Positions 1-64,000 of a stretch of DNA of 64,000 bases are shown here, piece by piece (the stretch's first letter is position 1; every line of letters begins with the position of its first letter). The notes beneath the pieces are model-generated. The model saw nothing but the letters and a program-made list of their open reading frames with translations, did not search any database and had not been told where the DNA came from. The stretch lies in the IMG/VR virus record IMGVR_UViG_3300006467_000282, positions 1 to 64,000 of that record; one strand, given 5' to 3'. The position numbers and the translations under genes were made by a program. This stretch comes from a virus (lineage: Duplodnaviria > Caudoviricetes).

Positions 1-1129
1 CTGCTAAATAACGTACACCACCTGATAGATGCCATTGAGCCAGAGCATCGCCTGTTCCATCCTGCTCAATGGTTAATCCTATGGAAGAACCGACTGTTGT
101 GGTATCATCATAAACATGGAGGGTAGATACCGGGTCGTTATCCCCAACGCCAACCTTTCCTGCTAAGGTGGCTGTTAGAATTGTATCAGTGCCTAAATCA
201 GCAGCGCCAGAGATTTTATAATGACCACTGCCTGAATAATCAACACCTGTTGATATGGTCTGTATTCCTGTAAGAACATAATGCAATACAGCATCAGCCT
301 CACCGTCCTGTTCAATAGTAATACCCGCTGCTGCACCAGTTTCAGTATCATCCTGATAAACGTGCAAAGGGGATACTGGGTTTGATTCTGAGCCTACCAT
401 AAGTGAATCGGTTATTTTGACTTCACCTGTAGTATTTATTAATAGCCTTGTATCAGAGCCAAGGTTAATAGATGAAGCGATTTCAAAAGCATCTCCGCCT
501 GCATTAGATATACCTGTAACCCATCTTTGTCCGCCAGATAGTAAATATTGTAATACAGCATCTCCGGTTCCATCTTGCTCAATTGTAATACCCGCTTGAT
601 CGCCAGTCTCTGTATCATCTTGGTAAACATGCAATGGTGAATCAGGGTCTGTTCTTGTTCCTATCCCAACAAAGTTATTAGCATCAGATATATTTAAACC
701 ACCTTGAGTAGCTATCTCATCAGCATACCCCATTCTAAAATAACGGCTTGCTTCTGTGGCATGATTATCATTAAACATAACAAATTCAGATTGATCAACA
801 CCAATATCACCTTTATTAAAGATAAGGTTAATTGAGTCAGAATCACCATAAGTACCTATTTCAAGAACAACTCCTTTCTCTGAAAATAACCCCACTATAT
901 CTGATCCAGACGCGTATACATCAAAAACATAGCCAGCAGTAGGGACTTTTTTAAATCCAGTAGCCCCATCGGGTGATATATTTATATACGTCTCTGATTC
1001 CTCGGTACCAATTACTAAATTTCCTATTTCACCAAGAATCTCAGAACTATTTGATCCGTCAAGATGAGTTAAACTTAATCCAGTCCCACCACCTAAATTT
1101 GATAAAGTTAAAATTGCTTTCCAGTTAGA
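1..1129 (-). CDS. Tail fibre C-terminal portion, open to the window edge; -1 frame continuation of 1108..2481
   Basis: Hand translation shows a stop-free frame from 1129 to 1 (KAILTLSNLGGGTG...), missing from the ORF track because it is truncated. It has three repeats of P(D/V)S(P/T)LHVY.D.T..G...G.TIEQDG..DA and no clear start or RBS of its own. Confidence 0.75.
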
Positions 1130-2481
1130 TTATTCAGTGAATGAATATCAATCCGACCGTCAGCAGTTCCCTTATGGACATAAGCAACATCATTTAAATG
1201 AATCTCTGAGGTTGTTCCTGTAGCTGCCATACTAAACTCATCAGCAGTTTCAGCATATTTTATAATACCTTTAACAACATCAGAACTATTAGCAAATTCA
1301 TAAGTAGCAGAGCCGGCTGCAGAGGCTTTTAATACAACTGTTTTTAATGTATCATCATATACAAAATTGGCATCACTTGTAACCTCATTATCAGTACTAT
1401 TAAAAAATACTATGCCAGAATCATTTGATGCTGTATCAACAGATGTTAGATATGGTAATTGAGTTGCTATCCATCCACCTAAAGTAACAAAAGGAACTGT
1501 TTGACCTATAAAAATTCCACTTGTCTGTAATCCACCTTTTAGCTGAACGCCTGAGAATTTTGTATATGTATCTTGACCTGTTAAAACAAATGTATTATTT
1601 GGGGCTTGGAATACAGTTTGATTATCAACATCACCTGGGTCAACAGTTATATAAGTATCAACAATAACTGGCCCAGTTTCATCTGTTCCAAACCAAGTTT
1701 GAACCCTAAGTTCTCCAGAAGTGGCTGGAATTAACGTGTATTCTTTGACTATTAAATTTACTGTATTTGTTGTACTTAATGTTTGAGGATCAGCTAATGT
1801 CGAACTAAATACATCTGCAAGTGATATTTGTGAAAGAGCGGGTAATTTCCAATATGCAGGGTGATTACTTCCAGTATCATCATAACTTATTCCATGAAGA
1901 TAATGACTAACTTCATTGGCTGAAGTAAAGTTGAGTACTTCAGAACCACTTGATATACCGACACCACCTGTTCCAAGATATAATGTACCACTTGAAACTT
2001 CTGTTGCAGATAATCTCCAAAGAGTAGAATCGTAGGAAACGGGGTCAGTAGCACCTCCCCATATAAAAGTTGATTGTGTTTCATCACCAACGTTAGCAAC
2101 AACTGGAAGACCATTTACCAGCAGTCCTTCATTAGGTGATGTACTAAAAAAAGTATCTCTTGCAGCTATTGAAGCAAAAAAGTAACTGTTACCTGTGGCG
2201 CCAGCTGGGCCAGTATCACCCTGAACAAGGCTTGTAACATCAACCCAGGCAGATGCTGATCTTTGTTGATAAGCAATATCTCCTGAACCATTATCAAGCA
2301 ATTTAATAATAAGAAATTCATTAGCATCAAGTCTTGCTAATTCTGATGGATTCGCACCAAAATATACATCCCTGGCAGCAGCATCAGCATATATGCCGGG
2401 ATTATTATCAGATTGCGTGAATAGTTGAAATCCTGCTCCTCCTGTAATACCTAAAATATTCCCTTGCGTTATAACACCCAT
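1108..2481 (-). CDS. Tail fibre / virion structural protein (N-terminal part)
   Basis: 457 aa, Gly/Thr/Ser-rich, short collagen-like GDTGPAGATG, at the end of the tail module. Confidence 0.6.
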   Translation of the reverse strand: MGVITQGNILGITGGAGFQLFTQSDNNPGIYADAAARDVYFGANPSELARLDANEFLIIKLLDNGSGDIAYQQRSASAWVDVTSLVQGDTGPAGATGNSYFFASIAARDTFFSTSPNEGLLVNGLPVVANVGDETQSTFIWGGATDPVSYDSTLWRLSATEVSSGTLYLGTGGVGISSGSEVLNFTSANEVSHYLHGISYDDTGSNHPAYWKLPALSQISLADVFSSTLADPQTLSTTNTVNLIVKEYTLIPATSGELRVQTWFGTDETGPVIVDTYITVDPGDVDNQTVFQAPNNTFVLTGQDTYTKFSGVQLKGGLQTSGIFIGQTVPFVTLGGWIATQLPYLTSVDTASNDSGIVFFNSTDNEVTSDANFVYDDTLKTVVLKASAAGSATYEFANSSDVVKGIIKYAETADEFSMAATGTTSEIHLNDVAYVHKGTADGRIDIHSLNNLTGKQF

Positions 2482-2493
2482 AATATTCTCCCC

Positions 2494-2742
2494 CTAAGAG
2501 TTAATGACGACAATAACAGTCCCCAATAATGATTTTGCATATAAACTTTCCCCACTTGCTAAAGCAAAATTATAGGAACTATTCTTATATACATTAAACC
2601 CGATAAAATTACTGGCAGGAGTTGATGATAATATTGCTATTTGAATACCTGCACTGACGGGGGAAATTGTTCCTGCATCTGTTGTTGGACCTGCTAAGAC
2701 CTCGGCCCAATCAGTATCAACAGTTTCATTAGTTGTACCCAT
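2494..2742 (-). CDS. Hypothetical 82-aa protein
   Basis: ORF with AAGGA RBS, co-oriented with the late operon. Confidence 0.7.
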   Translation of the reverse strand: MGTTNETVDTDWAEVLAGPTTDAGTISPVSAGIQIAILSSTPASNFIGFNVYKNSSYNFALASGESLYAKSLLGTVIVVINS

Positions 2743-2788
2743 ATAAAATATCCTTTCTTTTTATAGGAGGAATTCCCTCCTATTATTT

Positions 2789-2902
2789 TTATGAACACCC
2801 CTGTGAAGATTTTGGCGTTATGGATCCATGCACTTTCGGACCTGGTTCGCGTGTCATACCCGGTTGTTTATATCCCATCGTTCGGGGTAGTTTTTTTGCC
2901 AT
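2789..2902 (-). CDS. Small basic 37-aa protein (MAKKLPRTMGY...)
   Basis: AAGGAGATAGAAATG gives a strong RBS at the internal ATG 2902 of track ORF 2789..2977. Confidence 0.55.
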   Translation of the reverse strand: MAKKLPRTMGYKQPGMTREPGPKVHGSITPKSSQGCS

Positions 2903-2931
2903 TTCTATCTCCTTTTTTAAATTAGTTATAC

Positions 2932-2983
2932 AAACAAAAAGGGTTCTTGTCGGCTTGTAGTACCCCTGCCTACTCAAGAACCC
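2932..2983 (-). terminator. Terminator-like hairpin with U-tract
   Basis: GGGTTCTTG/CAAGAACCC arms (2941-2949, 2975-2983), 25-nt structured loop, then TTTTTGTTTG on the minus strand. Confidence 0.5.
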
Positions 2984-3012
2984 CTAAATTTCCTCTGACC
3001 TATTTTTGGAAG

Positions 3013-3071
3013 CCGGGGATGCTACAGCGCAGAGGTTTCTGTAGTTTTCGGATAGCGAATCCTATCCCCGG
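3013..3071 (-). ncRNA. Candidate structured RNA element (three-way junction)
   Basis: Nested stems: CCGGGGAT/ATCCCCGG (3013-20/3064-71), CTACAG/CTGTAG (3022-27/3039-44), GGAT/ATCC (3050-53/3059-62); GC-rich and intergenic. Confidence 0.4.
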
Positions 3072-3085
3072 TAAATCTTTATTTC

Positions 3086-3457
3086 TTATTTATTTGTTAT
3101 TGATTTTATAATCTCCTTTATCCCATCCCAAAATATATACCCAAATGTACCTAAAAGTATACCTATAATTGTCATAGTTACTTTAGATTTTATTTTTTCC
3201 GATCCTCTTCTTAAGTTATCTAAATATACAAAATTCTGTTGCCATTGGACAGCATCCGATGTTTTAGACATATCAATACCAATTAAAGCAAAAGCTTCTT
3301 TGACTCCATCTTTCGAACTTTGCCTTATAATGGTTGAAGGAATATCGTTTATTTTACTATTAATTTCGCTTCTAAGTTCGTCTGCTAATTTCGTTTGTAT
3401 TGTAAGAAGCTCTGCTCGTATTATATCCCGGAGGTCGTCTCTGCTGAAATCACCCAT
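3086..3457 (-). CDS. Membrane-anchored protein, holin/XhlA-like architecture
   Basis: 123 aa, helical N-terminus, one C-terminal TM segment (VTMTIIGILLGTFGYIFW), basic tail. Confidence 0.45.
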   Translation of the reverse strand: MGDFSRDDLRDIIRAELLTIQTKLADELRSEINSKINDIPSTIIRQSSKDGVKEAFALIGIDMSKTSDAVQWQQNFVYLDNLRRGSEKIKSKVTMTIIGILLGTFGYIFWDGIKEIIKSITNK

Positions 3458-4307
3458 TTTCGCAAACTCTCTTTACTTTATGGAAATATACTGAAGGATT
3501 ATTCTCCATGAGTTTCGGAACAAATTCTTTTCCTAATTCTTTTAGGAATGGTTTTAGTGTTAGTAAACACGAACACCTAAACCATAATGTTTTAAAACGT
3601 CTTGCTTTTGTTCCTACTAATCCATTCAATACGTTTCTTAGATTATTGTCAAGTACTCTGCCTGTGTTAATAATTACATAATTTTTATCCATTTTATCAA
3701 TTGGGATATGACGTTCCATAAATACTTTACTGGTATATCCATAATTATATAACCGTTCATTTGTATAAACAGCAACACTTCCTAATGGATAACCGACCAA
3801 TGAAAATAGAACCATCTGCCATCTTGTCGCTCTGTAGAAACAAATGTAAACTTTGTCTGAATGATATGAATCGTTTTTGAAGGTATATGGTCGAGACATT
3901 ATATGAAAAATGCTGATTACTAAAATAAAAGGAAATAATATTGGTAACGAATTCTCTATGAATATATTTAGATTATTTTCATAAACAAAATATCCTAATA
4001 ATTGACTATAATATCCGAAATTTTCGCAATATTTATACCAAAAAACAAATATATATTCAAATACTTCAAATAATTGAAATAATATAATTAACATCCATAA
4101 AGATCTTTTAATAATATTATCAACTTTATTTATATTAAATAAAAATATAAATAATACTAATATACTTATACGTGGACCAATTCCTGCTAATCTTAATAAT
4201 TTTTCTGAATCATTTATTAGAAAAAATCCTTTATTAAATAATATATTAATAATAGACATGAAACTAATTACTATTATTATTCCTTTTTCATGACTGAGCT
4301 TTTTCAT
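3450..4307 (-). CDS. Multi-pass membrane protein of unknown function
   Basis: 285 aa, several N-terminal hydrophobic segments, GAGG RBS, very AT-rich. Confidence 0.6.
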   Translation of the reverse strand: MKKLSHEKGIIIVISFMSIINILFNKGFFLINDSEKLLRLAGIGPRISILVLFIFLFNINKVDNIIKRSLWMLIILFQLFEVFEYIFVFWYKYCENFGYYSQLLGYFVYENNLNIFIENSLPILFPFILVISIFHIMSRPYTFKNDSYHSDKVYICFYRATRWQMVLFSLVGYPLGSVAVYTNERLYNYGYTSKVFMERHIPIDKMDKNYVIINTGRVLDNNLRNVLNGLVGTKARRFKTLWFRCSCLLTLKPFLKELGKEFVPKLMENNPSVYFHKVKRVCENG

Positions 4308-4318
4308 ATGACCTCTGT

Positions 4319-4456
4319 TTATCTTTTTGGTTTACTAACCGGTCTCTTCCGGGTTGTTTGCGTATTGGGATGTCCTAATATTTTAGAATTTTTCCCTGGT
4401 TTCTTTTTCGCTTTACCATTCCCTTTCCCTTTACCTCTGCCTTTTTGTTTCGCCAT
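4319..4456 (-). CDS. 45-aa Lys/Gly-rich basic protein (not in ORF track)
   Basis: AAGGAGG RBS; MAKQKGRGKGKGNGKAKKKPGKNSKILGHPNTQTTRKRPVSKPKR. Confidence 0.7.
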   Translation of the reverse strand: MAKQKGRGKGKGNGKAKKKPGKNSKILGHPNTQTTRKRPVSKPKR

Positions 4457-4548
4457 TACTTTGTTACCTCCTTAGATGATTTCTTTTAATATATATTATA
4501 TCATATTTAAATCTTTATTGTAATATTTATTATATCATATTTATTATT

Positions 4549-5604
4549 CTATGTTTTAATTAAATATATAATATTAATGTTTTTCGGTCTTGTTTCTGTA
4601 CTACCACCAGCAGCACCAGAAGCCCCACTTTTGGTTGGTGGCATATTATATTGACCTGCTGGTGAACCATTTGAGTTGGGGCTGCCTAAAGGATAGATTG
4701 TATGAGTATGACTTTCAAATTCATCTTCCTGTTTTGTACCAACGTTATCGCCAGTTATACCATCCCCTCGATCTGTACGACTTGCAGCATTAGGATCAAC
4801 CCCCTCGCCATCATCCATACCTCTTAGAAAATATCCACGATAATCAGGAACATTAAAAGTAGTTGAACCATCACCAACCCCGTACGTAGTTCCAATAACG
4901 GCAAATAACGCGGCATACGTTGTTCGATCTACCTCTTGGCTATTACATGTTAGTGTTCCTGTAGGTTCTGAATCAACTGGCCATGGAACAATAACCCCAG
5001 TCGGAATAAGTTCAAAGCCGGTTGGTTTATTTTTAATGAAGTCCGGTTGTAGACTACTCGTTTGATCCCAATCGGACTGTACTAACGCCGATCTGGTTAA
5101 CTGCCAAGCACCTGTTCCTGAATCTAATGCAGTTAAATATATACATTCAACTAGATTTGTATCTACGATATCGCCCGCTGATAATTCAGCCTCTGCAAAA
5201 TCAAGTAATTTTTTCGAACCAAGTAATGCTCCGATCGTTTGACCAATATTAATTATTACGTTTCCTGTATTAGTTGCAGTGGCCTTAAAGATAATCCTGG
5301 CACCATTTAAACGATCATACACACCCACGTTTGGTGCTGGCATTTTAAATCCAGAAGAACCTGAAATAGTAACTAAACGTAAATCATTCTCTGTTCCCCC
5401 GCTTCCAACTTCCATTGTTGGAGCAATCCAACTTGCTAATGTAGATGATTCTGCAGTTTGTGAAGTATTAGCAGCTTCAACTGTTTGCCCGCTTCTTACT
5501 ACGTTATCAACTAAGTCCTCTATAACATCATTATGCTCGTCAGCACTTAATTGCCCCTGCGTAGTTAATCCACCATTTTCTATTTTGCCCGATGTATCTC
5601 TCAT
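4549..5604 (-). CDS. Tail fibre protein with phage tail-collar domain
   Basis: IPTGVIVPW...CNSQEVDRTTYAALFAVIGTTYGVGDGSTTFNVPDYRGYFLRG and terminal ETRPKNINIIYLIK. Confidence 0.85.
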   Translation of the reverse strand: MRDTSGKIENGGLTTQGQLSADEHNDVIEDLVDNVVRSGQTVEAANTSQTAESSTLASWIAPTMEVGSGGTENDLRLVTISGSSGFKMPAPNVGVYDRLNGARIIFKATATNTGNVIINIGQTIGALLGSKKLLDFAEAELSAGDIVDTNLVECIYLTALDSGTGAWQLTRSALVQSDWDQTSSLQPDFIKNKPTGFELIPTGVIVPWPVDSEPTGTLTCNSQEVDRTTYAALFAVIGTTYGVGDGSTTFNVPDYRGYFLRGMDDGEGVDPNAASRTDRGDGITGDNVGTKQEDEFESHTHTIYPLGSPNSNGSPAGQYNMPPTKSGASGAAGGSTETRPKNINIIYLIKT

Positions 5605-5616
5605 ATTATACTTCTC

Positions 5617-6201
5617 CTATAAGAATATAATTATAGTATTAGCTGGTTTTACTTGTCTAAATACACAGTCGATTAAATCATTCCTGAATCTACCAAAGGG
5701 TAAGGGAAAGGAATAAGGAAAACCTGCGAGTGAAAATGGAAACTGAACATACATTTTAAATCGACTATATTTATCTGGAAAATTATTTGCTAAGTCATAC
5801 GACCATCCGTCGGTAACTGTAATTGTTTCCCCTATTAATTCGAAACCAAGAGCTTCAAATTCTGCTTTCGTTACAACTGGAATATTTCTTAATCGGGAAA
5901 TAATAGCATTTCTACGCTGTTCTAATGAGTCTAACTCTGTCAAACAGTCGTCTGGAATACCAACGCTTTCCTCCCATTCCGGTAATAAATCGACAGATAA
6001 ATTAATATTATATTCGTCAGCTAATAATTCTATTTGTTGTTGAACTGTATTAAATCCCTGTGCAATAGATCGGATTAATTTAAATATAGTAGAACTATCT
6101 AAATTCTTTTTATTCCATACTCGCCCCTCTGGAAGTACACTCGCAAATTGTACTCCTGTTTCATCTGTATCCGGAGAATTAAAAAAATTCAAATCAGGCA
6201 T
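5617..6201 (-). CDS. Baseplate wedge protein, Mu gp48/DUF2313-like
   Basis: LPEGRVW...LLPEWEESVGIPD...RRNAIISRL...KPANT; follows baseplate J. Confidence 0.8.
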   Translation of the reverse strand: MPDLNFFNSPDTDETGVQFASVLPEGRVWNKKNLDSSTIFKLIRSIAQGFNTVQQQIELLADEYNINLSVDLLPEWEESVGIPDDCLTELDSLEQRRNAIISRLRNIPVVTKAEFEALGFELIGETITVTDGWSYDLANNFPDKYSRFKMYVQFPFSLAGFPYSFPLPFGRFRNDLIDCVFRQVKPANTIIIFL

Positions 6202-6209
6202 TTTTACTC

Positions 6210-8222
6210 CTATACACTAAAAGTTACATCACCTAAAACGGCAATTGACCCGTTTGGAATTGCTATATTTCCAGATGGACTATTTAAAGAAAAGGAGGTC
6301 AAAAAATCACCTGTTATGGGATCTTGTGTCTCCTGAATCGTACCGAGATAACTTGCTTCTGTCACTGCTTGTTGAAAATCTACGTTATCCTCAAAAAATG
6401 CTTGTAATTTATCTCCAATAGCTGTCTGCATTGTGGGAGTATCAGGTATTAATGTACTAAAATCAAAATCGACCACTTCCGGTGTTGGAGCCAGTACAAA
6501 AATATCCCCCTCATACATATGAGCCGGCTTTTTACCATTTTCTATAATTGCTTCTTTTGTAGAATCCAGAATTGTTTGACTTGGTATTATATTAGGGTCA
6601 TCATCTCTTAGCACAAAGATTAAAACTTGACCTGGTACAGGTATCATATTAGATGTGCCCTGCTCCAACCCGGGTACCCACATATCAGCATCTAATAAAG
6701 TTCCATCATTGCCATTCCCGGAAATATCCTCGAAAGTCGTACCAGTCCCTTCAGTAAATCTCCAATATCCTTGTAAATTAGACGTGTCAGCTATTCCCTG
6801 TTGGTATAACTGTGTTATTTCAGAAGGTCCTAATATCCTATCGTATATTCTTACTTCGTCTATATCCGTTAATGTCGTTCGATCTACAAGTGTATCATGA
6901 CCAAGCATAAATATGTTTTGAGCTGATACATCAGTTATTGAATATCCAGCTACATTGGATTGTTCAACTCCATTTATATATAATAAATTATTTGTAGCAG
7001 TTACTGTTACAGCTACGTGCATTATTTGTCGTTCTAATTTCAGAGGAACACTAAAAGTTGAAAATCCCGCTATAGTATTTCCGAAAGCCAACTCTCTTGT
7101 ACTTGTAGTTAAATACAAACCATACCCATCAGTAAAATCAGAAGATTTCATCAGTAAGATTCTTCTATCAACTGAACCTTCTAATGAATCAAATTGGGGC
7201 GTAATAAAACAGCTTAAACTAAAATCACCTGTTATTTCCAGTCCTGTTCCGGAAGTTGGGACTTCCGCATATCGATTTGGAGTAGAGGGTTGACCCTGAA
7301 TAGCAAAGCCATTTCTAATCCCACACACAGTTTCTGTAGGTTCTATAACAATAACTCTTGTATTTCCATTAATTCCTAATGCAGCAAGTCGTATTTGGTT
7401 CGGAGTGAAAACACCCGATTGACTGCTGCGACTAAGAAGAATTCTTTGTCTATACGGTTCATCTGTTTCCTGATCTGTTCCACCAACAAGTCCTGTAAAT
7501 TGAACAATTGCTTGGGATTCAATTCCGTCAATAGTTTCATTAAAAACTAATATTGCACCGGAGGACAAATTTCCGTTTGGTCCTGAAGTTAGAGCTTCAA
7601 CCGCAATCGATACATAGGTAAGACTATATGTAATAGTTCCTGTTGCAGGCGATGTCGGTGTTGTGGCAATTATATATTGAAATTCATTTAATGCAGTAAC
7701 TACAATTTCAAAGTCTCCATTATAGTCGGTTTCATTAGCTCCTGCCATTGTAACAGTTAATCCTGTTGATAAAAAATGACTACTCGGAGTAGTTACTGTT
7801 ACAGCATTTCCCTGTCTTACAACACTGCTAACTAAAAATGATTGTAACTGTACAGAATTACCAGCTGTTGTTTCATATTCAATACTGTTTGCCCCTGTTA
7901 ATATTGTTCCAGCTGGAACTGGGTCAGCTCCAATTGTTCCAACTACAGATATATCCCCAAAGGAAACAGCTGCAGATAATCTTTCCAAACCCTCATATTG
8001 CCCCCATAGATCCAAAAATTCATCAGTAGCAGTTTGTGGAAATAGCTGTTGCTGTAAATCTCGTATAACCTCAACCAGGGATCTTCCCAGTATTGCTTGA
8101 GACCTAACGAAAGCTTCTGCAAAAGATCCTATAATAGTCGGATCGACCTCCGGTAATCTACTTCTAAATGCTCCTATTACAGCATTAGTAAAATCTTCAA
8201 TCGTTGGGTAATTGATCGACAT
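6210..8222 (-). CDS. Baseplate J-like (Mu gp47) protein with inserted LamG-like domain
   Basis: QLFPQTATDEFLDLWG and GGTDQETDEPYRQRIL motifs; insert HVAVTV...LYING...DEVRIYDRIL...GYWRFTEGTG. Confidence 0.85.
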   Translation of the reverse strand: MSINYPTIEDFTNAVIGAFRSRLPEVDPTIIGSFAEAFVRSQAILGRSLVEVIRDLQQQLFPQTATDEFLDLWGQYEGLERLSAAVSFGDISVVGTIGADPVPAGTILTGANSIEYETTAGNSVQLQSFLVSSVVRQGNAVTVTTPSSHFLSTGLTVTMAGANETDYNGDFEIVVTALNEFQYIIATTPTSPATGTITYSLTYVSIAVEALTSGPNGNLSSGAILVFNETIDGIESQAIVQFTGLVGGTDQETDEPYRQRILLSRSSQSGVFTPNQIRLAALGINGNTRVIVIEPTETVCGIRNGFAIQGQPSTPNRYAEVPTSGTGLEITGDFSLSCFITPQFDSLEGSVDRRILLMKSSDFTDGYGLYLTTSTRELAFGNTIAGFSTFSVPLKLERQIMHVAVTVTATNNLLYINGVEQSNVAGYSITDVSAQNIFMLGHDTLVDRTTLTDIDEVRIYDRILGPSEITQLYQQGIADTSNLQGYWRFTEGTGTTFEDISGNGNDGTLLDADMWVPGLEQGTSNMIPVPGQVLIFVLRDDDPNIIPSQTILDSTKEAIIENGKKPAHMYEGDIFVLAPTPEVVDFDFSTLIPDTPTMQTAIGDKLQAFFEDNVDFQQAVTEASYLGTIQETQDPITGDFLTSFSLNSPSGNIAIPNGSIAVLGDVTFSV

Positions 8223-8658
8223 CAGTTCGCCTCCATAAAGTTACGTATTGATCTACCGAATTATCCAGTCGTGTAAATAATATGGGGAGTAACATCCCTC
8301 TTAGACTTCCAGCTGGATTTCCTACTTGAACATTTCCAACAATTCCCCCGTCTATGAACCATTGGAGACCATCTTTCGCTTCATTTCTAACATCATTCCT
8401 TACTATTGGAGTATTCCTTGCTTGATCATAAATCCATAGCTGAGACCCTAATTCAAATTCGACACCCAATGTTTGAATATTCCCTGGCCATCCCCGTCTT
8501 TTTCTGCTATTTTGAACTTGAAATGCTTCTGCTCGCGCATCAGTAAACAAGCTTATTGGGATTGCAGTTTCAAAACCACCGGCCGATTTGAAATCTCCGT
8601 TTTCAATTTCTAAGTCATATAATCCTGTATCGTCTATTTTAACTAAAACATCCTGCAT
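8197..8658 (-). CDS. Mu gp46-like baseplate protein
   Basis: AIPISLFTDARA...RRGWPG...GSQLW..DQAR...AKDGLQWFI. Confidence 0.85.
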   Translation of the reverse strand: MQDVLVKIDDTGLYDLEIENGDFKSAGGFETAIPISLFTDARAEAFQVQNSRKRRGWPGNIQTLGVEFELGSQLWIYDQARNTPIVRNDVRNEAKDGLQWFIDGGIVGNVQVGNPAGSLRGMLLPILFTRLDNSVDQYVTLWRRTDVDQLPND

Positions 8659-8667
8659 ATATCCCTC

Positions 8668-9318
8668 CTAAGGATCTTTAGGACCAGTTGTATCTGCTCC
8701 ACCAGCTGTAACTCCATTATGGACATGGTCAGAATATGTTACTCCATCAATAATTGCCTCAGGTGCTGTAATTGTTCCGCTTGAACTTATTGTTCCGCCT
8801 ACTCCAGTTGTTGATATACCTCCAGCAATAACGACATTTCCTGTTATATTTATAATGGGAGCTGTTAGATCTATTTGTGTTACGGCACTAACTGTTGCAT
8901 TTGCTCCTGCACTAACTGTTACATCTGCTCCTGCAGTTATTTCAGCATTTGAACCGACAGTTGCAATCAAATCACCTGTCGCATTTACTTCAATTATTTT
9001 ACCTTCTTTAAATAAAACATAATCCCCTGTTAAGTAATTTCCTATAGCAGTTTCACCAGGGTTTAGATTCTTGTTAGTCCTTTCATTTGTTAAATCGAAC
9101 ATCCCAATTAGTTTGGATTCTTCCCCATCGACTTGCCAAATCGGACCAGCGGAATTCGGCGGCGGATTACTCATAAATCCATACGGAGTAAAAACGGCAC
9201 ACCTTTGTTTTTTCCCTAAAAATTGTACTTTCGCAACTCTTATATCATTCGAGTCATCAACCAGAACAACACGAGCAATCTTAATCAGGTTTTTTATTTT
9301 ATTAATTAATTGCTTCAT
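8668..9318 (-). CDS. Baseplate central spike, Mu gp45/gpV-like
   Basis: TPYGFMSNPP, LNPGETAIGN, C-terminal HVHNGV metal-binding apex. Confidence 0.85.
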   Translation of the reverse strand: MKQLINKIKNLIKIARVVLVDDSNDIRVAKVQFLGKKQRCAVFTPYGFMSNPPPNSAGPIWQVDGEESKLIGMFDLTNERTNKNLNPGETAIGNYLTGDYVLFKEGKIIEVNATGDLIATVGSNAEITAGADVTVSAGANATVSAVTQIDLTAPIINITGNVVIAGGISTTGVGGTISSSGTITAPEAIIDGVTYSDHVHNGVTAGGADTTGPKDP

Positions 9319-10448
9319 CTTCCACCTAACGTATATTTCGTGCTTAGATTTGTCTTTCTGCTATCCTGGTCAGTTAATTCAGAAATTACCTTATACGCAT
9401 CAGCTGATGCTAATACTAAATTCGCATTAGTTCCACCGCCGATCGACTTAGAATGATTTACAGATCTTATAAAAAATATGCCATTTATTCCTGCGAATTG
9501 GTCTATTACTCGAACAGTTAAACCATAATCCCATATAATACCATTGCTCTGAACAGAATCAGCTACTACACATTGATATTCAATGGATCTTGCCCGTCTT
9601 ATATTGACTTCTTCTTTGGCCCGATTCGTACACTCATCAGCCGTCATTGCTTCTTCTGCAATTAGTTCGAGAGTTCTCCCCGGATTGACTTCTGTATCTG
9701 TTGCTGATCCTACGGGATCTGCACCTCCGAAATCAAATATCCCGGAACTCATATCCCCTTGACTTCTAACAGTGATAGTTCTGAACCTATCCTGTTGTTT
9801 GAATTTTGCACTTCTACTTTTTATATTATTTCTTGGGTCATTCCCGCTTAATAAAATAAGATCATCGTTTGCTTTAGTTCCCTGCGGTCTATAAATTCTG
9901 AATGATCCATTTCCATCGGTATTAAGATATAGATTTCTTTTTCTTGCAAAAGACGATAAAAAATCCATTGCTTTTTGACCAGTAGCTGGTTCTTTAATCT
10001 CCCCTTCTGCAAAATCCGGGATAGTTCCCGCTACATTGCTGACGGGAATAACATTTCCAGTTGCAGTTATCATTATTTCACAAAGATTAACAAATGTCGG
10101 AATATTTATATCAGAAATTACTCCATCAGTAGATCCGAGACTGTCCTTCCAATTGTTGGGAATGTCGGAATCAATTAGATTTGCAACATTATCTCTCCCC
10201 CTTACTGAAATAGTATGAGTTGCACTATCAAATGACGAATCAACTTCATCGACAAACCCATTAACTGCAGTCTGGTCATTTATTAATATTTGAACAGCAT
10301 CTCCCTCTCGAACAGGGTAGTTTTGTGCCTTAGTATCAGTTGAATTAAAATTAAAACTTCCACAAAACTCATCAACGCTTCTCTGAACGTTTATTGATGT
10401 CCAATTAGGATAGTTCTTATTATTTACTTTTAATTCAAATATAGCCAT
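9315..10448 (-). CDS. Baseplate hub protein, Mu gp44 (gpP)-like
   Basis: WTSINVQRSVDEFCGSF...GFVDEV...VRGRD; synteny. Confidence 0.8.
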   Translation of the reverse strand: MAIFELKVNNKNYPNWTSINVQRSVDEFCGSFNFNSTDTKAQNYPVREGDAVQILINDQTAVNGFVDEVDSSFDSATHTISVRGRDNVANLIDSDIPNNWKDSLGSTDGVISDINIPTFVNLCEIMITATGNVIPVSNVAGTIPDFAEGEIKEPATGQKAMDFLSSFARKRNLYLNTDGNGSFRIYRPQGTKANDDLILLSGNDPRNNIKSRSAKFKQQDRFRTITVRSQGDMSSGIFDFGGADPVGSATDTEVNPGRTLELIAEEAMTADECTNRAKEEVNIRRARSIEYQCVVADSVQSNGIIWDYGLTVRVIDQFAGINGIFFIRSVNHSKSIGGGTNANLVLASADAYKVISELTDQDSRKTNLSTKYTLGGR

Positions 10449-10451
10449 GGT

Positions 10452-11819
10452 TTATTGTCTTACCTCTAATATAGTTATATCACCGACCATCCTATCAGAT
10501 TGTTGATCCGGGTTAAGCTGCTTAATCAGTGTTGCTCGCTCCTCAAGATCATTGAATGTATTAAATTCCTCTGCATACAATTGGTATGTAAGACTAATGA
10601 CATCTAATGGGAATGGATAATTAATCGTAGTTAAATTAAAAGCTTGCTGTTCCTTTAGTTCTAAAACTTCAAGTGTCAAGTCTCTAACATTATTTATTGA
10701 TTCAATCAATGTCAAATCGGAAATAAGAGAATCCAAGTCCTCTGCAGCAGTTAATACTACATTATCGTACATTGTTGAAAGTTCATTTCGGATATTTTCC
10801 ACTTCGGTACTTGTCGTGTAATCTCTATTTGCTGCTTGTTCATATGCAATCAAAAGCCAGTTTACCCGATTCATATCGATTGCAAAATTTCTATTCATAT
10901 TTCTGTTCGACCGTTCTACAGTTGTTGCAGACCAAATCGGTTTTTCGAATGAACTTGGGTCAGTCGAATCATCAACATTATTAACATCATTTCTAATACT
11001 TCGCATATCATTGAATAATCCAGAACCAGAACGGGAAGAATTGCTGGCTAAATCAAAACTATTAACAGAAGTCGGATTTGATAAACGATTTGAAAGATCC
11101 TGAAATACACCAACATCGCTTTCACCCGTAGCTACATATGTATTCACTAAATTCTGAGGCGTATTTATTAGATTCGGGAGATTAGTTACAAAATTCCGGA
11201 TAGTTGTTCTCGCTTCACCAAGGGGTCCTGAAGTCAGGAAATTTCTTGCTTTATTACTGGTGTCATTTACTTGGCTTGTGAAATCATGTAAAACAGTTAG
11301 TCTATTATTAATAGTCTCGGGTATTGAGTAAAACTTTGGAGATGTTTCAGTTATTACTTCCCTTGCATCATCCGATGCAGAAAAGATATCTGATTCACGA
11401 GCAGGGGCAACATTTGCAACTATACTTCCCGTGGCCTTTACAAATTTCAAATTAAAAGTAACTTCACCAACGCTTGTTTGTGATCGGGATTCACTAAAAT
11501 CTAATGCAATTACACGCACATTCCCAATAGTTGGTAAAGTTAATTTACCAGGTTTATTTAATTTCCTATTAAGCTTAGTTCGAAATGCTTCTGCTTTTTC
11601 AAGAAAGTTGTTTGCTGATAAATCGCTATGTATAAAAGCATCAATACTAAAATATGGTGGTATTTGTCCTATGTCTTCAGCAAAGATTCTATTACTATTT
11701 AAGTATTCATGTACAATTATTCTTCTACCTTGACTGCTTATTGTTTCAGTTCTAACCCGAAACGGAATACCGTCAAAGTTAGCTTCTGCCATTAGCTCTG
11801 TTCGTGTATTATAAGCCAT
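10452..11819 (-). CDS. DNA-circularisation-like tail protein, Mu gpN-like
   Basis: ANFDGIPFRV...GRRIIVHEY...EDIG...GKLTLPTIG; follows the tape measure gene. Confidence 0.8.
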   Translation of the reverse strand: MAYNTRTELMAEANFDGIPFRVRTETISSQGRRIIVHEYLNSNRIFAEDIGQIPPYFSIDAFIHSDLSANNFLEKAEAFRTKLNRKLNKPGKLTLPTIGNVRVIALDFSESRSQTSVGEVTFNLKFVKATGSIVANVAPARESDIFSASDDAREVITETSPKFYSIPETINNRLTVLHDFTSQVNDTSNKARNFLTSGPLGEARTTIRNFVTNLPNLINTPQNLVNTYVATGESDVGVFQDLSNRLSNPTSVNSFDLASNSSRSGSGLFNDMRSIRNDVNNVDDSTDPSSFEKPIWSATTVERSNRNMNRNFAIDMNRVNWLLIAYEQAANRDYTTSTEVENIRNELSTMYDNVVLTAAEDLDSLISDLTLIESINNVRDLTLEVLELKEQQAFNLTTINYPFPLDVISLTYQLYAEEFNTFNDLEERATLIKQLNPDQQSDRMVGDITILEVRQ

Positions 11820-11821
11820 TA

Positions 11822-13621
11822 CTACATACCTCCGGCATAGGCAAGATTAGTACCATTATTATTATTATAGATTTCAGCTTCAGTCACTTGACTTCCGTCA
11901 GCAGATTTTACTCCTATTTGTCCCGACATACTTACATTGAATTCTGCTTTTGTAGATTTTACTGCTTGTTCTCGAGAAACTCCATTCGCCATTCCACCTG
12001 GGGTATCTCCCCCGAATATATTTCCTATTGCTCCACCAACTCTTTTAAGAACTCCCCCAATTCCCGAAAATAGATTCTTAATCTTGGACCAATGCTTAAT
12101 AAGAAGTTTAGGTAAAAGAATAAATGGAACTAGGTTTGTCATAAAATCTAGGAAGGGGTTTTTATTAATGACCCCCCAAACAGATATCATAGCAGCTTTT
12201 ACTTTATCCCAATGATTTATCAAAAGAGCTACACCAGTAATTAATGCAGCAATTCCTATGACTATCAAACTAATCGGATTTGCACTCATTGCAGCATTTA
12301 ATAACCATTGGGCGGCTGTCCATATTTTAGTTGCAATTGCTATTGATTTTGTTATTATGAACATTGCTACAGTTGCTAGTTTTAAAGTTGTAAACGCATA
12401 GCTCAAAGCAGCTGTTGTAATAAGTAATCCAGAAAAAACAACAGCTAAAGCAATTGCAAGCGATATTAATTTAGCCCATTTGGGATTTGCCTGTAGAAAT
12501 TTTATTGCTTTAATACCGATTTCGCTGAGATACATTACTACTTTATTAAAATGAGGTAGTAAATTTTTACCCAGTTCAACCCGCAAATCCTTAAATACTG
12601 CAGAAAGAACAGTACTAAGAAAACTGGATCTCTTCTGCATTTTTGCAAATTCCGCATTTACTGATCCTATTGCTTTTGCGTCCATTGCTTTTCCGAGAGT
12701 GTACTCGACAAGTTTTAAATTCTTAATTAATCCACTCACAAATGGTTCAGCTTCAGCTCCAAATTTCTTAAATAAAAATGCATTTCGTGTTACTTCCGGC
12801 ATTTTCTGCATATTTTTCAAGAATCCAAGAATAGCTTTATTTGGATCATCAACCATTGCATGAGCCATTTTCGGACTCATTTGTTTTAACCGTTGCACAA
12901 GCATTTTAAAACCTGTTGCGCCTACTTCTGGAGTAGCTGACAATTGGTCTGTAACAGCTCCCCATCCTGCAGCAACTTGCGCAGAAAACTTTCCGAATAT
13001 GGCAGGTTGTCTGGCTATAATACGTATTACATTTTTAACTTGAGCACCAGTTGTATCTCCAACATAATTAATCGAATCAGCTAATTGACCCATTTGTTTA
13101 AGCGAATAACCTGTTTTATTGAGGATACTTCCGTATGCTTCTACTGCTGCTTGTCTATTCATATCCCAAGCTGCAGCCATTTTTATAATTTCACCGGTTG
13201 CTGTAATTACTCCCATTTTATCGAGATTACCAGCAAACTTTTTTGTCTCAAAAGCTAATGCTGCAAAATCATCGGAAGCAACTCCAAGGGGTCGAGATAC
13301 TTCCCCTATTCGTTTTTGAAAAGCAGCAAACTCCTTATTACTTGCAAAATCTATAACCCTGGTTAAATCAGCCATTTTATCTTCAGCTTGGGAAGCAGCT
13401 TGACCTAAATTTTTAAGGGCTAATACTGATACAGCCCCCATTGCAGTTCCAGCAGCAAGTATTTTTCCCCGATGTTCCGCTAACTTACCATTAACTTTTT
13501 TAAGTTGTGCAGCAGATTTGGCAAGAATTCTATTGAACTGCTTGGATTTCTTACTTATTCTATCAAGTGGACCGGAATACCGATCCATTACTTGATATAT
13601 GTAGCTAACATTAAAAGCCAT
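11822..13621 (-). CDS. Tape measure protein
   Basis: 599 aa, Ala/Lys-rich helical, central TP901-like core, hydrophobic stretch, follows the chaperone gene. Confidence 0.85.
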   Translation of the reverse strand: MAFNVSYIYQVMDRYSGPLDRISKKSKQFNRILAKSAAQLKKVNGKLAEHRGKILAAGTAMGAVSVLALKNLGQAASQAEDKMADLTRVIDFASNKEFAAFQKRIGEVSRPLGVASDDFAALAFETKKFAGNLDKMGVITATGEIIKMAAAWDMNRQAAVEAYGSILNKTGYSLKQMGQLADSINYVGDTTGAQVKNVIRIIARQPAIFGKFSAQVAAGWGAVTDQLSATPEVGATGFKMLVQRLKQMSPKMAHAMVDDPNKAILGFLKNMQKMPEVTRNAFLFKKFGAEAEPFVSGLIKNLKLVEYTLGKAMDAKAIGSVNAEFAKMQKRSSFLSTVLSAVFKDLRVELGKNLLPHFNKVVMYLSEIGIKAIKFLQANPKWAKLISLAIALAVVFSGLLITTAALSYAFTTLKLATVAMFIITKSIAIATKIWTAAQWLLNAAMSANPISLIVIGIAALITGVALLINHWDKVKAAMISVWGVINKNPFLDFMTNLVPFILLPKLLIKHWSKIKNLFSGIGGVLKRVGGAIGNIFGGDTPGGMANGVSREQAVKSTKAEFNVSMSGQIGVKSADGSQVTEAEIYNNNNGTNLAYAGGM

Positions 13622-13634
13622 AGTATTTTACCTG

Positions 13635-13826
13635 TTATTGATTCGTTTTATTTTCAATCTCTTTAGCTATTTTATTTAATTCGTCATCAATAATTGCTCG
13701 CTGATATAGAGTCAGCCGTAAATATTCCGTAAAGCTTACACTTCCTTTTGAAGCAAATCCTGCTCTAATTCCTGATCGGATTTGGTCTTCGGCTGAATAT
13801 CCACGGCAGTAACGAAAAAAGAACAA
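13635..13826 (-). CDS. Tail assembly chaperone -1 frame extension (gpT-like)
   Basis: Overlaps 13736..14314 in the -1 frame; slippery T TTT TTC at 13820-13814. Confidence 0.7.
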   Translation of the reverse strand: MFFFRYCRGYSAEDQIRSGIRAGFASKGSVSFTEYLRLTLYQRAIIDDELNKIAKEIENKTNQ

Positions 13827-14314
13827 AACTTCACTGCCAAACCAAATGCTTCATCTGGATGAAGTTTCTCATATAATACTTTTGTTAAGGGGTTTGTAGG
13901 ATTACTATCAACTATAGCTAATGGTCTTTTCGCTCCAATCTTAGTAACCATTTTTTCGAAAGTCGTCATGAAGTCAATAATATCAATATCAGACATTTTG
14001 ATTGACATTGAAATCATTCCCTCAGTTTCTTCCGATTCGTTTTCAAGTCCATCAGCTTGGTCAATCAGAGTTGTTTGTTCCTCACCCACATTATTAAGGA
14101 GATCCTCAGAATCTACTCCACCCATTTCCTGGAACATCTTGGCCGCTTGCATTTGTGACTTTGTTATGTATTGCGTTAATTTATAATAGCCTCTTTGATG
14201 TTCCATTCCTGGTTCCCTCAGCAAGATATGATTAGCTTCCTGAGTTTGTCCTCCATTAGAATACTTGAATGGTCTTTCAAGAATATACTTAGTTTCTCCT
14301 TCACGAATACCCAT
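13736..14314 (-). CDS. Tail assembly chaperone (gpG-like)
   Basis: Between tube and tape measure genes; acidic helical protein. Confidence 0.7.
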   Translation of the reverse strand: MGIREGETKYILERPFKYSNGGQTQEANHILLREPGMEHQRGYYKLTQYITKSQMQAAKMFQEMGGVDSEDLLNNVGEEQTTLIDQADGLENESEETEGMISMSIKMSDIDIIDFMTTFEKMVTKIGAKRPLAIVDSNPTNPLTKVLYEKLHPDEAFGLAVKFCSFFVTAVDIQPKTKSDQELEQDLLQKEV

Positions 14315-14342
14315 TATTAATTACCCCCTGCAATTATTATGA

Positions 14343-14750
14343 TTATTGTATTGACATTGGTTCGCCAGTCCATTCTAAAGACACAGTGCCGTCAGAACTT
14401 GCTGCTCTTTCAATCGGATTCATTAGACTTGATCCGTCAAAAGAAAGAGTTACAGCATCACCCCCACCCAATGGTCGTTGCACAATTTGGATTGAATTAG
14501 ATCCAACATTTTCTTTCCATAGAGCAATCTTATTATCCAGGTCGGGTGTTAAAAACATCTCAAACATAACCTTACCCAGGAAAGTTTCTGCGTTTGCTGA
14601 ATGTACTGCTTCAGAATTTCGCCCGCCACCAGATGCTGCCCGGACATTTGTTTCCCCCTCACCACCATCATATGTAAGCGAATTTGGTACAATCTTGATA
14701 AGCTCATTATTGATAGTGACCGCGGGTACACTTAAAGATCTTAAAGCCAT
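14343..14750 (-). CDS. Tail tube protein
   Basis: 135-aa beta-rich protein directly after the sheath gene; ends DGTVSLEWTG. Confidence 0.75.
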   Translation of the reverse strand: MALRSLSVPAVTINNELIKIVPNSLTYDGGEGETNVRAASGGGRNSEAVHSANAETFLGKVMFEMFLTPDLDNKIALWKENVGSNSIQIVQRPLGGGDAVTLSFDGSSLMNPIERAASSDGTVSLEWTGEPMSIQ

Positions 14751-14762
14751 TTGTTATCCTCC

Positions 14763-16352
14763 TTAAAATACGGTTTGTGTTCCGGTTTGTCCAACAGTAA
14801 ATGCAAACTGGAGTGAATAATTTATTGTTCCCAGTTGAGTAACAATTGGTAATGGACCGGCAATTGTAACTGTTCGAGTAGCTAAAGTTACACTAACCGT
14901 TGTTTCCGATGCGAAATAGCTTTCTGCTTCCCGTCCAGCTTGTGTTAATGCAGCATTTGCTAAGACTCTGTAAATCCTTAATAATTCTGCTTTAATGCTT
15001 TCTTCATTTGCCATTGATCTACCAGGGATTAAATCACCCTCGGTCAAACGACTTTGAGAATAAGTTGACTTTAGATTTCTGAAAAAGATTTCTCTACAAG
15101 CAGATCCAGTATCAACATAATTCAAATAATGAAAGGACACATTCTCATTCCCGGCTGCATCAGTTGTCCAAGTTGTAACTATCGGTCCGGTAATCATCTC
15201 ATTCAATGAAGGGTTTACACCGAAAGTTGAAAATCCACTATCTTCCAATTCTCCCTGTTCCTGCGGACTAAACAGGTTACCTGGTAATGTAACAGCAGTT
15301 CTTGCTAATGGAGTATTGAAGTAAGGTAAAGATGCATTAGAAGGTCCACCAAAAGCATCTAATGGACCACTTGTTGAAACAATAAAATCTGCCACTGGAG
15401 CATCTGGAGTTAATCTTCTGGAACGTATACCCATGAAATAACATAATGCCCAGTCAGCAGGTTGTAGTATTGCAGGACCTTTATTGAAATCAGCATCTAT
15501 AATAGCATTTCCACAAACAACTAAACTTTGACTATTTAGCGAAGCTACGAAAGAAACATCATTTGCAAAAGTATCGGTTTTACCATGGAAAACCATTCCA
15601 TCCATAATTGCATTCGAAGCATTAAATCTGTCATCCATTAAATCAGTAGGGATAGATAAATTAGACGCCCATACTTCCGGCCAGTTTAAACCTGTATATC
15701 TAAGACCTGCAATTGGATCGAATATTGTTGTCAATACAGGATCTTCTGCTCCTCCTGTGAAATTTACAAGAGCAACTGTAATTCCAGCGGCAGCTCCTGT
15801 AATTTTCATCCCGTAATCATTCCCGATTGTACCGGAATCATGCGCTGTAATTGTAACTTCTCCGCTTGAAACTCCACTTGTGAAGGGAGGATTTGATAGA
15901 TTTCCAATGGCAGTATTGACTGCTGCCGCAATTACTGCTGCAGTATCATCAAGTTCTACATCAATATCAAATGAATATCTTCTTTCGTCAACGATTGATA
16001 TAGTGAATGACCCATCTGCAGTTGCAGTATCTGTAAAAGTAATTGTTCCAGCTGCTTTTGCCGGAGAACCAGTCGTAGATGCAGTTAATCCAATTACATC
16101 TAACGGACTAAAAGACCCATTCCCTTGTTGCCACATTAAAATTCGGTGAGTAAGATCAGAATTAGACCCGAATAAAGTTCTAATTTGTGCTTGTGTCATC
16201 AGATGCACATTCTGAATTAAATCCCCAGAATTCACTGTAATAGCATCACCCAATTGACCTACGATAAGATCCCGACGGTCTTCAAATGCATCAACAATTG
16301 CTGCAGGTAATAACTGAATAGTGACCTTAGGATTACTTGTTACACCAGCCAT
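14763..16352 (-). CDS. Contractile tail sheath protein (Mu gpL-like)
   Basis: 529 aa, AAGTITFTDTATADG, TAHDSGTIGND, ITTWTTDAAG-like C-terminal sheath motifs. Confidence 0.85.
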   Translation of the reverse strand: MAGVTSNPKVTIQLLPAAIVDAFEDRRDLIVGQLGDAITVNSGDLIQNVHLMTQAQIRTLFGSNSDLTHRILMWQQGNGSFSPLDVIGLTASTTGSPAKAAGTITFTDTATADGSFTISIVDERRYSFDIDVELDDTAAVIAAAVNTAIGNLSNPPFTSGVSSGEVTITAHDSGTIGNDYGMKITGAAAGITVALVNFTGGAEDPVLTTIFDPIAGLRYTGLNWPEVWASNLSIPTDLMDDRFNASNAIMDGMVFHGKTDTFANDVSFVASLNSQSLVVCGNAIIDADFNKGPAILQPADWALCYFMGIRSRRLTPDAPVADFIVSTSGPLDAFGGPSNASLPYFNTPLARTAVTLPGNLFSPQEQGELEDSGFSTFGVNPSLNEMITGPIVTTWTTDAAGNENVSFHYLNYVDTGSACREIFFRNLKSTYSQSRLTEGDLIPGRSMANEESIKAELLRIYRVLANAALTQAGREAESYFASETTVSVTLATRTVTIAGPLPIVTQLGTINYSLQFAFTVGQTGTQTVF

Positions 16353-16355
16353 AAT

Positions 16356-16622
16356 TTAATCCTCCTTTTTAGTATCCTTCTTTTTAGTTTTCTTTTTATC
16401 TTTGACCGTTTCTTTCTTTTCATCAATTATTTTAATGCAGCCATCGATTTTTGCATCCTTCAGTCGTCTTCGCCAGTGGTAATCCAACGGAGTACCCTCA
16501 GAATCGACTCTGATTCTTTTCTTTCCCCCTGGTTTTAAGTAATGAATATCGATTTTAGTTTTATTTTCAATCGTTATAAATTTACTCATGTCTTTATTCT
16601 CTGCGTTTGTAAATGTAATCAT
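16356..16622 (-). CDS. Small basic protein upstream of the sheath gene (Mu gp38/DUF2635-like position)
   Basis: GTPLDYHWRRRLKD motif, K-rich tail; synteny. Confidence 0.5.
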   Translation of the reverse strand: MITFTNAENKDMSKFITIENKTKIDIHYLKPGGKKRIRVDSEGTPLDYHWRRRLKDAKIDGCIKIIDEKKETVKDKKKTKKKDTKKED

Positions 16623-16632
16623 ACATCTCTCC

Positions 16633-19600
16633 TTAGTTATTTAAGGGAAATAAATTATTTTTAGATACTGATAAATTCCCTTGAGTAAACGTTTCACCAC
16701 CCTCAATAGCATGAACTGGACATCTTCTGGCATTACAAAATTGTGCCCAGTCTACTATAATAGAACCAGTTGTAGTATTATTTTCAGTACTTCCATCACT
16801 AGAATATGCAGGATAAACAACAATTCTTGCAGTAGTATTCCCAGTACTATTATTTTGCATAGCAACATTTACAAACCACCAATTACCAAGATCAAATATA
16901 GCATACTCACCATCAACTGCTCCAGGGGATTCATTTACATTACCAGATGCTGTTCCAAATATTATTCTCTCCTCAAGAGCAGTTCCTCCAGAAAACTCAA
17001 AAAATAACGCAGGAAATCTATCTGTGATAGTGTCCTTTTTTATCATTAATGAGAAACTATGCCAATTTGAATCATTTACAATAGCAAAATCTTTTAAAAT
17101 AAACTCATGTCCAGAAGCATTATTATCAGATATATTAGTTCCAGCATTTGGTATACCATCTACACCTACTTCATCTTGAGTTACAACAGCCCCACTAGAA
17201 GCAAGCCACATAGTAAAGTCTCTATAGTCTCCAACTAGCATTTTATTTTCAATATCAGGACTTGTAGCAAATCCGATTGGAGTTGTTATTGCTTGTCGGG
17301 ATACATTACTAATACCTGTTTGAGCAAGATATTCATAAAAAGCATCAGCAACAAAATTTTCTCCGTCTTCATGCCAGTGGAGTCCGCCTGTATCTATTTT
17401 AGTAAGGCTACCTATTTCTGGATTTGCAGTCTCACCAAAAGAAGCATATACATCTAATATAAAGTAATCATTTGTCTGGCAAAAATTAGCTAACCATGTA
17501 TTATAAGACTCTGTCCATGTTTGTCTATCTACATTCCATGCAGTTGAGTTCCCCCACGGTGAAATATTAATAAATAAAGGTATAGCTCCATTACTGACAC
17601 ATTTATTAGCAATACTTTGTAGACTTGCTCTCATTGCAGTATTAGGGTCAATTGTTGCAAATAAAATATTGCCTATTCCGCCTTGTATAATAACAAAATC
17701 TTGGTTTGCTGGATCAGCATCTGCAATAAATCTCGTATCGATTTGTTGAAGTGTATTTCCTGATATTCCCTCATTCGAAACTCCTGCAGGTAAAACTGCA
17801 TTAAGAACTGTAACAAATTCTCCAGATTGAATTAATTGTGAATCACCAATAGCAGATCCACCATTAGGAAAGTTCCCTGTTATTAAATTTCTAATTCTAT
17901 CATAGACTAGAATATCAGTTTTAGTTGTACCAAAACATTCTGTAACTGATGCAGAGACTGTGTCAATAGTTTCTGATCCATGCTGTACAGTTTGATTAGT
18001 TACATCCTCCAGTAAAAAATCTGTTATTGTAACTTGTTGATGATCAGATGGCGAATAATCTCCGATTCCACAATCAGTAAGTGCTCCTCCAATTGCACCA
18101 TCAAAAGTAAAACTATACCTTTGAGGAGTATCAGTAAGCCTTAGTGCACTAAGACCAATATCAGCTCCTAAAAACACAAATCTATATTCTCTTCCCGAAA
18201 TATCAGGATTAATAACTGCTGAAGCAGTAAAAGAAAGAGTGTATACATGATCTTCTTCAGTGAAAACACGTTGTGCTACGCGATCTCCAGCAGAATCAAC
18301 TGTGAATTTATCAGTTCCTACAACAGTAACTCCACCGGATTTAAGCCAAATTGCATTACTTATATCTCGATTTTGTATGAATAAGTTTGTAACTATTCTT
18401 GAACCATATAAAGGTACAACATTTTCAGTAATAGTTTTCAGCTTATGTTCAAAATCTTTTACATAAAAATTATTAGCTCCAGTATATGAACCATCTTGAT
18501 CTGACAGAAAAGTATTAACATCATCAGTGTTATTAAAGGGGAGGGAAACACCCGGTCTATTTCCTATAGGAGCTCCGGAACAAACTCCGTCTATTGTAAA
18601 TTGATCCCATTCCTCTACTGTATATCTTTGGTCTGGAACAAATAATATGCATTCAATATACCCATTTACATCCTGGCCAATTCTCAAATCACTATTAGTG
18701 TTTTCCCATAGTCCAGTAAAAATCCCCCCAGGCGAATGCAATCCGTTTGCACTTAATTGTTTTTCATTTGGGTTTGTTTCCCAGAAACTTACAACCTTTG
18801 AATTTTCAATTAACGCATTATCTAATTCGAGATTATTTACTCCATCATTTGATAGAATATCATTATCATTCGCTTTTGTGCCGAGTATTGTATCACCATC
18901 TCCTACAATTATACCATCAATAATTGATAAGTCATCTGGTAATAAGCTGAGTTCTGCATAAATTGCTCCGAATAGCGCTAAAATCGGATCTTCATCCAAG
19001 TTTATATCGCTCAATAGTTGTGCCTGAATATCATCGTTATTATTCCAAGAAGCACAGATATCTCTAAAAGCCACATGCGCATAATCTGCAAATCCGTCAG
19101 AGAAATCAATTGCAATGGGGAGTTGCCATTCATAGGCATGACCATAATAAGCAGAATTATACGCAGTGTCAGCTGGACCGTGACCTCTTGGAATTGGTAC
19201 ATAGGGAATTGCACTTCCCTGATTTATTTCTGTAAATCCGTATATTGTCTTCAATAATGCTTCAAAAACTTCGCCGTATGCTTTCTGTTGTGCAACACCC
19301 CCTGATAATTCATCGTGAGTCCCAATAAAGCATGTTGTAGCGAAGTTCTGTAGTAAGTTCAGTAGATTATAATCCTGTGCTGTAAAACCAGCATCAGCAT
19401 CCCCTAACGTGTGCCTATCCTTGGATACTGTTACATCGAGCATTATGACGAATAGCCAGTTTTCATCGCTCGGATATTTAGTATAAATTTCTTTTGCTCT
19501 TTCATAATCGGCAGCAGCTGCAACTCGTACTCGATTAACAATTTGTAATCCAGTTATAAGCTCATTTGGAAACTCAGGCACACCAGTAAATTCAATCGTA

Positions 19601-20097
19601 AAATTATCTGTATCTATAACAGAAGCTACTTGATGCATTCCGGTTATTCCTGCTGATCTGACTTCAACCAGGCGTTCATTTCCGTTTAAAGTTGGTGCTT
19701 CAGTTTCATCATTCGGTAAATTAATTGATAAGTTCAGTCGATTTGGTACACCAGTAAGTTCATGTGTTGTATTATAAGCAACATTTGTAAATCCGCTAAA
19801 TACAATAAACCTTTGCCCATATATAGCTGGATCCGGATAATTTTGATCATGTCCATCGTCAATAGTAAACGTCAGTTGATCTTCCTCCAATGAAACTGAA
19901 GAAATCGGAACATTAAAATCACCTTGTTTAACTATTACTACTCTACTGGTAGTTAAACCATGTGAAGGTGCATTTACAGTCAAAATATTCCCCTCAGAAA
20001 TAGTTCCACTATTAACAGTTAAGAACTGAGTAAACAAATCAGTTGACGATGGTAAATATGTTTGTAAATGCAATACTATTTGCTCTGGTGTTAACAT
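16633..20097 (-). CDS. Putative tail-completion/terminator protein fused to a long extension with an SGNH/GDSL hydrolase domain
   Basis: 1154 aa at the neck-sheath junction; AIGDSQL, IIQGGIGN and TGGLHW SGNH-like blocks at about 17300-17870. Confidence 0.55.
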   Translation of the reverse strand: MLTPEQIVLHLQTYLPSSTDLFTQFLTVNSGTISEGNILTVNAPSHGLTTSRVVIVKQGDFNVPISSVSLEEDQLTFTIDDGHDQNYPDPAIYGQRFIVFSGFTNVAYNTTHELTGVPNRLNLSINLPNDETEAPTLNGNERLVEVRSAGITGMHQVASVIDTDNFTIEFTGVPEFPNELITGLQIVNRVRVAAAADYERAKEIYTKYPSDENWLFVIMLDVTVSKDRHTLGDADAGFTAQDYNLLNLLQNFATTCFIGTHDELSGGVAQQKAYGEVFEALLKTIYGFTEINQGSAIPYVPIPRGHGPADTAYNSAYYGHAYEWQLPIAIDFSDGFADYAHVAFRDICASWNNNDDIQAQLLSDINLDEDPILALFGAIYAELSLLPDDLSIIDGIIVGDGDTILGTKANDNDILSNDGVNNLELDNALIENSKVVSFWETNPNEKQLSANGLHSPGGIFTGLWENTNSDLRIGQDVNGYIECILFVPDQRYTVEEWDQFTIDGVCSGAPIGNRPGVSLPFNNTDDVNTFLSDQDGSYTGANNFYVKDFEHKLKTITENVVPLYGSRIVTNLFIQNRDISNAIWLKSGGVTVVGTDKFTVDSAGDRVAQRVFTEEDHVYTLSFTASAVINPDISGREYRFVFLGADIGLSALRLTDTPQRYSFTFDGAIGGALTDCGIGDYSPSDHQQVTITDFLLEDVTNQTVQHGSETIDTVSASVTECFGTTKTDILVYDRIRNLITGNFPNGGSAIGDSQLIQSGEFVTVLNAVLPAGVSNEGISGNTLQQIDTRFIADADPANQDFVIIQGGIGNILFATIDPNTAMRASLQSIANKCVSNGAIPLFINISPWGNSTAWNVDRQTWTESYNTWLANFCQTNDYFILDVYASFGETANPEIGSLTKIDTGGLHWHEDGENFVADAFYEYLAQTGISNVSRQAITTPIGFATSPDIENKMLVGDYRDFTMWLASSGAVVTQDEVGVDGIPNAGTNISDNNASGHEFILKDFAIVNDSNWHSFSLMIKKDTITDRFPALFFEFSGGTALEERIIFGTASGNVNESPGAVDGEYAIFDLGNWWFVNVAMQNNSTGNTTARIVVYPAYSSDGSTENNTTTGSIIVDWAQFCNARRCPVHAIEGGETFTQGNLSVSKNNLFPLNN

Positions 20098-20098
20098 A

Positions 20099-20521
20099 TT
20101 AGAATTTCCTCAATGATTCTAAGCCAACTCGTAAGCTCTGAGTTTCTTTAGTCACTGCTCTGACTAAATGTGGTCTTGGTGCCATTTTTACTGTTCCCTC
20201 TTCCAGAAAAAGTGCATAATCTGCTGTTTCCCCGACTTCCATCTGCGTATAATCTCTTACATTATAACTCGAACTTCCTGCAAGTCTCCCCGTTCTATTT
20301 GCAGGTGCTTCACCTGGGGCGGATGCTTGGTGTGCTCGCCCCCGGAAAGTATATATTCTACCTGATCTTTTCCCTGTTTTAATTATATTTCGAACATTTT
20401 TAACTACATTGTGACCTGTCACATGTAGTTGACTTTTTATATGTTGCTGATGAATACAAACTTGTTTACCTAAATTAATAATAACTCTTCTTGAGGCTGG
20501 GTCTACTTTTATTTTTATCAT
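20099..20521 (-). CDS. Neck protein, HK97 gp10-like
   Basis: HQASAPGEAPANRTGRLAGS and YALFLEEGTVKMAPRPHL. Confidence 0.85.
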   Translation of the reverse strand: MIKIKVDPASRRVIINLGKQVCIHQQHIKSQLHVTGHNVVKNVRNIIKTGKRSGRIYTFRGRAHQASAPGEAPANRTGRLAGSSSYNVRDYTQMEVGETADYALFLEEGTVKMAPRPHLVRAVTKETQSLRVGLESLRKF

Positions 20522-20910
20522 GCCTCGGTCGCCTCCTGAGTATCCTGGCCACGTTCAACAGTTTGAAGCACTATAGAAAATTTTTCAGTAGAAACTTTTA
20601 AGATTCTATAATATTTATTATCATAGTGAACAAAGAAATTACCGGAATCTAAAGAGGCTAAATCTGGATCGTCTCTGAGAAAGAATAAATCAGTAGTAGA
20701 TTCTTCAATATTAACACCCTGGAATCTATTAACGCCTGATACTTCATCTGTACCTGCCCAAACATTCTTTAATAGGGTAAATTCTTCGGACGGTTGAACC
20801 TCACCAGGTAATGGGGACTGTAAAACTCGTTCCTCAATAGCAATATATGCATCTAAATCACCAGAACATAATTTTGTCTGAGTTAATCTTTTTATTTTGC
20901 AAACAGCCAT
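20518..20910 (-). CDS. Head-closure / head-tail adaptor protein
   Basis: GDLDAYIAIEER...VWAG...YYRILKV; synteny. Confidence 0.7.
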   Translation of the reverse strand: MAVCKIKRLTQTKLCSGDLDAYIAIEERVLQSPLPGEVQPSEEFTLLKNVWAGTDEVSGVNRFQGVNIEESTTDLFFLRDDPDLASLDSGNFFVHYDNKYYRILKVSTEKFSIVLQTVERGQDTQEATEA

Positions 20911-20924
20911 TTAAAATCCCCTAT

Positions 20925-21554
20925 TTATATTACAGCAAATGTATTTAAAATTCGATACTTAGCTATTGGTGCAGCGATAAATAATGGAACAGAAGTTGTA
21001 AATGATCCACGATCTCCTCCCCCTCCGCAATTCGGCACGCAATCTCCCCGATTTAAGTATAAATAATTAACCATTTGTTTTATAGCAACTTTGATTGCTT
21101 CTGGAACATCATCAATATCACCAAATCCCGCGTCGAATGTTACTTTTAATGGATATGCTTTCTCGTAATCAGCGCTGATTGAGTCATAAATTAATATTCT
21201 ACTGAAAGATGACATTCTTTTTACTTCATAATCATCATCGACTGTCAAGACAGTATAAGCATCATTATCAAACACTTCAACACTTGCAACAGATATTAAG
21301 GGGGAACGGCGAACCTCGAGAAATGAAAAGCATTCACTATTGGAAATTCGGATAGAATCAAACTCACCCACGACATCTGTCCTGGTTAAAAACCATCTAT
21401 GAAGATATTCCTCAATTATATTCGTAGCAGCAGCAATTAGCCCGTCAAGTAAATCATCTTCAACAGTATTTGTTATTTTAGAGAATAGTTTTACTTCGTC
21501 TAATGTTACTGGATAGCCTGTAGGTTCCGTCCCCACTGTATAAATATCTGTCAT
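20925..21554 (-). CDS. Head-tail connector (gp6-like)
   Basis: PVTLDEVKLF...DDLLDGLIAAAT...VTFDAGFG...VPEAIKVAIKQMVNYLYLNRG. Confidence 0.85.
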   Translation of the reverse strand: MTDIYTVGTEPTGYPVTLDEVKLFSKITNTVEDDLLDGLIAAATNIIEEYLHRWFLTRTDVVGEFDSIRISNSECFSFLEVRRSPLISVASVEVFDNDAYTVLTVDDDYEVKRMSSFSRILIYDSISADYEKAYPLKVTFDAGFGDIDDVPEAIKVAIKQMVNYLYLNRGDCVPNCGGGGDRGSFTTSVPLFIAAPIAKYRILNTFAVI

Positions 21555-21575
21555 TTTATTTAATCCGTTTTAGAA

Positions 21576-21905
21576 TTATTTTTTATCAGATTTTTCTTTA
21601 GAATCTTTACTTGATTCTTTTTTAACTTTTTTATCTGATTCTTTTTTATCTGATTCTTTTTTATCTGATTCTTTTTTATCTGATTTTTTATCATCGTCTT
21701 TCTCTTTCTTTACTTTTTTCTCTTTCTTCTCTTCTTTCTCTTTCTTCTCTTCTTTTTTAAGATCATCAGTGAATAAATCCGTTTTCATTGCACGAACAGC
21801 TTGTGCATCAGAAACTTCAAAAGATTCACCTTTTTTAAATGTACTTGCTTTTTTAATCCCATCAAATGAATAACTTCCATCTCTCTCTGCTATTAAAACT
21901 TTCAT
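21576..21905 (-). CDS. Small head-associated protein with a K/E/D low-complexity tail
   Basis: 109 aa, (KKESD)n repeats. Confidence 0.6.
   Translation of the reverse strand: MKVLIAERDGSYSFDGIKKASTFKKGESFEVSDAQAVRAMKTDLFTDDLKKEEKKEKEEKKEKKVKKEKDDDKKSDKKESDKKESDKKESDKKVKKESSKDSKEKSDKK
21629..21690. repeat. 15-bp coding tandem repeat (TTTATCTGATTCTTT)x3+
   Basis: Read directly; encodes KKESD. Confidence 0.85.
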
Positions 21906-22007
21906 AATTTTATTTTACCTCATATTATTAATTATTAATATTAAATATACCTTACTTTAAAAATAAAGCGAAAATAATTGTCTTTTTCCGTTTTATTCAG
22001 CAATAAC

Positions 22008-22397
22008 CTACTGATCTGGAGTAGGTTGATGGTGTGCAGTTCCAAGTATAGCTATAATACCAAAAAGAGCATTTCCAGCTGTTTGTCTTACTCTTACATA
22101 TCTTTTCTTGCCAATATAACCGGTTTTGCCGGGCATATCATCCGCTGCAGTAATATGGGCAAGTGATCCAAGTACTTCTTCTGAATCAACAGTAGTTGCA
22201 TCTGATAAATCAGATTCATCCCCATGTTGTAGAATAAACGTCGGTATAACAGTAACTGTATTACTCCCGGTAAATATAAACTCTAATGCCTCAAAACCTG
22301 CTGTATCTATTATATCAAAATTTTCAGGACCAGTTCCTGGGCCAATATCTTTTGCGACTACTAAAGAAATTCCATGGTGCATATCAAATATTTGCAT
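22008..22397 (-). CDS. Capsid-adjacent paralogue C (putative decoration/cement protein)
   Basis: 129 aa, IIDTAG.E.LEF...HGDESDLSDAT...GYIGKK.YVR. Confidence 0.55.
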   Translation of the reverse strand: MQIFDMHHGISLVVAKDIGPGTGPENFDIIDTAGFEALEFIFTGSNTVTVIPTFILQHGDESDLSDATTVDSEEVLGSLAHITAADDMPGKTGYIGKKRYVRVRQTAGNALFGIIAILGTAHHQPTPDQ

Positions 22398-22408
22398 TTT
22401 TGTTCTCC

Positions 22409-22798
22409 CTATATATCCGCAGTTGGTTGTGTATGTGCATTTCCCAGTACAGCTATAACAATATATAGGGATTGTCCTGCTTCTTGCCGAATCCTAACAT
22501 ATTGTTTTTTACCAATATAGCCAACTTTACCAACAGCCAATGGTACAGGAACATTTGCAAATGATCCGAGAACTTCTTCAGCATCAACTTCAGTTGCATC
22601 TGATAAATCAGATTCATCCCCATGTTGTAAAATTACAACAGGAGCAATACTTGTAAAAGGTCCTACTTGAAATAAGAATTCTAAGGATTCAAAGCCAGCA
22701 GTATCAATAATTTCCCCATTCCCCGCTCCGGATGGGATTGAAGCTCCTGCTTTTGCAATTCCGAGTGTAATTCCATGATGTATATCAAATGTCTGCAT
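22409..22798 (-). CDS. Capsid-adjacent paralogue B (putative decoration/cement protein)
   Basis: 129 aa, same motifs as paralogues A and C. Confidence 0.55.
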   Translation of the reverse strand: MQTFDIHHGITLGIAKAGASIPSGAGNGEIIDTAGFESLEFLFQVGPFTSIAPVVILQHGDESDLSDATEVDAEEVLGSFANVPVPLAVGKVGYIGKKQYVRIRQEAGQSLYIVIAVLGNAHTQPTADI

Positions 22799-22813
22799 TT
22801 TTAATCACCTACT

Positions 22814-22852
22814 AATTTAGCATGCAATGTTATTAGTATTGCATGCTAAATT
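22814..22852. repeat. Perfect 15-bp inverted repeat between paralogues A and B
   Basis: AATTTAGCATGCAAT-N9-ATTGCATGCTAAATT. Confidence 0.85.
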
Positions 22853-22866
22853 TTATTTAAAAAGGT

Positions 22867-23250
22867 TTAGTCATCAGTTGGCTGATGGTGTGCAGTTCCA
22901 AGAACTGCGACAATGCCATAAATGGCATTTCCAGCTGACTGGGCTACACGTACATACCTTTCCTTACCAATATAACCCACTTTTCCAACATCATCGGCTG
23001 CTTCAACTTGAACAAGCGTACCGAGAACTTCTTCAGCATCAACTTCAGTTGCATCTGATAAATCAGATTCATCCCCATGTTCCAAGGTAAGGGTTGGAGC
23101 TACTGTAACTGTTGCTCCTGCCTGAAAAATAAATTCCAATGATTCATAACCAGCTGTGTCAATTATTTCACCGTCTACAACTCCAGATGCTACAACATTC
23201 TCTTTTCCCATCAGAACGGTAATTCCATGGTGCATATCAAATACTTGCAT
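22867..23250 (-). CDS. Capsid-adjacent paralogue A (putative decoration/cement protein)
   Basis: 127 aa, directly downstream of the major capsid gene. Confidence 0.55.
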   Translation of the reverse strand: MQVFDMHHGITVLMGKENVVASGVVDGEIIDTAGYESLEFIFQAGATVTVAPTLTLEHGDESDLSDATEVDAEEVLGTLVQVEAADDVGKVGYIGKERYVRVAQSAGNAIYGIVAVLGTAHHQPTDD

Positions 23251-23306
23251 TTTGTTCTCCTTATTTATTTATTTATTTAAATTTATACTAATTTACTATA
23301 CATTAA

Positions 23307-24551
23307 TTAGCTTTTAATTTCTAATAGTTTGAAAGCTTCAGGAAGAACTACCTGGCCAGTATTCCATCGATGGAAAGTAAGCTCAATAACTGCTTGGCGT
23401 TTCCTGGTTACTTCATCACGAATAATTTCCAGTCCAGTTCTATCAATAATAGTATATCCTCTCATAAAGTCAGCAAATACAACTGGGAATGTACCATTGC
23501 CGCCGGAAGTGCCATCATAATCAGGCATATCTTCAATTAATATGTAAGGATAACCTGCAAGAGTGTTCGGTGCTCCTCCTCCAAGTCCAGTTTGCCATAA
23601 GTACTGACCATCCACTGCCCCTTTAAAAGTTCTGAATCTGGCAAGTGATTGACGACTGAAACCATAGTAAGGTTGGTAACCAACTTTTAAGTCACCAGTT
23701 AACAAGATAAGATCATCACCTGTAATTGTACTTGCAGTGGCAGTTTCTCTGGCATCTGCTTGTAATCCAGCGGCAAGTGACAAGAAACCTTCAGGCTGTT
23801 TTGCCCCAGTTCCAAGAACGAATCCACGACCTTCTGCTTGTGCAAATGACTCAGCAACATCTCCTGTAATCTCATTTTCAAGATTAAACTCAGAGTCCAT
23901 CATCATATCACGAGTAAATGGAACTGTAACAGATAGCCTGTAAGCAGTTACAGTCTCAAGCCCGTAGTCGCTTGTATCCAGGACGTCTTCTGCTGCTTCA
24001 CCCTCATATGCAGCCTGTGGAATTCCTGTTCTGACTGGAATTTCAAGAGTTTTACTTCCAGTTGATTTAACACGGGCAAGCGAACGTATAGGAGAAACCT
24101 CAGTAATTTGCTTGAGAATCATACTATCCATTTCAGGCATAGTTAGGTAACCACCCTGAGTAGCATTATCTGTTCTAAGAAGTTGTTTCTGATCAAGATC
24201 AAGCGCAGTAACACCTTCTTGGCAAAATATCTGAAGTGCTTTATACTCTGGTGTTTCTTTGTAGTTAATATTTTTTGTCTGAGTTTGTTCAACGATCTCT
24301 TTTTCAAGAGTTTCCATTCGCTCTTCCATTTCAAGAGCTTTCTTTTCTTTCTCAGCATTTTCAGCAATAAGTTTCTGATTCTGTTTTTCCTGTGTTTCGA
24401 ATAATTCAATAGTTTTTGCTTCAAATTCTTTGAAATCTACAGACTCTTCCCCATATTTTTCAAGATTTTCCTGAAACCCTTTTACTGCTTCCATTATCTG
24501 CTCAGTTGTTACTTCTTCTGTTGTATCTTTTTTCTCTTTTGAATCTGGCAT
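23307..24551 (-). CDS. Major capsid protein, HK97 family
   Basis: Coiled-coil delta-domain N-terminus; QGGYLTMPE, SPIRSLARV, GTGAKQPEGF, FADFMRGYTIIDR. Confidence 0.92.
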   Translation of the reverse strand: MPDSKEKKDTTEEVTTEQIMEAVKGFQENLEKYGEESVDFKEFEAKTIELFETQEKQNQKLIAENAEKEKKALEMEERMETLEKEIVEQTQTKNINYKETPEYKALQIFCQEGVTALDLDQKQLLRTDNATQGGYLTMPEMDSMILKQITEVSPIRSLARVKSTGSKTLEIPVRTGIPQAAYEGEAAEDVLDTSDYGLETVTAYRLSVTVPFTRDMMMDSEFNLENEITGDVAESFAQAEGRGFVLGTGAKQPEGFLSLAAGLQADARETATASTITGDDLILLTGDLKVGYQPYYGFSRQSLARFRTFKGAVDGQYLWQTGLGGGAPNTLAGYPYILIEDMPDYDGTSGGNGTFPVVFADFMRGYTIIDRTGLEIIRDEVTRKRQAVIELTFHRWNTGQVVLPEAFKLLEIKS

Positions 24552-24553
24552 TT

Positions 24554-26068
24554 TTAGTTCTCCTTATTATTTTTGGTTTTAATTGTGTTATTTGCTTTTT
24601 TGATTGAATCCATAAAATCGGATAAGAATTCAGTATCTACCTGTGGCTCGACATCAACGTCGTCCTTTGGAGTTTCTCTCACTTCGCGTTTAAGAAATTC
24701 CTTCATTTTAGATGCTAATATCTTAGCGTTTTTACTATTCAATCGAATACCTTCCCGTGCCAATTTCTCGAATTCCCTTACATTAAGAGATTCCAAATCA
24801 TCAATTCGGAAGGACGAACTTTCATCAAATGGAGAATCCATATCCATTTTTCTGTAATATCTTTTGACGTGATTAATAACAGCTTGTCGTTCATCTGATG
24901 GTAAATCTACTCCACCACGTGCTCCTCTTAAAGCAGCAGCGGCAGCGAATACACCACGAGGAATTGCCATTAATTTACCGTCAATAACATCAGTAAATGG
25001 AAGTTTGTAAGCTCCAAATTTATCTTTTTCCTCTGCATCATACCAGAAAAAAGCTTTTTTATAATCTGTGCCTGGTTCTTCTACTGAATCTGTTAATGAA
25101 CGAATTCTTTTGTTTCTTTCAGAAGCAGGAGCAAATGGTTTGTCCCTTGGAGCCAGGGGTAAATCCTGGTAGGGAGTTGCTGCTTTTTGCTTCATTCCAG
25201 TTACTAAAGCTAATTCATTCATTGGAACAGTTATCAAAGAAGTCTCAAACAACTTCAACTCATTTAGATAACGTGCATCATTTTCAAGGTCATAATCAAC
25301 AGCTGAATAGCCAATACTCATCGAATCAATGGAACCGACTTTCATTTGAGGGATAACTCGATCTGTGACAAAACTATCAGTCTTTGGCATTTTACCTTCA
25401 ACATATAATCCGTGAGGATCTTCCTTTAGAGTAGTAAATACGCCTAAAGGCATATCAGTTTTGTGTTGCCATAAAATCGGCAATTTACCTTCTTTTTGTT
25501 TTGACATCAGTTCAGCAGCAGTTTTAGTAAATGCGCCTGGACGAATAATGTCTCCTCCACGATCCAGGTTATTAAAGGTTGCAGCATAGCCCGAAAAAGT
25601 AAAGTATAAATCTTCCTCTTCGTATTCTTTAATCTCAAATGGAAAGCTTAGTTGTTTAATTTCTGAATCCATTTTACAAGCTCCTTTTATTTTATCAGTA
25701 TTGTCTTTTATTTTAAAAGATTTATTCATTCTTTCGACTGCTTTCATTGCCCATTCGACACAAGCTGTTCCACCCCAGAGTAACCAAGCAATTGTACCGG
25801 ATGTTGGTCCACCATCGTCATCTCTTTTACTTGGTTGATAACCTTCGCGATATTGATTAAATTCTGCAATACTTTTAATAGTTGCATTGCTTAATGGTCT
25901 ACCTTTTATTAACTGATTTGCACGTACTACTCCAGATTCAAGTCCTTCCCTTCGGGATTGCTGTCGGGTTAATCCACCACGTTTCCATTTTCTTTTTATT
26001 TCCAAACCTGCTTTAGCATTTTCCTTAGCAGATTTCGGTGGAGTTCTTTCCTCTGGTGTAAGAGTCAT
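24554..26068 (-). CDS. HK97-family prohead protease with N- and C-terminal extra domains
   Basis: FSGYAATFNNLDRGGDIIRPGAF...ILWQH...GLYVEG...MSIGY...LFETSLITVPMN. Confidence 0.9.
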   Translation of the reverse strand: MTLTPEERTPPKSAKENAKAGLEIKRKWKRGGLTRQQSRREGLESGVVRANQLIKGRPLSNATIKSIAEFNQYREGYQPSKRDDDGGPTSGTIAWLLWGGTACVEWAMKAVERMNKSFKIKDNTDKIKGACKMDSEIKQLSFPFEIKEYEEEDLYFTFSGYAATFNNLDRGGDIIRPGAFTKTAAELMSKQKEGKLPILWQHKTDMPLGVFTTLKEDPHGLYVEGKMPKTDSFVTDRVIPQMKVGSIDSMSIGYSAVDYDLENDARYLNELKLFETSLITVPMNELALVTGMKQKAATPYQDLPLAPRDKPFAPASERNKRIRSLTDSVEEPGTDYKKAFFWYDAEEKDKFGAYKLPFTDVIDGKLMAIPRGVFAAAAALRGARGGVDLPSDERQAVINHVKRYYRKMDMDSPFDESSSFRIDDLESLNVREFEKLAREGIRLNSKNAKILASKMKEFLKREVRETPKDDVDVEPQVDTEFLSDFMDSIKKANNTIKTKNNKEN

Positions 26069-26069
26069 T

Positions 26070-26444
26070 TTAATTCTCCATACCTACTAATGGAATTAAA
26101 TTGATTGCTTGATCATCCAAACGGAAAACTAACTGTATTCGACTATCATCTTCGTCAGTATTATTTGTGAAGTTCCATTTAATAGATCTAAAATCATCTG
26201 ATACTAATTCCAATAATGGTTGTTTATTAGTAAAATAGAATCTTATCTTTCCGATTTCTTTAAAGCCATGTTTTGATTCATCCTCTTTTACTATTCCCCG
26301 AATAACAAATTGGGACTCAATACCAAACTTACACCCAATTTCTCGAAGTTTAACCTTAATTCTCTTTTTGCTATTTTTCTCCGTAATATCTACATACATA
26401 ATAGACATAGCGTTCTCCCCTGCATTATTGAACAAGTCTCCCAT
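26070..26444 (-). CDS. Hypothetical protein
   Basis: 124-aa ORF tightly packed in the head module. Confidence 0.6.
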   Translation of the reverse strand: MGDLFNNAGENAMSIMYVDITEKNSKKRIKVKLREIGCKFGIESQFVIRGIVKEDESKHGFKEIGKIRFYFTNKQPLLELVSDDFRSIKWNFTNNTDEDDSRIQLVFRLDDQAINLIPLVGMEN

Positions 26445-27258
26445 TAATATTATATTGCAGTCTGCATCTGCAATTTATAATTTCTTTCAAAGCTGCTCCC
26501 AATGATCCATCACCAGGGAATCGTACTGAGCTGCCCCCGACTATAAAATTTTGATTTATATCAATAGTTGTTCCTTCAAGAGCCATATGTGTTGGTCTTA
26601 CTTTACTATCATTCCTTGTCAGCCATGTTTTTGTATCTAAAGGAACAATGACTGTTGGACGTGCTGCCCGTATTGCTGATCCAGATTCAGTTGCTTCTAT
26701 ATCTTTCGATTTTTCTGCCGGCAATTGAGTCTCATACATTGTTATTGAAGGGATTCTACCTTTTACTTTCCGCTTTAAAAGAACTCCTGCTAATAATGCA
26801 ATCGATACATTATCAGTTGGTGTGTCTTCTTCCCTTGATATTTTAATTGCTTCCTGTACACTATCATCCATTTGTCTAATTGTTGTATCATTAATAATTT
26901 TGGCATGTTCAGCAGTAATTGTAGCTGTCCAATTATCAAATGCTGTATCAGCAATTTCTTCTAATTCGTCTCTGGTGATTATATCTTCATCTAAATCTAT
27001 ATTATTTATAACTGAATTCCTAAACTTTCGCCGAACTCTTTTGAAATGTTTAGTTAGGGATTCCTGCCAACTCTCAATAAATTCATCTTCTGGTGTTGGT
27101 AATCCAGTATTTGCATATCTTTGTCGGAAATCTTTAACCATTGCTAATAATAATGTAGTTACTTCCCTTTTGTAAGTATCCTCAAGACGTATCTTTTCCC
27201 GTATATCCTTACGAGTTTCACGATTTTGAGCTGCAGTTTGTTTTTTGTCAATGGCCAT
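26425..27258 (-). CDS. Head morphogenesis protein (SPP1 gp7/MuF-like)
   Basis: KTWLTRNDSKVRPTH...FIVGG...FPGD...INCRC. Confidence 0.85.
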   Translation of the reverse strand: MAIDKKQTAAQNRETRKDIREKIRLEDTYKREVTTLLLAMVKDFRQRYANTGLPTPEDEFIESWQESLTKHFKRVRRKFRNSVINNIDLDEDIITRDELEEIADTAFDNWTATITAEHAKIINDTTIRQMDDSVQEAIKISREEDTPTDNVSIALLAGVLLKRKVKGRIPSITMYETQLPAEKSKDIEATESGSAIRAARPTVIVPLDTKTWLTRNDSKVRPTHMALEGTTIDINQNFIVGGSSVRFPGDGSLGAALKEIINCRCRLQYNINGRLVQ

Positions 27259-27259
27259 A

Positions 27260-28687
27260 TTAATTTTCTAAGTTTGGTATCTCTTCGTTATCATTATTAT
27301 CTTCAGAAGTTGCTCGGGCGAGTCTTCTCATTTCTTCTTCAGATGTTGTCGTATTATCATCAGTGAACAAGTCTTCCCCAATTGGGACAAGGTTAGCAGG
27401 TTGATATAAAGTATCTCCCCCTTGTATTGGTTCCCTGTTAGGTAGTCCTTCTCTAATCTCATTTGTTGTTTCAATACCGAGATCTTTTCTTTTTTGAAGT
27501 TGTTCGATTCTTCTTGTTTTAAGCGCTTCAATCTCTTCTGGATTAATTGTTAATGAAACAACATCCGGATCTAACCCATATCTTGGGAGTATCATTTTTG
27601 ATAAGCCCGCCATTAATCTTTTGTATAATGGAATAACAGCAAAATCATATAAATGAAAAACAGCGCTTTGCATATTATTAAATGTTGTTGCATCTGGAGT
27701 AACTAATGGAAGAGGAATTTTATATCTGGTGAAAATAGCATCACGAGCAATCTTTTCTAGATTAAGGAAATCCATATCTCTATTTGATTTACCAAATTCA
27801 TTTATATCCATATCAGCAGAGGAGATCACAGCAATTTTGCCGGCATTATCTGGTCCTGCTAATTGTTCTCTTATCTTTTTTGCTCGGTCTTGGTGTTCAT
27901 CTTCTGTTGTAGTATCCTTGAATTGAACAACTAAGGATAAACGCCCACCATTTTCTAATACTGATACATTATGAACTTTCGAAAGAACTTGTTGAGATAC
28001 CTCTAAAGAAGCAGCAATTAACGGGCTATCGCCTGTTGTATTACTATATCCACTGCTGTATCTCATTATCGGAAACATTTCTCTTAAGTTTCCGTCATAA
28101 TAACGGATTCCTTTTTTTGGAGTTCTTTTTCTTGTGTAAGATCCTGTGCCCATTCCCCGATATATAAGATATTCCTGGGAATAAGAATTTACACCCTCAA
28201 TTATATTCACGTTTTGTGGTTTCTCAGTAAACAATGCTGCAGGTTTTCTATTGATATTTCCAGCAGCAAAAAAATAAACATCCCCTGTAATCAAATACGA
28301 TCGCGCAGCTTGTCCAATAAAATCAGTCCACATCTCATAATCATTAGGATTCTTTAATAGTCTAAGAACTTCTTGTTCAGACGAGATCTTCCCATTTTCA
28401 AGTTTTATTGCAGGATTAATATTTTCTATCTCATCAGCAATAAGGTCTACAGCAGTTGCAACAGAACTTGATTGTCGATATAAGGTCATCGCTTGTGAAT
28501 TAGAAAGACTATTAAATCCTCCAGCACCAAGATTAAACCCTAAAGCAAATTCAAGAAAGGAACCAGGTTGTAAGGGGAAACTACGCGTTGAACTAGATCC
28601 TTTTTTCTCAGTAATGCTCTCTTGTTTTCTATTAAAAAACGGGATTAGATTTTTAAATGAGAAGTTCATTATATTTTCCTTATGCAA
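27260..28687 (-). CDS. Portal protein, HK97 family
   Basis: 475 aa; SVATAVDLIADEI, LLKNPN, GDSPL, DMDFL, TTNEIR. Confidence 0.9.
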   Translation of the reverse strand: MHKENIMNFSFKNLIPFFNRKQESITEKKGSSSTRSFPLQPGSFLEFALGFNLGAGGFNSLSNSQAMTLYRQSSSVATAVDLIADEIENINPAIKLENGKISSEQEVLRLLKNPNDYEMWTDFIGQAARSYLITGDVYFFAAGNINRKPAALFTEKPQNVNIIEGVNSYSQEYLIYRGMGTGSYTRKRTPKKGIRYYDGNLREMFPIMRYSSGYSNTTGDSPLIAASLEVSQQVLSKVHNVSVLENGGRLSLVVQFKDTTTEDEHQDRAKKIREQLAGPDNAGKIAVISSADMDINEFGKSNRDMDFLNLEKIARDAIFTRYKIPLPLVTPDATTFNNMQSAVFHLYDFAVIPLYKRLMAGLSKMILPRYGLDPDVVSLTINPEEIEALKTRRIEQLQKRKDLGIETTNEIREGLPNREPIQGGDTLYQPANLVPIGEDLFTDDNTTTSEEEMRRLARATSEDNNDNEEIPNLEN

Positions 28688-29969
28688 AGAATAAACCGGA
28701 TTTCATTAGTGGCTCAACTGCATATCGAATTGGATCAATGCAATGGTTCCACGAATCTTCTATATCCGGTAATATTTCCTCTGTATGTTTGTCCACCTTA
28801 TATGAATAATTTTCGAACTCTTCAATTGTTTTAACGCATCTTTTATGAATTATAATCTCATGATTCTTTAAAAAAGCAACGCCATCTTCAATTGATCCCT
28901 TACCTTTTTTGCAAGAAACTATTTTAAATCCTTTTTTCTTTACATGCGATATAGTATCTGGTCGTGAATTATCCGCTCGTATTACCCATTTCTTTACATC
29001 TGGGTGGACTTTTTCAAAGTTAGGTGCAATATCATCTAATTCTACATGATTACCATAAAATTCATGAGTAATACATATCTTCTTATTATCTACATCTGCC
29101 CAAAGTCTTATAAGAGTACAAGCATCAGTGGAGAATCCCCAGTCAGATCCGTATCTTACAGCAATATTCTTTGGTCGTTCCGGAATATCACTTACAACTT
29201 TATAATACCCGAAGAATACACTTTTCTTTGAATGCTTTTCAGTTTTGCCTAACCAAATATGAGCATGCTTATCTGGATCGATCTTCAAATCCCACTCCAT
29301 ATCACGTCTTAATTCTTCTGGAAAATATGGATTTTGATCATAATTGATTTCTCGAACAATAGAAGAAGGCGGGGGTGGACCGATAACAAACATTTTGTAT
29401 ACTGGGTCTTTTTCGTTCTTAGGATTAAAACTGAACCATAATTCAGATTCTTTTAAGAATTCTTTATCTTTCTCAGTCTGATATTCCTCCTCTGTTTCAT
29501 CACCTAATGAAGTACCCGTTCTTATTGTAGGTATTAGTATATCTAAAGATTTTTGACTAAGCGACTGTGCTTCTTCACCCCAACAGATTGTTACGCCTTC
29601 AATTGATTTAACACTATCTATATTCTGGTATAATCCATGGAAAATAAATATTGTACCAGTGAGTAAACATCTTATCTCTGTCTGAGTAGAATGAAAGTAG
29701 TCTTCAACTCCCATTCTTTTAATCTGATTATCTAATAATCTTTTAACTGAATCTTTAATTGATTTTTGAACTTCACGCACGCATAGTATTAAATGTTGAT
29801 CTTGCATTGCTAAAATAATCAGAGAAGAACCAATTGATCTGGACTTAGCTCCGGCACGCCCACCATGCATAACTTTATATCGTGCTTGTTCTTGTAACAA
29901 AAAATCGAACGCTTTTGGTATTCTAACTACAGGCTCTAATGGTTCTATGATATTTGCTAAGGAATACAT
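28680..29969 (-). CDS. terL: Terminase large subunit (PBSX-like)
   Basis: HGGRAGAKS Walker A, CVREVQKSI, WGEEAQ Walker B, SFNP, DWGF, HCIDPIRY. Confidence 0.93.
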   Translation of the reverse strand: MYSLANIIEPLEPVVRIPKAFDFLLQEQARYKVMHGGRAGAKSRSIGSSLIILAMQDQHLILCVREVQKSIKDSVKRLLDNQIKRMGVEDYFHSTQTEIRCLLTGTIFIFHGLYQNIDSVKSIEGVTICWGEEAQSLSQKSLDILIPTIRTGTSLGDETEEEYQTEKDKEFLKESELWFSFNPKNEKDPVYKMFVIGPPPPSSIVREINYDQNPYFPEELRRDMEWDLKIDPDKHAHIWLGKTEKHSKKSVFFGYYKVVSDIPERPKNIAVRYGSDWGFSTDACTLIRLWADVDNKKICITHEFYGNHVELDDIAPNFEKVHPDVKKWVIRADNSRPDTISHVKKKGFKIVSCKKGKGSIEDGVAFLKNHEIIIHKRCVKTIEEFENYSYKVDKHTEEILPDIEDSWNHCIDPIRYAVEPLMKSGLFFA

Positions 29970-29973
29970 TTAG

Positions 29974-30735
29974 TTATACGTACTCCACTTTTATGCCTTT
30001 AAGTCGGCCACCATCTAATATTGAACCGGAATGCTCTGTCTTACTTTTGCTTGCTGGATATTTATCAAGAAGTTTACCGATTTCTGTTACTGCTCGTATT
30101 TTATCGGAATCGGATTTTGATGAATTGGAAATTTCTCTTAAATTTAGGATTAATTCATGACGTTCTAAGTCGACTTCATTCTCTACAAAGAATTTAATCT
30201 TCTGTATCAGAAGTGCTATATCTTCTTTTACAAGTAGTGAGGATGCTTTCGCATTAGCCAGGTTATTTTTTATGCCCGGCTCATTAAATGCTTTACGATA
30301 TAAATCGCCATTTCTAACGGAACCTTTTTTCGAGGAGGGCAAATATTCCTTTTCGAATACTAATTTTACAAAATTTTGCTCTTCTTCGGAAAGCGGAAGA
30401 AAGTTTTCATCTTCATCGAAAGGAAATTCATTTAATATTTCAATATCGTCATTCGATTCTTTCTTTCTTTCAATATCAAGAGCCCATGATTCATTTCGAA
30501 TGGCCGCCATTTTGACATTTATATCTATAACATCACTGATTGCTGCTTCAAATGTATCGATTTTATCTTTAACTGCTTTTTGGATTTGACTATCGGAATT
30601 GATTATTTTTTTAAGATCATTTATTGGTATATTAGTTTTCAATGACACTAAACCGAGCTTGCCGTTTAAACGATTAATCGTTTGCAACAACTCTTCTTTT
30701 TCTGTCTCATCGATTAATGTGGCTACATTATCCAT
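29974..30735 (-). CDS. terS: Terminase small subunit
   Basis: Directly upstream of TerL; YRKAF...ASSLL and SDSDKIRAVTEIGKLL. Confidence 0.7.
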   Translation of the reverse strand: MDNVATLIDETEKEELLQTINRLNGKLGLVSLKTNIPINDLKKIINSDSQIQKAVKDKIDTFEAAISDVIDINVKMAAIRNESWALDIERKKESNDDIEILNEFPFDEDENFLPLSEEEQNFVKLVFEKEYLPSSKKGSVRNGDLYRKAFNEPGIKNNLANAKASSLLVKEDIALLIQKIKFFVENEVDLERHELILNLREISNSSKSDSDKIRAVTEIGKLLDKYPASKSKTEHSGSILDGGRLKGIKVEYV

Positions 30736-30763
30736 AATAAATTAAAAATCCTCCGCTATATAA

Positions 30764-30792
30764 ACTTAACATATACTTATAGCGTTTGTAAA
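30764..30792 (-). promoter_or_regulatory. Putative promoter of the late operon
   Basis: TTTACA (30792-30787), 18 nt, TAAGTT preceded by TG; imperfect -10. Confidence 0.4.
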
Positions 30793-30834
30793 TAGTTTTT
30801 AACCTTTATAAGCCAGAAAAGACCGAAAACACCA

Positions 30835-30878
30835 ATTTGTTAATATATTGTTAACAAATGGTTAACTAATTGTTAACC
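30835..30878. repeat. Four 11-bp phased GTTAA(C/T) repeats
   Basis: GTTAAT 30839, GTTAAC 30850, 30861, 30872. Confidence 0.85.
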
Positions 30879-31217
30879 CTAATAAATGATAAATAGTGGG
30901 AACGGTTGATATCGGATAGTGTTCACTTTTTCGGAAACATAAATATTTTGCCGATTATTTATATACATTTGTAAAACCCGGAAATATGCACTAATAGTCT
31001 CCCCCTATTTTTTAGGGTAAATACTACTTTATAAAATAATACTTAATAAAGAACGTGCTTTTAATTCTTTTGTCCTTTATATAATGTTTCATATACATCA
31101 TAGTACTATTATTATGTAAACCTTTATTTCATAAAATTTGAATATAATTTGGAAGTTCTTCTATATATAATGGAGATGTTCTATTTCATATTTTTTAAAT
31201 CAACCAGGTATAAACAA

Positions 31218-31254
31218 AAAATCGGTGTAAGACAATATATCCTACACCGATTTT
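31218..31254 (-). terminator. Intrinsic terminator
   Basis: AAAATCGGTGTAG...TTACACCGATTTT then TTGTTT on the minus strand. Confidence 0.75.
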
Positions 31255-31406
31255 AACTTAACTTTAGTAAAGTACGAGTAAAGTAATCTGCTCTATGTGG
31301 TTTTTTATTAGAACATACCGTTTCTCCCTTTCAGCTTGTAATCGTTAATTACCTTAATTTAGTGTAATTAAACCTTTACTTAATAAATTATTAAACAAAC
31401 ATAATG

Positions 31407-31435
31407 ATTATATTACAAAGTAATACATATGTAAA
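31407..31435 (-). promoter_or_regulatory. Sigma70-type promoter
   Basis: TTTACA-N17-TATAAT. Confidence 0.7.
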
Positions 31436-31458
31436 CCCCTAAATCATATTTATTTTAC

Positions 31459-31548
31459 TATATACACAACAGTACAATATATACACAATTTTAGTACAAT
31501 ATATTTATAATAATATTATATACTTATATATATTGTACTAATTGTACT
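31459..31548. repeat. Iteron-like direct and inverted repeats AGTACAATATAT
   Basis: Direct copies 31471-82 and 31493-504, inverted copy 31528-39, partial copy 31541-48. Confidence 0.7.
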
Positions 31549-31762
31549 ATATAATATAAGTAGTAGGGGAGAGAAAAAATAATTTTAGAAGAAATTTAGG
31601 TGATTTAAAAAAAATCCTGTATATAAACTTTCAGCGTTTCACAAGTGTACATTTTGTACAACTTGGATAAACCCCTGGTATCATTAAAAATACTTTGTTT
31701 TACAAAAATACACAATTTACGTGTTTTTCACAATAAAACCTGATAATTGTCGTTCACACAGT

Positions 31763-31789
31763 AATAGGTATCACAATGTGATACCTATT
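31763..31789. repeat. 27-bp perfect palindrome
   Basis: AATAGGTATCACA-A-TGTGATACCTATT. Confidence 0.85.
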
Positions 31790-31824
31790 TATGTATTTAT
31801 AAATATAATTTAGGAATTCAGTTT

Positions 31825-34041
31825 TTAGAAAGGATATTCATCTTTGTAGATAGAATAACCCTCAATATAATCTTTTTTAATTTCTTCTTCATTGTAAGTC
31901 TGCGGGATTATGGGGTCTTCCCAATCTCTCGGCATTCCATTATCAAATCTATCACGAGCACCCTTAAGCGATCCTATTCCAAAAACAGCTAACGGATATC
32001 TACCACTACCTCTCGTTGCTTTACCAAACCTTAATCGTGTTCGTTTAACAGCTAAATACTTAACAATATCTTTTCTGAAGTTAAATCCTTTATGATGTAT
32101 ATTCTTCTCATTACACCAGATATTATATGATTCTTCTAATTTTTCTACTAATATTACATGTTTCCATCCCCCTTTATGCATGGAGTGGAGCTGACCCAGT
32201 TCTAAGCATTCTCTTGCAAATTGTTTTATAGGATCGTTCATTCGATCCATTTGATCTGATAAAGCTATTGTTTTCGGTGAGTCTTTCAGTTTCTTCAAAC
32301 ATACTTCTGTTTTTAACATATCATATAACATAGCTTCATAACCACCATTATCCATTTGCTTCTGGATCTTTTCAAAGTAATCATAATCTTCAGCATGTTT
32401 CGGATCTACATCAAACATAACGAAACGTCTGTCATTATCTTGAGCAGGTACTACCCAATCTTCGTTTGAGTTCATCCATATGTTTAGATGGGAAGCAACA
32501 GTTATTATATCAATTCCTTTTTTCTCAATGGATTGTGTTCTTGAAGTGATTCGTTCTTTAAGTTTTCCTACTTGACTCTTATCGCCTGCCCACATTGCTT
32601 CTTCAAGGGCAAGGAATACTGTGTTTGCAACTACTGTGTTAAATCTGCCTATCAAATGTTGAATATCGTCTGTCTTATAATAATGGAGGCCAAAGAATTC
32701 TCCAATTATTCTTCTTGCAAATGATTTACCTGTTCCAGTTCTTCCCCGGAACACTAATACTTTTCCAGGTCTTTCCCCACCAGGGTCTTGAAACATACGA
32801 GCAATCCACATTAATACGTAATCGCCATGACCTGGAGCCATAATTTCTGTTAAGTGATTCCTGAATAGTGACCAATCACCTTCTTTCGGTTCAAATTTTA
32901 AACCTCTCCATAAATTATAAGCACCATTATCCTCATCTTTAAATCCGTGCTGTGCTTCTTCTGAAGGTTCAAATATTATCCCTTTATATCTTCTTCTATA
33001 TGCGCTCTCTGCCCATATATCATATACAGATTTCTTTTTGCCTTTGACAAATTTAATCATATGCTTTGTTTCAGTTCGCATCGCAGCAGGTTGTATAAAC
33101 TCATATTCTTCTTCATCTTCTTTATCAAATCGCATAACCATAGGTTTACCACCAATAGTTATCTGTGCGTATTCCGTATTCATATTGAAGATTTCATCCT
33201 TTAAATCACTAAATGCAGCTATGTCATCATCATGAGTATCAATAAATCTATTAATTAATGACCGCATTTGAGATTCCAACTCACCTTCTCGGAGGGGAAC
33301 TTCACTTTTATCATTTATCGTTCTGCAAATAACCTGAATCGTATCGGCATTCATTCCCTGACGAATAAGCATTCCGACAGTCTTCTTGAGCATTTCTACA
33401 CGTTCACCGTCTTGCCAGCCATTCTCCTGAATTCTACTGAACCAATCGTCTTTCTTCTTTTTCCCTTTTTTACCCTTACCATTCGCACGGTCTTTCTTGT
33501 TTTGCACAAGATATTCCATGAGTTCCGGTGGCATAACAGCGACTTCAGAATTATCCATAACTGCATATGTCTTACCGGCACAGGATTTAGATCCAGCACC
33601 AACAACATAACCACCTTGAGTTCTGATATCAATACCACTCACACCAAATCCAACGTAGTTCTCAAAACCATTAACATGTCTGAAGTAAAAGTGTTTACCT
33701 CCCCGCGGAGTAGCTACTACAAATGTACGCGTGTCTTTAATAAGATCCTGAATAATAATAGTAGCTTCATCTGTATCAGTATCAACTACGAACAGATTAG
33801 ATAACTCACCACAAAGAACAGCATATCCATAAGCATTTTGATCCCGGAAATGCTTTGCTTTATTCCAGTTTAAAAGATCTAACTTTTTAACCCTGGTTGT
33901 TATGTATTGTTTCCATTCGAATTTATAGGGGGGAGCTTTCTTTTCTTTGCCATCTTGCGGGATGTAACATTTAATAGGTATGATATTCCAACCGCGATCT
34001 ACTGCTTGTGAAGCAGTTGTGAAGATTTGAGAATTATTCAT
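31825..34041 (-). CDS. Bifunctional primase-polymerase fused to an SF3/DUF5906-like helicase
   Basis: GWNIIP, VVDTD, TPRGGKHFYF, IDIRTQGGYVV; GRTGTGKS Walker A, LEEA. Confidence 0.88.
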   Translation of the reverse strand: MNNSQIFTTASQAVDRGWNIIPIKCYIPQDGKEKKAPPYKFEWKQYITTRVKKLDLLNWNKAKHFRDQNAYGYAVLCGELSNLFVVDTDTDEATIIIQDLIKDTRTFVVATPRGGKHFYFRHVNGFENYVGFGVSGIDIRTQGGYVVGAGSKSCAGKTYAVMDNSEVAVMPPELMEYLVQNKKDRANGKGKKGKKKKDDWFSRIQENGWQDGERVEMLKKTVGMLIRQGMNADTIQVICRTINDKSEVPLREGELESQMRSLINRFIDTHDDDIAAFSDLKDEIFNMNTEYAQITIGGKPMVMRFDKEDEEEYEFIQPAAMRTETKHMIKFVKGKKKSVYDIWAESAYRRRYKGIIFEPSEEAQHGFKDEDNGAYNLWRGLKFEPKEGDWSLFRNHLTEIMAPGHGDYVLMWIARMFQDPGGERPGKVLVFRGRTGTGKSFARRIIGEFFGLHYYKTDDIQHLIGRFNTVVANTVFLALEEAMWAGDKSQVGKLKERITSRTQSIEKKGIDIITVASHLNIWMNSNEDWVVPAQDNDRRFVMFDVDPKHAEDYDYFEKIQKQMDNGGYEAMLYDMLKTEVCLKKLKDSPKTIALSDQMDRMNDPIKQFARECLELGQLHSMHKGGWKHVILVEKLEESYNIWCNEKNIHHKGFNFRKDIVKYLAVKRTRLRFGKATRGSGRYPLAVFGIGSLKGARDRFDNGMPRDWEDPIIPQTYNEEEIKKDYIEGYSIYKDEYPF

Positions 34042-34143
34042 TTAAAATAATCCTCCTTTGTATTTTGAGCAAACATAATAGCCATAGACTATCTCCTTAT
34101 TCGTCGTATAAACACAGTAAAATGAATAATAACTAAGGGTAAT

Positions 34144-34389
34144 CTAAATGCGTAATCCAGCTTCCTTAGTAGACCTGTCCATCTCCGAATGATAAATTTC
34201 ATTCCAGAGATCAACCTGGGCTTCTTTGCTCATCTCGCTGATCTTTCTTAATTCTTGATCTGCGACATTCACAGCAGTGTCCATAAAAGTTTTTAGGATG
34301 CGTTTCTTAGATTTGCTGATGAGTTGCCCACTGCTTTTCATGGATTTGTGAACTACTTTATACTCTTCAGGTATATTCCTCGAGCTCAT
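34144..34389 (-). CDS. Hypothetical protein
   Basis: 81 aa, AAAGGAG RBS, downstream of a consensus promoter. Confidence 0.7.
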   Translation of the reverse strand: MSSRNIPEEYKVVHKSMKSSGQLISKSKKRILKTFMDTAVNVADQELRKISEMSKEAQVDLWNEIYHSEMDRSTKEAGLRI

Positions 34390-34466
34390 TATTCTCTCCT
34401 TTCGTGCACAATAAGTTATTGTTCCTCTGTCTTTGCCAATCGCTGTCTAACTCTAACTTAAGCCTT

Positions 34467-34495
34467 ATTATAAAATAATTAATAAATAATGTAAA
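34467..34495 (-). promoter_or_regulatory. Sigma70-type promoter for the primase unit
   Basis: TTTACA-N17-TATAAT. Confidence 0.75.
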
Positions 34496-34549
34496 TAAAA
34501 ATATAATAATATAAAATAGCGAAATATAGTCAATTATCGGCTTTTACTA

Positions 34550-34578
34550 TTTACAAAATAATGTAATTGCATTATAGT
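34550..34578 (+). promoter_or_regulatory. Sigma70-type promoter with no downstream protein gene
   Basis: TTTACA-N17-TATAGT. Confidence 0.7.
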
Positions 34579-34584
34579 TTACTT

Positions 34585-34695
34585 GTATTTGGATTTATTC
34601 TATCTCCAGTCCTCGTACAGACCGAGACGGCGTATTGTAGTATGCAACACACAGAAATCCCGGTAGACCTGAGCAATCTATCGGGATTTTTGCTT
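34585..34695 (+). ncRNA. Candidate small RNA of about 110 nt
   Basis: Bounded by the promoter at 34550 and the terminator at 34655-34695; no ORF with an RBS. Confidence 0.45.
34655..34695 (+). terminator. Intrinsic terminator, possibly bidirectional
   Basis: AAATCCCGGTAGA-N9-TCTATCGGGATTT then TTGCTTGTTT. Confidence 0.75.
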
Positions 34696-34697
34696 GT

Positions 34698-34967
34698 TTA
34701 ATATTTATTCATGATCGTCATATAGATTGTATTATCATCCCCATTTATTTCAGTAATTAAATATTCGTCTGCTATAATTGGTAATGGATCGCCTTTATCA
34801 TATACCATTATTACATATAAACGGCGTAAATCTAATTCCATAAGTATTTGGTATTCATAATATTTAGGCAATAGATTTAAACTTATATGATATAATATTG
34901 CGGATTTGTAATTATCCTTTACAAAGCTTTCTACTTCATACTTTCTACCTTCGATTATACAATGCAT
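34698..34967 (-). CDS. Hypothetical protein
   Basis: 89-aa ORF following the J-domain gene. Confidence 0.55.
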   Translation of the reverse strand: MHCIIEGRKYEVESFVKDNYKSAILYHISLNLLPKYYEYQILMELDLRRLYVIMVYDKGDPLPIIADEYLITEINGDDNTIYMTIMNKY

Positions 34968-34976
34968 AATTACATC

Positions 34977-35645
34977 TTATCTTGTATTTGTAGTATATTT
35001 GAATGTTCCTGAAGTTCCAGAGCTTTCAACATTCCCATGAATAAAATGATCAAATGTTTCTTCTCGTTCCAACGGATTAAACTCGTAATCATCTATAATA
35101 ACTATTAATGCTTCAAATACTTTGATATTCTTTTCAGTGTTGGATATGGAATTTTCTATATTTAACTTTTCATTCTTGATCATTTCTAAGAAAAGACTTT
35201 TAGCTGCGCCTTTATATTTAACGCGCCCTTCCATTTTTATAAGAACTTCATATCGTTTTTGGTGTTCTTCGATTTGCATTTCTGCATTTTCTATTTGAGC
35301 ATTAATCTGGTCTTCAAGCCGGTCAAATATATCAGCATATAGTATGCTATCATTGCTTGTATTATTCTTTAATATATTATCAATAATAACTCGAAGATTT
35401 TCCATTGCTAATTCTTGAATGGAAAGCTCTCTCTTTTCATCAGTATCGCCCGTTTCATCGTACCTTTTCTTTCGTTCAGGGTTGATTAAAATAGAATATG
35501 CAACGTTTACCTTATTAAATAATTCTGGATCTCCTCCGTGTTTATCCGGATGAGTTTTCTTTGCTCTTGCTCGGTAAGCTTTTTTGATTTCCTCCGGTGA
35601 AGCATCCTTTTTCACTCCCAGCTCTTCGTAAAGCTTCATTTCCAT
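34977..35645 (-). CDS. J-domain (DnaJ-like) protein
   Basis: LYEELGV...EIKKAYR..AKKTHPDK...YSILINPERKKRYD; HPD motif intact. Confidence 0.9.
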   Translation of the reverse strand: MEMKLYEELGVKKDASPEEIKKAYRARAKKTHPDKHGGDPELFNKVNVAYSILINPERKKRYDETGDTDEKRELSIQELAMENLRVIIDNILKNNTSNDSILYADIFDRLEDQINAQIENAEMQIEEHQKRYEVLIKMEGRVKYKGAAKSLFLEMIKNEKLNIENSISNTEKNIKVFEALIVIIDDYEFNPLEREETFDHFIHGNVESSGTSGTFKYTTNTR

Positions 35646-35670
35646 CTCCTTTGTTAAAAATTATAAAAAG

Positions 35671-35699
35671 ATCCTATCATAAAAAATAACCATTGTAAA
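35671..35699 (-). promoter_or_regulatory. Promoter for the J-domain gene
   Basis: TTTACA-N17-TAGGAT. Confidence 0.55.
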
Positions 35700-35720
35700 T
35701 ATAAAATAATTATTTTTCAT

Positions 35721-35749
35721 TTTACAAATAAGAATTTATGTGTTATTAT
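35721..35749 (+). promoter_or_regulatory. Sigma70-type promoter
   Basis: TTTACA-N17-TATTAT. Confidence 0.6.
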
Positions 35750-35780
35750 CTATTTGTAAAATAAACTTGTAGGAGGTTAA

Positions 35781-35888
35781 ATGAAAAAATTTCTAATAAA
35801 AATAATTCAAGCAATCATCCTTACAGCAGTTATGGTAATCGGTAGTCATTTATTATATAAACTTTTAAGCTCAATCAGTTCAATATAA
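35781..35888 (+). CDS. 35-aa single-TM peptide (not in ORF track)
   Basis: AGGAGG RBS; MKKFLIKIIQAIILTAVMVIGSHLLYKLLSSISSI. Confidence 0.6.
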   Translation: MKKFLIKIIQAIILTAVMVIGSHLLYKLLSSISSI

Positions 35889-35904
35889 TTGGAGGAACCA
35901 GATA

Positions 35905-36144
35905 ATGGAACAAGATAACATATTAATTAAGTTATTGAAGTCACTATTTATTTTTATTATAGTAATAGGCTTAAGCATTGCTATTAGTTTAATTACGGAT
36001 TGGTATTTCAGATTACCAGTTATTCATCAGTCATATTCATCTAAGGAATGTATCAAGATCATGATCGAAGGTGAAGAGTATGACTGTTCCAGGTTTGAGG
36101 AACTCACTAATAATCTTAAATACAGACGAGAATGGGTGAAATAA
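35905..36144 (+). CDS. Membrane-anchored hypothetical protein
   Basis: 79 aa, N-terminal TM, GGAGG RBS. Confidence 0.65.
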   Translation: MEQDNILIKLLKSLFIFIIVIGLSIAISLITDWYFRLPVIHQSYSSKECIKIMIEGEEYDCSRFEELTNNLKYRREWVK

Positions 36145-36148
36145 GATA

Positions 36149-36177
36149 TTTACAAAATAATTAAATTGTGTTATATT
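36149..36177 (+). promoter_or_regulatory. Sigma70-type promoter
   Basis: TTTACA-N17-TATATT. Confidence 0.65.
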
Positions 36178-36202
36178 TATATCATAAATTAATGCTTAAG
36201 GA

Positions 36203-36607
36203 GTGTTTATGTTAAGAGTAAGATTTAAAGCAAATCATGATGATTATCGGCCAGTGAATTGGCCAGTAAAACATCCATATTGGTGTTCAGGCTATGGGGA
36301 TGATTATTCTATCGTTATTTCATATGCTGATAATACCGATTATATTTATGAGAATTGGCCTGAGGCAAAAGATTTAGACTCGGAAGAAGTTGAAGGTTAT
36401 ACATTTACAGACCGGTTTCCAAAACCGGAATGGTTTGACGAAATAAAAACATATTGCAATATCTGTGAGCGAAGATTAAACAATCCAGAAGACCCAACAA
36501 CTAAGGATTGCGGTGGGGATTGTTTAAAATGTATGGCAGAAGTTGCAGAAGACCCCGATTGTATTATTGAATTAAATAAATTAAGGAGAAGCGATGACAA
36601 AAATTGA
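36203..36607 (+). CDS. Hypothetical protein with a C-terminal Cys cluster
   Basis: DDYRPVNWPVKHPYWCSG; CNIC...CGGDCLKC...C. Confidence 0.7.
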   Translation: MFMLRVRFKANHDDYRPVNWPVKHPYWCSGYGDDYSIVISYADNTDYIYENWPEAKDLDSEEVEGYTFTDRFPKPEWFDEIKTYCNICERRLNNPEDPTTKDCGGDCLKCMAEVAEDPDCIIELNKLRRSDDKN

Positions 36608-36794
36608 TGGTTATTTAACAACAGATGAAGTAGCAGAATTACATGGAGTTTCAAGAGGCAATGTTATCCACTGGATAACTGCTGGGGATCTTCAAGCAGT
36701 AAAGGTGAATCAGATTTGGCTAATCAAAAAAGAAGATGCTGAGAATTATGAAAGGCGTCCAATCCCGGGGAGACCAAAAAAGAATGAAAAATAA
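36594..36794 (+). CDS. Excisionase-like winged-HTH DNA-binding protein
   Basis: YLTTDEVAELHGVSRGNVIHWITAGDLQAVKV..WLI. Confidence 0.8.
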   Translation: MTKIDGYLTTDEVAELHGVSRGNVIHWITAGDLQAVKVNQIWLIKKEDAENYERRPIPGRPKKNEK

Positions 36795-37002
36795 AAGCAT
36801 TGAAGTTTGCATTCATGTTTTAGGAACCAGTGAACAAGCAATCTTTACTTGTGAAGATATCGAGAAAAAACATATTAAAATTGTGATTCCCAAATCGCAA
36901 GTCGAGCTAATCAGTGTAGGTTCATATAGTGACATTAGTTATGGCGATGCAGTTGATATAAAACTCCCCCGCTGGTTAGCAATTGATAAAGGATTAGTAT
37001 GA
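36784..37002 (+). CDS. Hypothetical protein
   Basis: VIPKSQVE...LPRWLAIDKGL; start placed at the internal ATG that overlaps the end of the upstream gene. Confidence 0.6.
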   Translation: MKNKSIEVCIHVLGTSEQAIFTCEDIEKKHIKIVIPKSQVELISVGSYSDISYGDAVDIKLPRWLAIDKGLV

Positions 37003-37259
37003 AAGAATTTACTATAAAAGTCGAAACAGAAGTAAAGATCGTTATTGATGAAGATAAATGGGACCAAAAATCATTATCTGAATGGGCTAAGAATTTCCGT
37101 TCCTTCGATCAGTTTTATCCAGTAGTACAAAGTCTTGGATTATTAATTAATCGTTCCCTCTTAAGCCAAGATCCTGAAAAGACAACAAAGGGAAAACTTA
37201 AACAAAACAGTTTACTGATTAATGTCGGAAACGGCACTATGGATATTAGACTGATATAA
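36999..37259 (+). CDS. Hypothetical protein
   Basis: 86 aa, ATGA overlap. Confidence 0.6.
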   Translation: MKEFTIKVETEVKIVIDEDKWDQKSLSEWAKNFRSFDQFYPVVQSLGLLINRSLLSQDPEKTTKGKLKQNSLLINVGNGTMDIRLI

Positions 37260-37273
37260 CTGGAGGGATCTTA

Positions 37274-37498
37274 ATGGAATTTGATATTTGGACCGAAGGT
37301 TATAGTGCTACTGGAGATTCATCTACTGCTCAGTTTCATGGAACATTTGAAGGTGAAAACTTCTCTGATGCAGTTAAGGCATTTAGGGATTCTTTATCAG
37401 ATCAGCATTCAATACAATGTATTAATTTAAAAAACTTAACATTTTGGGGATGTAGATTTTTTGATAATGAAAATGATGCAAGAAAATCTTTCGGATAA
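37274..37498 (+). CDS. Hypothetical protein
   Basis: 74 aa, GGAGG RBS. Confidence 0.7.
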   Translation: MEFDIWTEGYSATGDSSTAQFHGTFEGENFSDAVKAFRDSLSDQHSIQCINLKNLTFWGCRFFDNENDARKSFG

Positions 37499-37523
37499 TA
37501 ATTAATATGACTGGAGATACTTA

Positions 37524-37685
37524 ATGGAATACGGAATAGGTTATTATTGGGTGAAGTTCTATAATCATGATAAGCAAATGATTATGTATTTTAATGGTTT
37601 ACATTTTGAAAGTTTTAAATCGGACGAAGTCCCTCATGATGAAATTGATCATGCATCCGTTAAAAAGGTTGAGTTTCCTATATGA
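37524..37685 (+). CDS. Hypothetical 53-aa protein (not in ORF track)
   Basis: GGAG RBS; MEYGIGYYWVKF...; ATGA overlap with the next gene. Confidence 0.55.
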   Translation: MEYGIGYYWVKFYNHDKQMIMYFNGLHFESFKSDEVPHDEIDHASVKKVEFPI

Positions 37686-37948
37686 AATTATTCCTATTAT
37701 GCATTCTTATTTTCTTTTATTTGGCGATATTAATTTGGACTTTTTGGGAAGATCGAACAGGAACATATTGGAGTTGGGATAGCGGAGAACTAACCCGTAC
37801 AACAACATATGCTGATAAAACTACAAAAGGTTTTTGGTGGGCTGCTATATGGCCTCTTCGATTTGTTTATTTCTTTATAAATAATCTCTTATACCTAATA
37901 AAAGAATTAGGTAAATTAGTTTTATTAGGAATCGGAATTAAACTATGA
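37682..37948 (+). CDS. Membrane hypothetical protein
   Basis: 88 aa, two hydrophobic segments. Confidence 0.6.
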   Translation: MKLFLLCILIFFYLAILIWTFWEDRTGTYWSWDSGELTRTTTYADKTTKGFWWAAIWPLRFVYFFINNLLYLIKELGKLVLLGIGIKL

Positions 37949-39612
37949 AATACGAATTCAAAATGCAGCCTTGGGATCATCAGAGAAATGCGTTGTTGGT
38001 TTCCTGGAATAAATATTACTTTGCACTATTAATGGAATATGGTACAGGGAAAACCAAAGTAATAATAGATACTACGGGAATTCTTTATGAACGGGATGAG
38101 GTTGAAGCTTTATTTGTAATTGCACCAAATGGAGTGCATGAACAATGGATTAATGAGCAAGTACCTGAACACCTTCCAGAACGTATTCCATATATTGCAC
38201 GTATCTGGACCGGATCCCGTTCCAAAAAGTTTAAACGTTCATTGGAAGAATTCTGGGATGAAAAGAATAAGGGTAAGCTCAAGATTTTTACAATGAATGT
38301 TGAAGCTTTACAATCAAGTAAAAATGCAAGAAACTTTGCCATTAAATTCTTAAAGGATTTTGATACATTATTGACTGTAGATGAATCAACAAGGATTAAA
38401 ACTCCTGGAGCCAAACGAACAAAGTTCATAGTAAATCGCTTAGGCATAATTGCCAAATACAGAAGAACATTGACCGGTAATGAGATTACTCGTTCACCAT
38501 TTGATGTCTATTCACCCTATACATTTTTATACAAAGATTTCTGGAATCCAATTCCAAACCACCATATTTTTACACATAGATTTGGTGAATGGAAAACTCA
38601 GAAGTTCCCAAAGAAATCTGTTAAGGTTTCATCTTTTACTTGCCCGCACTGTCTTGATACACCAGAGCAAATTCTTTTAAAAAGACAGTCGGGCATTATC
38701 TTTCCGACATGTAATATATGTGATAAAATTGTTCGGGAGAATAATCGTTATCCGTTATGTTCTAATATTGCGCTTAAGGCCAAAACTCCAGTATATCCTA
38801 AAAATTTAAAAAAGTTAATCAATAATGACGGCGTATTTGAATTTCCAAAATTAATCAAATACAAAAACATGGAACAGCTCAGGGCAATGACCAAAGAGCA
38901 CTCCTTCCTGGTTAGGAAAGAAGATTGCATGGATCTGCCGCCAAAGATTTATCAGCCAATATATTGTGAGATGAACGATGAACAAACCAGGATTTATAAG
39001 GAATTAAAGGAAGAATTATATACTGAATATAATGGTGTAGAACTTTCTGTTCCAAATAAGATTGCTTTAATGGTGCGATTTCAACAAATCGTTGGTGGAT
39101 TCTTCCCCGAGACTGGTGATCCAATCGGAAAGAAAAATCCTAAGATCGAATCAATGCTATATGATTTAGAAGATATTGATTGTGCTAATCCTATTATAAT
39201 ATGGTCGCGTTTCACTGCTGAAATAAAAGCTATTACTCATAGATTGAAACAAGAATATCATGATAGAAGCGTTGTTTCATTCTTCGGTGAAACTCCAAAA
39301 GAAAAGCGACCACAGATTAAAGAAGACTTTAAAGCAGGAAAGATCCGCTATTTTGTAGCAAATCAAGCAGTTGGTGGAACAGGATTAAACCTGCAATTAG
39401 CTTATATGATGTATTATTATTCTAATTCGTTTAATGCTGAAGATAGATGGCAAAGCGAAGATAGAATACATCGTGGTGGTCAAACTAAAACTTGTCTTTA
39501 CAAGGATATCTTCATGCGGGGAACAGTAGACGATACTCTTAAAAAAGCAAACGATGATAAGAAGAACATCGCTGAATATTTTAAAGGTAACGAGATACAG
39601 GACTTAGTATAA
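37945..39612 (+). CDS. SNF2-family (SF2) helicase/translocase
   Basis: MEYGTGKT Walker A, VDESTRIK Walker B, LTGN, GGTGLNLQ, QSEDRIHRGGQ. Confidence 0.9.
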   Translation: MKYEFKMQPWDHQRNALLVSWNKYYFALLMEYGTGKTKVIIDTTGILYERDEVEALFVIAPNGVHEQWINEQVPEHLPERIPYIARIWTGSRSKKFKRSLEEFWDEKNKGKLKIFTMNVEALQSSKNARNFAIKFLKDFDTLLTVDESTRIKTPGAKRTKFIVNRLGIIAKYRRTLTGNEITRSPFDVYSPYTFLYKDFWNPIPNHHIFTHRFGEWKTQKFPKKSVKVSSFTCPHCLDTPEQILLKRQSGIIFPTCNICDKIVRENNRYPLCSNIALKAKTPVYPKNLKKLINNDGVFEFPKLIKYKNMEQLRAMTKEHSFLVRKEDCMDLPPKIYQPIYCEMNDEQTRIYKELKEELYTEYNGVELSVPNKIALMVRFQQIVGGFFPETGDPIGKKNPKIESMLYDLEDIDCANPIIIWSRFTAEIKAITHRLKQEYHDRSVVSFFGETPKEKRPQIKEDFKAGKIRYFVANQAVGGTGLNLQLAYMMYYYSNSFNAEDRWQSEDRIHRGGQTKTCLYKDIFMRGTVDDTLKKANDDKKNIAEYFKGNEIQDLV

Positions 39613-39639
39613 TAATAATAATAATAAAGAGGAAGGAAA

Positions 39640-40329
39640 ATGAAAAATCTATTTACAGGTATATTAATTGGAGGTGCTATTCTGTTCTTTTTAGTGATTA
39701 TTTTTAGTCTTAATGAAGCAAGAAAAGCTCCCAATAAGGAAGTTGTATATTTCAAAGCTAATAAAACGGAGATCTTAAGCCAAATTAATAAATATCTGGA
39801 AGAAAAAGATTTCTTGAATGCTGAAATTTTATTAGCAACATATCAAGTATCTGGCGATCCCGATTTGTTAGATCTTGATCGAAAAGTTCAAACAGATTCT
39901 TTATTATATGCATTAAAATCAACCGATAAAGATGATTATCATGCTTTGAAAGTTACTTATAAACAATTGATTGGTATTCATCCGAGTAATAGAAAATATC
40001 AAACGAATTACAGGATTTATAACAATAAATATATAAAGCAGCAAAAAGAAATCAACAGAAAAGAGAATCGTAAACAAGAAATTGCATCTCAATTCAGTAG
40101 TTGGGACGGATCTCATTATAATCTCGAAACAGTTATCAAACAATCGATGAATGATCCAAAAAGTTATAAGCATGTTAGAACCTGGTATTGGGATAAAGGT
40201 GATTATTTAGAAGTAACAACTACTTTTAGAGGCAAGAATGCTTTCGGTGGGATTGTTAAGAATTCCATAACAGCAAAAGTTACTATACAGGGCTTAGTCT
40301 CTGAAATTATTAGTCAGGGAGCTATTTAA
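39640..40329 (+). CDS. Membrane-anchored hypothetical protein
   Basis: N-terminal TM; C-terminal domain FRGKNAFGG. Confidence 0.65.
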   Translation: MKNLFTGILIGGAILFFLVIIFSLNEARKAPNKEVVYFKANKTEILSQINKYLEEKDFLNAEILLATYQVSGDPDLLDLDRKVQTDSLLYALKSTDKDDYHALKVTYKQLIGIHPSNRKYQTNYRIYNNKYIKQQKEINRKENRKQEIASQFSSWDGSHYNLETVIKQSMNDPKSYKHVRTWYWDKGDYLEVTTTFRGKNAFGGIVKNSITAKVTIQGLVSEIISQGAI

Positions 40330-40830
40330 ATGAAAGCAATGGAATATATCGTAAGAACCAGGGAATATCTGGACTATCTGGAAGAACATATCTTAAATGT
40401 ACAAAGAGCTTGGAATGAAATCCAGGAAAAATGTAAGGATATGGCATTTATATCGGATGATTTTACTTTTTTCACACTTGATAAAGAAATAAAAGACCAT
40501 GATTTATCAAAGTTCTCTGAAGAAGAATTCGTTCAATATAGAAAAGCGTTTTATCCTATTAATAAAGCTCCAAAAGGTGTTTTAGATTCTGCATGGGAAC
40601 ATCATAAAAATAATAATCCCCATCATTGGGAAAATTGGACTCAAAAAACTGGAGTAGCTGACATTATTTGGATACCTAATTGTGTTCACATGATAGTCGA
40701 CTGGCTCGCAATGAGTTACAAGTTTGGTGATAGTCCAAAAGAGTATTATGAAAGTAATACAGATACTATTAAAATACCAGATTTTGCAATTAAATTTATG
40801 TATCAGATATTTGAAAGGTTGGAGAAATAG
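40330..40830 (+). CDS. HD-superfamily protein (DUF5662-like)
   Basis: EHI..V...HDLSKFS.EEF...AWEHH..NNPHHWE...MIVDW. Confidence 0.7.
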   Translation: MKAMEYIVRTREYLDYLEEHILNVQRAWNEIQEKCKDMAFISDDFTFFTLDKEIKDHDLSKFSEEEFVQYRKAFYPINKAPKGVLDSAWEHHKNNNPHHWENWTQKTGVADIIWIPNCVHMIVDWLAMSYKFGDSPKEYYESNTDTIKIPDFAIKFMYQIFERLEK

Positions 40831-41120
40831 TGAGACGCAAAATAAAACAAAAATATAAAAAGCTTTGGCCACATTTCGGAATTTTCTTTTGGCAAACATG
40901 TGATAAATGCGGATATGAATTCGTAAGAGAATCTGGATGGTATGCTATAACTGGACCAATTTTTAAAGGCCATGGACGTGGTCGGTATTTATGTAAAAAA
41001 TGTGCGCCTACTTTAGAAATTGCAGATGATTACTTTTATAATAATGAGTTTATTGGTAAAAGACCACCTCCACCGCCTGCCCCACCTAAAAAACGAACTA
41101 TAAAGGAATCTCTTTCATGA
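40830..41120 (+). CDS. Small Zn-finger-like protein
   Basis: GTG start; CDKC and CKKC; Pro-rich tail. Confidence 0.55.
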   Translation: MRRKIKQKYKKLWPHFGIFFWQTCDKCGYEFVRESGWYAITGPIFKGHGRGRYLCKKCAPTLEIADDYFYNNEFIGKRPPPPPAPPKKRTIKESLS

Positions 41121-41392
41121 AAGATAATACGAATAATTTAGTACCAGAAGAATGTTGTGATTTTGGGGAGTTTAAATGTCAAGTTCCAATTCCGATAAGT
41201 GGTAAAGTACAATTTGTTGATATATGTATCGCTCATATTGTATCTGCATTGAACGCTGCTAATATCACAACAGTTGCGAGTTGTTGTGGACATGGTAAAA
41301 TTAATGCGAGCATTATTTTAGAAGACGATAAAGAGTTAGTTCTCCGGAAGTTTGATGAGTCAAACTATAATTCAAATAGAGTAATGGAGTAA
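41117..41392 (+). CDS. Hypothetical protein (TYW3-like motif)
   Basis: VDICIAHIVSALNAANITTVASCCGHG. Confidence 0.4.
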   Translation: MKDNTNNLVPEECCDFGEFKCQVPIPISGKVQFVDICIAHIVSALNAANITTVASCCGHGKINASIILEDDKELVLRKFDESNYNSNRVME

Positions 41393-41394
41393 TT

Positions 41395-41616
41395 ATGGAC
41401 GGATTCTATATTTGCTTTGAGCATACAACTTATTGGTTTGAGTTTCATCATATGTTTGGTCCGTTTTTCTATCGAATTGAAAAAGGGGAAGAGATAGACA
41501 TCATGGATGAGTTCGAATTTGATGAGAATAACGATTATAAATGTACATCTAATAAATTCCTATGGGATTTCTTTGATAAATGGCATAAAGAATATCTATT
41601 GAAGGAGAAAAAATAA
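41395..41616 (+). CDS. Hypothetical protein
   Basis: 73 aa, GGAG RBS. Confidence 0.6.
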   Translation: MDGFYICFEHTTYWFEFHHMFGPFFYRIEKGEEIDIMDEFEFDENNDYKCTSNKFLWDFFDKWHKEYLLKEKK

Positions 41617-41846
41617 TGGAACGATTTTTTGTTAATAAATTCCCTATAAATATTCCTACTAATACGGGAGATGTTATTCCGATTGGAACTATATTTACAA
41701 TTGACAGTATAAGCGGAGATTTTTTTAATTTAAAACCTATTGTTGAAATTAAAGGGCTTGAATATGATCTTATGTTTGGTGCATTAATGATGGAACATGC
41801 TTTTACTGAACAAGAACATATTTCAAATAAGGAAGAAGAGAAATAA
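41616..41846 (+). CDS. Hypothetical protein
   Basis: 76 aa, GGAG RBS. Confidence 0.6.
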   Translation: MERFFVNKFPINIPTNTGDVIPIGTIFTIDSISGDFFNLKPIVEIKGLEYDLMFGALMMEHAFTEQEHISNKEEEK

Positions 41847-42002
41847 CGGAGAAATAAAATGCAAATACAACGTCAGGGAAGATCTGAGGACAGAGCTCAA
41901 CTCAGTGATATCTTAAATACATACGGCATGGGAGATTGGATAGAAGACTGGGTATGGCATGCTATTTTTGAAATGTATACTCATAAATAATTAACATAAA
42001 TG

Positions 42003-42031
42003 TTTACAAAATAAATATTTTATGATAAAAT
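42003..42031 (+). promoter_or_regulatory. Sigma70-type promoter
   Basis: TTTACA-N17-TAAAAT. Confidence 0.65.
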
Positions 42032-42065
42032 GCTTCTATAAAATTAATTAACAGGAGATAGAAAA

Positions 42066-42671
42066 ATGGTAGATGATATTTTTGCAGACATCGAGGAAGC
42101 AGCAGATAAAGATAAAGAGGACAAAACTATTGACCTTGGTCCAATATCTCGTCTCGTTGATCAGCAAGCAATGCTCGAAAGAACAGCTTTAGAAACACAT
42201 GTACAAAATCTATACTCATTTATTAAACTAAATAATATGTCAATAGAAACTATTGAAGAAGCAATGAAGCTACGGGCTAAAGATCTATTTAAGGTTCGTC
42301 AGGTTCAGATTCCTGAAATGATGAAAGAATTTGGTTTAAATGCTATTGAAAGCACATCTGGAACTGCTATTAAAATAATGGACGGGTTATCCGTTACTAT
42401 TAAAGATGCAGACAAATTGCATGCTTTCCTCCGAAAAAATGAAGCAGGGGATTTAATCAAAAATAAGATAACTATCGAAGTTGAAAATGAAGAAAAAAGA
42501 AAGGAGGTGGTTAAACTATTAGAAAGTAAAGAATTAAATTATGAAGTGAAGGAAGCGGTTCATAATGCAACTCTTAAAAAACACGTAAAAGATCTACGTA
42601 AAGATGGAAAAGATTTGCCGAATGAATCAGTAAAAATTTACGAGTACGAATACTCAAAAATCAAAAAGTAA
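42066..42671 (+). CDS. Conserved phage replication-module protein
   Basis: IPEMMKEFGL...FLRKNEAGDLIK...VHNATLK; precedes the SSB-like gene. Confidence 0.55.
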   Translation: MVDDIFADIEEAADKDKEDKTIDLGPISRLVDQQAMLERTALETHVQNLYSFIKLNNMSIETIEEAMKLRAKDLFKVRQVQIPEMMKEFGLNAIESTSGTAIKIMDGLSVTIKDADKLHAFLRKNEAGDLIKNKITIEVENEEKRKEVVKLLESKELNYEVKEAVHNATLKKHVKDLRKDGKDLPNESVKIYEYEYSKIKK

Positions 42672-42681
42672 AGGAAAAATT

Positions 42682-43560
42682 ATGGCTAAAAAATCAGAGA
42701 CAACTACTGAAAACAAATCAGTTGTAAAAAAAGACGAAGCCGCATTGCCAATCTCGGTAGAAGAACTGGAAGCAATGTCAGGACAAGGGTTTGAGGGCGC
42801 AGACAAAGATTCTTATGCAATACCTTTTTTAAGAATCTTGCAAAGTACATCACCTCAAATTAATGAAGATGAACCAGCTTATATTGAAGGTGCTAAAGTT
42901 GGTATGTTCTTTAATACTATTACAGGTGAGTTATTTGGTAAAGAGTTAGATGTAATTCCTGCTCATTATGCAAGGGATTTCATTGAGTGGATGCCAAATC
43001 GTGGAGGATTTGTTACAACTCACGGCTCAGATCCAGTTATTTTGGATCGTATTGTAAAAATTGATGATAACAATAATTCCATCCTTGATAATGATAATGT
43101 TATTCAGGATACACGCAACCATTATGTATTACTTGCCGATCACCTTGAACAAGGTCCGATCATTCTTTCACTTACATCAACTGGTATCAAGCATTCCAAA
43201 AAGTGGATGACTCTAATGAATACCTTGATGATTCCAAATAGTAAAAAACAAGCACCAATGTTTGCAGGAGTTTGGAAAATTGAAAGTGTACAGAACAAAA
43301 ATGATGATGGTACCTGGTATCAAGTAGGTGACAAATCTGCAACTTGCATTAAATTCAAAAATTGGGTTGATAAAGATCAACTCGAAGCAGCAACTTCCTT
43401 CAGAAAATTACTTGCAGCAGGGGAAGCAAAAGCGGATTGGGATTCAGCAGATGGCGAATCAAATAAATCCGGTGTAACTCAAACTGGATCTCCTTCAGCA
43501 GGGGGCTATGAAAAAGATGGTAAACAGTTTGATAGCGAGGGGAATGAAATTCCCTTTTAA
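42682..43560 (+). CDS. Putative single-stranded DNA-binding protein
   Basis: IPFLRILQSTSPQ family motif; flexible tail ending in acidic-aromatic EGNEIPF like SSB tips. Confidence 0.6.
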   Translation: MAKKSETTTENKSVVKKDEAALPISVEELEAMSGQGFEGADKDSYAIPFLRILQSTSPQINEDEPAYIEGAKVGMFFNTITGELFGKELDVIPAHYARDFIEWMPNRGGFVTTHGSDPVILDRIVKIDDNNNSILDNDNVIQDTRNHYVLLADHLEQGPIILSLTSTGIKHSKKWMTLMNTLMIPNSKKQAPMFAGVWKIESVQNKNDDGTWYQVGDKSATCIKFKNWVDKDQLEAATSFRKLLAAGEAKADWDSADGESNKSGVTQTGSPSAGGYEKDGKQFDSEGNEIPF

Positions 43561-43595
43561 TTAACTGATTATCCAAACAAAAATTCTATTATATT

Positions 43596-43627
43596 ATCCG
43601 GGAGCATAAAAACTCCCGGATATTTTT
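43596..43627 (+). terminator. Intrinsic terminator
   Basis: ATCCGGGAG-N8-CTCCCGGAT then ATTTTT. Confidence 0.75.
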
Positions 43628-43647
43628 AACAAAAGCGAGGTGTTAAT

Positions 43648-44622
43648 ATGAATAGGAGAAGAATAGCAAATCATCTAAAGAAAATCCACAACAATTGGGT
43701 AGAATCAATTCAAGATGAAAATGTTCGTACTCTTGCTCGAAACAATTCTATTATAACTGGTGGTGCTATAGTTTCTTTACTTACTGGGGAACAACCAAAA
43801 GATTATGATATTTACTTTACAAATAAAGAAACTGTTCTGGAAATTGCTAAATATTATGTAAATATATTTAATATAAAAGAAGGCAATAATAATGCATCTG
43901 TTATTGATGGTGCAGATTACCAGGATGAAACAGAACAACAAGAAAAATATGAGATCCGTGGTACAATGTATGCAAATCTTACTGAAGATCGAGTAAAGAT
44001 TATTACCGGTGGTGCAGGTGTACTGGAAGATGAGGATGAAACACAATCTTTAAATGTATATGAGATCTTAAATGATACTGATGACGCAATAATTGATCCT
44101 CCTGTTGAAGAAAAGAAAAAAGGTAAGGATAAACCCGAACCATATCGTCCAGTATTTCTATCAACAAATGCAGTAACTCTTTCTGACCGAATCCAACTTA
44201 TCATACGATTCTATGGCGAGCCAGATGAAATTCATGACACCTTTGATTTCGTCCATACGTTTAGTTATTGGCGTTCTGGAGACTTCGATGAACTACATCT
44301 AAATGCTGAAGCATTAGAAGCAATACTCGATAAGAACCTGGTTTATAAAGGATCTAAGTATCCCTTATGTTCCATCATACGTCTTAGAAAATTCTTGAAA
44401 CGTGGATGGAAAATCAATGCAGGTCAAATACTGAAGATTTGTTTTCAATTATCTGATTTAGATCTGTCAAATCCCGATGTTTTGGAAGATCAATTGATTG
44501 GTGTTGACACAGCTTACTTTATGAAATTGGTAAGAGATATACGTGAGCAAATGGATGCGAATGATGAGTTCATTATTGACCAGAACTATGTCACAACTAT
44601 TGCTGAAAAAATATTCGGTTAG
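43648..44622 (+). CDS. Nucleotidyltransferase-like protein (CCA/poly(A) polymerase head motif)
   Basis: ITGGAIVSLLTGEQPKDYDIYF; FDFVHT; SIIRLRKFLKRGWKI. Confidence 0.6.
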   Translation: MNRRRIANHLKKIHNNWVESIQDENVRTLARNNSIITGGAIVSLLTGEQPKDYDIYFTNKETVLEIAKYYVNIFNIKEGNNNASVIDGADYQDETEQQEKYEIRGTMYANLTEDRVKIITGGAGVLEDEDETQSLNVYEILNDTDDAIIDPPVEEKKKGKDKPEPYRPVFLSTNAVTLSDRIQLIIRFYGEPDEIHDTFDFVHTFSYWRSGDFDELHLNAEALEAILDKNLVYKGSKYPLCSIIRLRKFLKRGWKINAGQILKICFQLSDLDLSNPDVLEDQLIGVDTAYFMKLVRDIREQMDANDEFIIDQNYVTTIAEKIFG

Positions 44623-44638
44623 TGAAAGGCGGGAATAA

Positions 44639-44959
44639 ATGAAAATACATCTGCTCGAGGAATGTCCTCATTGCGAATTTACAATGGGGGAAATAACAAG
44701 GGTTGGTAATCAAAATAAACTAACATGTTCCAGTTGTAAAAAATATATTAAATTTCTTGGCAGGAAAGAAATAGCAACTATTGCTCGTAGAAGAGGAGCA
44801 ACAGTTGACACTGTTTATAATGAAATTATTGTCGGAGATGCAGCAGTTGCTTATGATCCTAAGGGATTACCGGATGATGAGACTGATCGAATTGAAAAGC
44901 TGCATTTTAAAATAGATCTATTATTAGATCACTTTGGAATAATAAATGACAACAGTTAA
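44639..44959 (+). CDS. Zn-ribbon hypothetical protein
   Basis: CPHC...CSSC. Confidence 0.55.
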   Translation: MKIHLLEECPHCEFTMGEITRVGNQNKLTCSSCKKYIKFLGRKEIATIARRRGATVDTVYNEIIVGDAAVAYDPKGLPDDETDRIEKLHFKIDLLLDHFGIINDNS

Positions 44960-45317
44960 TGAACATATAAGAAACCATTTATTAGAACGAGTAGGAATAT
45001 TTAAACCTGATCCAAAACCTTCTTTAGAATCTTTAAAGAAAACAGAATGGAGTTCTAAATTCGAGCAGTTAATGAGAAATCGTTTAATTGTAGGTGCTTT
45101 CCGTTATGGATTAATAAATGAACCAGGTAAAAAGCGTTACGACAGGACAGATAGTATTCGGCAAAGACTGGATTTATATAACGAAACTGGAAATGCTGAA
45201 CATTTAGTTGATATAGCTAATTTATGTTTGATGGAATTTGAGGAACCAAACCACAAACGTTTTCATTTTAAGGCTCAAGATGATGTAATTCATGCAGAAG
45301 AGTCGAAAGGAAGATAG
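44946..45317 (+). CDS. Possible all-alpha NTP pyrophosphatase-like protein
   Basis: GAFRYG...EHLVDIANLCLMEF. Confidence 0.4.
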   Translation: MTTVNEHIRNHLLERVGIFKPDPKPSLESLKKTEWSSKFEQLMRNRLIVGAFRYGLINEPGKKRYDRTDSIRQRLDLYNETGNAEHLVDIANLCLMEFEEPNHKRFHFKAQDDVIHAEESKGR

Positions 45318-45322
45318 AAATT

Positions 45323-45994
45323 ATGGAAGAACTGAAAAATGCAATTGTAAAATCTTTTAATAAAATGGCGGACAGCGGTAAAATACAGGAGATTATTGAT
45401 AAAAAATTGGAAGCAACTGTTACCAGTGTTTTAGATGATTGTCTTCGTGATTGGTCTGATTTTGGAAAAGCTCTGAAAGAAGTTGTAAAGACTAATCTTA
45501 ATATTAATATGGATGATTTGAAAATTGCAGGCTATAATGATTTAATTTTAAAAATTATTCAGCAGAAAATTGATAGTAATATTTCAGCAATTAGTACAGA
45601 ACAAATTGAAAAACAAATGGCTGAACTGTTGAAAAATCCTCCTACGGAAATCAAACTCTCGGAACTCATTGCTGATTTTATTGAATATAATTGTGATGAG
45701 GATAATCCATATGAAAATCCTGAAGAGATTACCTTCATATATGAAAATAAACATTATCCTTATGTTTATTTTGATAAAGAACCAAACCAAGAAAAATATC
45801 GATGCGAATTTAGATTTGGTATTTCTGATGAAAAAATGTTTAATTGCAAAATAGATGGTGAAGAATTAGATAAATCTCTTTTCCATGGAGCAATGTTTAA
45901 TTTTGAAAAGAAATTGTTCCATATGTATGCAGCTGGTACAAAGATAATAATGGATGTTGATGATGTTGAAACATATTATCCTTCTCCAGATTAA
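45323..45994 (+). CDS. Hypothetical protein
   Basis: 223 aa, helical N-terminal half. Confidence 0.65.
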   Translation: MEELKNAIVKSFNKMADSGKIQEIIDKKLEATVTSVLDDCLRDWSDFGKALKEVVKTNLNINMDDLKIAGYNDLILKIIQQKIDSNISAISTEQIEKQMAELLKNPPTEIKLSELIADFIEYNCDEDNPYENPEEITFIYENKHYPYVYFDKEPNQEKYRCEFRFGISDEKMFNCKIDGEELDKSLFHGAMFNFEKKLFHMYAAGTKIIMDVDDVETYYPSPD

Positions 45995-46010
45995 AAAATG
46001 GATAAAACGA

Positions 46011-46039
46011 TTTACAAAATAATATTTCTATGATATAGT
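46011..46039 (+). promoter_or_regulatory. Sigma70-type promoter heading the nucleotide-modification operon
   Basis: TTTACA-N17-TATAGT. Confidence 0.7.
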
Positions 46040-46070
46040 GTTTATTATTTAACCAAATACGAGAGGTATT

Positions 46071-46580
46071 ATGGAACACGCATTTTTAGTAGAAATAAAT
46101 ACAATGAATTATCGGAAATGGGATTCTAATAAAAATGAAATTCATGGACGATTTGTAATAATGGAAAGTCCGACACAGCTAAGCGATTATTTTCCGCAAG
46201 AAAAATTAGTTCAGCTAAGAACAAATATTCGTGGTAAAGAAAGCAAGTCAGATATCAGTAAATCAGCTAAAAAGTTAGCAAAAGAATGTTATAATGCAAT
46301 CATAAAAATTAAACCACAAGTTCAATCTACAGTTAACCCTAAAGTTAACTCCACAGAAAAGAAAGTAACTAAATCTGGCCGCTTAAGAGAGTATTTTCTA
46401 ATGAATGAAAGCGGTTCTGTATCGGATTTAGTTGCTTTTACAGGTTTTGATGAGAAAAATCTCAGAACAGCAGTTAGTATTTTAGCAAATCCTGGTAGAA
46501 CAAAATATCCAATAGTTATTCAGTATGATTCCGACAATAAAATATATAAATTAGAAAAGGAGGATGAATGCCAAGCATAA
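46071..46580 (+). CDS. Hypothetical protein, possible C-terminal winged HTH
   Basis: GSVSDLVAFTGFDEKNLRTAVSIL. Confidence 0.5.
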   Translation: MEHAFLVEINTMNYRKWDSNKNEIHGRFVIMESPTQLSDYFPQEKLVQLRTNIRGKESKSDISKSAKKLAKECYNAIIKIKPQVQSTVNPKVNSTEKKVTKSGRLREYFLMNESGSVSDLVAFTGFDEKNLRTAVSILANPGRTKYPIVIQYDSDNKIYKLEKEDECQA

Positions 46581-47059
46581 TATTTGAAGGACCAGATGGA
46601 GCTGGTAAAAGTTATATTGCAAGTTATATAAGTACAGTATCTAAAATTCCAATTTATCATGCTGGAGGACCACCAAAAACTCCGGAAGAAATAGTGGAAC
46701 GTGCTAATAAAATGGTGAAAATGGAAAACAAGATATTTGATAGATTTCCTATAATTTCTGAACAAATATATGGAACTATCGTCAGGGATAATAATCCCTT
46801 TAACTTTGGAGATTTAAAAGATATTCCTTTTCCCGTTGTATATTGCAGACCTTTTCGAGAGACATTGCTTTCATCAGAAAAAATTGAAAAGGATTATAAA
46901 GCAGGTAAACATATGAAGAGTGTCCTGGAAAAATATGAACAAATTATCGACAAATATGACGAACTTATGAGTTCGTTACCACATTTAACCTTTAATAGGG
47001 ATTTAGAATCATGTGCGGACTTTCTTACACGATTGGAAAGAACAATATTGAGAAAATGA
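46568..47059 (+). CDS. dNMP (thymidylate-type) kinase
   Basis: IIFEGPDGAGKS P-loop; FDRF.IISEQIYG. Confidence 0.8.
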   Translation: MPSIIFEGPDGAGKSYIASYISTVSKIPIYHAGGPPKTPEEIVERANKMVKMENKIFDRFPIISEQIYGTIVRDNNPFNFGDLKDIPFPVVYCRPFRETLLSSEKIEKDYKAGKHMKSVLEKYEQIIDKYDELMSSLPHLTFNRDLESCADFLTRLERTILRK

Positions 47060-48345
47060 ACGAAACCCTCAGGCATCGAGGAATACGTTCAAGTTATAAA
47101 AAATTAAATGATAATGATTTATATCTCGGCCATACCCGACTTCCAATTCAGGGGGTTGATAAAAGATATGACCAACCATCTGTATATGGAAATTATACAG
47201 CAGCAATGGTTGGAGAATTGTTTAATTTCAGAGCAATGGACCCAAGTGCAAGGACTGATTTATCTGTTTTAATGGATCAATATTCAATGAACGGGTCAAA
47301 TGTATTTATGAATTTTGATGGGTTTTGGTCAGTCATTATTTATAATGAATTTACGGGTTATACTGATATTTTCACAGATCATCTTGCAAAGAAACCCTTA
47401 TACTATAGAACTGATCTGTGCGCATTTGCTTCAGAAATAAAAGCATTAACTGTATTAGGTGAAAATACATTTGATAAAACTTATTTCTCAGCTGTTGCTA
47501 AATGGGGATACTGCCCTGAAGATCGTACACCCTTTAGCGAAATCAAAAAGTTGCCCGGTGGAGCACATATCCAGTTGAATTCTATGGGTTATGTAATTAA
47601 TTCTAAGTCCTATCTAAGTCTATTACCAAGTCCATCCGCAAGTTTAGAACTTATTATGGAAGATGCAGTTCGAAATCGTTTGGTATCTGATGTTCCAGTT
47701 TCCTTGCTCATGAGTGGTGGTTTGGATAGTACAATTATATATTATCTTATGAGAAAACATACAGATTCGATGACTATTTTTCATATAGATAATGATGAAG
47801 CAGAATATTTGAATTATATTGACTTTCGCCCACAAGACAAACTTATTTCCTTATCCATTGATGATACCTTATACGATACAGATGAAGTACTTTGGCATAA
47901 TGATGGACCTGTTGATCTTGGATCGTTAATGCCTCAGTATCTTCTTGCAAAGGAAATTAAAAAACATGGATTTAACGTGTGCTTATCAGGTGATGGTGCT
48001 GATGAATTGTTCGGTGGATATAAAAGGATAACTGAATATGATTCACAGTATTCTGATATATTTCATGAGCTTGCTTATTATCATTTACCAAGGCTGGATA
48101 AAATGATGATGGCTCATACAATTGAATTGCGTTCACCATTTCTTGCCCATTATGTAATTGAACACGCGCTGTCTATGAAGTATGAAGACAGGATTAATAA
48201 AATAGGATTAAAAGAAGCATTCAAACATATTGTTCCTGAAGAAATAGTTAATCGTAAGAAAAAACCATTAAGATATCGTACCGATTGGCGGCACGATTTG
48301 ATTAAACAATATAAAGATCTAATAATCAAGCGAGGTTTAGTATGA
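47011..48345 (+). CDS. asnB: Asparagine-synthetase-like glutamine amidotransferase (class II GATase + PP-loop)
   Basis: N-terminal MCG, HRG, GHTRLPI, MSGGLDS, SGDGADELFGGY, ELRSPFL. Confidence 0.88.
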   Translation: MCGLSYTIGKNNIEKMNETLRHRGIRSSYKKLNDNDLYLGHTRLPIQGVDKRYDQPSVYGNYTAAMVGELFNFRAMDPSARTDLSVLMDQYSMNGSNVFMNFDGFWSVIIYNEFTGYTDIFTDHLAKKPLYYRTDLCAFASEIKALTVLGENTFDKTYFSAVAKWGYCPEDRTPFSEIKKLPGGAHIQLNSMGYVINSKSYLSLLPSPSASLELIMEDAVRNRLVSDVPVSLLMSGGLDSTIIYYLMRKHTDSMTIFHIDNDEAEYLNYIDFRPQDKLISLSIDDTLYDTDEVLWHNDGPVDLGSLMPQYLLAKEIKKHGFNVCLSGDGADELFGGYKRITEYDSQYSDIFHELAYYHLPRLDKMMMAHTIELRSPFLAHYVIEHALSMKYEDRINKIGLKEAFKHIVPEEIVNRKKKPLRYRTDWRHDLIKQYKDLIIKRGLV

Positions 48346-48992
48346 ATGTAAATGATGTAGAAGAAATTGAAATTGAAGGTGATATGCTCGAAGCAATATT
48401 TGCGAAACAGAAATCATTGATGGATAAATATCATGTGATTGAAGAAAAGCAGGGAGTTGGGTATGGAATATTGAAAGGTAATCCTTTTGATATCAATGAA
48501 ATCCGCTCTCAATGTTTGGTAAAAGATTTTGCTTGGCGGTTTACAGAAGAAATTACTGAAGCTTCCGAGGGATTATTGAATGGGGAAACGGCGCATTTTC
48601 TAGAAGAACTTGCTGATGCTCTTCATTTCATAACTGAACTTTGTATTATGGTTGAGATTACTCCGAAAGATCTTATTGGCGAATTCCTCGGTTATAATCC
48701 TGATCAGGATATGTTTTATAAGTTATTTTTTGTTTGTGGTATGCCTAGAAAAGCTCTTCCGGATACATACAAACCAATTTACCATATGGGTTTGGCAATG
48801 AATTGCTTGAAACAAAAACCATGGAAGCAAACACACATTCTTACAGACCAAACTGCTTTTAAAAAACATATAATAGATTCCTACAGAGCTTTTTGTGAAT
48901 ATATGTCCCATTTTGAAGATGACAAAACTATGGCCAGTTATTATTTCAAAAAGAACGTTGTAAATCAATTCCGTCAAGACACACAATACTAA
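48342..48992 (+). CDS. Dimeric all-alpha dUTPase/dCTPase-like pyrophosphatase
   Basis: EEITEA...LEELADALHF...KQKPWKQ. Confidence 0.7.
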   Translation: MNVNDVEEIEIEGDMLEAIFAKQKSLMDKYHVIEEKQGVGYGILKGNPFDINEIRSQCLVKDFAWRFTEEITEASEGLLNGETAHFLEELADALHFITELCIMVEITPKDLIGEFLGYNPDQDMFYKLFFVCGMPRKALPDTYKPIYHMGLAMNCLKQKPWKQTHILTDQTAFKKHIIDSYRAFCEYMSHFEDDKTMASYYFKKNVVNQFRQDTQY

Positions 48993-49002
48993 TGGAGGTA
49001 AT

Positions 49003-49365
49003 ATGGGTTCTGTGATTGCAAGAATAAATGGTAATCGGTGTAAGTTCAATAATAACAAACATTTCGCTTTATATTTAATCGAAATATTGATTTACTCAGT
49101 TTCTCCCTTAGACGTTAAACTTAAAACCCTGGCTGAAATAATGGAAATGTCCGGACATAAAAGACGAATTAAATCCTGGGGTAAGGTTGATACTGATGAA
49201 AAATTTTCTAAATTATATTCAGAAACAATTCTTGCAATGGAAAATCTTTCCCCATTACCCGGTTTCAGTTCTTCAAAACCGAATGCTGTAAAAGCTGGAT
49301 ATAATAACCCGGAAAGAGGTCGGATATCGACTGATTGGACAAAAGATAAGAATCTTAACAAATAA
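49003..49365 (+). CDS. Hypothetical protein
   Basis: 120 aa, GGAGG RBS. Confidence 0.65.
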   Translation: MGSVIARINGNRCKFNNNKHFALYLIEILIYSVSPLDVKLKTLAEIMEMSGHKRRIKSWGKVDTDEKFSKLYSETILAMENLSPLPGFSSSKPNAVKAGYNNPERGRISTDWTKDKNLNK

Positions 49366-49367
49366 AT

Positions 49368-49574
49368 ATGTTTGAAGAGTTTGATAAAATACAGCGTGAA
49401 AATGCAGAGGGTAACACTTGCCGTACATGTAAATATTGTGCTAAATCAAACTTACTTACTAATCATTACTATTATTATTGCCACGTTCTACGATCAAAAA
49501 GAACGCGTTCTAAAATGATGAGAGTTAAACTAAAAGACAGAGCATGCGTAAATTACAAGGAGAAGAAAAAATGA
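49368..49574 (+). CDS. Small Cys-rich protein
   Basis: CRTCKYC...C...AC. Confidence 0.55.
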   Translation: MFEEFDKIQRENAEGNTCRTCKYCAKSNLLTNHYYYYCHVLRSKRTRSKMMRVKLKDRACVNYKEKKK

Positions 49575-50422
49575 CATACGAAATTGAACACGTAAATCTA
49601 AAGAAACAAGAAATTCCAGATGATTATCATTGCGATTGTGACTTTTGCAAAGAATTCGGTGGAGTACTAATTCGTGAAGACGGAACAAAATACAACAAAC
49701 TCGAACGCCGTAAATACTATGATACTGAAAATGAAAAGACTCATATTGCAAAAACACCATTGCACGTTGCTCGCTGGGCAATTCAGGAATATAGCGATGA
49801 AGCTGAAAATGTTCTTGATCCAACAATGGGTGCAGGTACAACTGCAGTAGAAGCTCTTATGCAGAAGAGAAATGCATTCGGAGTTGAAATTCAGTTCATT
49901 GACGTTATTAAAGCTAATATTGCAAAATGTAATCCATATGATATGCATGCAAAAATATATCATGGTGATGCTCGTGGTATTGCAGATTACTTCAGGGGTG
50001 AATCATTTGATTTGATTATTAATAATCCACCATATTCTGGGGATGAAAATCAAACAAGTTTTGGCGGGGATAAACGCAACATGATGGAATACGATAAAAC
50101 CCTGGCTAAGAATCTTGCTTTCATGAAAGAAAATGAGGCGTATTGGGGTACAATGTCAGATATCTATCGGGCTGCAACCAGGAGATTAAAAGTAGGTGGG
50201 CGTCTGGTAATTGGTGTTAAAGATATGGTGAAAAATAAAGCTCCATTCCTGATTCATAAACATTACGGCGAAGGTATAATGCGAATTGAAGATATGAGAT
50301 TTGAAAAAATGGTTCTTCTTCCACATTATCCGACAACACTTTTCATGAATACATACAATAAACGCTTTCCAGATGTCAAAGTTCCACAATACCAAACAAT
50401 ACTTGTGTTTATAAAAGTTTAA
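49571..50422 (+). CDS. SAM-dependent amino (N4-C/N6-A type) methyltransferase
   Basis: VLDPTMGAGTT motif I, then IINNPPY motif IV; RBS favours ATG 49571. Confidence 0.82.
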   Translation: MTYEIEHVNLKKQEIPDDYHCDCDFCKEFGGVLIREDGTKYNKLERRKYYDTENEKTHIAKTPLHVARWAIQEYSDEAENVLDPTMGAGTTAVEALMQKRNAFGVEIQFIDVIKANIAKCNPYDMHAKIYHGDARGIADYFRGESFDLIINNPPYSGDENQTSFGGDKRNMMEYDKTLAKNLAFMKENEAYWGTMSDIYRAATRRLKVGGRLVIGVKDMVKNKAPFLIHKHYGEGIMRIEDMRFEKMVLLPHYPTTLFMNTYNKRFPDVKVPQYQTILVFIKV

Positions 50423-50429
50423 ATAGATA

Positions 50430-50458
50430 TTTACAAAATAATGTTTTTATAATATAAT
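50430..50458 (+). promoter_or_regulatory. Sigma70-type promoter
   Basis: TTTACA-N17-TATAAT. Confidence 0.75.
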
Positions 50459-50485
50459 GTATCATTATTAATTAACGGAGGTACA

Positions 50486-51199
50486 ATGAGAATATTTACA
50501 AATCCAGTAGAAATGGTTAAAGAAGTTGAACGAGATTTATTTGAAATGGGAACTCGTTATCAGTCATCAACAGTGCAGGATCAAGACGTGGCAGATGATC
50601 CTGATTTCCAAACAATGGAATTATGTGGATATGCTTATATGTTGACTGAATTTGATTCAAACAATATGTTTGATATGCTTGATCATTCCGGGAAAATTAA
50701 CGCAGAATGGTTGAACTACGAAGACCAGGAACGTCGATATGGAACTACTGACAGACCACTAAATCCAGGATTAGCTTATACATTTAATGGTGAATTCTGG
50801 GAGAAATTTATTAGAAATGGCGTATTCTCTTATTCATATGCTGAGCGTTTCCAAGCACAACTCCCCTATATTATTCGGGAATTAAAAGCTAAACCGAATA
50901 CTCGCCAAGCAGTTATGACAATGTATGATCGTCACCAAGATATGATGCATTGGGGCGGACGAGATCGTGTTCCTTGCTCATTGACTTATCAGTTTATGTT
51001 GAGAGAAGATAAACTTGTTCTGATTTATAACCAAAGATCTTGTGATTTTGTTAAGTTTTTCCCATCAGATGTTTGGTTAACAGTTAATCTGCTTAAACAT
51101 GTTGCAAGAGAAATTGGTAAAGAACCAGGGCAGTTTATCCATATGCTTGGATCACTCCATGCATTTGCAGGTGATCTTAAAGGTAAAGAGATATTCTGA
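50486..51199 (+). CDS. Thymidylate-synthase homologue, dCMP hydroxymethylase-type
   Basis: RVPC164, QRSCD187, Asp195 at the ThyA Asn177 position, GSLH. Confidence 0.82.
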   Translation: MRIFTNPVEMVKEVERDLFEMGTRYQSSTVQDQDVADDPDFQTMELCGYAYMLTEFDSNNMFDMLDHSGKINAEWLNYEDQERRYGTTDRPLNPGLAYTFNGEFWEKFIRNGVFSYSYAERFQAQLPYIIRELKAKPNTRQAVMTMYDRHQDMMHWGGRDRVPCSLTYQFMLREDKLVLIYNQRSCDFVKFFPSDVWLTVNLLKHVAREIGKEPGQFIHMLGSLHAFAGDLKGKEIF

Positions 51200-51419
51200 T
51201 GAAAAAGAAAGATAGATACTGGGCAGTTTTTTCTCCAACTGGAGCAATGTTTACATCTACAATTAGAAAAAGAGAGGGAGATTGTAAACCTGCCTTTTTT
51301 AAAAACTATATTATGCGCCGGCATGAGTACGATAGTTGTAGTACTCGGGAAGTACTTATCACTGAAATAAAAAAATAAGAATATATTTTAATTTAATTTT
51401 AAAAGCAGAGGAAAGAAGA

Positions 51420-51830
51420 ATGAAAAAAATTAACGTAACGAATGTATTATTTTTATTGGCAATTCTATTTGTATTAAGTATTTTAACCCTCAATGGTTGT
51501 GGAAATGAAGATGCTCGAGTTGCATCCAATAATCTATCAAAAGCTGCAGATATGTTTGAGATTAATAGAAGAGTTGTTTTTTACAACGGCATTACTGATA
51601 AGTATATCTTATCAATTGAAGGACGTTGCGCAGTAGAGTTTTTTCCAAATAAATTTACTGTAACTATAAAAACTGGTCCGAATGAATTCAAAAAGCATTA
51701 CTTGGGAAGAGCTGATAATGTTTTCCCTTTCGTTGAACAACTTGATGCTGTACCAGTGGATGTTTATCATTATAAAGTCATCTTCAAACCACAGTCAATT
51801 ATTCCAGATATAGATATGAAAGTAAAGTAG
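51420..51830 (+). CDS. Putative lipoprotein
   Basis: Signal peptide ending LTLNGC; RRVVFYNGITD...IEGRC...KKHYLG. Confidence 0.65.
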   Translation: MKKINVTNVLFLLAILFVLSILTLNGCGNEDARVASNNLSKAADMFEINRRVVFYNGITDKYILSIEGRCAVEFFPNKFTVTIKTGPNEFKKHYLGRADNVFPFVEQLDAVPVDVYHYKVIFKPQSIIPDIDMKVK

Positions 51831-51868
51831 GGGCTAATAAATTAATTATAATTACAGGAGAGAAACAC

Positions 51869-51906
51869 TAATCCTGAAGGCTTTTCAGTCCCGGTTTTCA
51901 GGATTA
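51869..51906. repeat. Intergenic inverted repeat
   Basis: TAATCCTGAA...TTCAGGATTA. Confidence 0.55.
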
Positions 51907-51930
51907 ATAATCACTAAAGGAAATATAATA

Positions 51931-52254
51931 ATGAAAATGCCAAGAGAAAAACGCAGAAAATCTGAAAATGGATTATGCGCAACAGATCAAATCATGTATA
52001 TGCCACAACATGTTAAAGGTGATGTTGATCATCCAGACGTTGAAATCGGTTTTATTGTCGGAATTACTTATGATCGAACTGAAGCTTTTTGCCGATATTT
52101 CCAAAAGGGAAGTAAGACTGAATTCAGAACAAGAGCAAATAGTGAGTGTACTCCAGTTAATTGCTTAAGTAAATTAGATCATAAAGATCGAATTGACCAA
52201 GAAATCGTGGATGAATGGCTTGAAGATATAGTTAACGGGAGGGATTTACCATGA
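51931..52254 (+). CDS. Hypothetical protein
   Basis: 107 aa. Confidence 0.65.
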   Translation: MKMPREKRRKSENGLCATDQIMYMPQHVKGDVDHPDVEIGFIVGITYDRTEAFCRYFQKGSKTEFRTRANSECTPVNCLSKLDHKDRIDQEIVDEWLEDIVNGRDLP

Positions 52255-52514
52255 CCCATTACTCGGAAGACCCAAGAAGAGTAAGAGTTGATTTCTTTAA
52301 ACCTTCCGGAAAATGGTATGCAACTGAAGCTGTATTATGGACAGGAAGATACGGAGGCAAAGACCAACTAATTCATGACGCATTTAAAACAAGTTTACAA
52401 AAGCATTTCGAAGATCATCCTAACAGCCTAAAAGAAATGGATGCAATTTGTTTAAAACCTTATCATGAAAATGCTCACCCGATTCAAATTAAAGCAGGAG
52501 GATGGAATAAATGA
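52251..52514 (+). CDS. Hypothetical protein
   Basis: 87 aa; VRVDFFKPSGKWY. Confidence 0.7.
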   Translation: MTHYSEDPRRVRVDFFKPSGKWYATEAVLWTGRYGGKDQLIHDAFKTSLQKHFEDHPNSLKEMDAICLKPYHENAHPIQIKAGGWNK

Positions 52515-52747
52515 TGTTAGAATTTTTCATTGGCAATATACAAGAAACTTCCCTTGAAAATACAGCAGGAACAGTATTGAATAGGAAAGCAATAGAAAAT
52601 ATTGTCACAGAAATAATTCGTACAGGAAATATTAGTATTAATTTTATTGATATCCTTATAAATGAAAACGAATCAGATAAAGGTCATCTTGTTAAAGCAT
52701 CTACTTTCAGAAATGAATTAAAAGAATATATAGAGGGAATAGATTAA
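52511..52747 (+). CDS. Hypothetical protein
   Basis: 78 aa, ATGA overlap. Confidence 0.55.
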   Translation: MMLEFFIGNIQETSLENTAGTVLNRKAIENIVTEIIRTGNISINFIDILINENESDKGHLVKASTFRNELKEYIEGID

Positions 52748-53203
52748 ATGAAAAGACCATCGCAAGATAAATATTTCATGTCAATGGCGATGCTTGCTGC
52801 AACACGCTCAAATTGTTATCGTCGGCAAGTAGGTTGTGTAATTATTGATAAAGAAAATCGTGTACTTGCCACAGGCTACAATGGCGTTCCTTCAGGATAT
52901 CCCCACTGCGAAATCGGGGAATGCCCAAGAGATAAACCTGGGGCGGATTTACATTTATGTCTTGCAATACATGCAGAACAGAATGCTCTATTGCAGTGTT
53001 CAGATGTAGATAAGATTCATAAAGTATATGTAACTGATAGTCCGTGTTTGACTTGCACAGTAATGTTGATGAATACTAATTGCAAGCAAATCCTATACAA
53101 CAAGCCATATCCTGGGCATGAAACATCAAAAGATGCGTGGAAGAAACTAAATCGAATCTGGAGACAATATGACTTTCGTTCAAGCACCATTATTCCCAAC
53201 TAA
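52748..53203 (+). CDS. dCMP deaminase
   Basis: RSNCYRRQVGCVI, TGYNG, HAEQNA, PCLTC. Confidence 0.9.
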   Translation: MKRPSQDKYFMSMAMLAATRSNCYRRQVGCVIIDKENRVLATGYNGVPSGYPHCEIGECPRDKPGADLHLCLAIHAEQNALLQCSDVDKIHKVYVTDSPCLTCTVMLMNTNCKQILYNKPYPGHETSKDAWKKLNRIWRQYDFRSSTIIPN

Positions 53204-55184
53204 AGCAAAATGGGAATTGCCCAAGGAATTACCGAATCTATCTGGAGCTAAAGTAATCGGACTCGATACTGAGACACGCGATCCACAGCTTATAGAAAAA
53301 GGTCCGGGGGTAAGACGAGATGGATACCTGGTTGGAATATCAGTTGCAGTTCCAGAAGGTGATACCTGGTATTTGCCATTTGGCCATGCTGAAGGTAAAC
53401 AATTTGAACGTGAAAATGTGTTACGTTGGGCAAAAGATAATCTATGCAATCCAAATCAACCAAAAGTCGGAGCAAATATATTATATGATTTAGATTATCT
53501 ATATCATGCAGGAGTAAAAGTAGCAGGATCTTTCTTTGATATCCAAAATGCAGAACCGTTAATAGATGAAAATGCATATAGTTATTCTCTTGACACTTTA
53601 GCCAGGAAATATTTAGGTGAGAGCAAGCGGGAAGATATCTTAGATGATGTTTGTCGAGATTACGGATTAAAGGGTAAATCTCAAAAGCATTTATGGAGAT
53701 TCGGTGCTGAATATACCGGAACATATGCTGAGGGTGATGCAATCCAAGCTCTGCGAATATTTGAAAAACAGAAACCTGTTATTGCAGCGCAGGGATTAGA
53801 AACAGTGTTTGATATGGAAACACGTCTTATACCAATGCTTTTGCATATGAGACAACTCGGTGTACCAATTGATGTTGATCGATTAATGGGTTTACATGAT
53901 CAAATGACAGGTGAGCTTGATCAGCACAAGCTCGATCTTGATAATATTGCAGGTAGTCATATTGATTACTGGGCAGCAGAGTCAATTGCTAAAGTATTTG
54001 ATAAATCAGGGATTGATTATCCATTAACACCCAAATCTAAAAAGCCATCATTCACAAAAGATTGGCTTGATAATCATGGAAGTGATCTTTCCAGAAAGAT
54101 ATTGAAATGTAGAGAAGTCGACAAATTTGTAGGAACATTTCTTGAAGGTTCACTATTAGAAATGTTAGTTGGGGATCGGATTCATTGTCAATTTAATCAA
54201 TTAAGGTCAGATGAATTTGGAACAGTAACAGGTAGATTCTCATCCTCAAATCCCAACTTACAATTTATTCCTACAAGAACAGCTTTAGGGAAACTTTGCC
54301 GAAAATTATTCATACCAGACGAAGGTTATGGGTGGTGTAAAGCAGATTATTCTCAAATCGAAATAAGAATATTAGCACATTATGCAATGGGGAACGGAGC
54401 AGATGACGTTCGTCAAACTTTTATAGATAATCCCAGAGTCGATTATCACCAATGGTGTGCTGATATTGCAGGAGTTAGTCGTAGTGCTGCAAAGACTATT
54501 AACTTTGGAATTGTTTATGGAATGGGAGCTGAAAAGCTTGGCCGATCATTAGGAATTCCAACACATGAAGCTAAGAAATTCATCGACAACTACTTTATAG
54601 AATTACCTTTTGTAAAACATACTGTAGGTCAAGCAACACAAGCAGCAGAAAAACGTGGATATATTAAAACTATTCTTGGTCGCCGTAGAAGATATGATCT
54701 TTGGGAACCAAATGATTTTGATCTTGGTAAAATAATAAAAGCAGACCGTAGTCCGAAAGTAGTTGAGAAAAGAATAGAAAAATATATCTCAGAAAATAAA
54801 GGTAACCTCGGTAGAAAAGTTCGTCGGGGAGTAAAACGAGCAGGATGCTATCGAGCATTTAATGCTGCTGATCAGGGATCTGCAGCTGATATTATGAAAC
54901 TTGCTTTAGTTGATATTTGGGAAAGTGGAGTCTGCGATGTTATTAAACCATATATAACTGTACACGATGAATTAGATTTTGGTTATCCACTTTCAAAAAT
55001 CGGTAAAGAGGCAATTTATGAAGTTAAACATATCATGGAAGATGTTTATGAACTGAAAGTTCCAATGATCTGCGATATTGAAACCGGCCCGAATTGGGGC
55101 AATGTAAATGAACAGTGGAATTTATGTAATAAATATACTGAGGCAGGTCATAAATTTGCAGTAAAACAAGCGGAGATAGGATAA
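53169..55184 (+). CDS. polA: DNA polymerase family A (3'-5' exonuclease + polymerase)
   Basis: GLDTET, ADYSQIEIRILAH, RSAAKTINFGIVYG (Phe762 type), TVHDEL. Confidence 0.95.
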   Translation: MTFVQAPLFPTKAKWELPKELPNLSGAKVIGLDTETRDPQLIEKGPGVRRDGYLVGISVAVPEGDTWYLPFGHAEGKQFERENVLRWAKDNLCNPNQPKVGANILYDLDYLYHAGVKVAGSFFDIQNAEPLIDENAYSYSLDTLARKYLGESKREDILDDVCRDYGLKGKSQKHLWRFGAEYTGTYAEGDAIQALRIFEKQKPVIAAQGLETVFDMETRLIPMLLHMRQLGVPIDVDRLMGLHDQMTGELDQHKLDLDNIAGSHIDYWAAESIAKVFDKSGIDYPLTPKSKKPSFTKDWLDNHGSDLSRKILKCREVDKFVGTFLEGSLLEMLVGDRIHCQFNQLRSDEFGTVTGRFSSSNPNLQFIPTRTALGKLCRKLFIPDEGYGWCKADYSQIEIRILAHYAMGNGADDVRQTFIDNPRVDYHQWCADIAGVSRSAAKTINFGIVYGMGAEKLGRSLGIPTHEAKKFIDNYFIELPFVKHTVGQATQAAEKRGYIKTILGRRRRYDLWEPNDFDLGKIIKADRSPKVVEKRIEKYISENKGNLGRKVRRGVKRAGCYRAFNAADQGSAADIMKLALVDIWESGVCDVIKPYITVHDELDFGYPLSKIGKEAIYEVKHIMEDVYELKVPMICDIETGPNWGNVNEQWNLCNKYTEAGHKFAVKQAEIG

Positions 55185-55609
55185 TGGAATGCTCATGTAC
55201 TATATCAAACTGGGATTACGATTCTGAGGATCATTGCTATGAAGATTTAATCTTTAAAGAAGATTATCAAGCACCAAGGGAAAGAGAGTGTAATGAATGT
55301 CATGAATTTATGCAGCCAAATGAACCACACTTTTGTCGAACTACAATCTATTTTGATGAAAATGAGAATTTTGAAAGTTTAGATAGATATCGTCATTGTA
55401 ATGAATGTGATGAAATCATTACAATATTCTTCGATGGATATTTTATGGGGATGGCCTGGGAAGATCTAAGAAGAAGTATCTTAGATGAAGAAATTGTTGC
55501 AACTGAATCATGTCTTTCTAAATTATCACCAAAGAATCTTGCTAAGGTCTGCGAAATAGTAGAGGAAATGTGGGAAAATAATTACGATGAGGATGAGAAT
55601 GATTATTAA
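55184..55609 (+). CDS. Cys-rich acidic hypothetical protein
   Basis: CNEC twice. Confidence 0.6.
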   Translation: MECSCTISNWDYDSEDHCYEDLIFKEDYQAPRERECNECHEFMQPNEPHFCRTTIYFDENENFESLDRYRHCNECDEIITIFFDGYFMGMAWEDLRRSILDEEIVATESCLSKLSPKNLAKVCEIVEEMWENNYDEDENDY

Positions 55610-55632
55610 AAAATTAATTAAGGAGAAGAATT

Positions 55633-55857
55633 ATGGGTAAAATGTCAATCATTGATAACACAGGCGATACAAAAGTAATTTGGGACAAAGACAATGCTGA
55701 TGAAGTTGAAGCAGCAGAGGATCAGTTTGATACTTTAATCAATAAAGGTTTTGTAGCTTATGCAGTAACAAAAAGTGGTGAAGCTGGAAAAAAGATTAAA
55801 AAATTTCTTGCTAAAGCTGGTAAAATCATAATGATACCACCAATAGCTGGAGGTTAA
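55633..55857 (+). CDS. Ubiquitin-like (predicted beta-grasp) 74-aa protein ending in Gly-Gly
   Basis: b-b-a-b-b-b sequence pattern, C-terminus IIMIPPIAGG, AAGGAG RBS. Confidence 0.6.
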   Translation: MGKMSIIDNTGDTKVIWDKDNADEVEAAEDQFDTLINKGFVAYAVTKSGEAGKKIKKFLAKAGKIIMIPPIAGG

Positions 55858-55858
55858 T

Positions 55859-56485
55859 ATGACTACTACAGCAACATGTACTATTTCAAGTGATGATTCT
55901 ACTTGGTATACTTGGGCAGATTCAACTGCTACTACTTCAGTTGAAAAGTCTACTTGGACTTCTTGGACAAGCGCAGCTTCAACTACTTCAACAATGCCCG
56001 AAACAACCACTTACACAGATGATGGTGGAACTGTTTGGGTACAGTGGGTAGGAGAACTTACGATTGAAACTTCTGTAGAAGAACCTGATAGATATGACAT
56101 CAGTCATAGAGAAGTTGAAGAGGAATCAGATTACAAAAAAAGAGAAAAAGAAAGAGAAATTGCAGAAGATGTGGCGAAAGAACTTTTACTTGACTTAATT
56201 GGCAAGAAAGAACTTAAAGTTTATGAAGAAACAGGCAGGCTTTTTGTCAAAGGAAAGAAGTTTGATTATATTGTACAAAAAGATTCATTTGTTCAAAAGA
56301 TTGAGAAAGATAAAATTACAGATTTATGCGTACATCTTGATAATAAGTATAAATTTCCAGATACGGATAATGTAGTTGCAATGAAACTACTTCTTGAAAC
56401 AGACGAAGACATTATACTTGATCTTGCAAACGAACATGGATCGGATGATCGACCCGAAAAGTTACCTTTAGCTGCATGTATGTAA
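55859..56485 (+). CDS. Partner of the Gly-Gly protein: WxxW-repeat low-complexity N-terminus and Cys-His C-terminal domain
   Basis: Starts 1 bp after the upstream stop; DLC157VH...FPDTD..VAMKLLLETDE..LDLAN. Confidence 0.6.
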   Translation: MTTTATCTISSDDSTWYTWADSTATTSVEKSTWTSWTSAASTTSTMPETTTYTDDGGTVWVQWVGELTIETSVEEPDRYDISHREVEEESDYKKREKEREIAEDVAKELLLDLIGKKELKVYEETGRLFVKGKKFDYIVQKDSFVQKIEKDKITDLCVHLDNKYKFPDTDNVVAMKLLLETDEDIILDLANEHGSDDRPEKLPLAACM

Positions 56486-56510
56486 TAACCAGATAATAGA
56501 TGAGGGATAA

Positions 56511-56861
56511 ATGGAACAACTACCAGAATTAATGTTTGCTTTATTGAATGATAAAAAATCAGGATTGAAATCAATACTTGTTGATATAACAACAATTGAA
56601 AATCAAATCAGAGGAGTTGACCATTTTCTTAAAAATATAGATGAAGCTGATATGGAAGAAGCTGATATCAGGAAAAAGTTTAAGACAATGATGAAGGTCT
56701 CAAATAAGCAGAATAAGATAATAATGAAATTATTGTACCTTGTCATTGTCTATATGCAGGGGAATAACTTTGATTCCGATGTTGCTCATATGTTGATGAA
56801 ATTCGGCAAAGGTGAGGAAGCTTTACAGGCAATGGTTAGAAATAAATTTAAAGGTATATAA
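56511..56861 (+). CDS. Hypothetical helical protein
   Basis: 116 aa. Confidence 0.65.
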   Translation: MEQLPELMFALLNDKKSGLKSILVDITTIENQIRGVDHFLKNIDEADMEEADIRKKFKTMMKVSNKQNKIIMKLLYLVIVYMQGNNFDSDVAHMLMKFGKGEEALQAMVRNKFKGI

Positions 56862-56863
56862 AT

Positions 56864-57163
56864 ATGAAAGATAAAATAGTACTGGATAGTAGTGATTGTG
56901 ATTTATCCACTGTCTTGACAATTAAAGACACAGAATATGCAAGGATATCACCTGATGGAAAACTTGAAAAATTTAATAATAAGATATGTCGTGAGGTTGC
57001 TGATGAGTTTGATGAAGATAATACACAAACGTATCTGGCATTTGCAAAGCTATGCATCTTATTATTAGAAGAAGCAGCAAGTATTGTTGATCATATTAAC
57101 AAACAGGGCGGCGTATCTTATGGAGACTTAATCAGAAATCTTGAAGTAGAGGAGGAAAAATAA
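56864..57163 (+). CDS. Hypothetical protein
   Basis: 99 aa. Confidence 0.6.
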   Translation: MKDKIVLDSSDCDLSTVLTIKDTEYARISPDGKLEKFNNKICREVADEFDEDNTQTYLAFAKLCILLLEEAASIVDHINKQGGVSYGDLIRNLEVEEEK

Positions 57164-57285
57164 ATGGATGGTAATTTTGGACTTACTTGGGTGTCTTTAA
57201 TAATACCCATATTAGTTATAATAGGGCTTATCATCGGTGTTTGGGAGTTTTTAAAATTGTTGTTTTAGCTTAAAGGATAATAAAG

Positions 57286-57528
57286 ATGACTAAAATTAAG
57301 GGAATGTATGCAAGAAACACTTCTGGAATTACTGGAGTTTCAAAGCATAATCGTGAAAACAAATGGTGTGCAAGTGTATCATCTAAAAACGTTCGATATC
57401 AACTTGGCTACTTCGATGAATTCGACGATGCAGTAATGGCCAGGTTTAAAGGAGAACAAAAATATGGTTGCTACAATAAGGACGGTTCTTCTGCTAAGTT
57501 ATATTTGAAAGATAAGGGATTGATATAA
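57286..57528 (+). CDS. Stand-alone AP2-like DNA-binding domain
   Basis: RNTSGITGVS...KWCA...LGYFDEFDDAVMAR..GE. Confidence 0.75.
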   Translation: MTKIKGMYARNTSGITGVSKHNRENKWCASVSSKNVRYQLGYFDEFDDAVMARFKGEQKYGCYNKDGSSAKLYLKDKGLI

Positions 57529-57737
57529 TGAAGGGCAATTGTGTTATAACTGAGGATAATACAATAATATTTCCAACATCGAAACATAAAGATGTATTAT
57601 TTAAATGCCCGAATTGTGAAGGATGGCATTTTAATATAACTAATGGTGGAGAATTACTCTGTACCACCCGCAAAAGGGAAAGCGAGGGTTTTGGTTGTGG
57701 ATGGAGTGGACAAATAGTTATGAAGGAGGGAAAATGA
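57528..57737 (+). CDS. Zn-ribbon small protein
   Basis: CPNC...C...GCGW. Confidence 0.55.
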   Translation: MKGNCVITEDNTIIFPTSKHKDVLFKCPNCEGWHFNITNGGELLCTTRKRESEGFGCGWSGQIVMKEGK

Positions 57738-57952
57738 CTGACAGATTTAGTTCGTTAACTGTAGTTCTTGAAAAAGACATTAGAGAGGATGATGCTGAAC
57801 ATATTTTGAATGCTATTCGTATGATTAAGGGTGTTCTTTCTGTTAAAGGTAATGTTACAGATATAAATTTATATATAACTGAAACGAGGGTTCAGTCTAA
57901 ATATAGAGATAAACTGTGGAATATGTTTAATGAAGAGGATAAAAACGAATAG
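57734..57952 (+). CDS. Hypothetical protein
   Basis: GGAGG RBS before ATG 57734; LTVVLEKDIREDDAE..LNAIRMIKGVLSV. Confidence 0.65.
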   Translation: MTDRFSSLTVVLEKDIREDDAEHILNAIRMIKGVLSVKGNVTDINLYITETRVQSKYRDKLWNMFNEEDKNE

Positions 57953-57981
57953 AGAAAGAACTTGAAAAGGATAAATAAATC

Positions 57982-58356
57982 ATGAAAGTTATAACTTTAT
58001 GCGGATCAACAAAATTCAAATCAGTATTTGAAAGAGAATCAGCACGTTTGACTTTAGAAGGAAACATTGTCATTTCTGTAGGAATGTTTGGCCATAAAAT
58101 CGGGATGGATATGAATAGCGATACCAAGCGGATGCTCGATCGATTACATTTCAGAAAGATAGATCTTGCTGACGAAATCTTCGTAATAAATCCTGCTGGA
58201 TATATTGGATTATCAACTTGTGATGAAATTCATTATGCAATGGTTAATGATAAGAAAATAAAGTTTCTTGTTGATTGTGCTTGTATGGATGAATCCGATA
58301 TTTGTCCATTATGTAAACTACAGCAGCAAATAATGGTATATGATATGGAGAAATAA
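57982..58356 (+). CDS. DUF4406/nucleoside-deoxyribosyltransferase-like Rossmannoid protein
   Basis: ITLCGSTKF...KIDLADEIFVIN.AGYIG.ST..EI.YA. Confidence 0.55.
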   Translation: MKVITLCGSTKFKSVFERESARLTLEGNIVISVGMFGHKIGMDMNSDTKRMLDRLHFRKIDLADEIFVINPAGYIGLSTCDEIHYAMVNDKKIKFLVDCACMDESDICPLCKLQQQIMVYDMEK

Positions 58357-58358
58357 CT

Positions 58359-58775
58359 ATGGGAAGTGAATCAAGTCTTTGGAAAACACTTTATACGAAT
58401 ATGAAACCATTCTGGGAAGCTGAACGAATTGAAAATGCAGTTGGAATTGGTGTTCCTGATGTATATGCAACAATGAACTCGGGGAGAATGGTCTGGATAG
58501 AATTAAAACATGTTCATTATTGGCCTAAAAAAGAAACTACTCAACTAAAAATCAAACATTATACGCCTCAGCAAAGATCTTTCATTCGTCGACATGGTAA
58601 AAAAGGAGCAAATGTTTATATTCTTCTGCAAGTTGAGCGAGACTACTTCCTTTTAACCTGGCAAGCAGCTTTAAGAATTGGCGAAATGGTTCCAAATGAT
58701 TATTATAATTCTGATGATATTGCTTATTGGAAAAATAGAATCAACTACGAACAACTAATTGATATTTTAAGTTAA
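58359..58775 (+). CDS. VRR-NUC / PD-(D/E)xK nuclease (resolvase-like)
   Basis: GVPDV...WIELK...TPQQ. Confidence 0.75.
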   Translation: MGSESSLWKTLYTNMKPFWEAERIENAVGIGVPDVYATMNSGRMVWIELKHVHYWPKKETTQLKIKHYTPQQRSFIRRHGKKGANVYILLQVERDYFLLTWQAALRIGEMVPNDYYNSDDIAYWKNRINYEQLIDILS

Positions 58776-58809
58776 AAAGCCAGGAAATTATATAATTTGG
58801 CTAAAATGG

Positions 58810-58839
58810 TTTACATTAATAATTGTTTTTTATTATAAT
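58810..58839 (+). promoter_or_regulatory. Promoter for the lysis unit
   Basis: TTTACA-N18-TATAAT. Confidence 0.6.
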
Positions 58840-58861
58840 ATTTATATTAGGGGAGTAAAAT

Positions 58862-59038
58862 ATGACTATAAACGTAAATGATCCACAGGAATTAACAACA
58901 GCAATTGAAGAGTTATATGATAAATGTAATATATTAGAGGATGAAAGAGCTTCTCTCCTAAATCGCATTGAAGAACTTGAACAAAAATTGGAGGGTTTAA
59001 ATGAAACAAGTGTATCTATTCCGGACAACCAGTCATGA
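58862..59038 (+). CDS. 58-aa coiled-coil protein (not in ORF track)
   Basis: GGGAG RBS; heptad pattern. Confidence 0.55.
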   Translation: MTINVNDPQELTTAIEELYDKCNILEDERASLLNRIEELEQKLEGLNETSVSIPDNQS

Positions 59039-59432
59039 TCAAGGAACAGAAGGAGTACTCGCAACTGATGGATTTACTTGCTATAGCATGGAACTTCCTT
59101 GGAGAAATAATAAGAAAGGATTGTCCTGCGTTCCAGCAGGAACGTATCTTGTAAAAATTCGAAAGTCCCCTAAATTCGGATTCACTTATTGGGTGACTAA
59201 TATAAATGGACGCGAGTTTATTCTTATTCATGGCGGTAATTTTGCAGGGGATGTAACAAAAGGTTGGAAAAGTAATGTTCTTGGATGTATTGAATTAGGG
59301 AAAAGATTTGGAACCATCGGAAATCAAAGAGCAATTCTTACTTCCAAACCAACAGTCCGGAAATTTAAAAATCATATGCAGAGTGACGATTTTATGTTAA
59401 CAATAATCGGAAATATGAAGGAGGCAGCATAA
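59001..59432 (+). CDS. Putative endolysin (DUF5675-like peptidase)
   Basis: GTEGVL...SMELPW..NK...CVPAGTY...ILIHGGN...GCIELG. Confidence 0.7.
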   Translation: MKQVYLFRTTSHDQGTEGVLATDGFTCYSMELPWRNNKKGLSCVPAGTYLVKIRKSPKFGFTYWVTNINGREFILIHGGNFAGDVTKGWKSNVLGCIELGKRFGTIGNQRAILTSKPTVRKFKNHMQSDDFMLTIIGNMKEAA

Positions 59433-60076
59433 TGTTAGCAACAGTTTTAGGTGGTGTTACAGGTTTACTCGGGAATGTCGTCGGTGGTTGGTTCAAAATG
59501 AAAGAACGTAAAATGAAAATCGAAGAGAATAAGGTTCAGAATCAACATGAACTCGCTATGGTTGATGCTGAAACCAGGGCAATGATTGAAGAAGCTAAGG
59601 CAAATATACGTATTGCTCAGACACAAGTTGAAGGTGCAATTGATCTAAAAGAAGCTGATGCTTATATTCAATCTCAGAAAGAAGGTAATAAGCAAATGTT
59701 CAGCAATAAATGGATTGATCGCCTTATGGGACAGGAAGGATGGATCAGGTATTTTACTATTCCTTTAGCCAGTTTAATTGCAGTGCTATTTGGTCTGACT
59801 GATTTCTTAAGAGGGATCTTACGACCTACTTTAACTATTTATTTATGTGGAATTACAACTTGGGTAACTTGGATGGCGTGGCAAATAATGCAGAAAGAAG
59901 GTGTTGCTTTAGATGGAATACAAGCTGCAGCAATCTTTTCAGAAATTACTTCTATTGTAACTTACTTAACAGTTTCTTGTGTAACCTGGTGGTTTGGTGA
60001 TAGAACAATGGCTAAAAATATAATGAAGACTAAAGGCATAGATAATTCACGTTTGAATGATAAGATTGATTTGTAA
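59432..60076 (+). CDS. Putative holin (3-TM type)
   Basis: TM helices, RGILRP..T...WWFGDR; follows the endolysin. Confidence 0.65.
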   Translation: MLATVLGGVTGLLGNVVGGWFKMKERKMKIEENKVQNQHELAMVDAETRAMIEEAKANIRIAQTQVEGAIDLKEADAYIQSQKEGNKQMFSNKWIDRLMGQEGWIRYFTIPLASLIAVLFGLTDFLRGILRPTLTIYLCGITTWVTWMAWQIMQKEGVALDGIQAAAIFSEITSIVTYLTVSCVTWWFGDRTMAKNIMKTKGIDNSRLNDKIDL

Positions 60077-60102
60077 AAATACTCCGTAGTTATTCTTCCT
60101 TA

Positions 60103-60140
60103 GCCCGTTTGTGATTAAATTCACAAGCGGGTTTTCTATT
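60103..60140 (+). terminator. Intrinsic terminator after the lysis genes
   Basis: GCCCGTTTGTGA-N6-TCACAAGCGGGT then TTTCTATTTT. Confidence 0.75.
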
Positions 60141-60153
60141 TTCAAAAAAAGTC

Positions 60154-60213
60154 AAAATAAATCGAAAAAAGATCGAAAAAGGGGTTTACAAAAGAATTAT
60201 TTTATATTATAGT
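60154..60213 (+). promoter_or_regulatory. Strong early-type promoter with phased A-tract upstream element
   Basis: (TCGAAAAAAG)-type repeats, GGGG, TTTACA-N17-TATAGT. Confidence 0.75.
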
Positions 60214-60258
60214 ACTTACATGATCAAAACAAAACATAACTCAAACAAGGAGAATAAT

Positions 60259-60603
60259 ATGACAACAACAACAATTAAATTCGAAGATTATGAATCAGAA
60301 AGAGAAACTCAGAATCAAGGATCAGTAATATTAGCTATTCGTAGAATGCAATCAGAATTAGGTGCAGATTGTGATGAAATAGAAATTACTGAAACTCAAA
60401 ATAACGTAGAAATTAGTATGACTGCTACTGAATATCTTGACCAATTTGAAGGTCATGAAATAGCAATGATCCTTCAGAAAGTTAAAAGAGAAAAAATGAT
60501 TAATCAGATTAAAGCTACAGATTTTGATAATATTTCCCTTACAACTTTAAGTAATGTTATTAAACTTATAAATGAAAATGACCAAAAATTAACTTTAGGA
60601 TAA
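60259..60603 (+). CDS. Hypothetical early protein
   Basis: AAGGAG RBS before ATG 60259. Confidence 0.65.
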   Translation: MTTTTIKFEDYESERETQNQGSVILAIRRMQSELGADCDEIEITETQNNVEISMTATEYLDQFEGHEIAMILQKVKREKMINQIKATDFDNISLTTLSNVIKLINENDQKLTLG

Positions 60604-60613
60604 GGAGATTAAA

Positions 60614-61075
60614 ATGACTAAATGCAAATCAAACGTAAAAACTTTAAATGATGTTCTTAACAATTGTCTCGAATGTAAAGTTGATAAAGTAGAAGGTACA
60701 AATACTTGCCAGGTTGGTAAAGATATTCTTAATAAAGCTATTGAAGATGGTAAAAATTTTAAACCCAAAGAAATTCCAAGAAGAACACAAAATTCTTTAA
60801 TAACTGAACTTAAAAAAGGTAATTTCGTAGCTTGTCCTAATGACAAAATACTTATAATTCATATTCCAAATTTAATTTCAAGTTCGATTCACCTTATTCT
60901 TGTTAATAAGGAAAGAGAAGAACATATTGATTTTTCAGTTGATAATAAAATGGCGTCTTGGAGATGGTTAAAGAAGTTTAACGAAATCACGGGACGTGAA
61001 GTAATTTATAAAAAACCAGATGTAGAAATACCATTTAAAGATTCAGTTCCATATCAACATAGATTTACTGCTTAA
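60614..61075 (+). CDS. Hypothetical early protein
   Basis: 153 aa, AAGGAG RBS. Confidence 0.7.
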   Translation: MTKCKSNVKTLNDVLNNCLECKVDKVEGTNTCQVGKDILNKAIEDGKNFKPKEIPRRTQNSLITELKKGNFVACPNDKILIIHIPNLISSSIHLILVNKEREEHIDFSVDNKMASWRWLKKFNEITGREVIYKKPDVEIPFKDSVPYQHRFTA

Positions 61076-61087
61076 TTAACTCTTCAT

Positions 61088-61116
61088 CTTGCCTCCGATT
61101 GGATATCGGGGGCAGG
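61088..61116 (+). repeat. GC-rich intergenic hairpin without a U-tract
   Basis: CTTGCCTCCGAT-N5-ATCGGGGGCAGG. Confidence 0.55.
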
Positions 61117-61146
61117 GTAAATGGTTAACTTAAAAAGGAGAATCAA

Positions 61147-61335
61147 ATGACAAAAACAATCAAAATCAAAAAATCACCAGAAGGTAAATGGAATCCAAAT
61201 GAAGTTGATAGAGTTTTTAAAGAATTAAAAAAGGGTTTTAATGGTATTGAATTAGCTAATCTATGCGAAACGCTTATTGCGAATAACTATATTAATCAAG
61301 TATGTGTTGATTTAATGAAAGCAAAACTTAAATAG
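61147..61335 (+). CDS. Hypothetical protein
   Basis: 62 aa, AAGGAG RBS. Confidence 0.65.
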   Translation: MTKTIKIKKSPEGKWNPNEVDRVFKELKKGFNGIELANLCETLIANNYINQVCVDLMKAKLK

Positions 61336-61344
61336 GAGAATAAA

Positions 61345-61689
61345 ATGGAAGATTTCTTAACTGTTGAATATGTATCAGCATATATTATCGTTTCTTTTTT
61401 CATCGTAGTAGCTTCGTGTAAATTTGTTGATCGAAAAAGAATTGAGGGAAAACCATGTAGTGGAAGCGATCTTGTAGATATATTTTCCAGAGGACTTGCA
61501 GTTAGAGGTGGCGGACGTGGCCCGACATACTATGAAGATTCTACAAATGGCGATGCTTTTTGGGGAATGATTAGAATATTATTTTACATGACTGTATGGC
61601 CTGTCGCTTTTTCAGCGATCATTCTTTTCTTCATTTGTAAATATATAATATGTATATTGAGTTTTTTATTAGAAATTATTTTTAATTAA
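61345..61689 (+). CDS. Membrane hypothetical protein
   Basis: N- and C-terminal TM segments. Confidence 0.6.
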   Translation: MEDFLTVEYVSAYIIVSFFIVVASCKFVDRKRIEGKPCSGSDLVDIFSRGLAVRGGGRGPTYYEDSTNGDAFWGMIRILFYMTVWPVAFSAIILFFICKYIICILSFLLEIIFN

Positions 61690-61758
61690 AAATAAATCGA
61701 AAAAAGTTGAAAAAAGATCGAAAAAGGGGTTTACAAAATAATTCTTTTGTATTATAGT
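61688..61758 (+). promoter_or_regulatory. Second copy of the A-tract promoter
   Basis: Near-identical to 60154-60213 with one extra 10-bp unit; TTTACA-N17-TATAGT. Confidence 0.75.
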
Positions 61759-61792
61759 ATTTATAACGATAACAATTAAGGAGAATTTAAAT

Positions 61793-61999
61793 ATGACAAA
61801 CTCAACTCAAACAAAATTAAATTTCGATAACTTTCTTTCAGCAGTCATAAGAAATGATTTTATTACAAAAACACAATTAAGAAATCAGTTTGATTTAACT
61901 GATAAAGAAATAAATAAAAATATTGAAAAAATAAGAAACGCAAACTTCATTATCGTTTATAATGAAAAACTTGAAACTTATACATATGGAGGATTCTAA
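61793..61999 (+). CDS. Small HTH-like protein
   Basis: ITKTQLRNQFDLTDKEINKNIEKIR. Confidence 0.5.
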   Translation: MTNSTQTKLNFDNFLSAVIRNDFITKTQLRNQFDLTDKEINKNIEKIRNANFIIVYNEKLETYTYGGF

Positions 62000-62337
62000 T
62001 GACAAACCTCAAAATAGAAGATCTAACAACAGAAGATAATAACAATTATTACATCGTAATTTTTCATAATAATCAGTTTGCAGAAGGTATAACAGGCGCA
62101 AATCTTTATGTTCATATTATAAGTGGTAATGAGCAAAAGGGATTCAAATATATTAAAGATGCAAAAAAATATTTTTCAACTATACGTTCTGAATATAAAT
62201 CTAAAACTATACAAAAAGACAGAGGATATGGAGCATTAGGAAATTTTTATACAAAACCCAATTATATTAAAGGTAAAGATTTAAAAAAACATACAGATAA
62301 TGCTAATAGTTTATATTTTACTAAAATAATTAAATAG
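61999..62337 (+). CDS. Hypothetical protein
   Basis: 112 aa, GGAGG RBS. Confidence 0.6.
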   Translation: MTNLKIEDLTTEDNNNYYIVIFHNNQFAEGITGANLYVHIISGNEQKGFKYIKDAKKYFSTIRSEYKSKTIQKDRGYGALGNFYTKPNYIKGKDLKKHTDNANSLYFTKIIK

Positions 62338-62346
62338 GAGAATATT

Positions 62347-62535
62347 ATGAAAGAGATAATAACGTTTGAATTAGTAGATGAAACTAATGAATTAACCATG
62401 CATATCGGTTCTGAAAGATCTATCGTGATCGGGAAATTTTTACAAGGTGATATCGGTAAACTGTTAACCTTGTCCGGTGATAAACTGGATCATTTTCATA
62501 AACTAATATTGCAAGCAATTGCTAATAATTTATAG
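62347..62535 (+). CDS. Hypothetical protein
   Basis: 62 aa, AGGAG RBS. Confidence 0.6.
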   Translation: MKEIITFELVDETNELTMHIGSERSIVIGKFLQGDIGKLLTLSGDKLDHFHKLILQAIANNL

Positions 62536-62544
62536 GAGAGTAAA

Positions 62545-62946
62545 ATGGATTTCGATAAAATGATAGAAACTTTAGAACAAGAGTTTAGTAAAGACCGAGA
62601 CGGATGGGATGATATAACTAATGCTATAGAGGCAATTGATACTCTTCAAGGCTGTCGTGCTTTTTATGGATCTTTCAATCAAATTAAGTTCGAAGCATTT
62701 AAAGGAATGTTAGAAGCAGCACGGAGAGAACTTTGTGTATCGGAAGAATTTATAGAAAATAAGAAAGAAAAAGATGAGTATGAAGAATCAGATGATTTCA
62801 TCTTTTCTGAAATTAGAAATATGAATAAGCAAATAGATGTTCTTCAGCATAAACGTGACAAAATAATTGATAAATACAGAGAAGACAATGATTTAGACCA
62901 TAAGCAACATATAAAAAATTACCTGGAATGGGAGAAAAAGCAATGA
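62545..62946 (+). CDS. Hypothetical helical protein
   Basis: 133 aa, AGGAG RBS. Confidence 0.65.
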   Translation: MDFDKMIETLEQEFSKDRDGWDDITNAIEAIDTLQGCRAFYGSFNQIKFEAFKGMLEAARRELCVSEEFIENKKEKDEYEESDDFIFSEIRNMNKQIDVLQHKRDKIIDKYREDNDLDHKQHIKNYLEWEKKQ

Positions 62947-63173
62947 AAATCAAAAAAGATCAATTGGTAAAAGTTAATCATGTACGTAAAGGTAGATTTA
63001 ATGCAATTGCAGATAATGATTTCGATACAGATACAACAACATGGTATCCACTATCGGTAGCTCAGGAAGATCCAATTAATGGTTTTTCTACAGTAGCAAA
63101 GTGGAGAAAAGGCGAATCAATTCCATGTAGAAATTCACTCTGTGAGATTTCAATAATTGAGAAAGGTAAATAA
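62943..63173 (+). CDS. Hypothetical protein
   Basis: ATGA overlap, GGGAG RBS. Confidence 0.6.
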   Translation: MKIKKDQLVKVNHVRKGRFNAIADNDFDTDTTTWYPLSVAQEDPINGFSTVAKWRKGESIPCRNSLCEISIIEKGK

Positions 63174-63174
63174 A

Positions 63175-64000
63175 ATGAAAAGCATAATAGTTTATTCGGG
63201 CAAGGGCGGAGTTGGGAAGACAACTACTACTGCAAACTTGGCAAAAGCACTTGTTGATAAAGGGAAAAGCGTATTTATATTGGACGCGGATATAAATACT
63301 CCATCCATGCATGTTGTTTTCCCAGATAAAACTGTTAATAAGAACTTATACGTACATTCCATGGGGTATGATACTCGTGGATTAGTTTATATTCAAGGTA
63401 GTATGGTAAAAAAATACATCAGACAAGCAAAAACAAAAGTTAATAAGATGAAACCTGATATTGTATTGATTGATACTCCACCCTCTATAACAGATATTCA
63501 TCTTAATTTAATTGAATCTTTGGAAGTATCTGGAGTTATTTTTGTAACTCAACCTAATAAACTAAGTATGGAAGATGTCGGTCGAACTTCTGGATTTTTT
63601 AAAACAAAAGAGATACCAGTAATTGGTATAATTGAAAATATGAGTCAGGGAGAAGCTATTGATTATACAGTTTCTTTACTTGGCAAAATAAAATTCGAAT
63701 CATCTTTTGATATTGAAAAAGTATTCAAGCTTAATTATAAAACTTATGATGAAATTTCTAATATAGTAATGGATGCGGAAGATGCAATATATGAAAGTAG
63801 TACAAAACAATTTACCGATGAATCTATTTCTGAAGAAGCTGTACAGGAAATGATGCGTTCTAAATTAATGCCTAAATTAAAGTTCGTTAATTTAGCAACT
63901 TGGGATTACCTGGTTGAATATTTCTTAGAAAATGATTTTGCTGGATTATATTCTTTGGATAGATTTATAGATCATAATACAACAGAGAAAATAGGTAGAA
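63175..64000 (+). CDS. Mrp/NBP35/ParA-family P-loop ATPase, truncated by the window edge (not in ORF track)
   Basis: Hand translation: MKSIIVYSGKGGVGKTTTTANLA...ILDADINTPS...LIDTPP...VTQP...IGIIENMS; open to 64000. Confidence 0.85.
   Translation, partial: MKSIIVYSGKGGVGKTTTTANLAKALVDKGKSVFILDADINTPSMHVVFPDKTVNKNLYVHSMGYDTRGLVYIQGSMVKKYIRQAKTKVNKMKPDIVLIDTPPSITDIHLNLIESLEVSGVIFVTQPNKLSMEDVGRTSGFFKTKEIPVIGIIENMSQGEAIDYTVSLLGKIKFESSFDIEKVFKLNYKTYDEISNIVMDAEDAIYESSTKQFTDESISEEAVQEMMRSKLMPKLKFVNLATWDYLVEYFLENDFAGLYSLDRFIDHNTTEKIGR

Follow-up and report, generated by a model that had tools for sequence, protein, structure and literature searches.

Bacteriophage T4 converts dC to 5-hydroxymethyl-dC by means of the gp56 dCTPase, the gp42 dCMP hydroxymethylase, the gp1 dNMP kinase and the cd deaminase, followed by glucosyltransferases. 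In Synechococcus phage S-B43, CmoA, CmoX and CmoY make 5-carboxymethylcytosine and its glycine amide; CmoY, an AsnS homologue, ligates glycine to 5-carboxymethylcytosine in DNA, and a second ligase cluster, bearing a glutaminase, is predicted to amidate the same base (PMC12783734). Flavin-dependent dCMP 5-hydroxylases include AfhB of phage HY126 (PDB codes 9iqc and 9iqu), RB69 gp48 and DLP3 gp80 (PMC13326640). The N177D change in thymidylate synthase (TS) is known to determine specificity for dCMP (Hardy and Nalivaika 1992, as cited in PMC13326640 and PMC8670742). On cytosine-modified contigs, MetaGPA found TS with Asp177 in company with dCMP deaminase and a PRA-PH pyrophosphatase (PMC8670742).

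The locus considered here lies in a window of 64,000 nucleotides, the whole stretch analysed, from the complete 82,031 bp genome of an uncultured phage (IMG/VR record IMGVR_UViG_3300006467_000282). From the kinase through the TS homologue (46568-51199) the genes form a tightly packed block on the + strand, with a dCMP deaminase and a family A DNA polymerase (PolA) after it (Table 1). The five genes named in the preliminary description were recovered by the ORF list and domain matches at the positions and on the strand given there. The glutamine amidotransferase does lie between the kinase and the pyrophosphatase and overlaps both, by 49 and 4 nt, respectively. Also borne out is the lack of a recognisable glycosyltransferase, with no match to Pfam PF00534 or PF00535 in the complete genome and none among the subset of ORFs covered by the Pfam searches. 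The dCMP deaminase, which belongs to the conserved set, and ThyX, encoded outside the window, had been overlooked. Promoter-like sites occur in the gap before the 169-residue ORF (46011-46039) and in the only sizeable gap 5′ of the TS homologue (50430-50458), such sites being no commoner here than chance.

Table 1. Features of the candidate cytosine-modification locus and associated genes.
Feature	Position	Strand	Evidence and remarks
Protein, 169 residues	46071..46580	+	No Pfam or PHROG match; directly 5′ of kinase, 13-nt overlap
Small P-loop nucleotide kinase, thymidylate-kinase-like	46568..47059	+	P-loop GPDGAGKS; PHROG phrog_761 thymidylate kinase, 1e-14
AsnB-like two-domain enzyme (class II Ntn glutaminase and PP-loop ATP pyrophosphatase)	47011..48345	+	Pfam Asn_synthase 7e-49, GATase_6/7
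All-alpha NTP pyrophosphohydrolase (dUTPase_2 / MazG-like)	48342..48992	+	Pfam dUTPase_2 6.8e-8; phrog_12184 nucleotide pyrophosphohydrolase 6.7e-22; acidic EExxE-type motifs
Protein, 120 residues	49003..49365	+	ORF; no Pfam or PHROG match
ORF, 68 residues	49368..49574	+	ORF only; no family match; overlaps methyltransferase start by 31 nt
Amino-methyltransferase-like protein	49544..50422	+	Pfam N6_N4_Mtase 2.5e-16, weaker RsmD, RsmC and N6_Mtase; AdoMet motif I VLDPTMGAGTT, then NNPPY
Compact thymidylate-synthase-fold enzyme, distinct viral subfamily	50486..51199	+	Pfam Thymidylat_synt 2.2e-15
dCMP deaminase (zinc deaminase)	52748..53203	+	Pfam dCMP_cyt_deam_1 8e-22; HAE and PCxxC motifs
Family A DNA polymerase with 3′-5′ exonuclease	53169..55184	+	DNA_pol_A 4.5e-68, DNA_pol_A_exo1 3.7e-11
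ThyX	genome 74488-75123		Outside window

The reading that we favour, at slightly better than even probability, is that the phage replaces cytosine ahead of replication by a pathway built on the logic of T4, with one, possibly two, tailoring enzymes added. The locus appears to be a real variant of phage cytosine replacement.

The TS-fold protein is the presumed dCMP C5-modifying enzyme. The catalytic cysteine is present and an aspartate occupies the position of E. coli Asn177. Ten residues are invariant in 61 AsnB-linked TS homologues (Tyr94, Arg126, Gln127, Arg143, Cys146, Arg166, Asp169, Asp177, His207 and Phe209, E. coli numbering). Because Asp177 is among them, cytosine is the likely target of modification, in keeping with the preliminary description; that ThyX and a dCMP deaminase are kept for ordinary dTMP likewise points to normal synthesis of thymine and to cytosine as the target. 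The enzyme departs from both known classes at Arg143, Gln127 and Phe209, position 143 being Asp or Glu in hydroxymethylases and Leu in methylases. The structures nearest to the predicted model (pLDDT 82.6) are the dCMP 5-hydroxylase 9iqc/9iqu (TM 0.80), MilA, TS and T4 gp42. The subfamily defined by Gln127, Arg143 and Asp177 is far commoner without an AsnB-like gene, cultured phages included; only 11 of the 80 loci found with a TS profile carry one, and the TS active sites are near-identical with and without it. Since most of the subfamily does without the amidotransferase, the latter would be an add-on tailoring step.

Is the AsnB-like protein an asparagine synthetase? Its AlphaFold model (pLDDT 91.9) matches E. 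coli AsnB best in the PDB (code 1ct9), the N-terminus is MCG and the PP-loop, SGGLDS, is intact. An alignment of 81 family members shows that Cys1, Gly75, Glu76, Asp98, the SGGxDS motif, Lys429 and Lys449 are kept. In every one of them Glu348 is changed to Asp, Asp384 to His, Ser350 to Ala and Asn389 to Asp, and the aspartate contact Lys376 gives way to a hydrophobic residue. With the aspartate-binding residues replaced throughout, we conclude that the clade is not asparagine synthetase; the case, raised as a possible refutation in the preliminary description, that the enzyme simply makes asparagine is very unlikely. At the glutaminase site, which is atypical, Val takes the place of the oxyanion residue Asn74 in the present protein, and this residue is replaced in 70 of the 81; Arg49, absent from 44, is retained here. 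Relatives occur on 392 IMG/VR contigs and no cellular match above 32% identity was found among 185,579 species representatives. The protein is a member of a virus-only clade.

The surroundings of the AsnB-like gene were compared at 24 informative loci, those flanked by 5 kb or more on each side, one jumbo-phage lineage being left out. At 23 of these both a TS-like and a deaminase gene lie within 10 kb, so the co-occurrence that had been proposed as a check is found. The linkage is seen on different backbones, with PolA, PolB or unidentified replication modules. In PolA relatives the order is kinase-AsnB-pyrophosphatase-MTase-TS-deaminase-PolA, and in PolB/UvsX/DnaB relatives TS, AsnB and deaminase are directly consecutive. 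The linkage of the three genes is more than chance. We note that much of the synteny within a lineage is shared descent. Eleven jumbo-phage fragments, 18-47% complete, carry the AsnB-like gene with a kinase-like gene only, and their contigs have no TS homologue. Together, the virus-only clade, the replaced aspartate contacts and the TS linkage across PolA and PolB phages support the AsnB-like gene as a conserved part of a nucleotide-modification cassette rather than a stray asparagine synthetase; to this extent the preliminary assignment holds.

The remaining partners vary in constancy. The dCMP deaminase is the most constant neighbour (62 of 80 AsnB-seeded loci), often in direct TS-AsnB-deaminase succession. 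The kinase cluster, c3, is present at 34 of 80 AsnB-seeded and 48 of 80 TS-seeded loci, and a pyrophosphatase of the dUTPase_2 type or PRA-PH family at 21 of 35 well-flanked AsnB loci. PolA comes after the deaminase in all PolA-lineage relatives. In these relatives homologues of the 169-residue protein (cluster c48) keep their place 5′ of the kinase, and four have the 120-residue protein (c58) in the same place; the 68-residue ORF has no conserved homologue at related loci. Methyltransferase homologues occur at 22 of 81 AsnB loci, in PolA and PolB lineages alike, and 9 of the 24 informative loci have no methyltransferase within 10 kb. Among TS-seeded loci the type found in the window is present at 4 of 11 that are AsnB-positive and at none of 69 that are AsnB-negative, and this type is seen in two phage lineages. 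This co-occurrence upholds the inclusion of an amino-methyltransferase in the cassette, as a third enzyme that would be optional and tied to the presence of the AsnB-like gene.

By analogy with T4, the pyrophosphatase, a predicted dCTPase, would drain dCTP to dCMP, which the TS-fold enzyme with Asp177 would modify at C5. The small kinase, presumed to act on the modified dNMP, would phosphorylate the product for incorporation by PolA, the presumed polymerase for the modified nucleotide, whilst surplus dCMP would pass through the deaminase and ThyX to ordinary dTMP. Family chemistry suggests that the AsnB-like protein, the presumed tailoring enzyme, amidates or aminates the C5 substituent, using ATP at the PP-loop and nitrogen released by the N-terminal Cys domain, and that the NPPY methyltransferase may then methylate the new nitrogen. 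The two enzymes thus probably add nitrogen to give an undescribed base, which would be a nitrogen-bearing, C5-substituted cytosine. The solved AsnB-family enzymes all adenylate a carboxylate and, to our knowledge, no TS homologue yields a product with one (methyl, hydroxymethyl and hydroxyl are known); therefore the two steps are not yet joined chemically.

An alternative is a CmoY-type reaction on DNA. After replication a methyltransferase-like enzyme would place a carboxymethyl group from carboxy-SAM on a base, and the AsnB-like enzyme would amidate it with ammonia derived from glutamine, the reaction predicted for the ligase cluster that bears a glutaminase (Yang et al. 2025). AsnB-family chemistry suits such a substrate, as do the precedents of CmoY and that cluster; C5-methyltransferase-like genes adjoin the TS-like gene in many relatives, and Streptomyces phage TurkishDelight presents a ParB-ParB-MTase-GATase/AsnB-MTase arrangement with an AsnB-like protein 27% identical to that described here. 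However, neither a PF00145 C5-methyltransferase nor CmoA was found in the complete genome, and the role of carboxymethyl donor enzyme would have to fall to the NPPY methyltransferase, acting on an exocyclic amine. The informative loci that have no methyltransferase, set against the near-constant TS-like gene, also count against this route, and TurkishDelight keeps Asn74, Arg49 and Glu348 where the present clade has Val74 and invariant Asp348, Ala350, His384 and Asp389. We consider it unlikely.

Just as unlikely, in our estimate, is a final base derived from thymine or uracil. The TS-like enzyme would act on dCMP, the deaminase would give a dUMP derivative and the AsnB-like enzyme would aminate it, for example to a 5-aminomethyluracil-type base as in known thymidine-hypermodifying phages. 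The constancy of the deaminase, often directly after the AsnB-like gene, is consistent with this, as is the same kinase-pyrophosphatase-TS-deaminase-PolA layout in Pseudomonas phage PMBT14. Amidotransferase genes are associated with thymidine hypermodification genes (Lee et al. 2021, PMC8989533) and 5-aminomethyl-dU is, according to PMC11472151, a known phage base. However, ThyX indicates that ordinary dTMP is being made, and dTMP supply, as in T4, fully explains the deaminase and ThyX. The kinase has no match to gp54, the 5-hmdU DNA kinase of phage M6, the neighbouring proteins match neither that kinase nor the aGPT-Pplase, and the M6 TS homologue is without the Gln127/Arg143/Phe209 signature; the M6 thymidine system was rejected on these grounds.

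A very unlikely alternative has the AsnB-like enzyme act on the pyrimidine ring, the PP-loop adenylating a ring carbonyl that ammonia then replaces, so converting a nucleotide of the dUMP or dTMP type to its dCMP-type counterpart and balancing pools for the modified base. Such PP-loop chemistry would resemble that of ThiI, TilS and GMP synthetase in the same superfamily. Loss of the aspartate-binding residues, tight linkage to a kinase, deaminase and pyrophosphatase, all pyrimidine-nucleotide enzymes, and the jumbo-phage unit of two genes are all compatible with it. On the other hand we know of no enzyme of the AsnB subfamily that activates a ring carbonyl, the solved relatives all acting on carboxylates; the reaction would set up a futile cycle with the adjoining deaminase, and the presence of the AsnB-like gene in only a minority of TS-like cassettes would be left unexplained. 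Least probable of all is an auxiliary metabolic gene, unrelated to DNA and placed by descent, for asparagine or for amidation of cell-wall or glycan carboxylates: the automatic annotation is asparagine synthase, bacterial AsnB paralogues amidate many substrates and synteny inside one lineage can be inherited, but the aspartate contacts are replaced clade-wide, the clade has no cellular members, the gene overlaps both neighbours here and its position in the cassette varies, next to kinase and pyrophosphatase in PolA phages and to TS and deaminase in PolB phages.

The preliminary description presented cytosine replacement with an added amidotransferase as a candidate novel pathway. The gene cassette stands; its novelty is reduced in part, since CmoY is already a published example of an AsnS-like ligase acting on a DNA base (PMC12783734), and is tempered further by the amidotransferases near thymidine hypermodification genes (PMC8989533).

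Like CmoY, the AsnB-like enzyme belongs to the asparagine synthetase family and is predicted to tailor a C5-modified cytosine by ATP-dependent amide formation. The S-B43 system differs in that CmoX and CmoA have no counterpart in the present genome, where the constant partner is a TS-fold enzyme and not a C5-methyltransferase. The glutaminase-bearing homologue of TurkishDelight differs in its active-site residues. With E. coli AsnB (1ct9) and human ASNS (6gq3) the viral protein shares the two-domain fold (TM 0.75 with 1ct9), a nucleophilic Cys at the N-terminus, the PP-loop and two residues that contact ATP, Lys429 and Lys449; it is about 110 residues shorter and, in a clade restricted to viruses, is altered at positions 74, 348, 384 and 376.

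AfhB provides both the nearest solved structure to the TS-like protein and its best PDB sequence match. The dCMP 5-hydroxylases are similarly compact (about 235 residues), have no C-terminal folate-closing segment and share Asp177 and Phe209, but their diagnostic D169N is absent here, where Asp169 is invariant, and they carry Glu in place of Arg143. Phages PMBT14, P744 (Yersinia) and CPD4 (Clostridium perfringens) possess a kinase-pyrophosphatase-k4-TS-deaminase-PolA cassette, with the deaminase annotated in the first two and not in CPD4; no account of the base composition of their DNA was found in the literature. The TS-like subfamily, the kinase and pyrophosphatase families and the order ending in PolA are common to these phages and the present locus. 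They have neither the AsnB-like gene nor the NPPY methyltransferase; instead k4 (250-280 residues), a protein never found together with the AsnB-like gene, adjoins the TS-like gene.

Set beside T4, the present phage has the same components: an NTP pyrophosphatase of the all-alpha type, a TS-fold enzyme in which the catalytic Cys is accompanied by Asp177, a kinase of the dNMP type, a deaminase for dCMP, a dTMP synthase distinct from the TS-fold enzyme and a polymerase of its own. The TS-fold enzymes differ, with Arg143, Gln127 and Phe209 here against Asp, Arg and Tyr in gp42, and where T4 has glucosyltransferases the present phage has the AsnB-like amidotransferase together with the NPPY methyltransferase.

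The best-supported reading of this region is a pre-replicative cytosine replacement cassette that here includes an AsnB-like tailoring step and a methyltransferase. The source record is a complete genome of 82,031 bp with direct terminal repeats of 127 bp, and the window, with a GC content of approximately 34%, is its first 64 kb. Structural genes and a primase-polymerase occupy the minus strand up to about 36 kb. Beyond that point the plus strand carries a replication and nucleotide-metabolism module. The preliminary description had reported a co-oriented cluster of kinase, AsnB-like, pyrophosphatase, methyltransferase and TS genes with overlaps between them, and no recognizable glycosyltransferase. 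Reading of ORFs, domains and motifs bears out the cluster and the overlaps, which amount to 49 nt between the kinase and AsnB-like genes, 4 nt between the AsnB-like and pyrophosphatase genes and 31 nt into the methyltransferase gene. The last observation also stands for the families searched, with no match to PF00534 or PF00535 in the genome and none among the scanned ORFs. The AsnB-like gene call on record (P0001, 429 aa) begins 15 codons late and loses the catalytic MCG (47011-47055); the ORF from 47011 recovers this start and creates the overlap with the kinase gene. Promoter-like and terminator-like sites occur in numbers equal to chance, and a search of cultured phages for near-identical DNA gave none.

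Features of the cassette, read on the plus strand over 46071-55184, and of associated or related genes (L-numbers are loci or contigs of related phages; L092 is this genome beyond the window)
Feature	Location	Strand	Length (aa)	Remarks
Unknown protein	first gene of block	+	169	
P-loop kinase	46568-47059	+	163	second in block
AsnB-like protein	47011-48345	+	444	third in block; starts MCG; PP-loop SGGLDS
All-alpha NTP pyrophosphatase	48342-48992	+	216	fourth in block; dUTPase_2; PHROG pyrophosphohydrolase; candidate dCTPase by family membership alone
Unknown ORFs	after pyrophosphatase	+	120 and 68	
Methyltransferase	49544-50422	+	292	after 68-aa ORF; N6_N4_Mtase; motif I and NPPY
TS homolog	50486-51199	+	237	after methyltransferase; catalytic Cys; Asp at Asn177 position
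Small ORFs	between TS homolog and deaminase	+		include the VG64/RDF-like protein
Phage_VG64/recombination-directionality-factor (RDF)-like protein	51420-51830	+		Pfam 4.9e-48
dCMP deaminase	52748-53203	+	151	before PolA; zinc motifs HAE and PCxxC
Family A DNA polymerase (PolA)	53169-55184	+	671	last in block; no UDG domain
ParA/MinD-type P-loop ATPase	63157-63999, on to genome 64371		404	Pfam ParA 1.3e-36
ThyX	genome 74488-75123 (L092:11488-12123)			beyond window; flavin-dependent thymidylate synthase; Pfam Thy1 3.6e-43
k4 family protein	L125:8965-9813			
k4 family protein	L254:2147-2935			phage PMBT14
k4 family protein	L256:2223-3056			phage P744
k4 family protein	L090:6208-6957			CPD4_74
PolA with N-terminal uracil-DNA glycosylase (UDG) domain	L002/L003:14583-17060			after deaminase
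PolA with N-terminal UDG domain	L154:12207-14576			after deaminase

Several neighbouring features deserve mention. Yersinia phage P744 has an RDF-annotated gene at the place of the window's VG64/RDF-like gene, after its TS-like gene. The ParA/MinD-type ATPase, in a phage with direct terminal repeats, may have a role in partitioning or in a plasmid-like state. The fusion of PolA to a UDG domain is seen in many relatives, and in L002 a separate UDG gene adjoins the pyrophosphatase.

Residues are numbered as in E. coli ThyA for the TS homolog and E. coli AsnB for the AsnB-like protein. Alignment with L. casei TS, E. coli ThyA and T4 gp42 places Cys146 and Asp177 in the TS homolog, and the latter points to dCMP as substrate. 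Tyr94, Arg126, Gln127, Arg143, Cys146, Arg166, Asp169, Asp177, His207 and Phe209 do not vary among the 61 AsnB-linked homologs. At position 143, methylases have Leu and hydroxymethylases have Asp or Glu (PMC13326640). The acidic residue that marks hydroxymethylases is absent here; all 61 AsnB-linked proteins carry Arg143, as do 70 of another 71 members of the subfamily, and by this residue the enzyme would fit neither class. The nearest solved structures are those of the flavin-dependent dCMP hydroxylase AfhB (9iqc/9iqu, TM 0.80), followed by MilA, classical TS and T4 gp42. Though this is the best structural match, assignment to the 5-hydroxy-dCMP synthases is rejected because Asp169 is invariant in the AsnB-linked homologs, the flavin-dependent synthases having Asn in its place (PMC13326640).

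The AlphaFold model of the AsnB-like protein (pLDDT 91.9) best matches 1ct9 (TM 0.75, E 4e-26), and it superposes on E. coli AsnB, human ASNS, TsnB9, beta-lactam synthetase and carbapenam synthetase with TM values of approximately 0.75. Active-site residues were read from an alignment of 81 family members with E. coli AsnB. The two-domain AsnB fold is present, the catalytic Cys follows directly after Met as in Ntn-type enzymes (Cys1 in 80 of 81 members) and the SGGLDS PP-loop is invariant across the 81. Also kept in the family are Gly75, Glu76, Asp98, Asp351, Glu352, Tyr357, Lys429 and Lys449. In the glutamine site of the window protein Arg49, Gly75, Glu76 and Asp98 are retained and the oxyanion Asn74 is Val; across the clade Val occurs at position 74 in 65 of 81 members and Arg49 in only 37.

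The aspartate site of AsnB (Glu348, Lys376 and Asp384, with Arg387) is not preserved in the clade. All 81 members carry Glu348 to Asp, Ser350 to Ala, Asp384 to His and Asn389 to Asp, position 376 is Val, Ile or Thr, and Arg or Lys is kept at position 387. Because Glu348, Lys376 and Asp384, which we take to be the contacts to the aspartyl moiety in AsnB and ASNS structures, are replaced, it is very unlikely, judging from the sequence, that the enzyme produces asparagine. These replacements and the virus-only distribution lead us to reject an ordinary asparagine synthetase. Metagenomes hold more than 100 homologs of 440-470 aa sharing 41-63% identity, and 392 IMG/VR contigs carry a relative. The best cellular match, in a search of 185,579 prokaryote species with one genome each, is a longer, ordinary AsnB paralog at 32% identity. 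No carrier was found in the cultured-phage collection, where the best phage protein matches reach no more than 27.5% identity. On these searches the family is confined to viruses.

Does the AsnB-like gene belong to the cassette? All ORFs within 10 kb of the gene were clustered at 80 IMG/VR loci, leaving the window out. In raw counts that ignore kinship among the phages, a dCMP deaminase is nearby at 62 loci, a TS-like gene at 60, a kinase at 34 and a methyltransferase at 33. Both TS and deaminase occur in 23 of the 35 loci with at least 5 kb on each side, and 11 of the remaining 12 come from a single lineage of very large phages. Neighbourhood co-occurrence across viral databases had been suggested as a check on the proposed pathway, and in IMG/VR the AsnB-like gene does accompany TS and deaminase genes on different backbones. 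In the PolA lineage the order is kinase, AsnB, pyrophosphatase, methyltransferase, TS, deaminase and PolA. A lineage with PolB, UvsX, DnaB and ThyX has TS, AsnB and deaminase in direct succession, with a PRA-PH pyrophosphatase and an Nmad1 or cytidylyltransferase-like gene nearby, and the third pattern runs TS, kinase, AsnB, PRA-PH, deaminase. The differing positions of the gene in one cassette argue for a functional link and not for joint inheritance alone.

The very large phages are represented by 11 fragments (L053, L066, L068-L070, L074, L076, L079, L082, L083 and L087), contigs of up to 131 kb that are an estimated 18-47% complete. Here the AsnB-like gene is accompanied only by a kinase-like upstream gene (profile probability 94%). 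Ten scanned neighbour genes gave no Pfam match, and a search of five of these contigs, 18-47% complete, turned up no TS homolog.

A TS-profile search of IMG/VR returned 498 contigs, of which 80 loci were examined. Only 11 of these TS-seeded loci carry the AsnB-like gene, and the TS signature is present in 70 of the 71 TS-like proteins from AsnB-negative loci. Among close relatives whose TS active sites are almost the same, some have the AsnB-like gene and others do not. Since TS-like cassettes exist in both forms, the AsnB-like enzyme is, by this distribution, an optional tailoring addition to a TS-like core that is itself widespread. The usual TS-seeded layout, shared by the cultured phages PMBT14, P744 and CPD4, is kinase, pyrophosphatase, k4, TS, deaminase and PolA. 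The k4 family, of 250-280 aa, lies directly upstream of the TS-like gene at 49 of the 80 loci and in the cultured phages; in the loci surveyed it never occurs together with the AsnB-like gene. Pfam gives no match to this family, and the PHROG families matched are without known function. Conserved Cys, Arg and Asp residues of k4 align with Cys146, Arg166 and Asp177 of the TS profile (47% probability, E 2e-4) and its language-model features point to TS; k4 is a candidate for a second TS-fold enzyme, one that has diverged strongly. In the literature we found no report of DNA base composition for CPD4, PMBT14, Serbin or P744.

Which base is modified? Besides the Asp177 TS homolog the phage has ThyX, which gives it a normal way to make dTMP; PolB-lineage relatives also have ThyX near the module. 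Asp177, a separate ThyX and dCMP deaminase together fit the logic of T4, in which cytosine is replaced and thymine is made normally. In MetaGPA, an Asp177 TS, dCMP deaminase and PRA-PH pyrophosphatase share contigs that were selected for modified cytosine (PMC8670742); GATase_7 enrichment was not seen among the entries listed in its supplements. A thymidine system of the M6/ViI type was raised by the same gene order in PMBT14. It is ruled out because M6 gp54 (5-hmdU DNA kinase) and gp51 (aGPT-Pplase) match neither the kinase nor the k4 profile at E ≤1, and because the M6 TS homolog, with Arg127, Asp143 and Tyr209, is without the window-type signature. Lee et al. 2021 note, without characterizing them, that amidotransferase genes occur close to genes for thymidine hypermodification (PMC8989533).

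The methyltransferase has motif I, VLDPTMGAGTT, followed by NNPPY (Pfam N6_N4_Mtase, 2.5e-16); these agree with motif I and with the (D/N/S)PP(Y/F) motif IV of exocyclic-amine (N6/N4) methyltransferases, a class to which the protein would belong. Profile searches placed window-type homologs at 22 of 81 AsnB loci and, among TS-seeded loci, at 4 of 11 that are AsnB-positive and 0 of 69 that are AsnB-negative. By these counts the enzyme is not universal but follows the AsnB-like gene. The motif is NNPPY in the PolA lineage and NGTPYP in the PolB lineage, where homologs (profile E 1.6e-70) occur in L040, L042, L056, L058, L060, L071, L072, L078 and L080. NGTPYP is an uncommon motif among DNA amino-methyltransferases, a hint that the substrate may be non-standard. 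Since the targets of NPPY enzymes are exocyclic amines or, for HemK, the glutamine amide nitrogen, it is a reasonable guess, and no more, that the enzyme acts on the nitrogen brought in by the AsnB-like enzyme. Many AsnB-positive relatives have a C5-methyltransferase-like protein of 400-460 aa adjoining (L008, L012, L015, L016, L023, L030 and L035) or fused to (L013, L014 and L062) the window-type NPPY methyltransferase. A simple motif scan of these proteins found no Pro-Cys-Gln/Glu or xPPC catalytic motif. The window has the NPPY protein without such a partner.

The chemical join between the TS-like and AsnB-like steps is the weak point of the mechanism because, to our knowledge, every solved AsnB-family enzyme adenylates a carboxylate, and we know of no TS-homolog product that carries one. 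The Arg143 TS-like enzyme might itself put on a carboxyl-bearing group. Alternatively, the AsnB-like enzyme might activate a hydroxymethyl group or ring carbonyl, as other PP-loop enzymes do. A third option is that a methyltransferase-like enzyme would supply the carboxylate, as in the CmoX/CmoY system (PMC12783734). This option is weakened here because the genome is without a C5-methyltransferase and CmoA, because 9 of 24 informative AsnB loci have no methyltransferase, and because the active site differs from that of the glutaminase-bearing homolog of Streptomyces phage TurkishDelight. For CmoX, a C5-cytosine methyltransferase with an SPPC motif, there is no PF00145 match anywhere in the complete genome, and for the carboxy-SAM synthase CmoA no TIGR00740 match in the phage genome at E ≤0.1, though the host may have a CmoA. 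Both partners are rejected for the phage genome.

The activities can be joined in one scheme, which we consider unlikely to hold in full. The Gln127/Arg143/Asp177 TS-fold subfamily would make not hydroxymethylcytosine but a dCMP with a new, probably anionic group at C5, for example a carboxyl-bearing one, the invariant Arg occupying the site where the C5 substituent would lie. This group would then be amidated by the virus-only AsnB-like enzyme while still on the nucleotide, after which the linked NPPY methyltransferase would place a methyl group on the amide nitrogen, much as HemK methylates glutamine. If true, the product would be an entirely new DNA base, for instance a cytosine of the N-methylcarboxamide type, made by three enzyme types never before seen together on DNA precursors. 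A literature search found no report of aminomethylcytosine or carbamoylcytosine in phages and no experimental data on any member of the module.

Which restriction, CRISPR and glycosylase defences can act on a phage depends on its DNA hypermodifications, and these have been a repeated source of enzymes for epigenetic sequencing and DNA labelling. The module is abundant, on hundreds of viral contigs and in phages with different replication systems, and its TS-like core is common to cultured phages of Pseudomonas, Yersinia, Serratia and Clostridium perfringens. If its chemistry were solved, the likely gains would be a natural DNA base not described before, a reaction type new to the asparagine-synthetase family and a further specificity class of TS homolog, marked by Arg at the residue that tells methylases and hydroxymethylases apart.

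With respect to known systems, the module would work like the T4 pathway, with which it shares Cys146 and Asp177 in a TS-fold enzyme predicted to modify dCMP, but differs in that it has no acidic residue at position 143 and no glycosyltransferase was found. The AsnB-like enzyme has the Cys, PP-loop and two-domain fold of asparagine synthetase B without its aspartate site. The absence of CmoX and CmoA sets the module apart from the CmoA/CmoX/CmoY 5-carboxymethylcytosine system, although, as with CmoY, an AsnS-family enzyme is predicted to act in a modified-cytosine pathway.

Follow-up and report, generated by a model that had tools for sequence, protein, structure and literature searches.

A Gly-Gly-tailed protein gene and its partner

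The window analysed here is a 64,000-nt stretch of DNA from an uncultured phage whose complete genome is 82 kb. The ORF list of the window includes a 74-aa ORF (55633-55857, + strand) with the C-terminus ...IIMIPPIAGG, followed 1 nt later by a partner ORF that encodes a cysteine at position 157; this arrangement had been described in a sequence-only reading of the window, and the ORF list confirms it. The features of the locus are as follows:

55633..55857, + strand: gene for the 74-aa Gly-Gly-tailed protein (ORF and homologues; motif GDTKVxWD..N.DEV..A...F..L; tail PPIAGG)
55849..55854, + strand: codons for Gly73-Gly74 (GGA GGT), from the sequence
55849-55853, + strand: Shine-Dalgarno sequence of the partner gene (GGAGG), inside the Gly-Gly codons and 5 nt upstream of the partner ATG
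55859..56485, + strand: partner gene, 208 aa (ORF; translationally coupled, 1-nt gap; DLC157VH)
55859..56062, + strand: partner N-terminal region, residues 1-68 (Ser/Thr-rich, predicted disordered, pLDDT ~40)
56093..56482, + strand: partner C-terminal domain, residues 79-208 (AF2 pLDDT >90 over residues 85-208)
56327..56329, + strand: Cys157 codon (invariant; end of the fourth strand)
56366..56368, + strand: Asp170 codon (invariant; the helix following the Cys loop begins here)
56511-56861: 116-aa ORF, a neighbour of the pair (ORF list)

Neither protein of the pair matched a family in Pfam, NCBIfam, PADLOC or PHROG. Profile searches against sequences of solved structures returned chance matches only. 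For the 74-aa protein, there was no Ubl family match in Pfam or NCBIfam (E up to 1) and no match in PHROGs (E up to 0.1); the matches reported for this protein, and those listed for 150 members of its family, did not include the ThiS/MoaD Pfam model. The commonest weak Pfam match in the member-wise scan of those 150 members was DUF7891, which was reported for nine of them and for which we found no mention in the literature.

Conservation and coding of the terminal Gly-Gly

The family of the small protein comprises 1042 representative clusters (more than 1000 clusters at 50% identity), and some of its members are tandem-domain versions. The C-terminus is exactly Gly-Gly in 148 of 178 family sequences, and most of the remaining 30 have Gly-Gly followed by 1-11 additional residues, which is, at the level of sequence, the pattern of processed Ubls; a minority of members lack Gly-Gly and end in SG, AG, KG or PG. 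Among 150 diverse homologues, G74 is the sole invariant column and G73 is nearly invariant, as are G11, D12, W17, E24, A28, F32, A42, G49 and F58. The Gly-Gly end to which the sequence-only reading had drawn attention is thus conserved. The tail, ...FD..IIMVPPmaGG, can be aligned with that of E. coli MoaD, ...FDHPLTDGDEVAFFPPVTGG, and hhalign gave probabilities of 3% to E. coli MoaD and 0.5% to ThiS, in the tail region only. This pattern of conservation indicates that the small protein requires a Gly-Gly that is free at the C-terminus and follows a MoaD-like PP-x-x tail.

The junction between the two genes reads GCT GGA GGT TAA T ATG, such that the codons for Gly-Gly also supply the partner gene with its Shine-Dalgarno site, a feature that is new in the present analysis. 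Consistent with a role in ribosome binding, the penultimate glycine is encoded by GGA in 9 of 14 low-GC loci, against an expected fraction of 0.29 (p=0.006). High-GC loci encode the terminal glycines with GGC, GGT or GGG, and all four glycine codons are in use for the conserved Gly-Gly in the loci compared. Gly-Gly is also kept in six of the seven loci whose partner start lies 8-114 nt downstream or which, like L016, have a separate GGAGG after the stop codon of the small gene. Since Gly-Gly is retained with other codons and at other spacings, the constraint appears to act on the protein rather than on the RNA, and this codon and spacing evidence largely refutes the Shine-Dalgarno site as the main cause of the Gly-Gly. 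A programmed frameshift joining the two ORFs was ruled out because their relative frame varies among loci, being +1 in the window and -1 in another locus (L006).

Predicted fold of the small protein

The sequence-only reading had proposed that the small protein has the beta-grasp fold, a mixed sheet ordered 2-1-5-3-4 in which strands 1 and 5 run parallel and which is crossed by a helix. The AF2 model of the 74-aa protein (pLDDT 77.6) has residues 1-9 disordered at pLDDT <50, such that the first strand of the proposed beta-beta-alpha-beta-beta-beta pattern is not confidently modelled; a strand at residues 13-16 lies within the sheet. In a covariation analysis (Meff 225), the strand at residues 13-19 pairs antiparallel with residues 63-69 (z 3.6-5.1), in agreement with the AF2 model, and strand pairs 3/5 and 3/4 were recovered as in ubiquitin. 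The parallel 1/5 pairing of the beta-grasp gave only faint signals (z <2). Together, the AF2 model and covariation point to a sheet order of 1-2-5-3-4, rather than the beta-grasp order of 2-1-5-3-4; this order is new in the present analysis and leans against a canonical beta-grasp.

Structure comparison points in the same direction. No ubiquitin, ThiS, MoaD or other beta-grasp structure was matched by Foldseek-PDB, VIA-wide, the VIA second look or VIA-align, and the best structural matches were the MAPK6 N-lobe and SepF-like domains (Z 3-4.6), which are unrelated folds. With neither Foldseek or VIA nor Pfam or NCBIfam matching a beta-grasp, and with the modelled N-terminal strand not parallel to the last strand, the beta-grasp proposal is not supported, and on models and sequence the small protein is probably not a true, canonical beta-grasp ubiquitin fold.

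The partner protein

The disordered N-terminal region of the partner contains three [TVI]WxxW[NTV] motifs (W16/W19, W33/W36 and W60/W63). In a set of 63 partner sequences, W19, W33, W36 and W63 are nearly invariant, and 61 of the 63 have at least one WxxW motif, usually three, with none in the other two. The C-terminal domain is predicted by AF2 to consist of a long helix, a second helix, a four-strand meander, a loop, two helices and one strand, with helices at residues 79-125 and 168-189 and the four strands over residues 127-157. L110, C157 and D170 are invariant in the 63 sequences, and A102, A106, L109, P167, A190 and N191 are nearly so; in 85 distinct pairs, Cys157 is present in 96% and Asp170 in 95%. 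The proposal that the partner cysteine would be conserved is thereby confirmed. The further proposal of a Cys-His motif fails because His159 varies: relatives read CCL, CVQ, CVY, CAY or CIQ at this site.

The partner family comprises 81 close homologues and has no Pfam domain. A member-wise Pfam scan of the 63 partners (E up to 5) reported no E2 family and nothing coherent, Foldseek-PDB gave no partner match, and the VIA second look gave nothing useful. The best VIA matches were to RWD (2daw, Z 4.5; 7e2k, Z 4.4; 2yz0, Z 4.2) and to Ubc9 (4y1l, Z 4.4 over 83 residues, rmsd 3.2), all at Z values of 4.5 or less, which is the chance range by the tool's own notes. RWD domains account for five of the top eight matches and Ubc9 for one more, with BubB (9eav_D, Z 3.1) and UBE2O further down the list.

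The order of secondary structure in the predicted domain is like that of E2 (UBC), RWD and UEV domains, with an N-terminal helix, a four-strand antiparallel meander, a conserved loop (C157...P167..D170) and two helices. In the model, C157 lies 11 residues before the helix that starts at residue 168, a position that would be topologically equivalent to that of the E2 cysteine. Unlike in a canonical E2, the partner cysteine is at the end of strand 4 rather than ~10 residues later, and there is an extra C-terminal strand; moreover, the window partner protein lacks an HPN motif, Pfam UQ_con and Prok-E2 were unmatched, and Z values are at chance level. Some distant partner relatives have H-x-G-N-V ~12-16 residues before the cysteine. 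We suggest that the partner domain is only weakly E2/RWD-like in its predicted secondary-structure order.

Linkage and distribution of the gene pair

In related loci with at least 900 nt of downstream sequence, the partner domain is encoded downstream of the small gene in 90 of 91, and intergenic gaps are mostly -1 to +4 nt. The pair spans loci with GC contents of 0.32-0.70 that have unrelated flanking genes. Natural fusions of the small protein to the partner are rare, but in two of them (P0101 and P0261) Gly-Gly is preserved at the junction; certain other fusions lack it. Linkage of the two genes in other genomes, as the sequence-only reading envisaged, is thus well established. There is no third conserved gene within 4-6 kb in the flanks of 41 loci, and the neighbouring 141-, 116- and 99-aa genes have no homologue in 121 related loci. 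The 116-aa gene, which had been noted after the pair, is indeed present downstream, but it is only a neighbour and not part of the module. These sequence comparisons are best explained if the two genes make up a self-contained module that is mobile among phages and whose products would act as a pair. Covariation between the two proteins (85 pairs, an underpowered set) gave top z values of 4-5 that were scattered, with no tail-to-Cys signal.

The pair is located among early and replication genes with unrelated neighbours; in the window phage, a nucleotide-modification gene cluster lies a few kb upstream. A ThiF (E1) gene was found neither in the complete 82-kb phage nor in five further phage records that carry the pair, no Prok-JAB was found in the complete phage in a genome-wide search with PF14464, and neither ThiF nor JAB was seen among Pfam annotations of neighbours in the related loci inspected. 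The absence of E1 and JAB genes previously noted for the window therefore extends to the whole phage. An AsnB-like adenylating enzyme encoded at 47011-48345 was considered as the missing activator and rejected because it is missing from the five other records with the pair.

Two pattern scans of 185,579 prokaryotic species genomes found no copy of the pair, and tblastn found none on plasmids. The sole match among GenBank phages is Virus Rctr197k, and the cultured Agrobacterium phage Atu_ph07 has a divergent version of the pair, with accessions AUZ95013 and AUZ95012. In the ESM Atlas, only unnamed phage clusters were matched; one cluster with a ThiS name fell below the lead threshold, with a score of 0.76. 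The pair is very common in metagenomes and nearly absent from cultured phages and curated families, and we found no paper describing it.

Discussion

The two proteins together look like a stripped-down ubiquitin-type tagging or carrier module without an activating enzyme of its own. We consider it possible, if short of probable, that a host enzyme activates the Gly-Gly tail, which then reacts with the cysteine of the partner. Because no adenylating-enzyme gene travels with the pair, we infer that activation would fall to the host: a host MoeB/ThiF-type adenylating enzyme would activate the Gly-Gly carboxylate, the activated tail would form a thioester with Cys157, as a Ubl does with an E2, and Cys157 would next hand it to an amine on a target, or else other chemistry would use the sulfur or acyl group. 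Recruitment of the small protein or of the target may fall to the WxxW repeats of the disordered partner N-terminus. Given that a canonical beta-grasp is improbable for the small protein, ubiquitin-like chemistry would here be carried out on another scaffold; the C-terminus of the CBASS type II CD-NTase likewise combines ubiquitin-type glycine chemistry with a protein that is not a beta-grasp. In favour of this reading are the conserved Gly-Gly end and its constraint at the protein level, the invariant Cys and Asp of the partner, the tight linkage, the fusions, the topology of the partner model and the MoaD-like tail. Weighing against it are the missing beta-grasp match and differing sheet order of the small protein, the weak E2/RWD resemblance and missing HPN motif of the partner, the absence of family matches, the members and fusions that lack Gly-Gly, and the absence of a linked activating enzyme as an energy source. 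A broader proposal, which we regard as doubtful, is that the pair is a viral, E1-less, convergent counterpart of ubiquitination, widespread in uncultured phages. In this minimal acyl-transfer or tagging system of two proteins with non-ubiquitin folds, the Gly-Gly-tailed protein would be charged by a hijacked host MoeB/ThiF-type enzyme or by a new activity of the partner, handed over at the invariant cysteine and directed to host or phage targets chosen by the WxxW motifs.

To our knowledge, prokaryotic ubiquitin-type tagging has so far been confined to host defence (Bil, Bub and CBASS type II), and each of these systems brings an E1 of its own; the phage pair is on the virus side and consists of two genes only. 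If the tail does react with the cysteine, phages would rely either on an activating enzyme borrowed from the host or on chemistry of a new kind, and this would raise the question of how they rewire host proteins. If the tail is unreactive, the pair would still be among the larger unexplained phage gene pairs.

Known systems share parts of this arrangement. Bub type I operons encode BubAB, a Ubl-E2 fusion, BubCD, a JAB-E1 fusion, and BubE; the BubAB fusion is cleaved after a conserved glycine by the operon-encoded JAB-E1, and the chemistry proceeds via oxyesters, using serine (PMC11601596). The phage pair is similar in having an Ubl-like and then an E2-like gene, in having fusions with glycine at the junction, and in the small size of the E2-like domain. 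Unlike Bub, it has no JAB peptidase, E1 or BubE and is found in phages rather than host defence islands; its partner has an invariant cysteine in place of the Bub serine, together with a WxxW-repeat N-terminus, and its small protein, unlike the Bub Ubl, has no beta-grasp match. Bil systems consist of BilA (Ubl), BilB (E2), BilC (JAB) and BilD (E1) (PMC10557695; bioRxiv 10.1101/2023.09.04.556158). Like Bil, the phage pair combines a protein with a reactive type of C-terminal glycine with a cysteine-bearing, E2-type partner, and the tandem-domain forms of the small protein parallel ISG15-like BilA; Bil is a host system that always has its own E1 and deubiquitinase, whereas the phage pair is two genes with no detectable sequence relation to it. 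In CBASS type II, host Cap2 supplies both E1 and E2, and we found no homology to the phage pair.

The two proteins may instead form a regulatory or structural heterodimer, in which Cys157 would serve redox chemistry, metal binding or a disulfide, Gly-Gly would be a flexible docking tail and the WxxW repeats would bind a host protein. Neither protein belongs to a known catalytic family, the top structural matches are at chance level, and the conserved triple WxxW in a disordered region resembles a short linear binding motif, all of which would fit such a complex. We nonetheless regard it as somewhat unlikely, since an invariant Cys and Asp beside an invariant free glycine end are more typical of acyl transfer, and a metal site is impossible from a lone cysteine.

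MoaD-MoaE offers a precedent for a PP-x-x-GG protein whose gene lies 1 nt ahead of that of its partner; in E. coli, moaD and moaE show the identical order and spacing, and their activating enzyme, MoeB, is encoded elsewhere in the genome, just as the phage pair has no linked activator. By analogy, the phage proteins could be a non-covalent obligate complex or a sulfur-carrier pair, with no protein being tagged. The tail, perhaps converted to a thiocarboxylate by host MoeB/ThiF and a host sulfur donor, would insert into a partner pocket, and Cys157 would then act on a small molecule or nucleic acid, for uses such as base or tRNA thiolation. The MoaD-like tail and the nucleotide-modification cluster upstream in the window phage are in keeping with this idea, as are Urm1-type carriers, in which a thiocarboxylate is coupled to cysteine chemistry without an E2 (PMC9574740). 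However, the partner does not appear MoaE-like, having an invariant cysteine and no MoaE-like fold among the 50 VIA-wide matches listed; the small protein has a predicted sheet order unlike that of a beta-grasp, no Pfam ThiS/MoaD match and an hhalign similarity to MoaD limited to the tail; and neither the five other records nor the flanks of the 41 loci contain modification genes of the AsnB-like kind alongside the pair. Either version of this reading is, in our view, unlikely.

Less likely again is a counter-defence decoy, in which the pair would imitate the Ubl and the E2 of Bil, Bub or CBASS-Cap2 systems in the host and sequester or trap the host E1, thereby blocking the tagging of phage proteins or the activation of a cGAS-like enzyme. 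Bil, Bub and CBASS type II occur only sporadically among hosts, whereas the phage family is very large and occurs in phages with GC contents of 0.32-0.70. The pair also lacks sequence likeness or clear fold likeness to BilA, BubA or CD-NTase tails, and an invariant Cys and Asp exceed the needs of a passive decoy. These points weigh against what is otherwise a plausible setting, namely a mobile accessory cassette among early and replication genes, as is usual for anti-defence functions, with no E1 of its own and with candidate host target systems that use C-terminal glycine chemistry (PMC10557695; PMC11601596).

Lastly, it is very improbable that translational coupling produced the terminal Gly-Gly as a side effect, with GGNGG kept as the ribosome-binding site of the downstream gene and the proteins having an unrelated function: the last two codons do supply GGAGG 5 nt before the partner ATG, and GGA is enriched at the penultimate glycine in low-GC loci, but combinations such as GGC GGC and GGT GGC in high-GC loci make poor ribosome-binding sites, Gly-Gly is kept where the partner start is distant, in L016, and in fusions P0101 and P0261, where such a site is needless, and a site alone would permit x-Arg or x-Glu-x frames, none of which was seen in 178 sequences.

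Even if the tail proves unreactive, the pair offers unusually sharp features for testing, namely a single Gly-Gly, Cys and Asp together with three WxxW motifs. The Atu_ph07 copy provides an experimental entry point.

A linked pair of genes

The sequence-only reading described three ORFs at 55633-56861, and its description is correct; the junction of the first two genes is GCT GGA GGT TAA T ATG:

55633-55857, plus strand, 74-aa ORF (the small protein), C-terminal end IIMIPPIAGG
55859-56485, plus strand, 208-aa ORF (the partner), containing DLC157VH
56511-56861, plus strand, 116-aa ORF

We gathered 121 related loci, drawing on contigs of viral and metagenome origin and on exact-protein look-ups. 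The linkage of the first two genes recurs in other genomes: the C-terminal domain of the partner is encoded downstream in 90 of the 91 loci that have at least 900 nt past the Gly-Gly gene, the sole exception, L040, being a degenerate copy without Gly-Gly. The partner starts within -8 to +13 nt of the stop codon in 35 of the first 41 loci, most commonly at +1 or -1. Flanking genes differ between loci (RecT; integrase and S24 repressor; DNA polymerase; glycosyltransferases; ParB), and an all-against-all comparison of the flanks of 41 loci found no third conserved gene. None of the 121 loci encodes a homologue of any of the window neighbours (141, 116 and 99 aa); the 116-aa gene does not belong to the module. 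In two natural fusions (P0101 and P0261) the Gly-Gly is kept at the junction and the Trp-rich region of the partner is absent; two others (P0263 and P0264) lack Gly-Gly. Two-domain tandem small proteins also occur (P0067, P0078, P0165 and the Virus Rctr197k protein). The module is a mobile, co-translated phage gene pair that is sometimes fused or tandem-duplicated.

Conservation of the Gly-Gly end

A word-indexed search returned 28 close homologues of the small protein, and HMMER, run exhaustively over 1.84 billion cluster representatives, returned 1042 matches at E up to 0.001, nearly all aligned through the last residue; there was no family match in Pfam, PHROG, NCBIfam or PADLOC. The Gly-Gly end defines this large family. 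Exactly GG ends 148 of the 178 collected sequences. Most of the remaining sequences extend 1-11 residues past GG (GGA, GGN, GGL, GGAA, GGANG and the like), and SG, AG or KG ends occur in a few. Only the G74 column is invariant when 150 diverse members are aligned; G73, G11, D12, W17, E24, A28, F32, A42, G49 and F58 are nearly invariant. The free Gly-Gly end is under selection at the protein level.

An alternative is that Gly-Gly merely reflects a ribosome-binding site. Indeed, the GGA GGT codons form GGAGG (55849-55853), a Shine-Dalgarno site five bases before the partner ATG, and the penultimate Gly codon is GGA in 9 of 14 low-GC loci, compared with a GGA frequency of 0.29 for Gly codons at internal positions (p=0.006); the ribosome-binding site therefore shapes codon choice. 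However, high-GC loci encode the same residues by GGC GGC, GGT GGC or GGC GGG, Gly-Gly is retained in six of seven loci whose partner start is 8-114 nt distant or is served by a separate ribosome-binding site, and it persists at the junctions of the two fusions. Moreover, none of the 178 small proteins has the x-Arg or x-Glu-x end corresponding to other reading frames of GGAGG. We consider an artefact very improbable: the constraint acts on the protein, and superimposed on it is the ribosome-binding site, which enforces co-translation.

Predicted fold of the small protein

The AlphaFold2 model of the small protein (pLDDT 77.6; 28 sequences) comprises four strands (residues 13-16, 41-45, 51-55 and 64-68) and one helix (22-37), with residues 1-9 below pLDDT 50. 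The model matched neither ubiquitin, ThiS nor MoaD in Foldseek against the PDB, in VIA-align against 48,161 representative chains or in a second look with VIA; the highest Z, 4.6, was for unrelated alpha/beta domains. Mean-field direct-coupling analysis of 249 distinct sequences (Meff 225) gave antiparallel pairing of strands 3 and 5 (A42-M67, z 8.5; V45-K64) and a 3/4 hairpin, both of which ubiquitin also has. The hallmark of the beta-grasp fold is parallel pairing of the first strand with the last, in a sheet of order 2-1-5-3-4. Covariation instead pairs residues 13-19 antiparallel with 63-69 (K19-G63, z 5.1; I16-K64, z 4.2; K14-P69, z 3.6; more weakly W17-I65 and I16-I66, z 2.6), and couplings that would place residues 2-9 parallel to 61-68 stay below z 2. 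The sheet order is likely 1-2-5-3-4 rather than 2-1-5-3-4, and an edge position for strand 1 would also account for its disorder in the AlphaFold2 model. The model and the couplings share one source of information, covariation, and the alignment is small, so we do no more than lean against the canonical beta-grasp fold originally proposed.

The partner protein

Conservation of the partner equals that of the small protein. L110, C157 and D170 are invariant in 63 partner sequences, with A102, A106, L109, P167, A190, N191 and four tryptophans nearly so; among 85 distinct pairs, the Cys is present in 96% and the Asp in 95%. The proposed Cys-His motif survives only as its cysteine, since the His at Cys+2 varies among relatives. 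A compact domain (residues 85-208, modelled at pLDDT >90 from 63 sequences) holds this single invariant Cys and single invariant Asp. Its model has helices at 79-114, 116-125, 168-181 (D170 near the start) and 183-189, and strands at 127-131, 136-140, 144-148, 152-157 (C157 the final residue) and 191-197; P167 lies in the loop between strand 152-157 and helix 168-181. A feature beyond those of the sequence-only reading lies in the N-terminal stretch of 70-150 residues, which is rich in Ser/Thr and disordered in the model (pLDDT ~40). In 61 of 63 relatives it carries [TVI]WxxW[NTV] motifs, usually three; those of the window partner are TWYTWA, TWTSWT and VWVQWV, within residues 1-68 (55859-56062). 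These repeats, missing from fusions P0101 and P0261, look like a candidate short linear binding motif.

The modelled secondary-structure order is that of E2, UEV and RWD domains. The eight best VIA-wide matches include RWD domains (2daw, Z 4.5; 7e2k, Z 4.4; 2yz0, Z 4.2; 2ebm, Z 3.8; 2day, Z 3.5) and Ubc9 (4y1l, Z 4.4), with BubB (9eav_D, Z 3.1), UBE2O and UEV-type chains ranking lower; by VIA's own calibration, Z values of this size lie within chance. Foldseek found no match to the partner in the PDB. The enrichment of RWD and E2 domains among these matches to a model is suggestive only.

Possible functions of the pair

The Gly-Gly tail may react with the partner cysteine. Our favoured reading, held at less than even odds, is a Ubl~E2-like thioester relation that would be fed by a host MoeB/ThiF-type enzyme. 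The lack of E1/ThiF and JAB genes noted for the window holds throughout the complete 82,031-bp phage, which has no ThiF-type E1 or Prok-JAB, and five other carrier records likewise have no ThiF-type E1; no activating enzyme or peptidase is linked to the module. Bub type I, in which BubAB is cut after its Gly (PMC11601596), offers a parallel for the tails that end exactly in GG or, occasionally, in a short extension, for the gene order of Ubl before E2, and for the fusions. We found no paper on a comparable Gly-Gly/Cys pair in phages.

Alternatives to the thioester relation could include some other heterodimer role, which we judge somewhat unlikely, or a MoaD-like carrier or non-covalent complex, which seems to us unlikely. 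The C-terminal half and tail of the small protein resemble MoaD; E. coli MoaD ends PPVTGG, and moaD-moaE of E. coli K-12 (L041 3549-4248) have the same 1-nt separation as the phage pair. Nonetheless, hhalign pairs ...FD..IIMVPPmaGG with E. coli MoaD ...FDHPLTDGDEVAFFPPVTGG at a probability of just 3%. A decoy of host Ubl-type defences is doubtful indeed.

Distribution of the pair

No copy turned up in two pattern scans of 185,579 prokaryotic species genomes or in a search of plasmids, and Virus Rctr197k is the only match in GenBank phages; the family thus belongs essentially to uncultured phages. In Virus Rctr197k (L128 1309-4052; KX853510.1), a tandem two-domain small protein ending PG is followed by a 268-aa partner. 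This record also has an annotated CRISPR array ~1.2 kb upstream of the pair. BFVD matches to the partner domain are unnamed proteins, including A0A1P8DIP4 (E 1e-5, 268 aa), which by its equal length is probably the Rctr197k partner-position protein, and A0A2L0UZL2 from Agrobacterium phage Atu_ph07, a cultured jumbo phage. hhalign aligns the matching gene of Atu_ph07, AUZ95012.1 (397 aa), with the profile of the partner at a probability of 80%, Cys and Asp included, and AUZ95013.1 (117 aa; VVTWD motif, FAGG end) is encoded 4 nt before it. These two genes (L127 2238-3789; MF403008.1 181237-182788) are a divergent copy of the pair in a cultured phage.

Genomic surroundings

The virus record is complete, with direct terminal repeats, and the window covers 64 kb of it. 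The minus strand holds the structural genes, up to ~35 kb, and beyond that the plus strand holds replication and nucleotide-metabolism genes; GC skew changes sign at this switch (35000-36500). A nucleotide-metabolism, possibly DNA-modification, cluster (47011-53203) and later genes comprise:

47011-48345, AsnB-like amidotransferase (cluster)
48342-48992, dUTPase_2 (cluster)
49544-50422, N6/N4 DNA methylase (cluster)
50486-51199, thymidylate-synthase-like gene (cluster)
52748-53203, dCMP deaminase (cluster)
53169-55184, DNA polymerase A, directly downstream of the cluster
55184-55609, 141-aa Cys-rich ORF with paired CNEC motifs, zinc-ribbon-like; its first base is the last of the polymerase gene
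63157-63999, ParA/MinD-type P-loop ATPase gene, incomplete at the window end

The AsnB-like adenylating enzyme was rejected as activator of the pair, being absent from five other records that carry it, and the Cys-rich ORF has no family match. This phage has a DUF5662 gene (40330-40830), as do two unrelated metagenome loci, where it is ~1.5 kb away from the pair (L006 4029-4520; L007 1207-1698). Only L006 and L008 have R2K-type ATP-grasp genes (PF14243, PF18299) near the pair, at distances of ~2.4 kb and 1.3 kb, respectively. Lastly, the ParA/MinD-type gene suggests a partition function for the phage.
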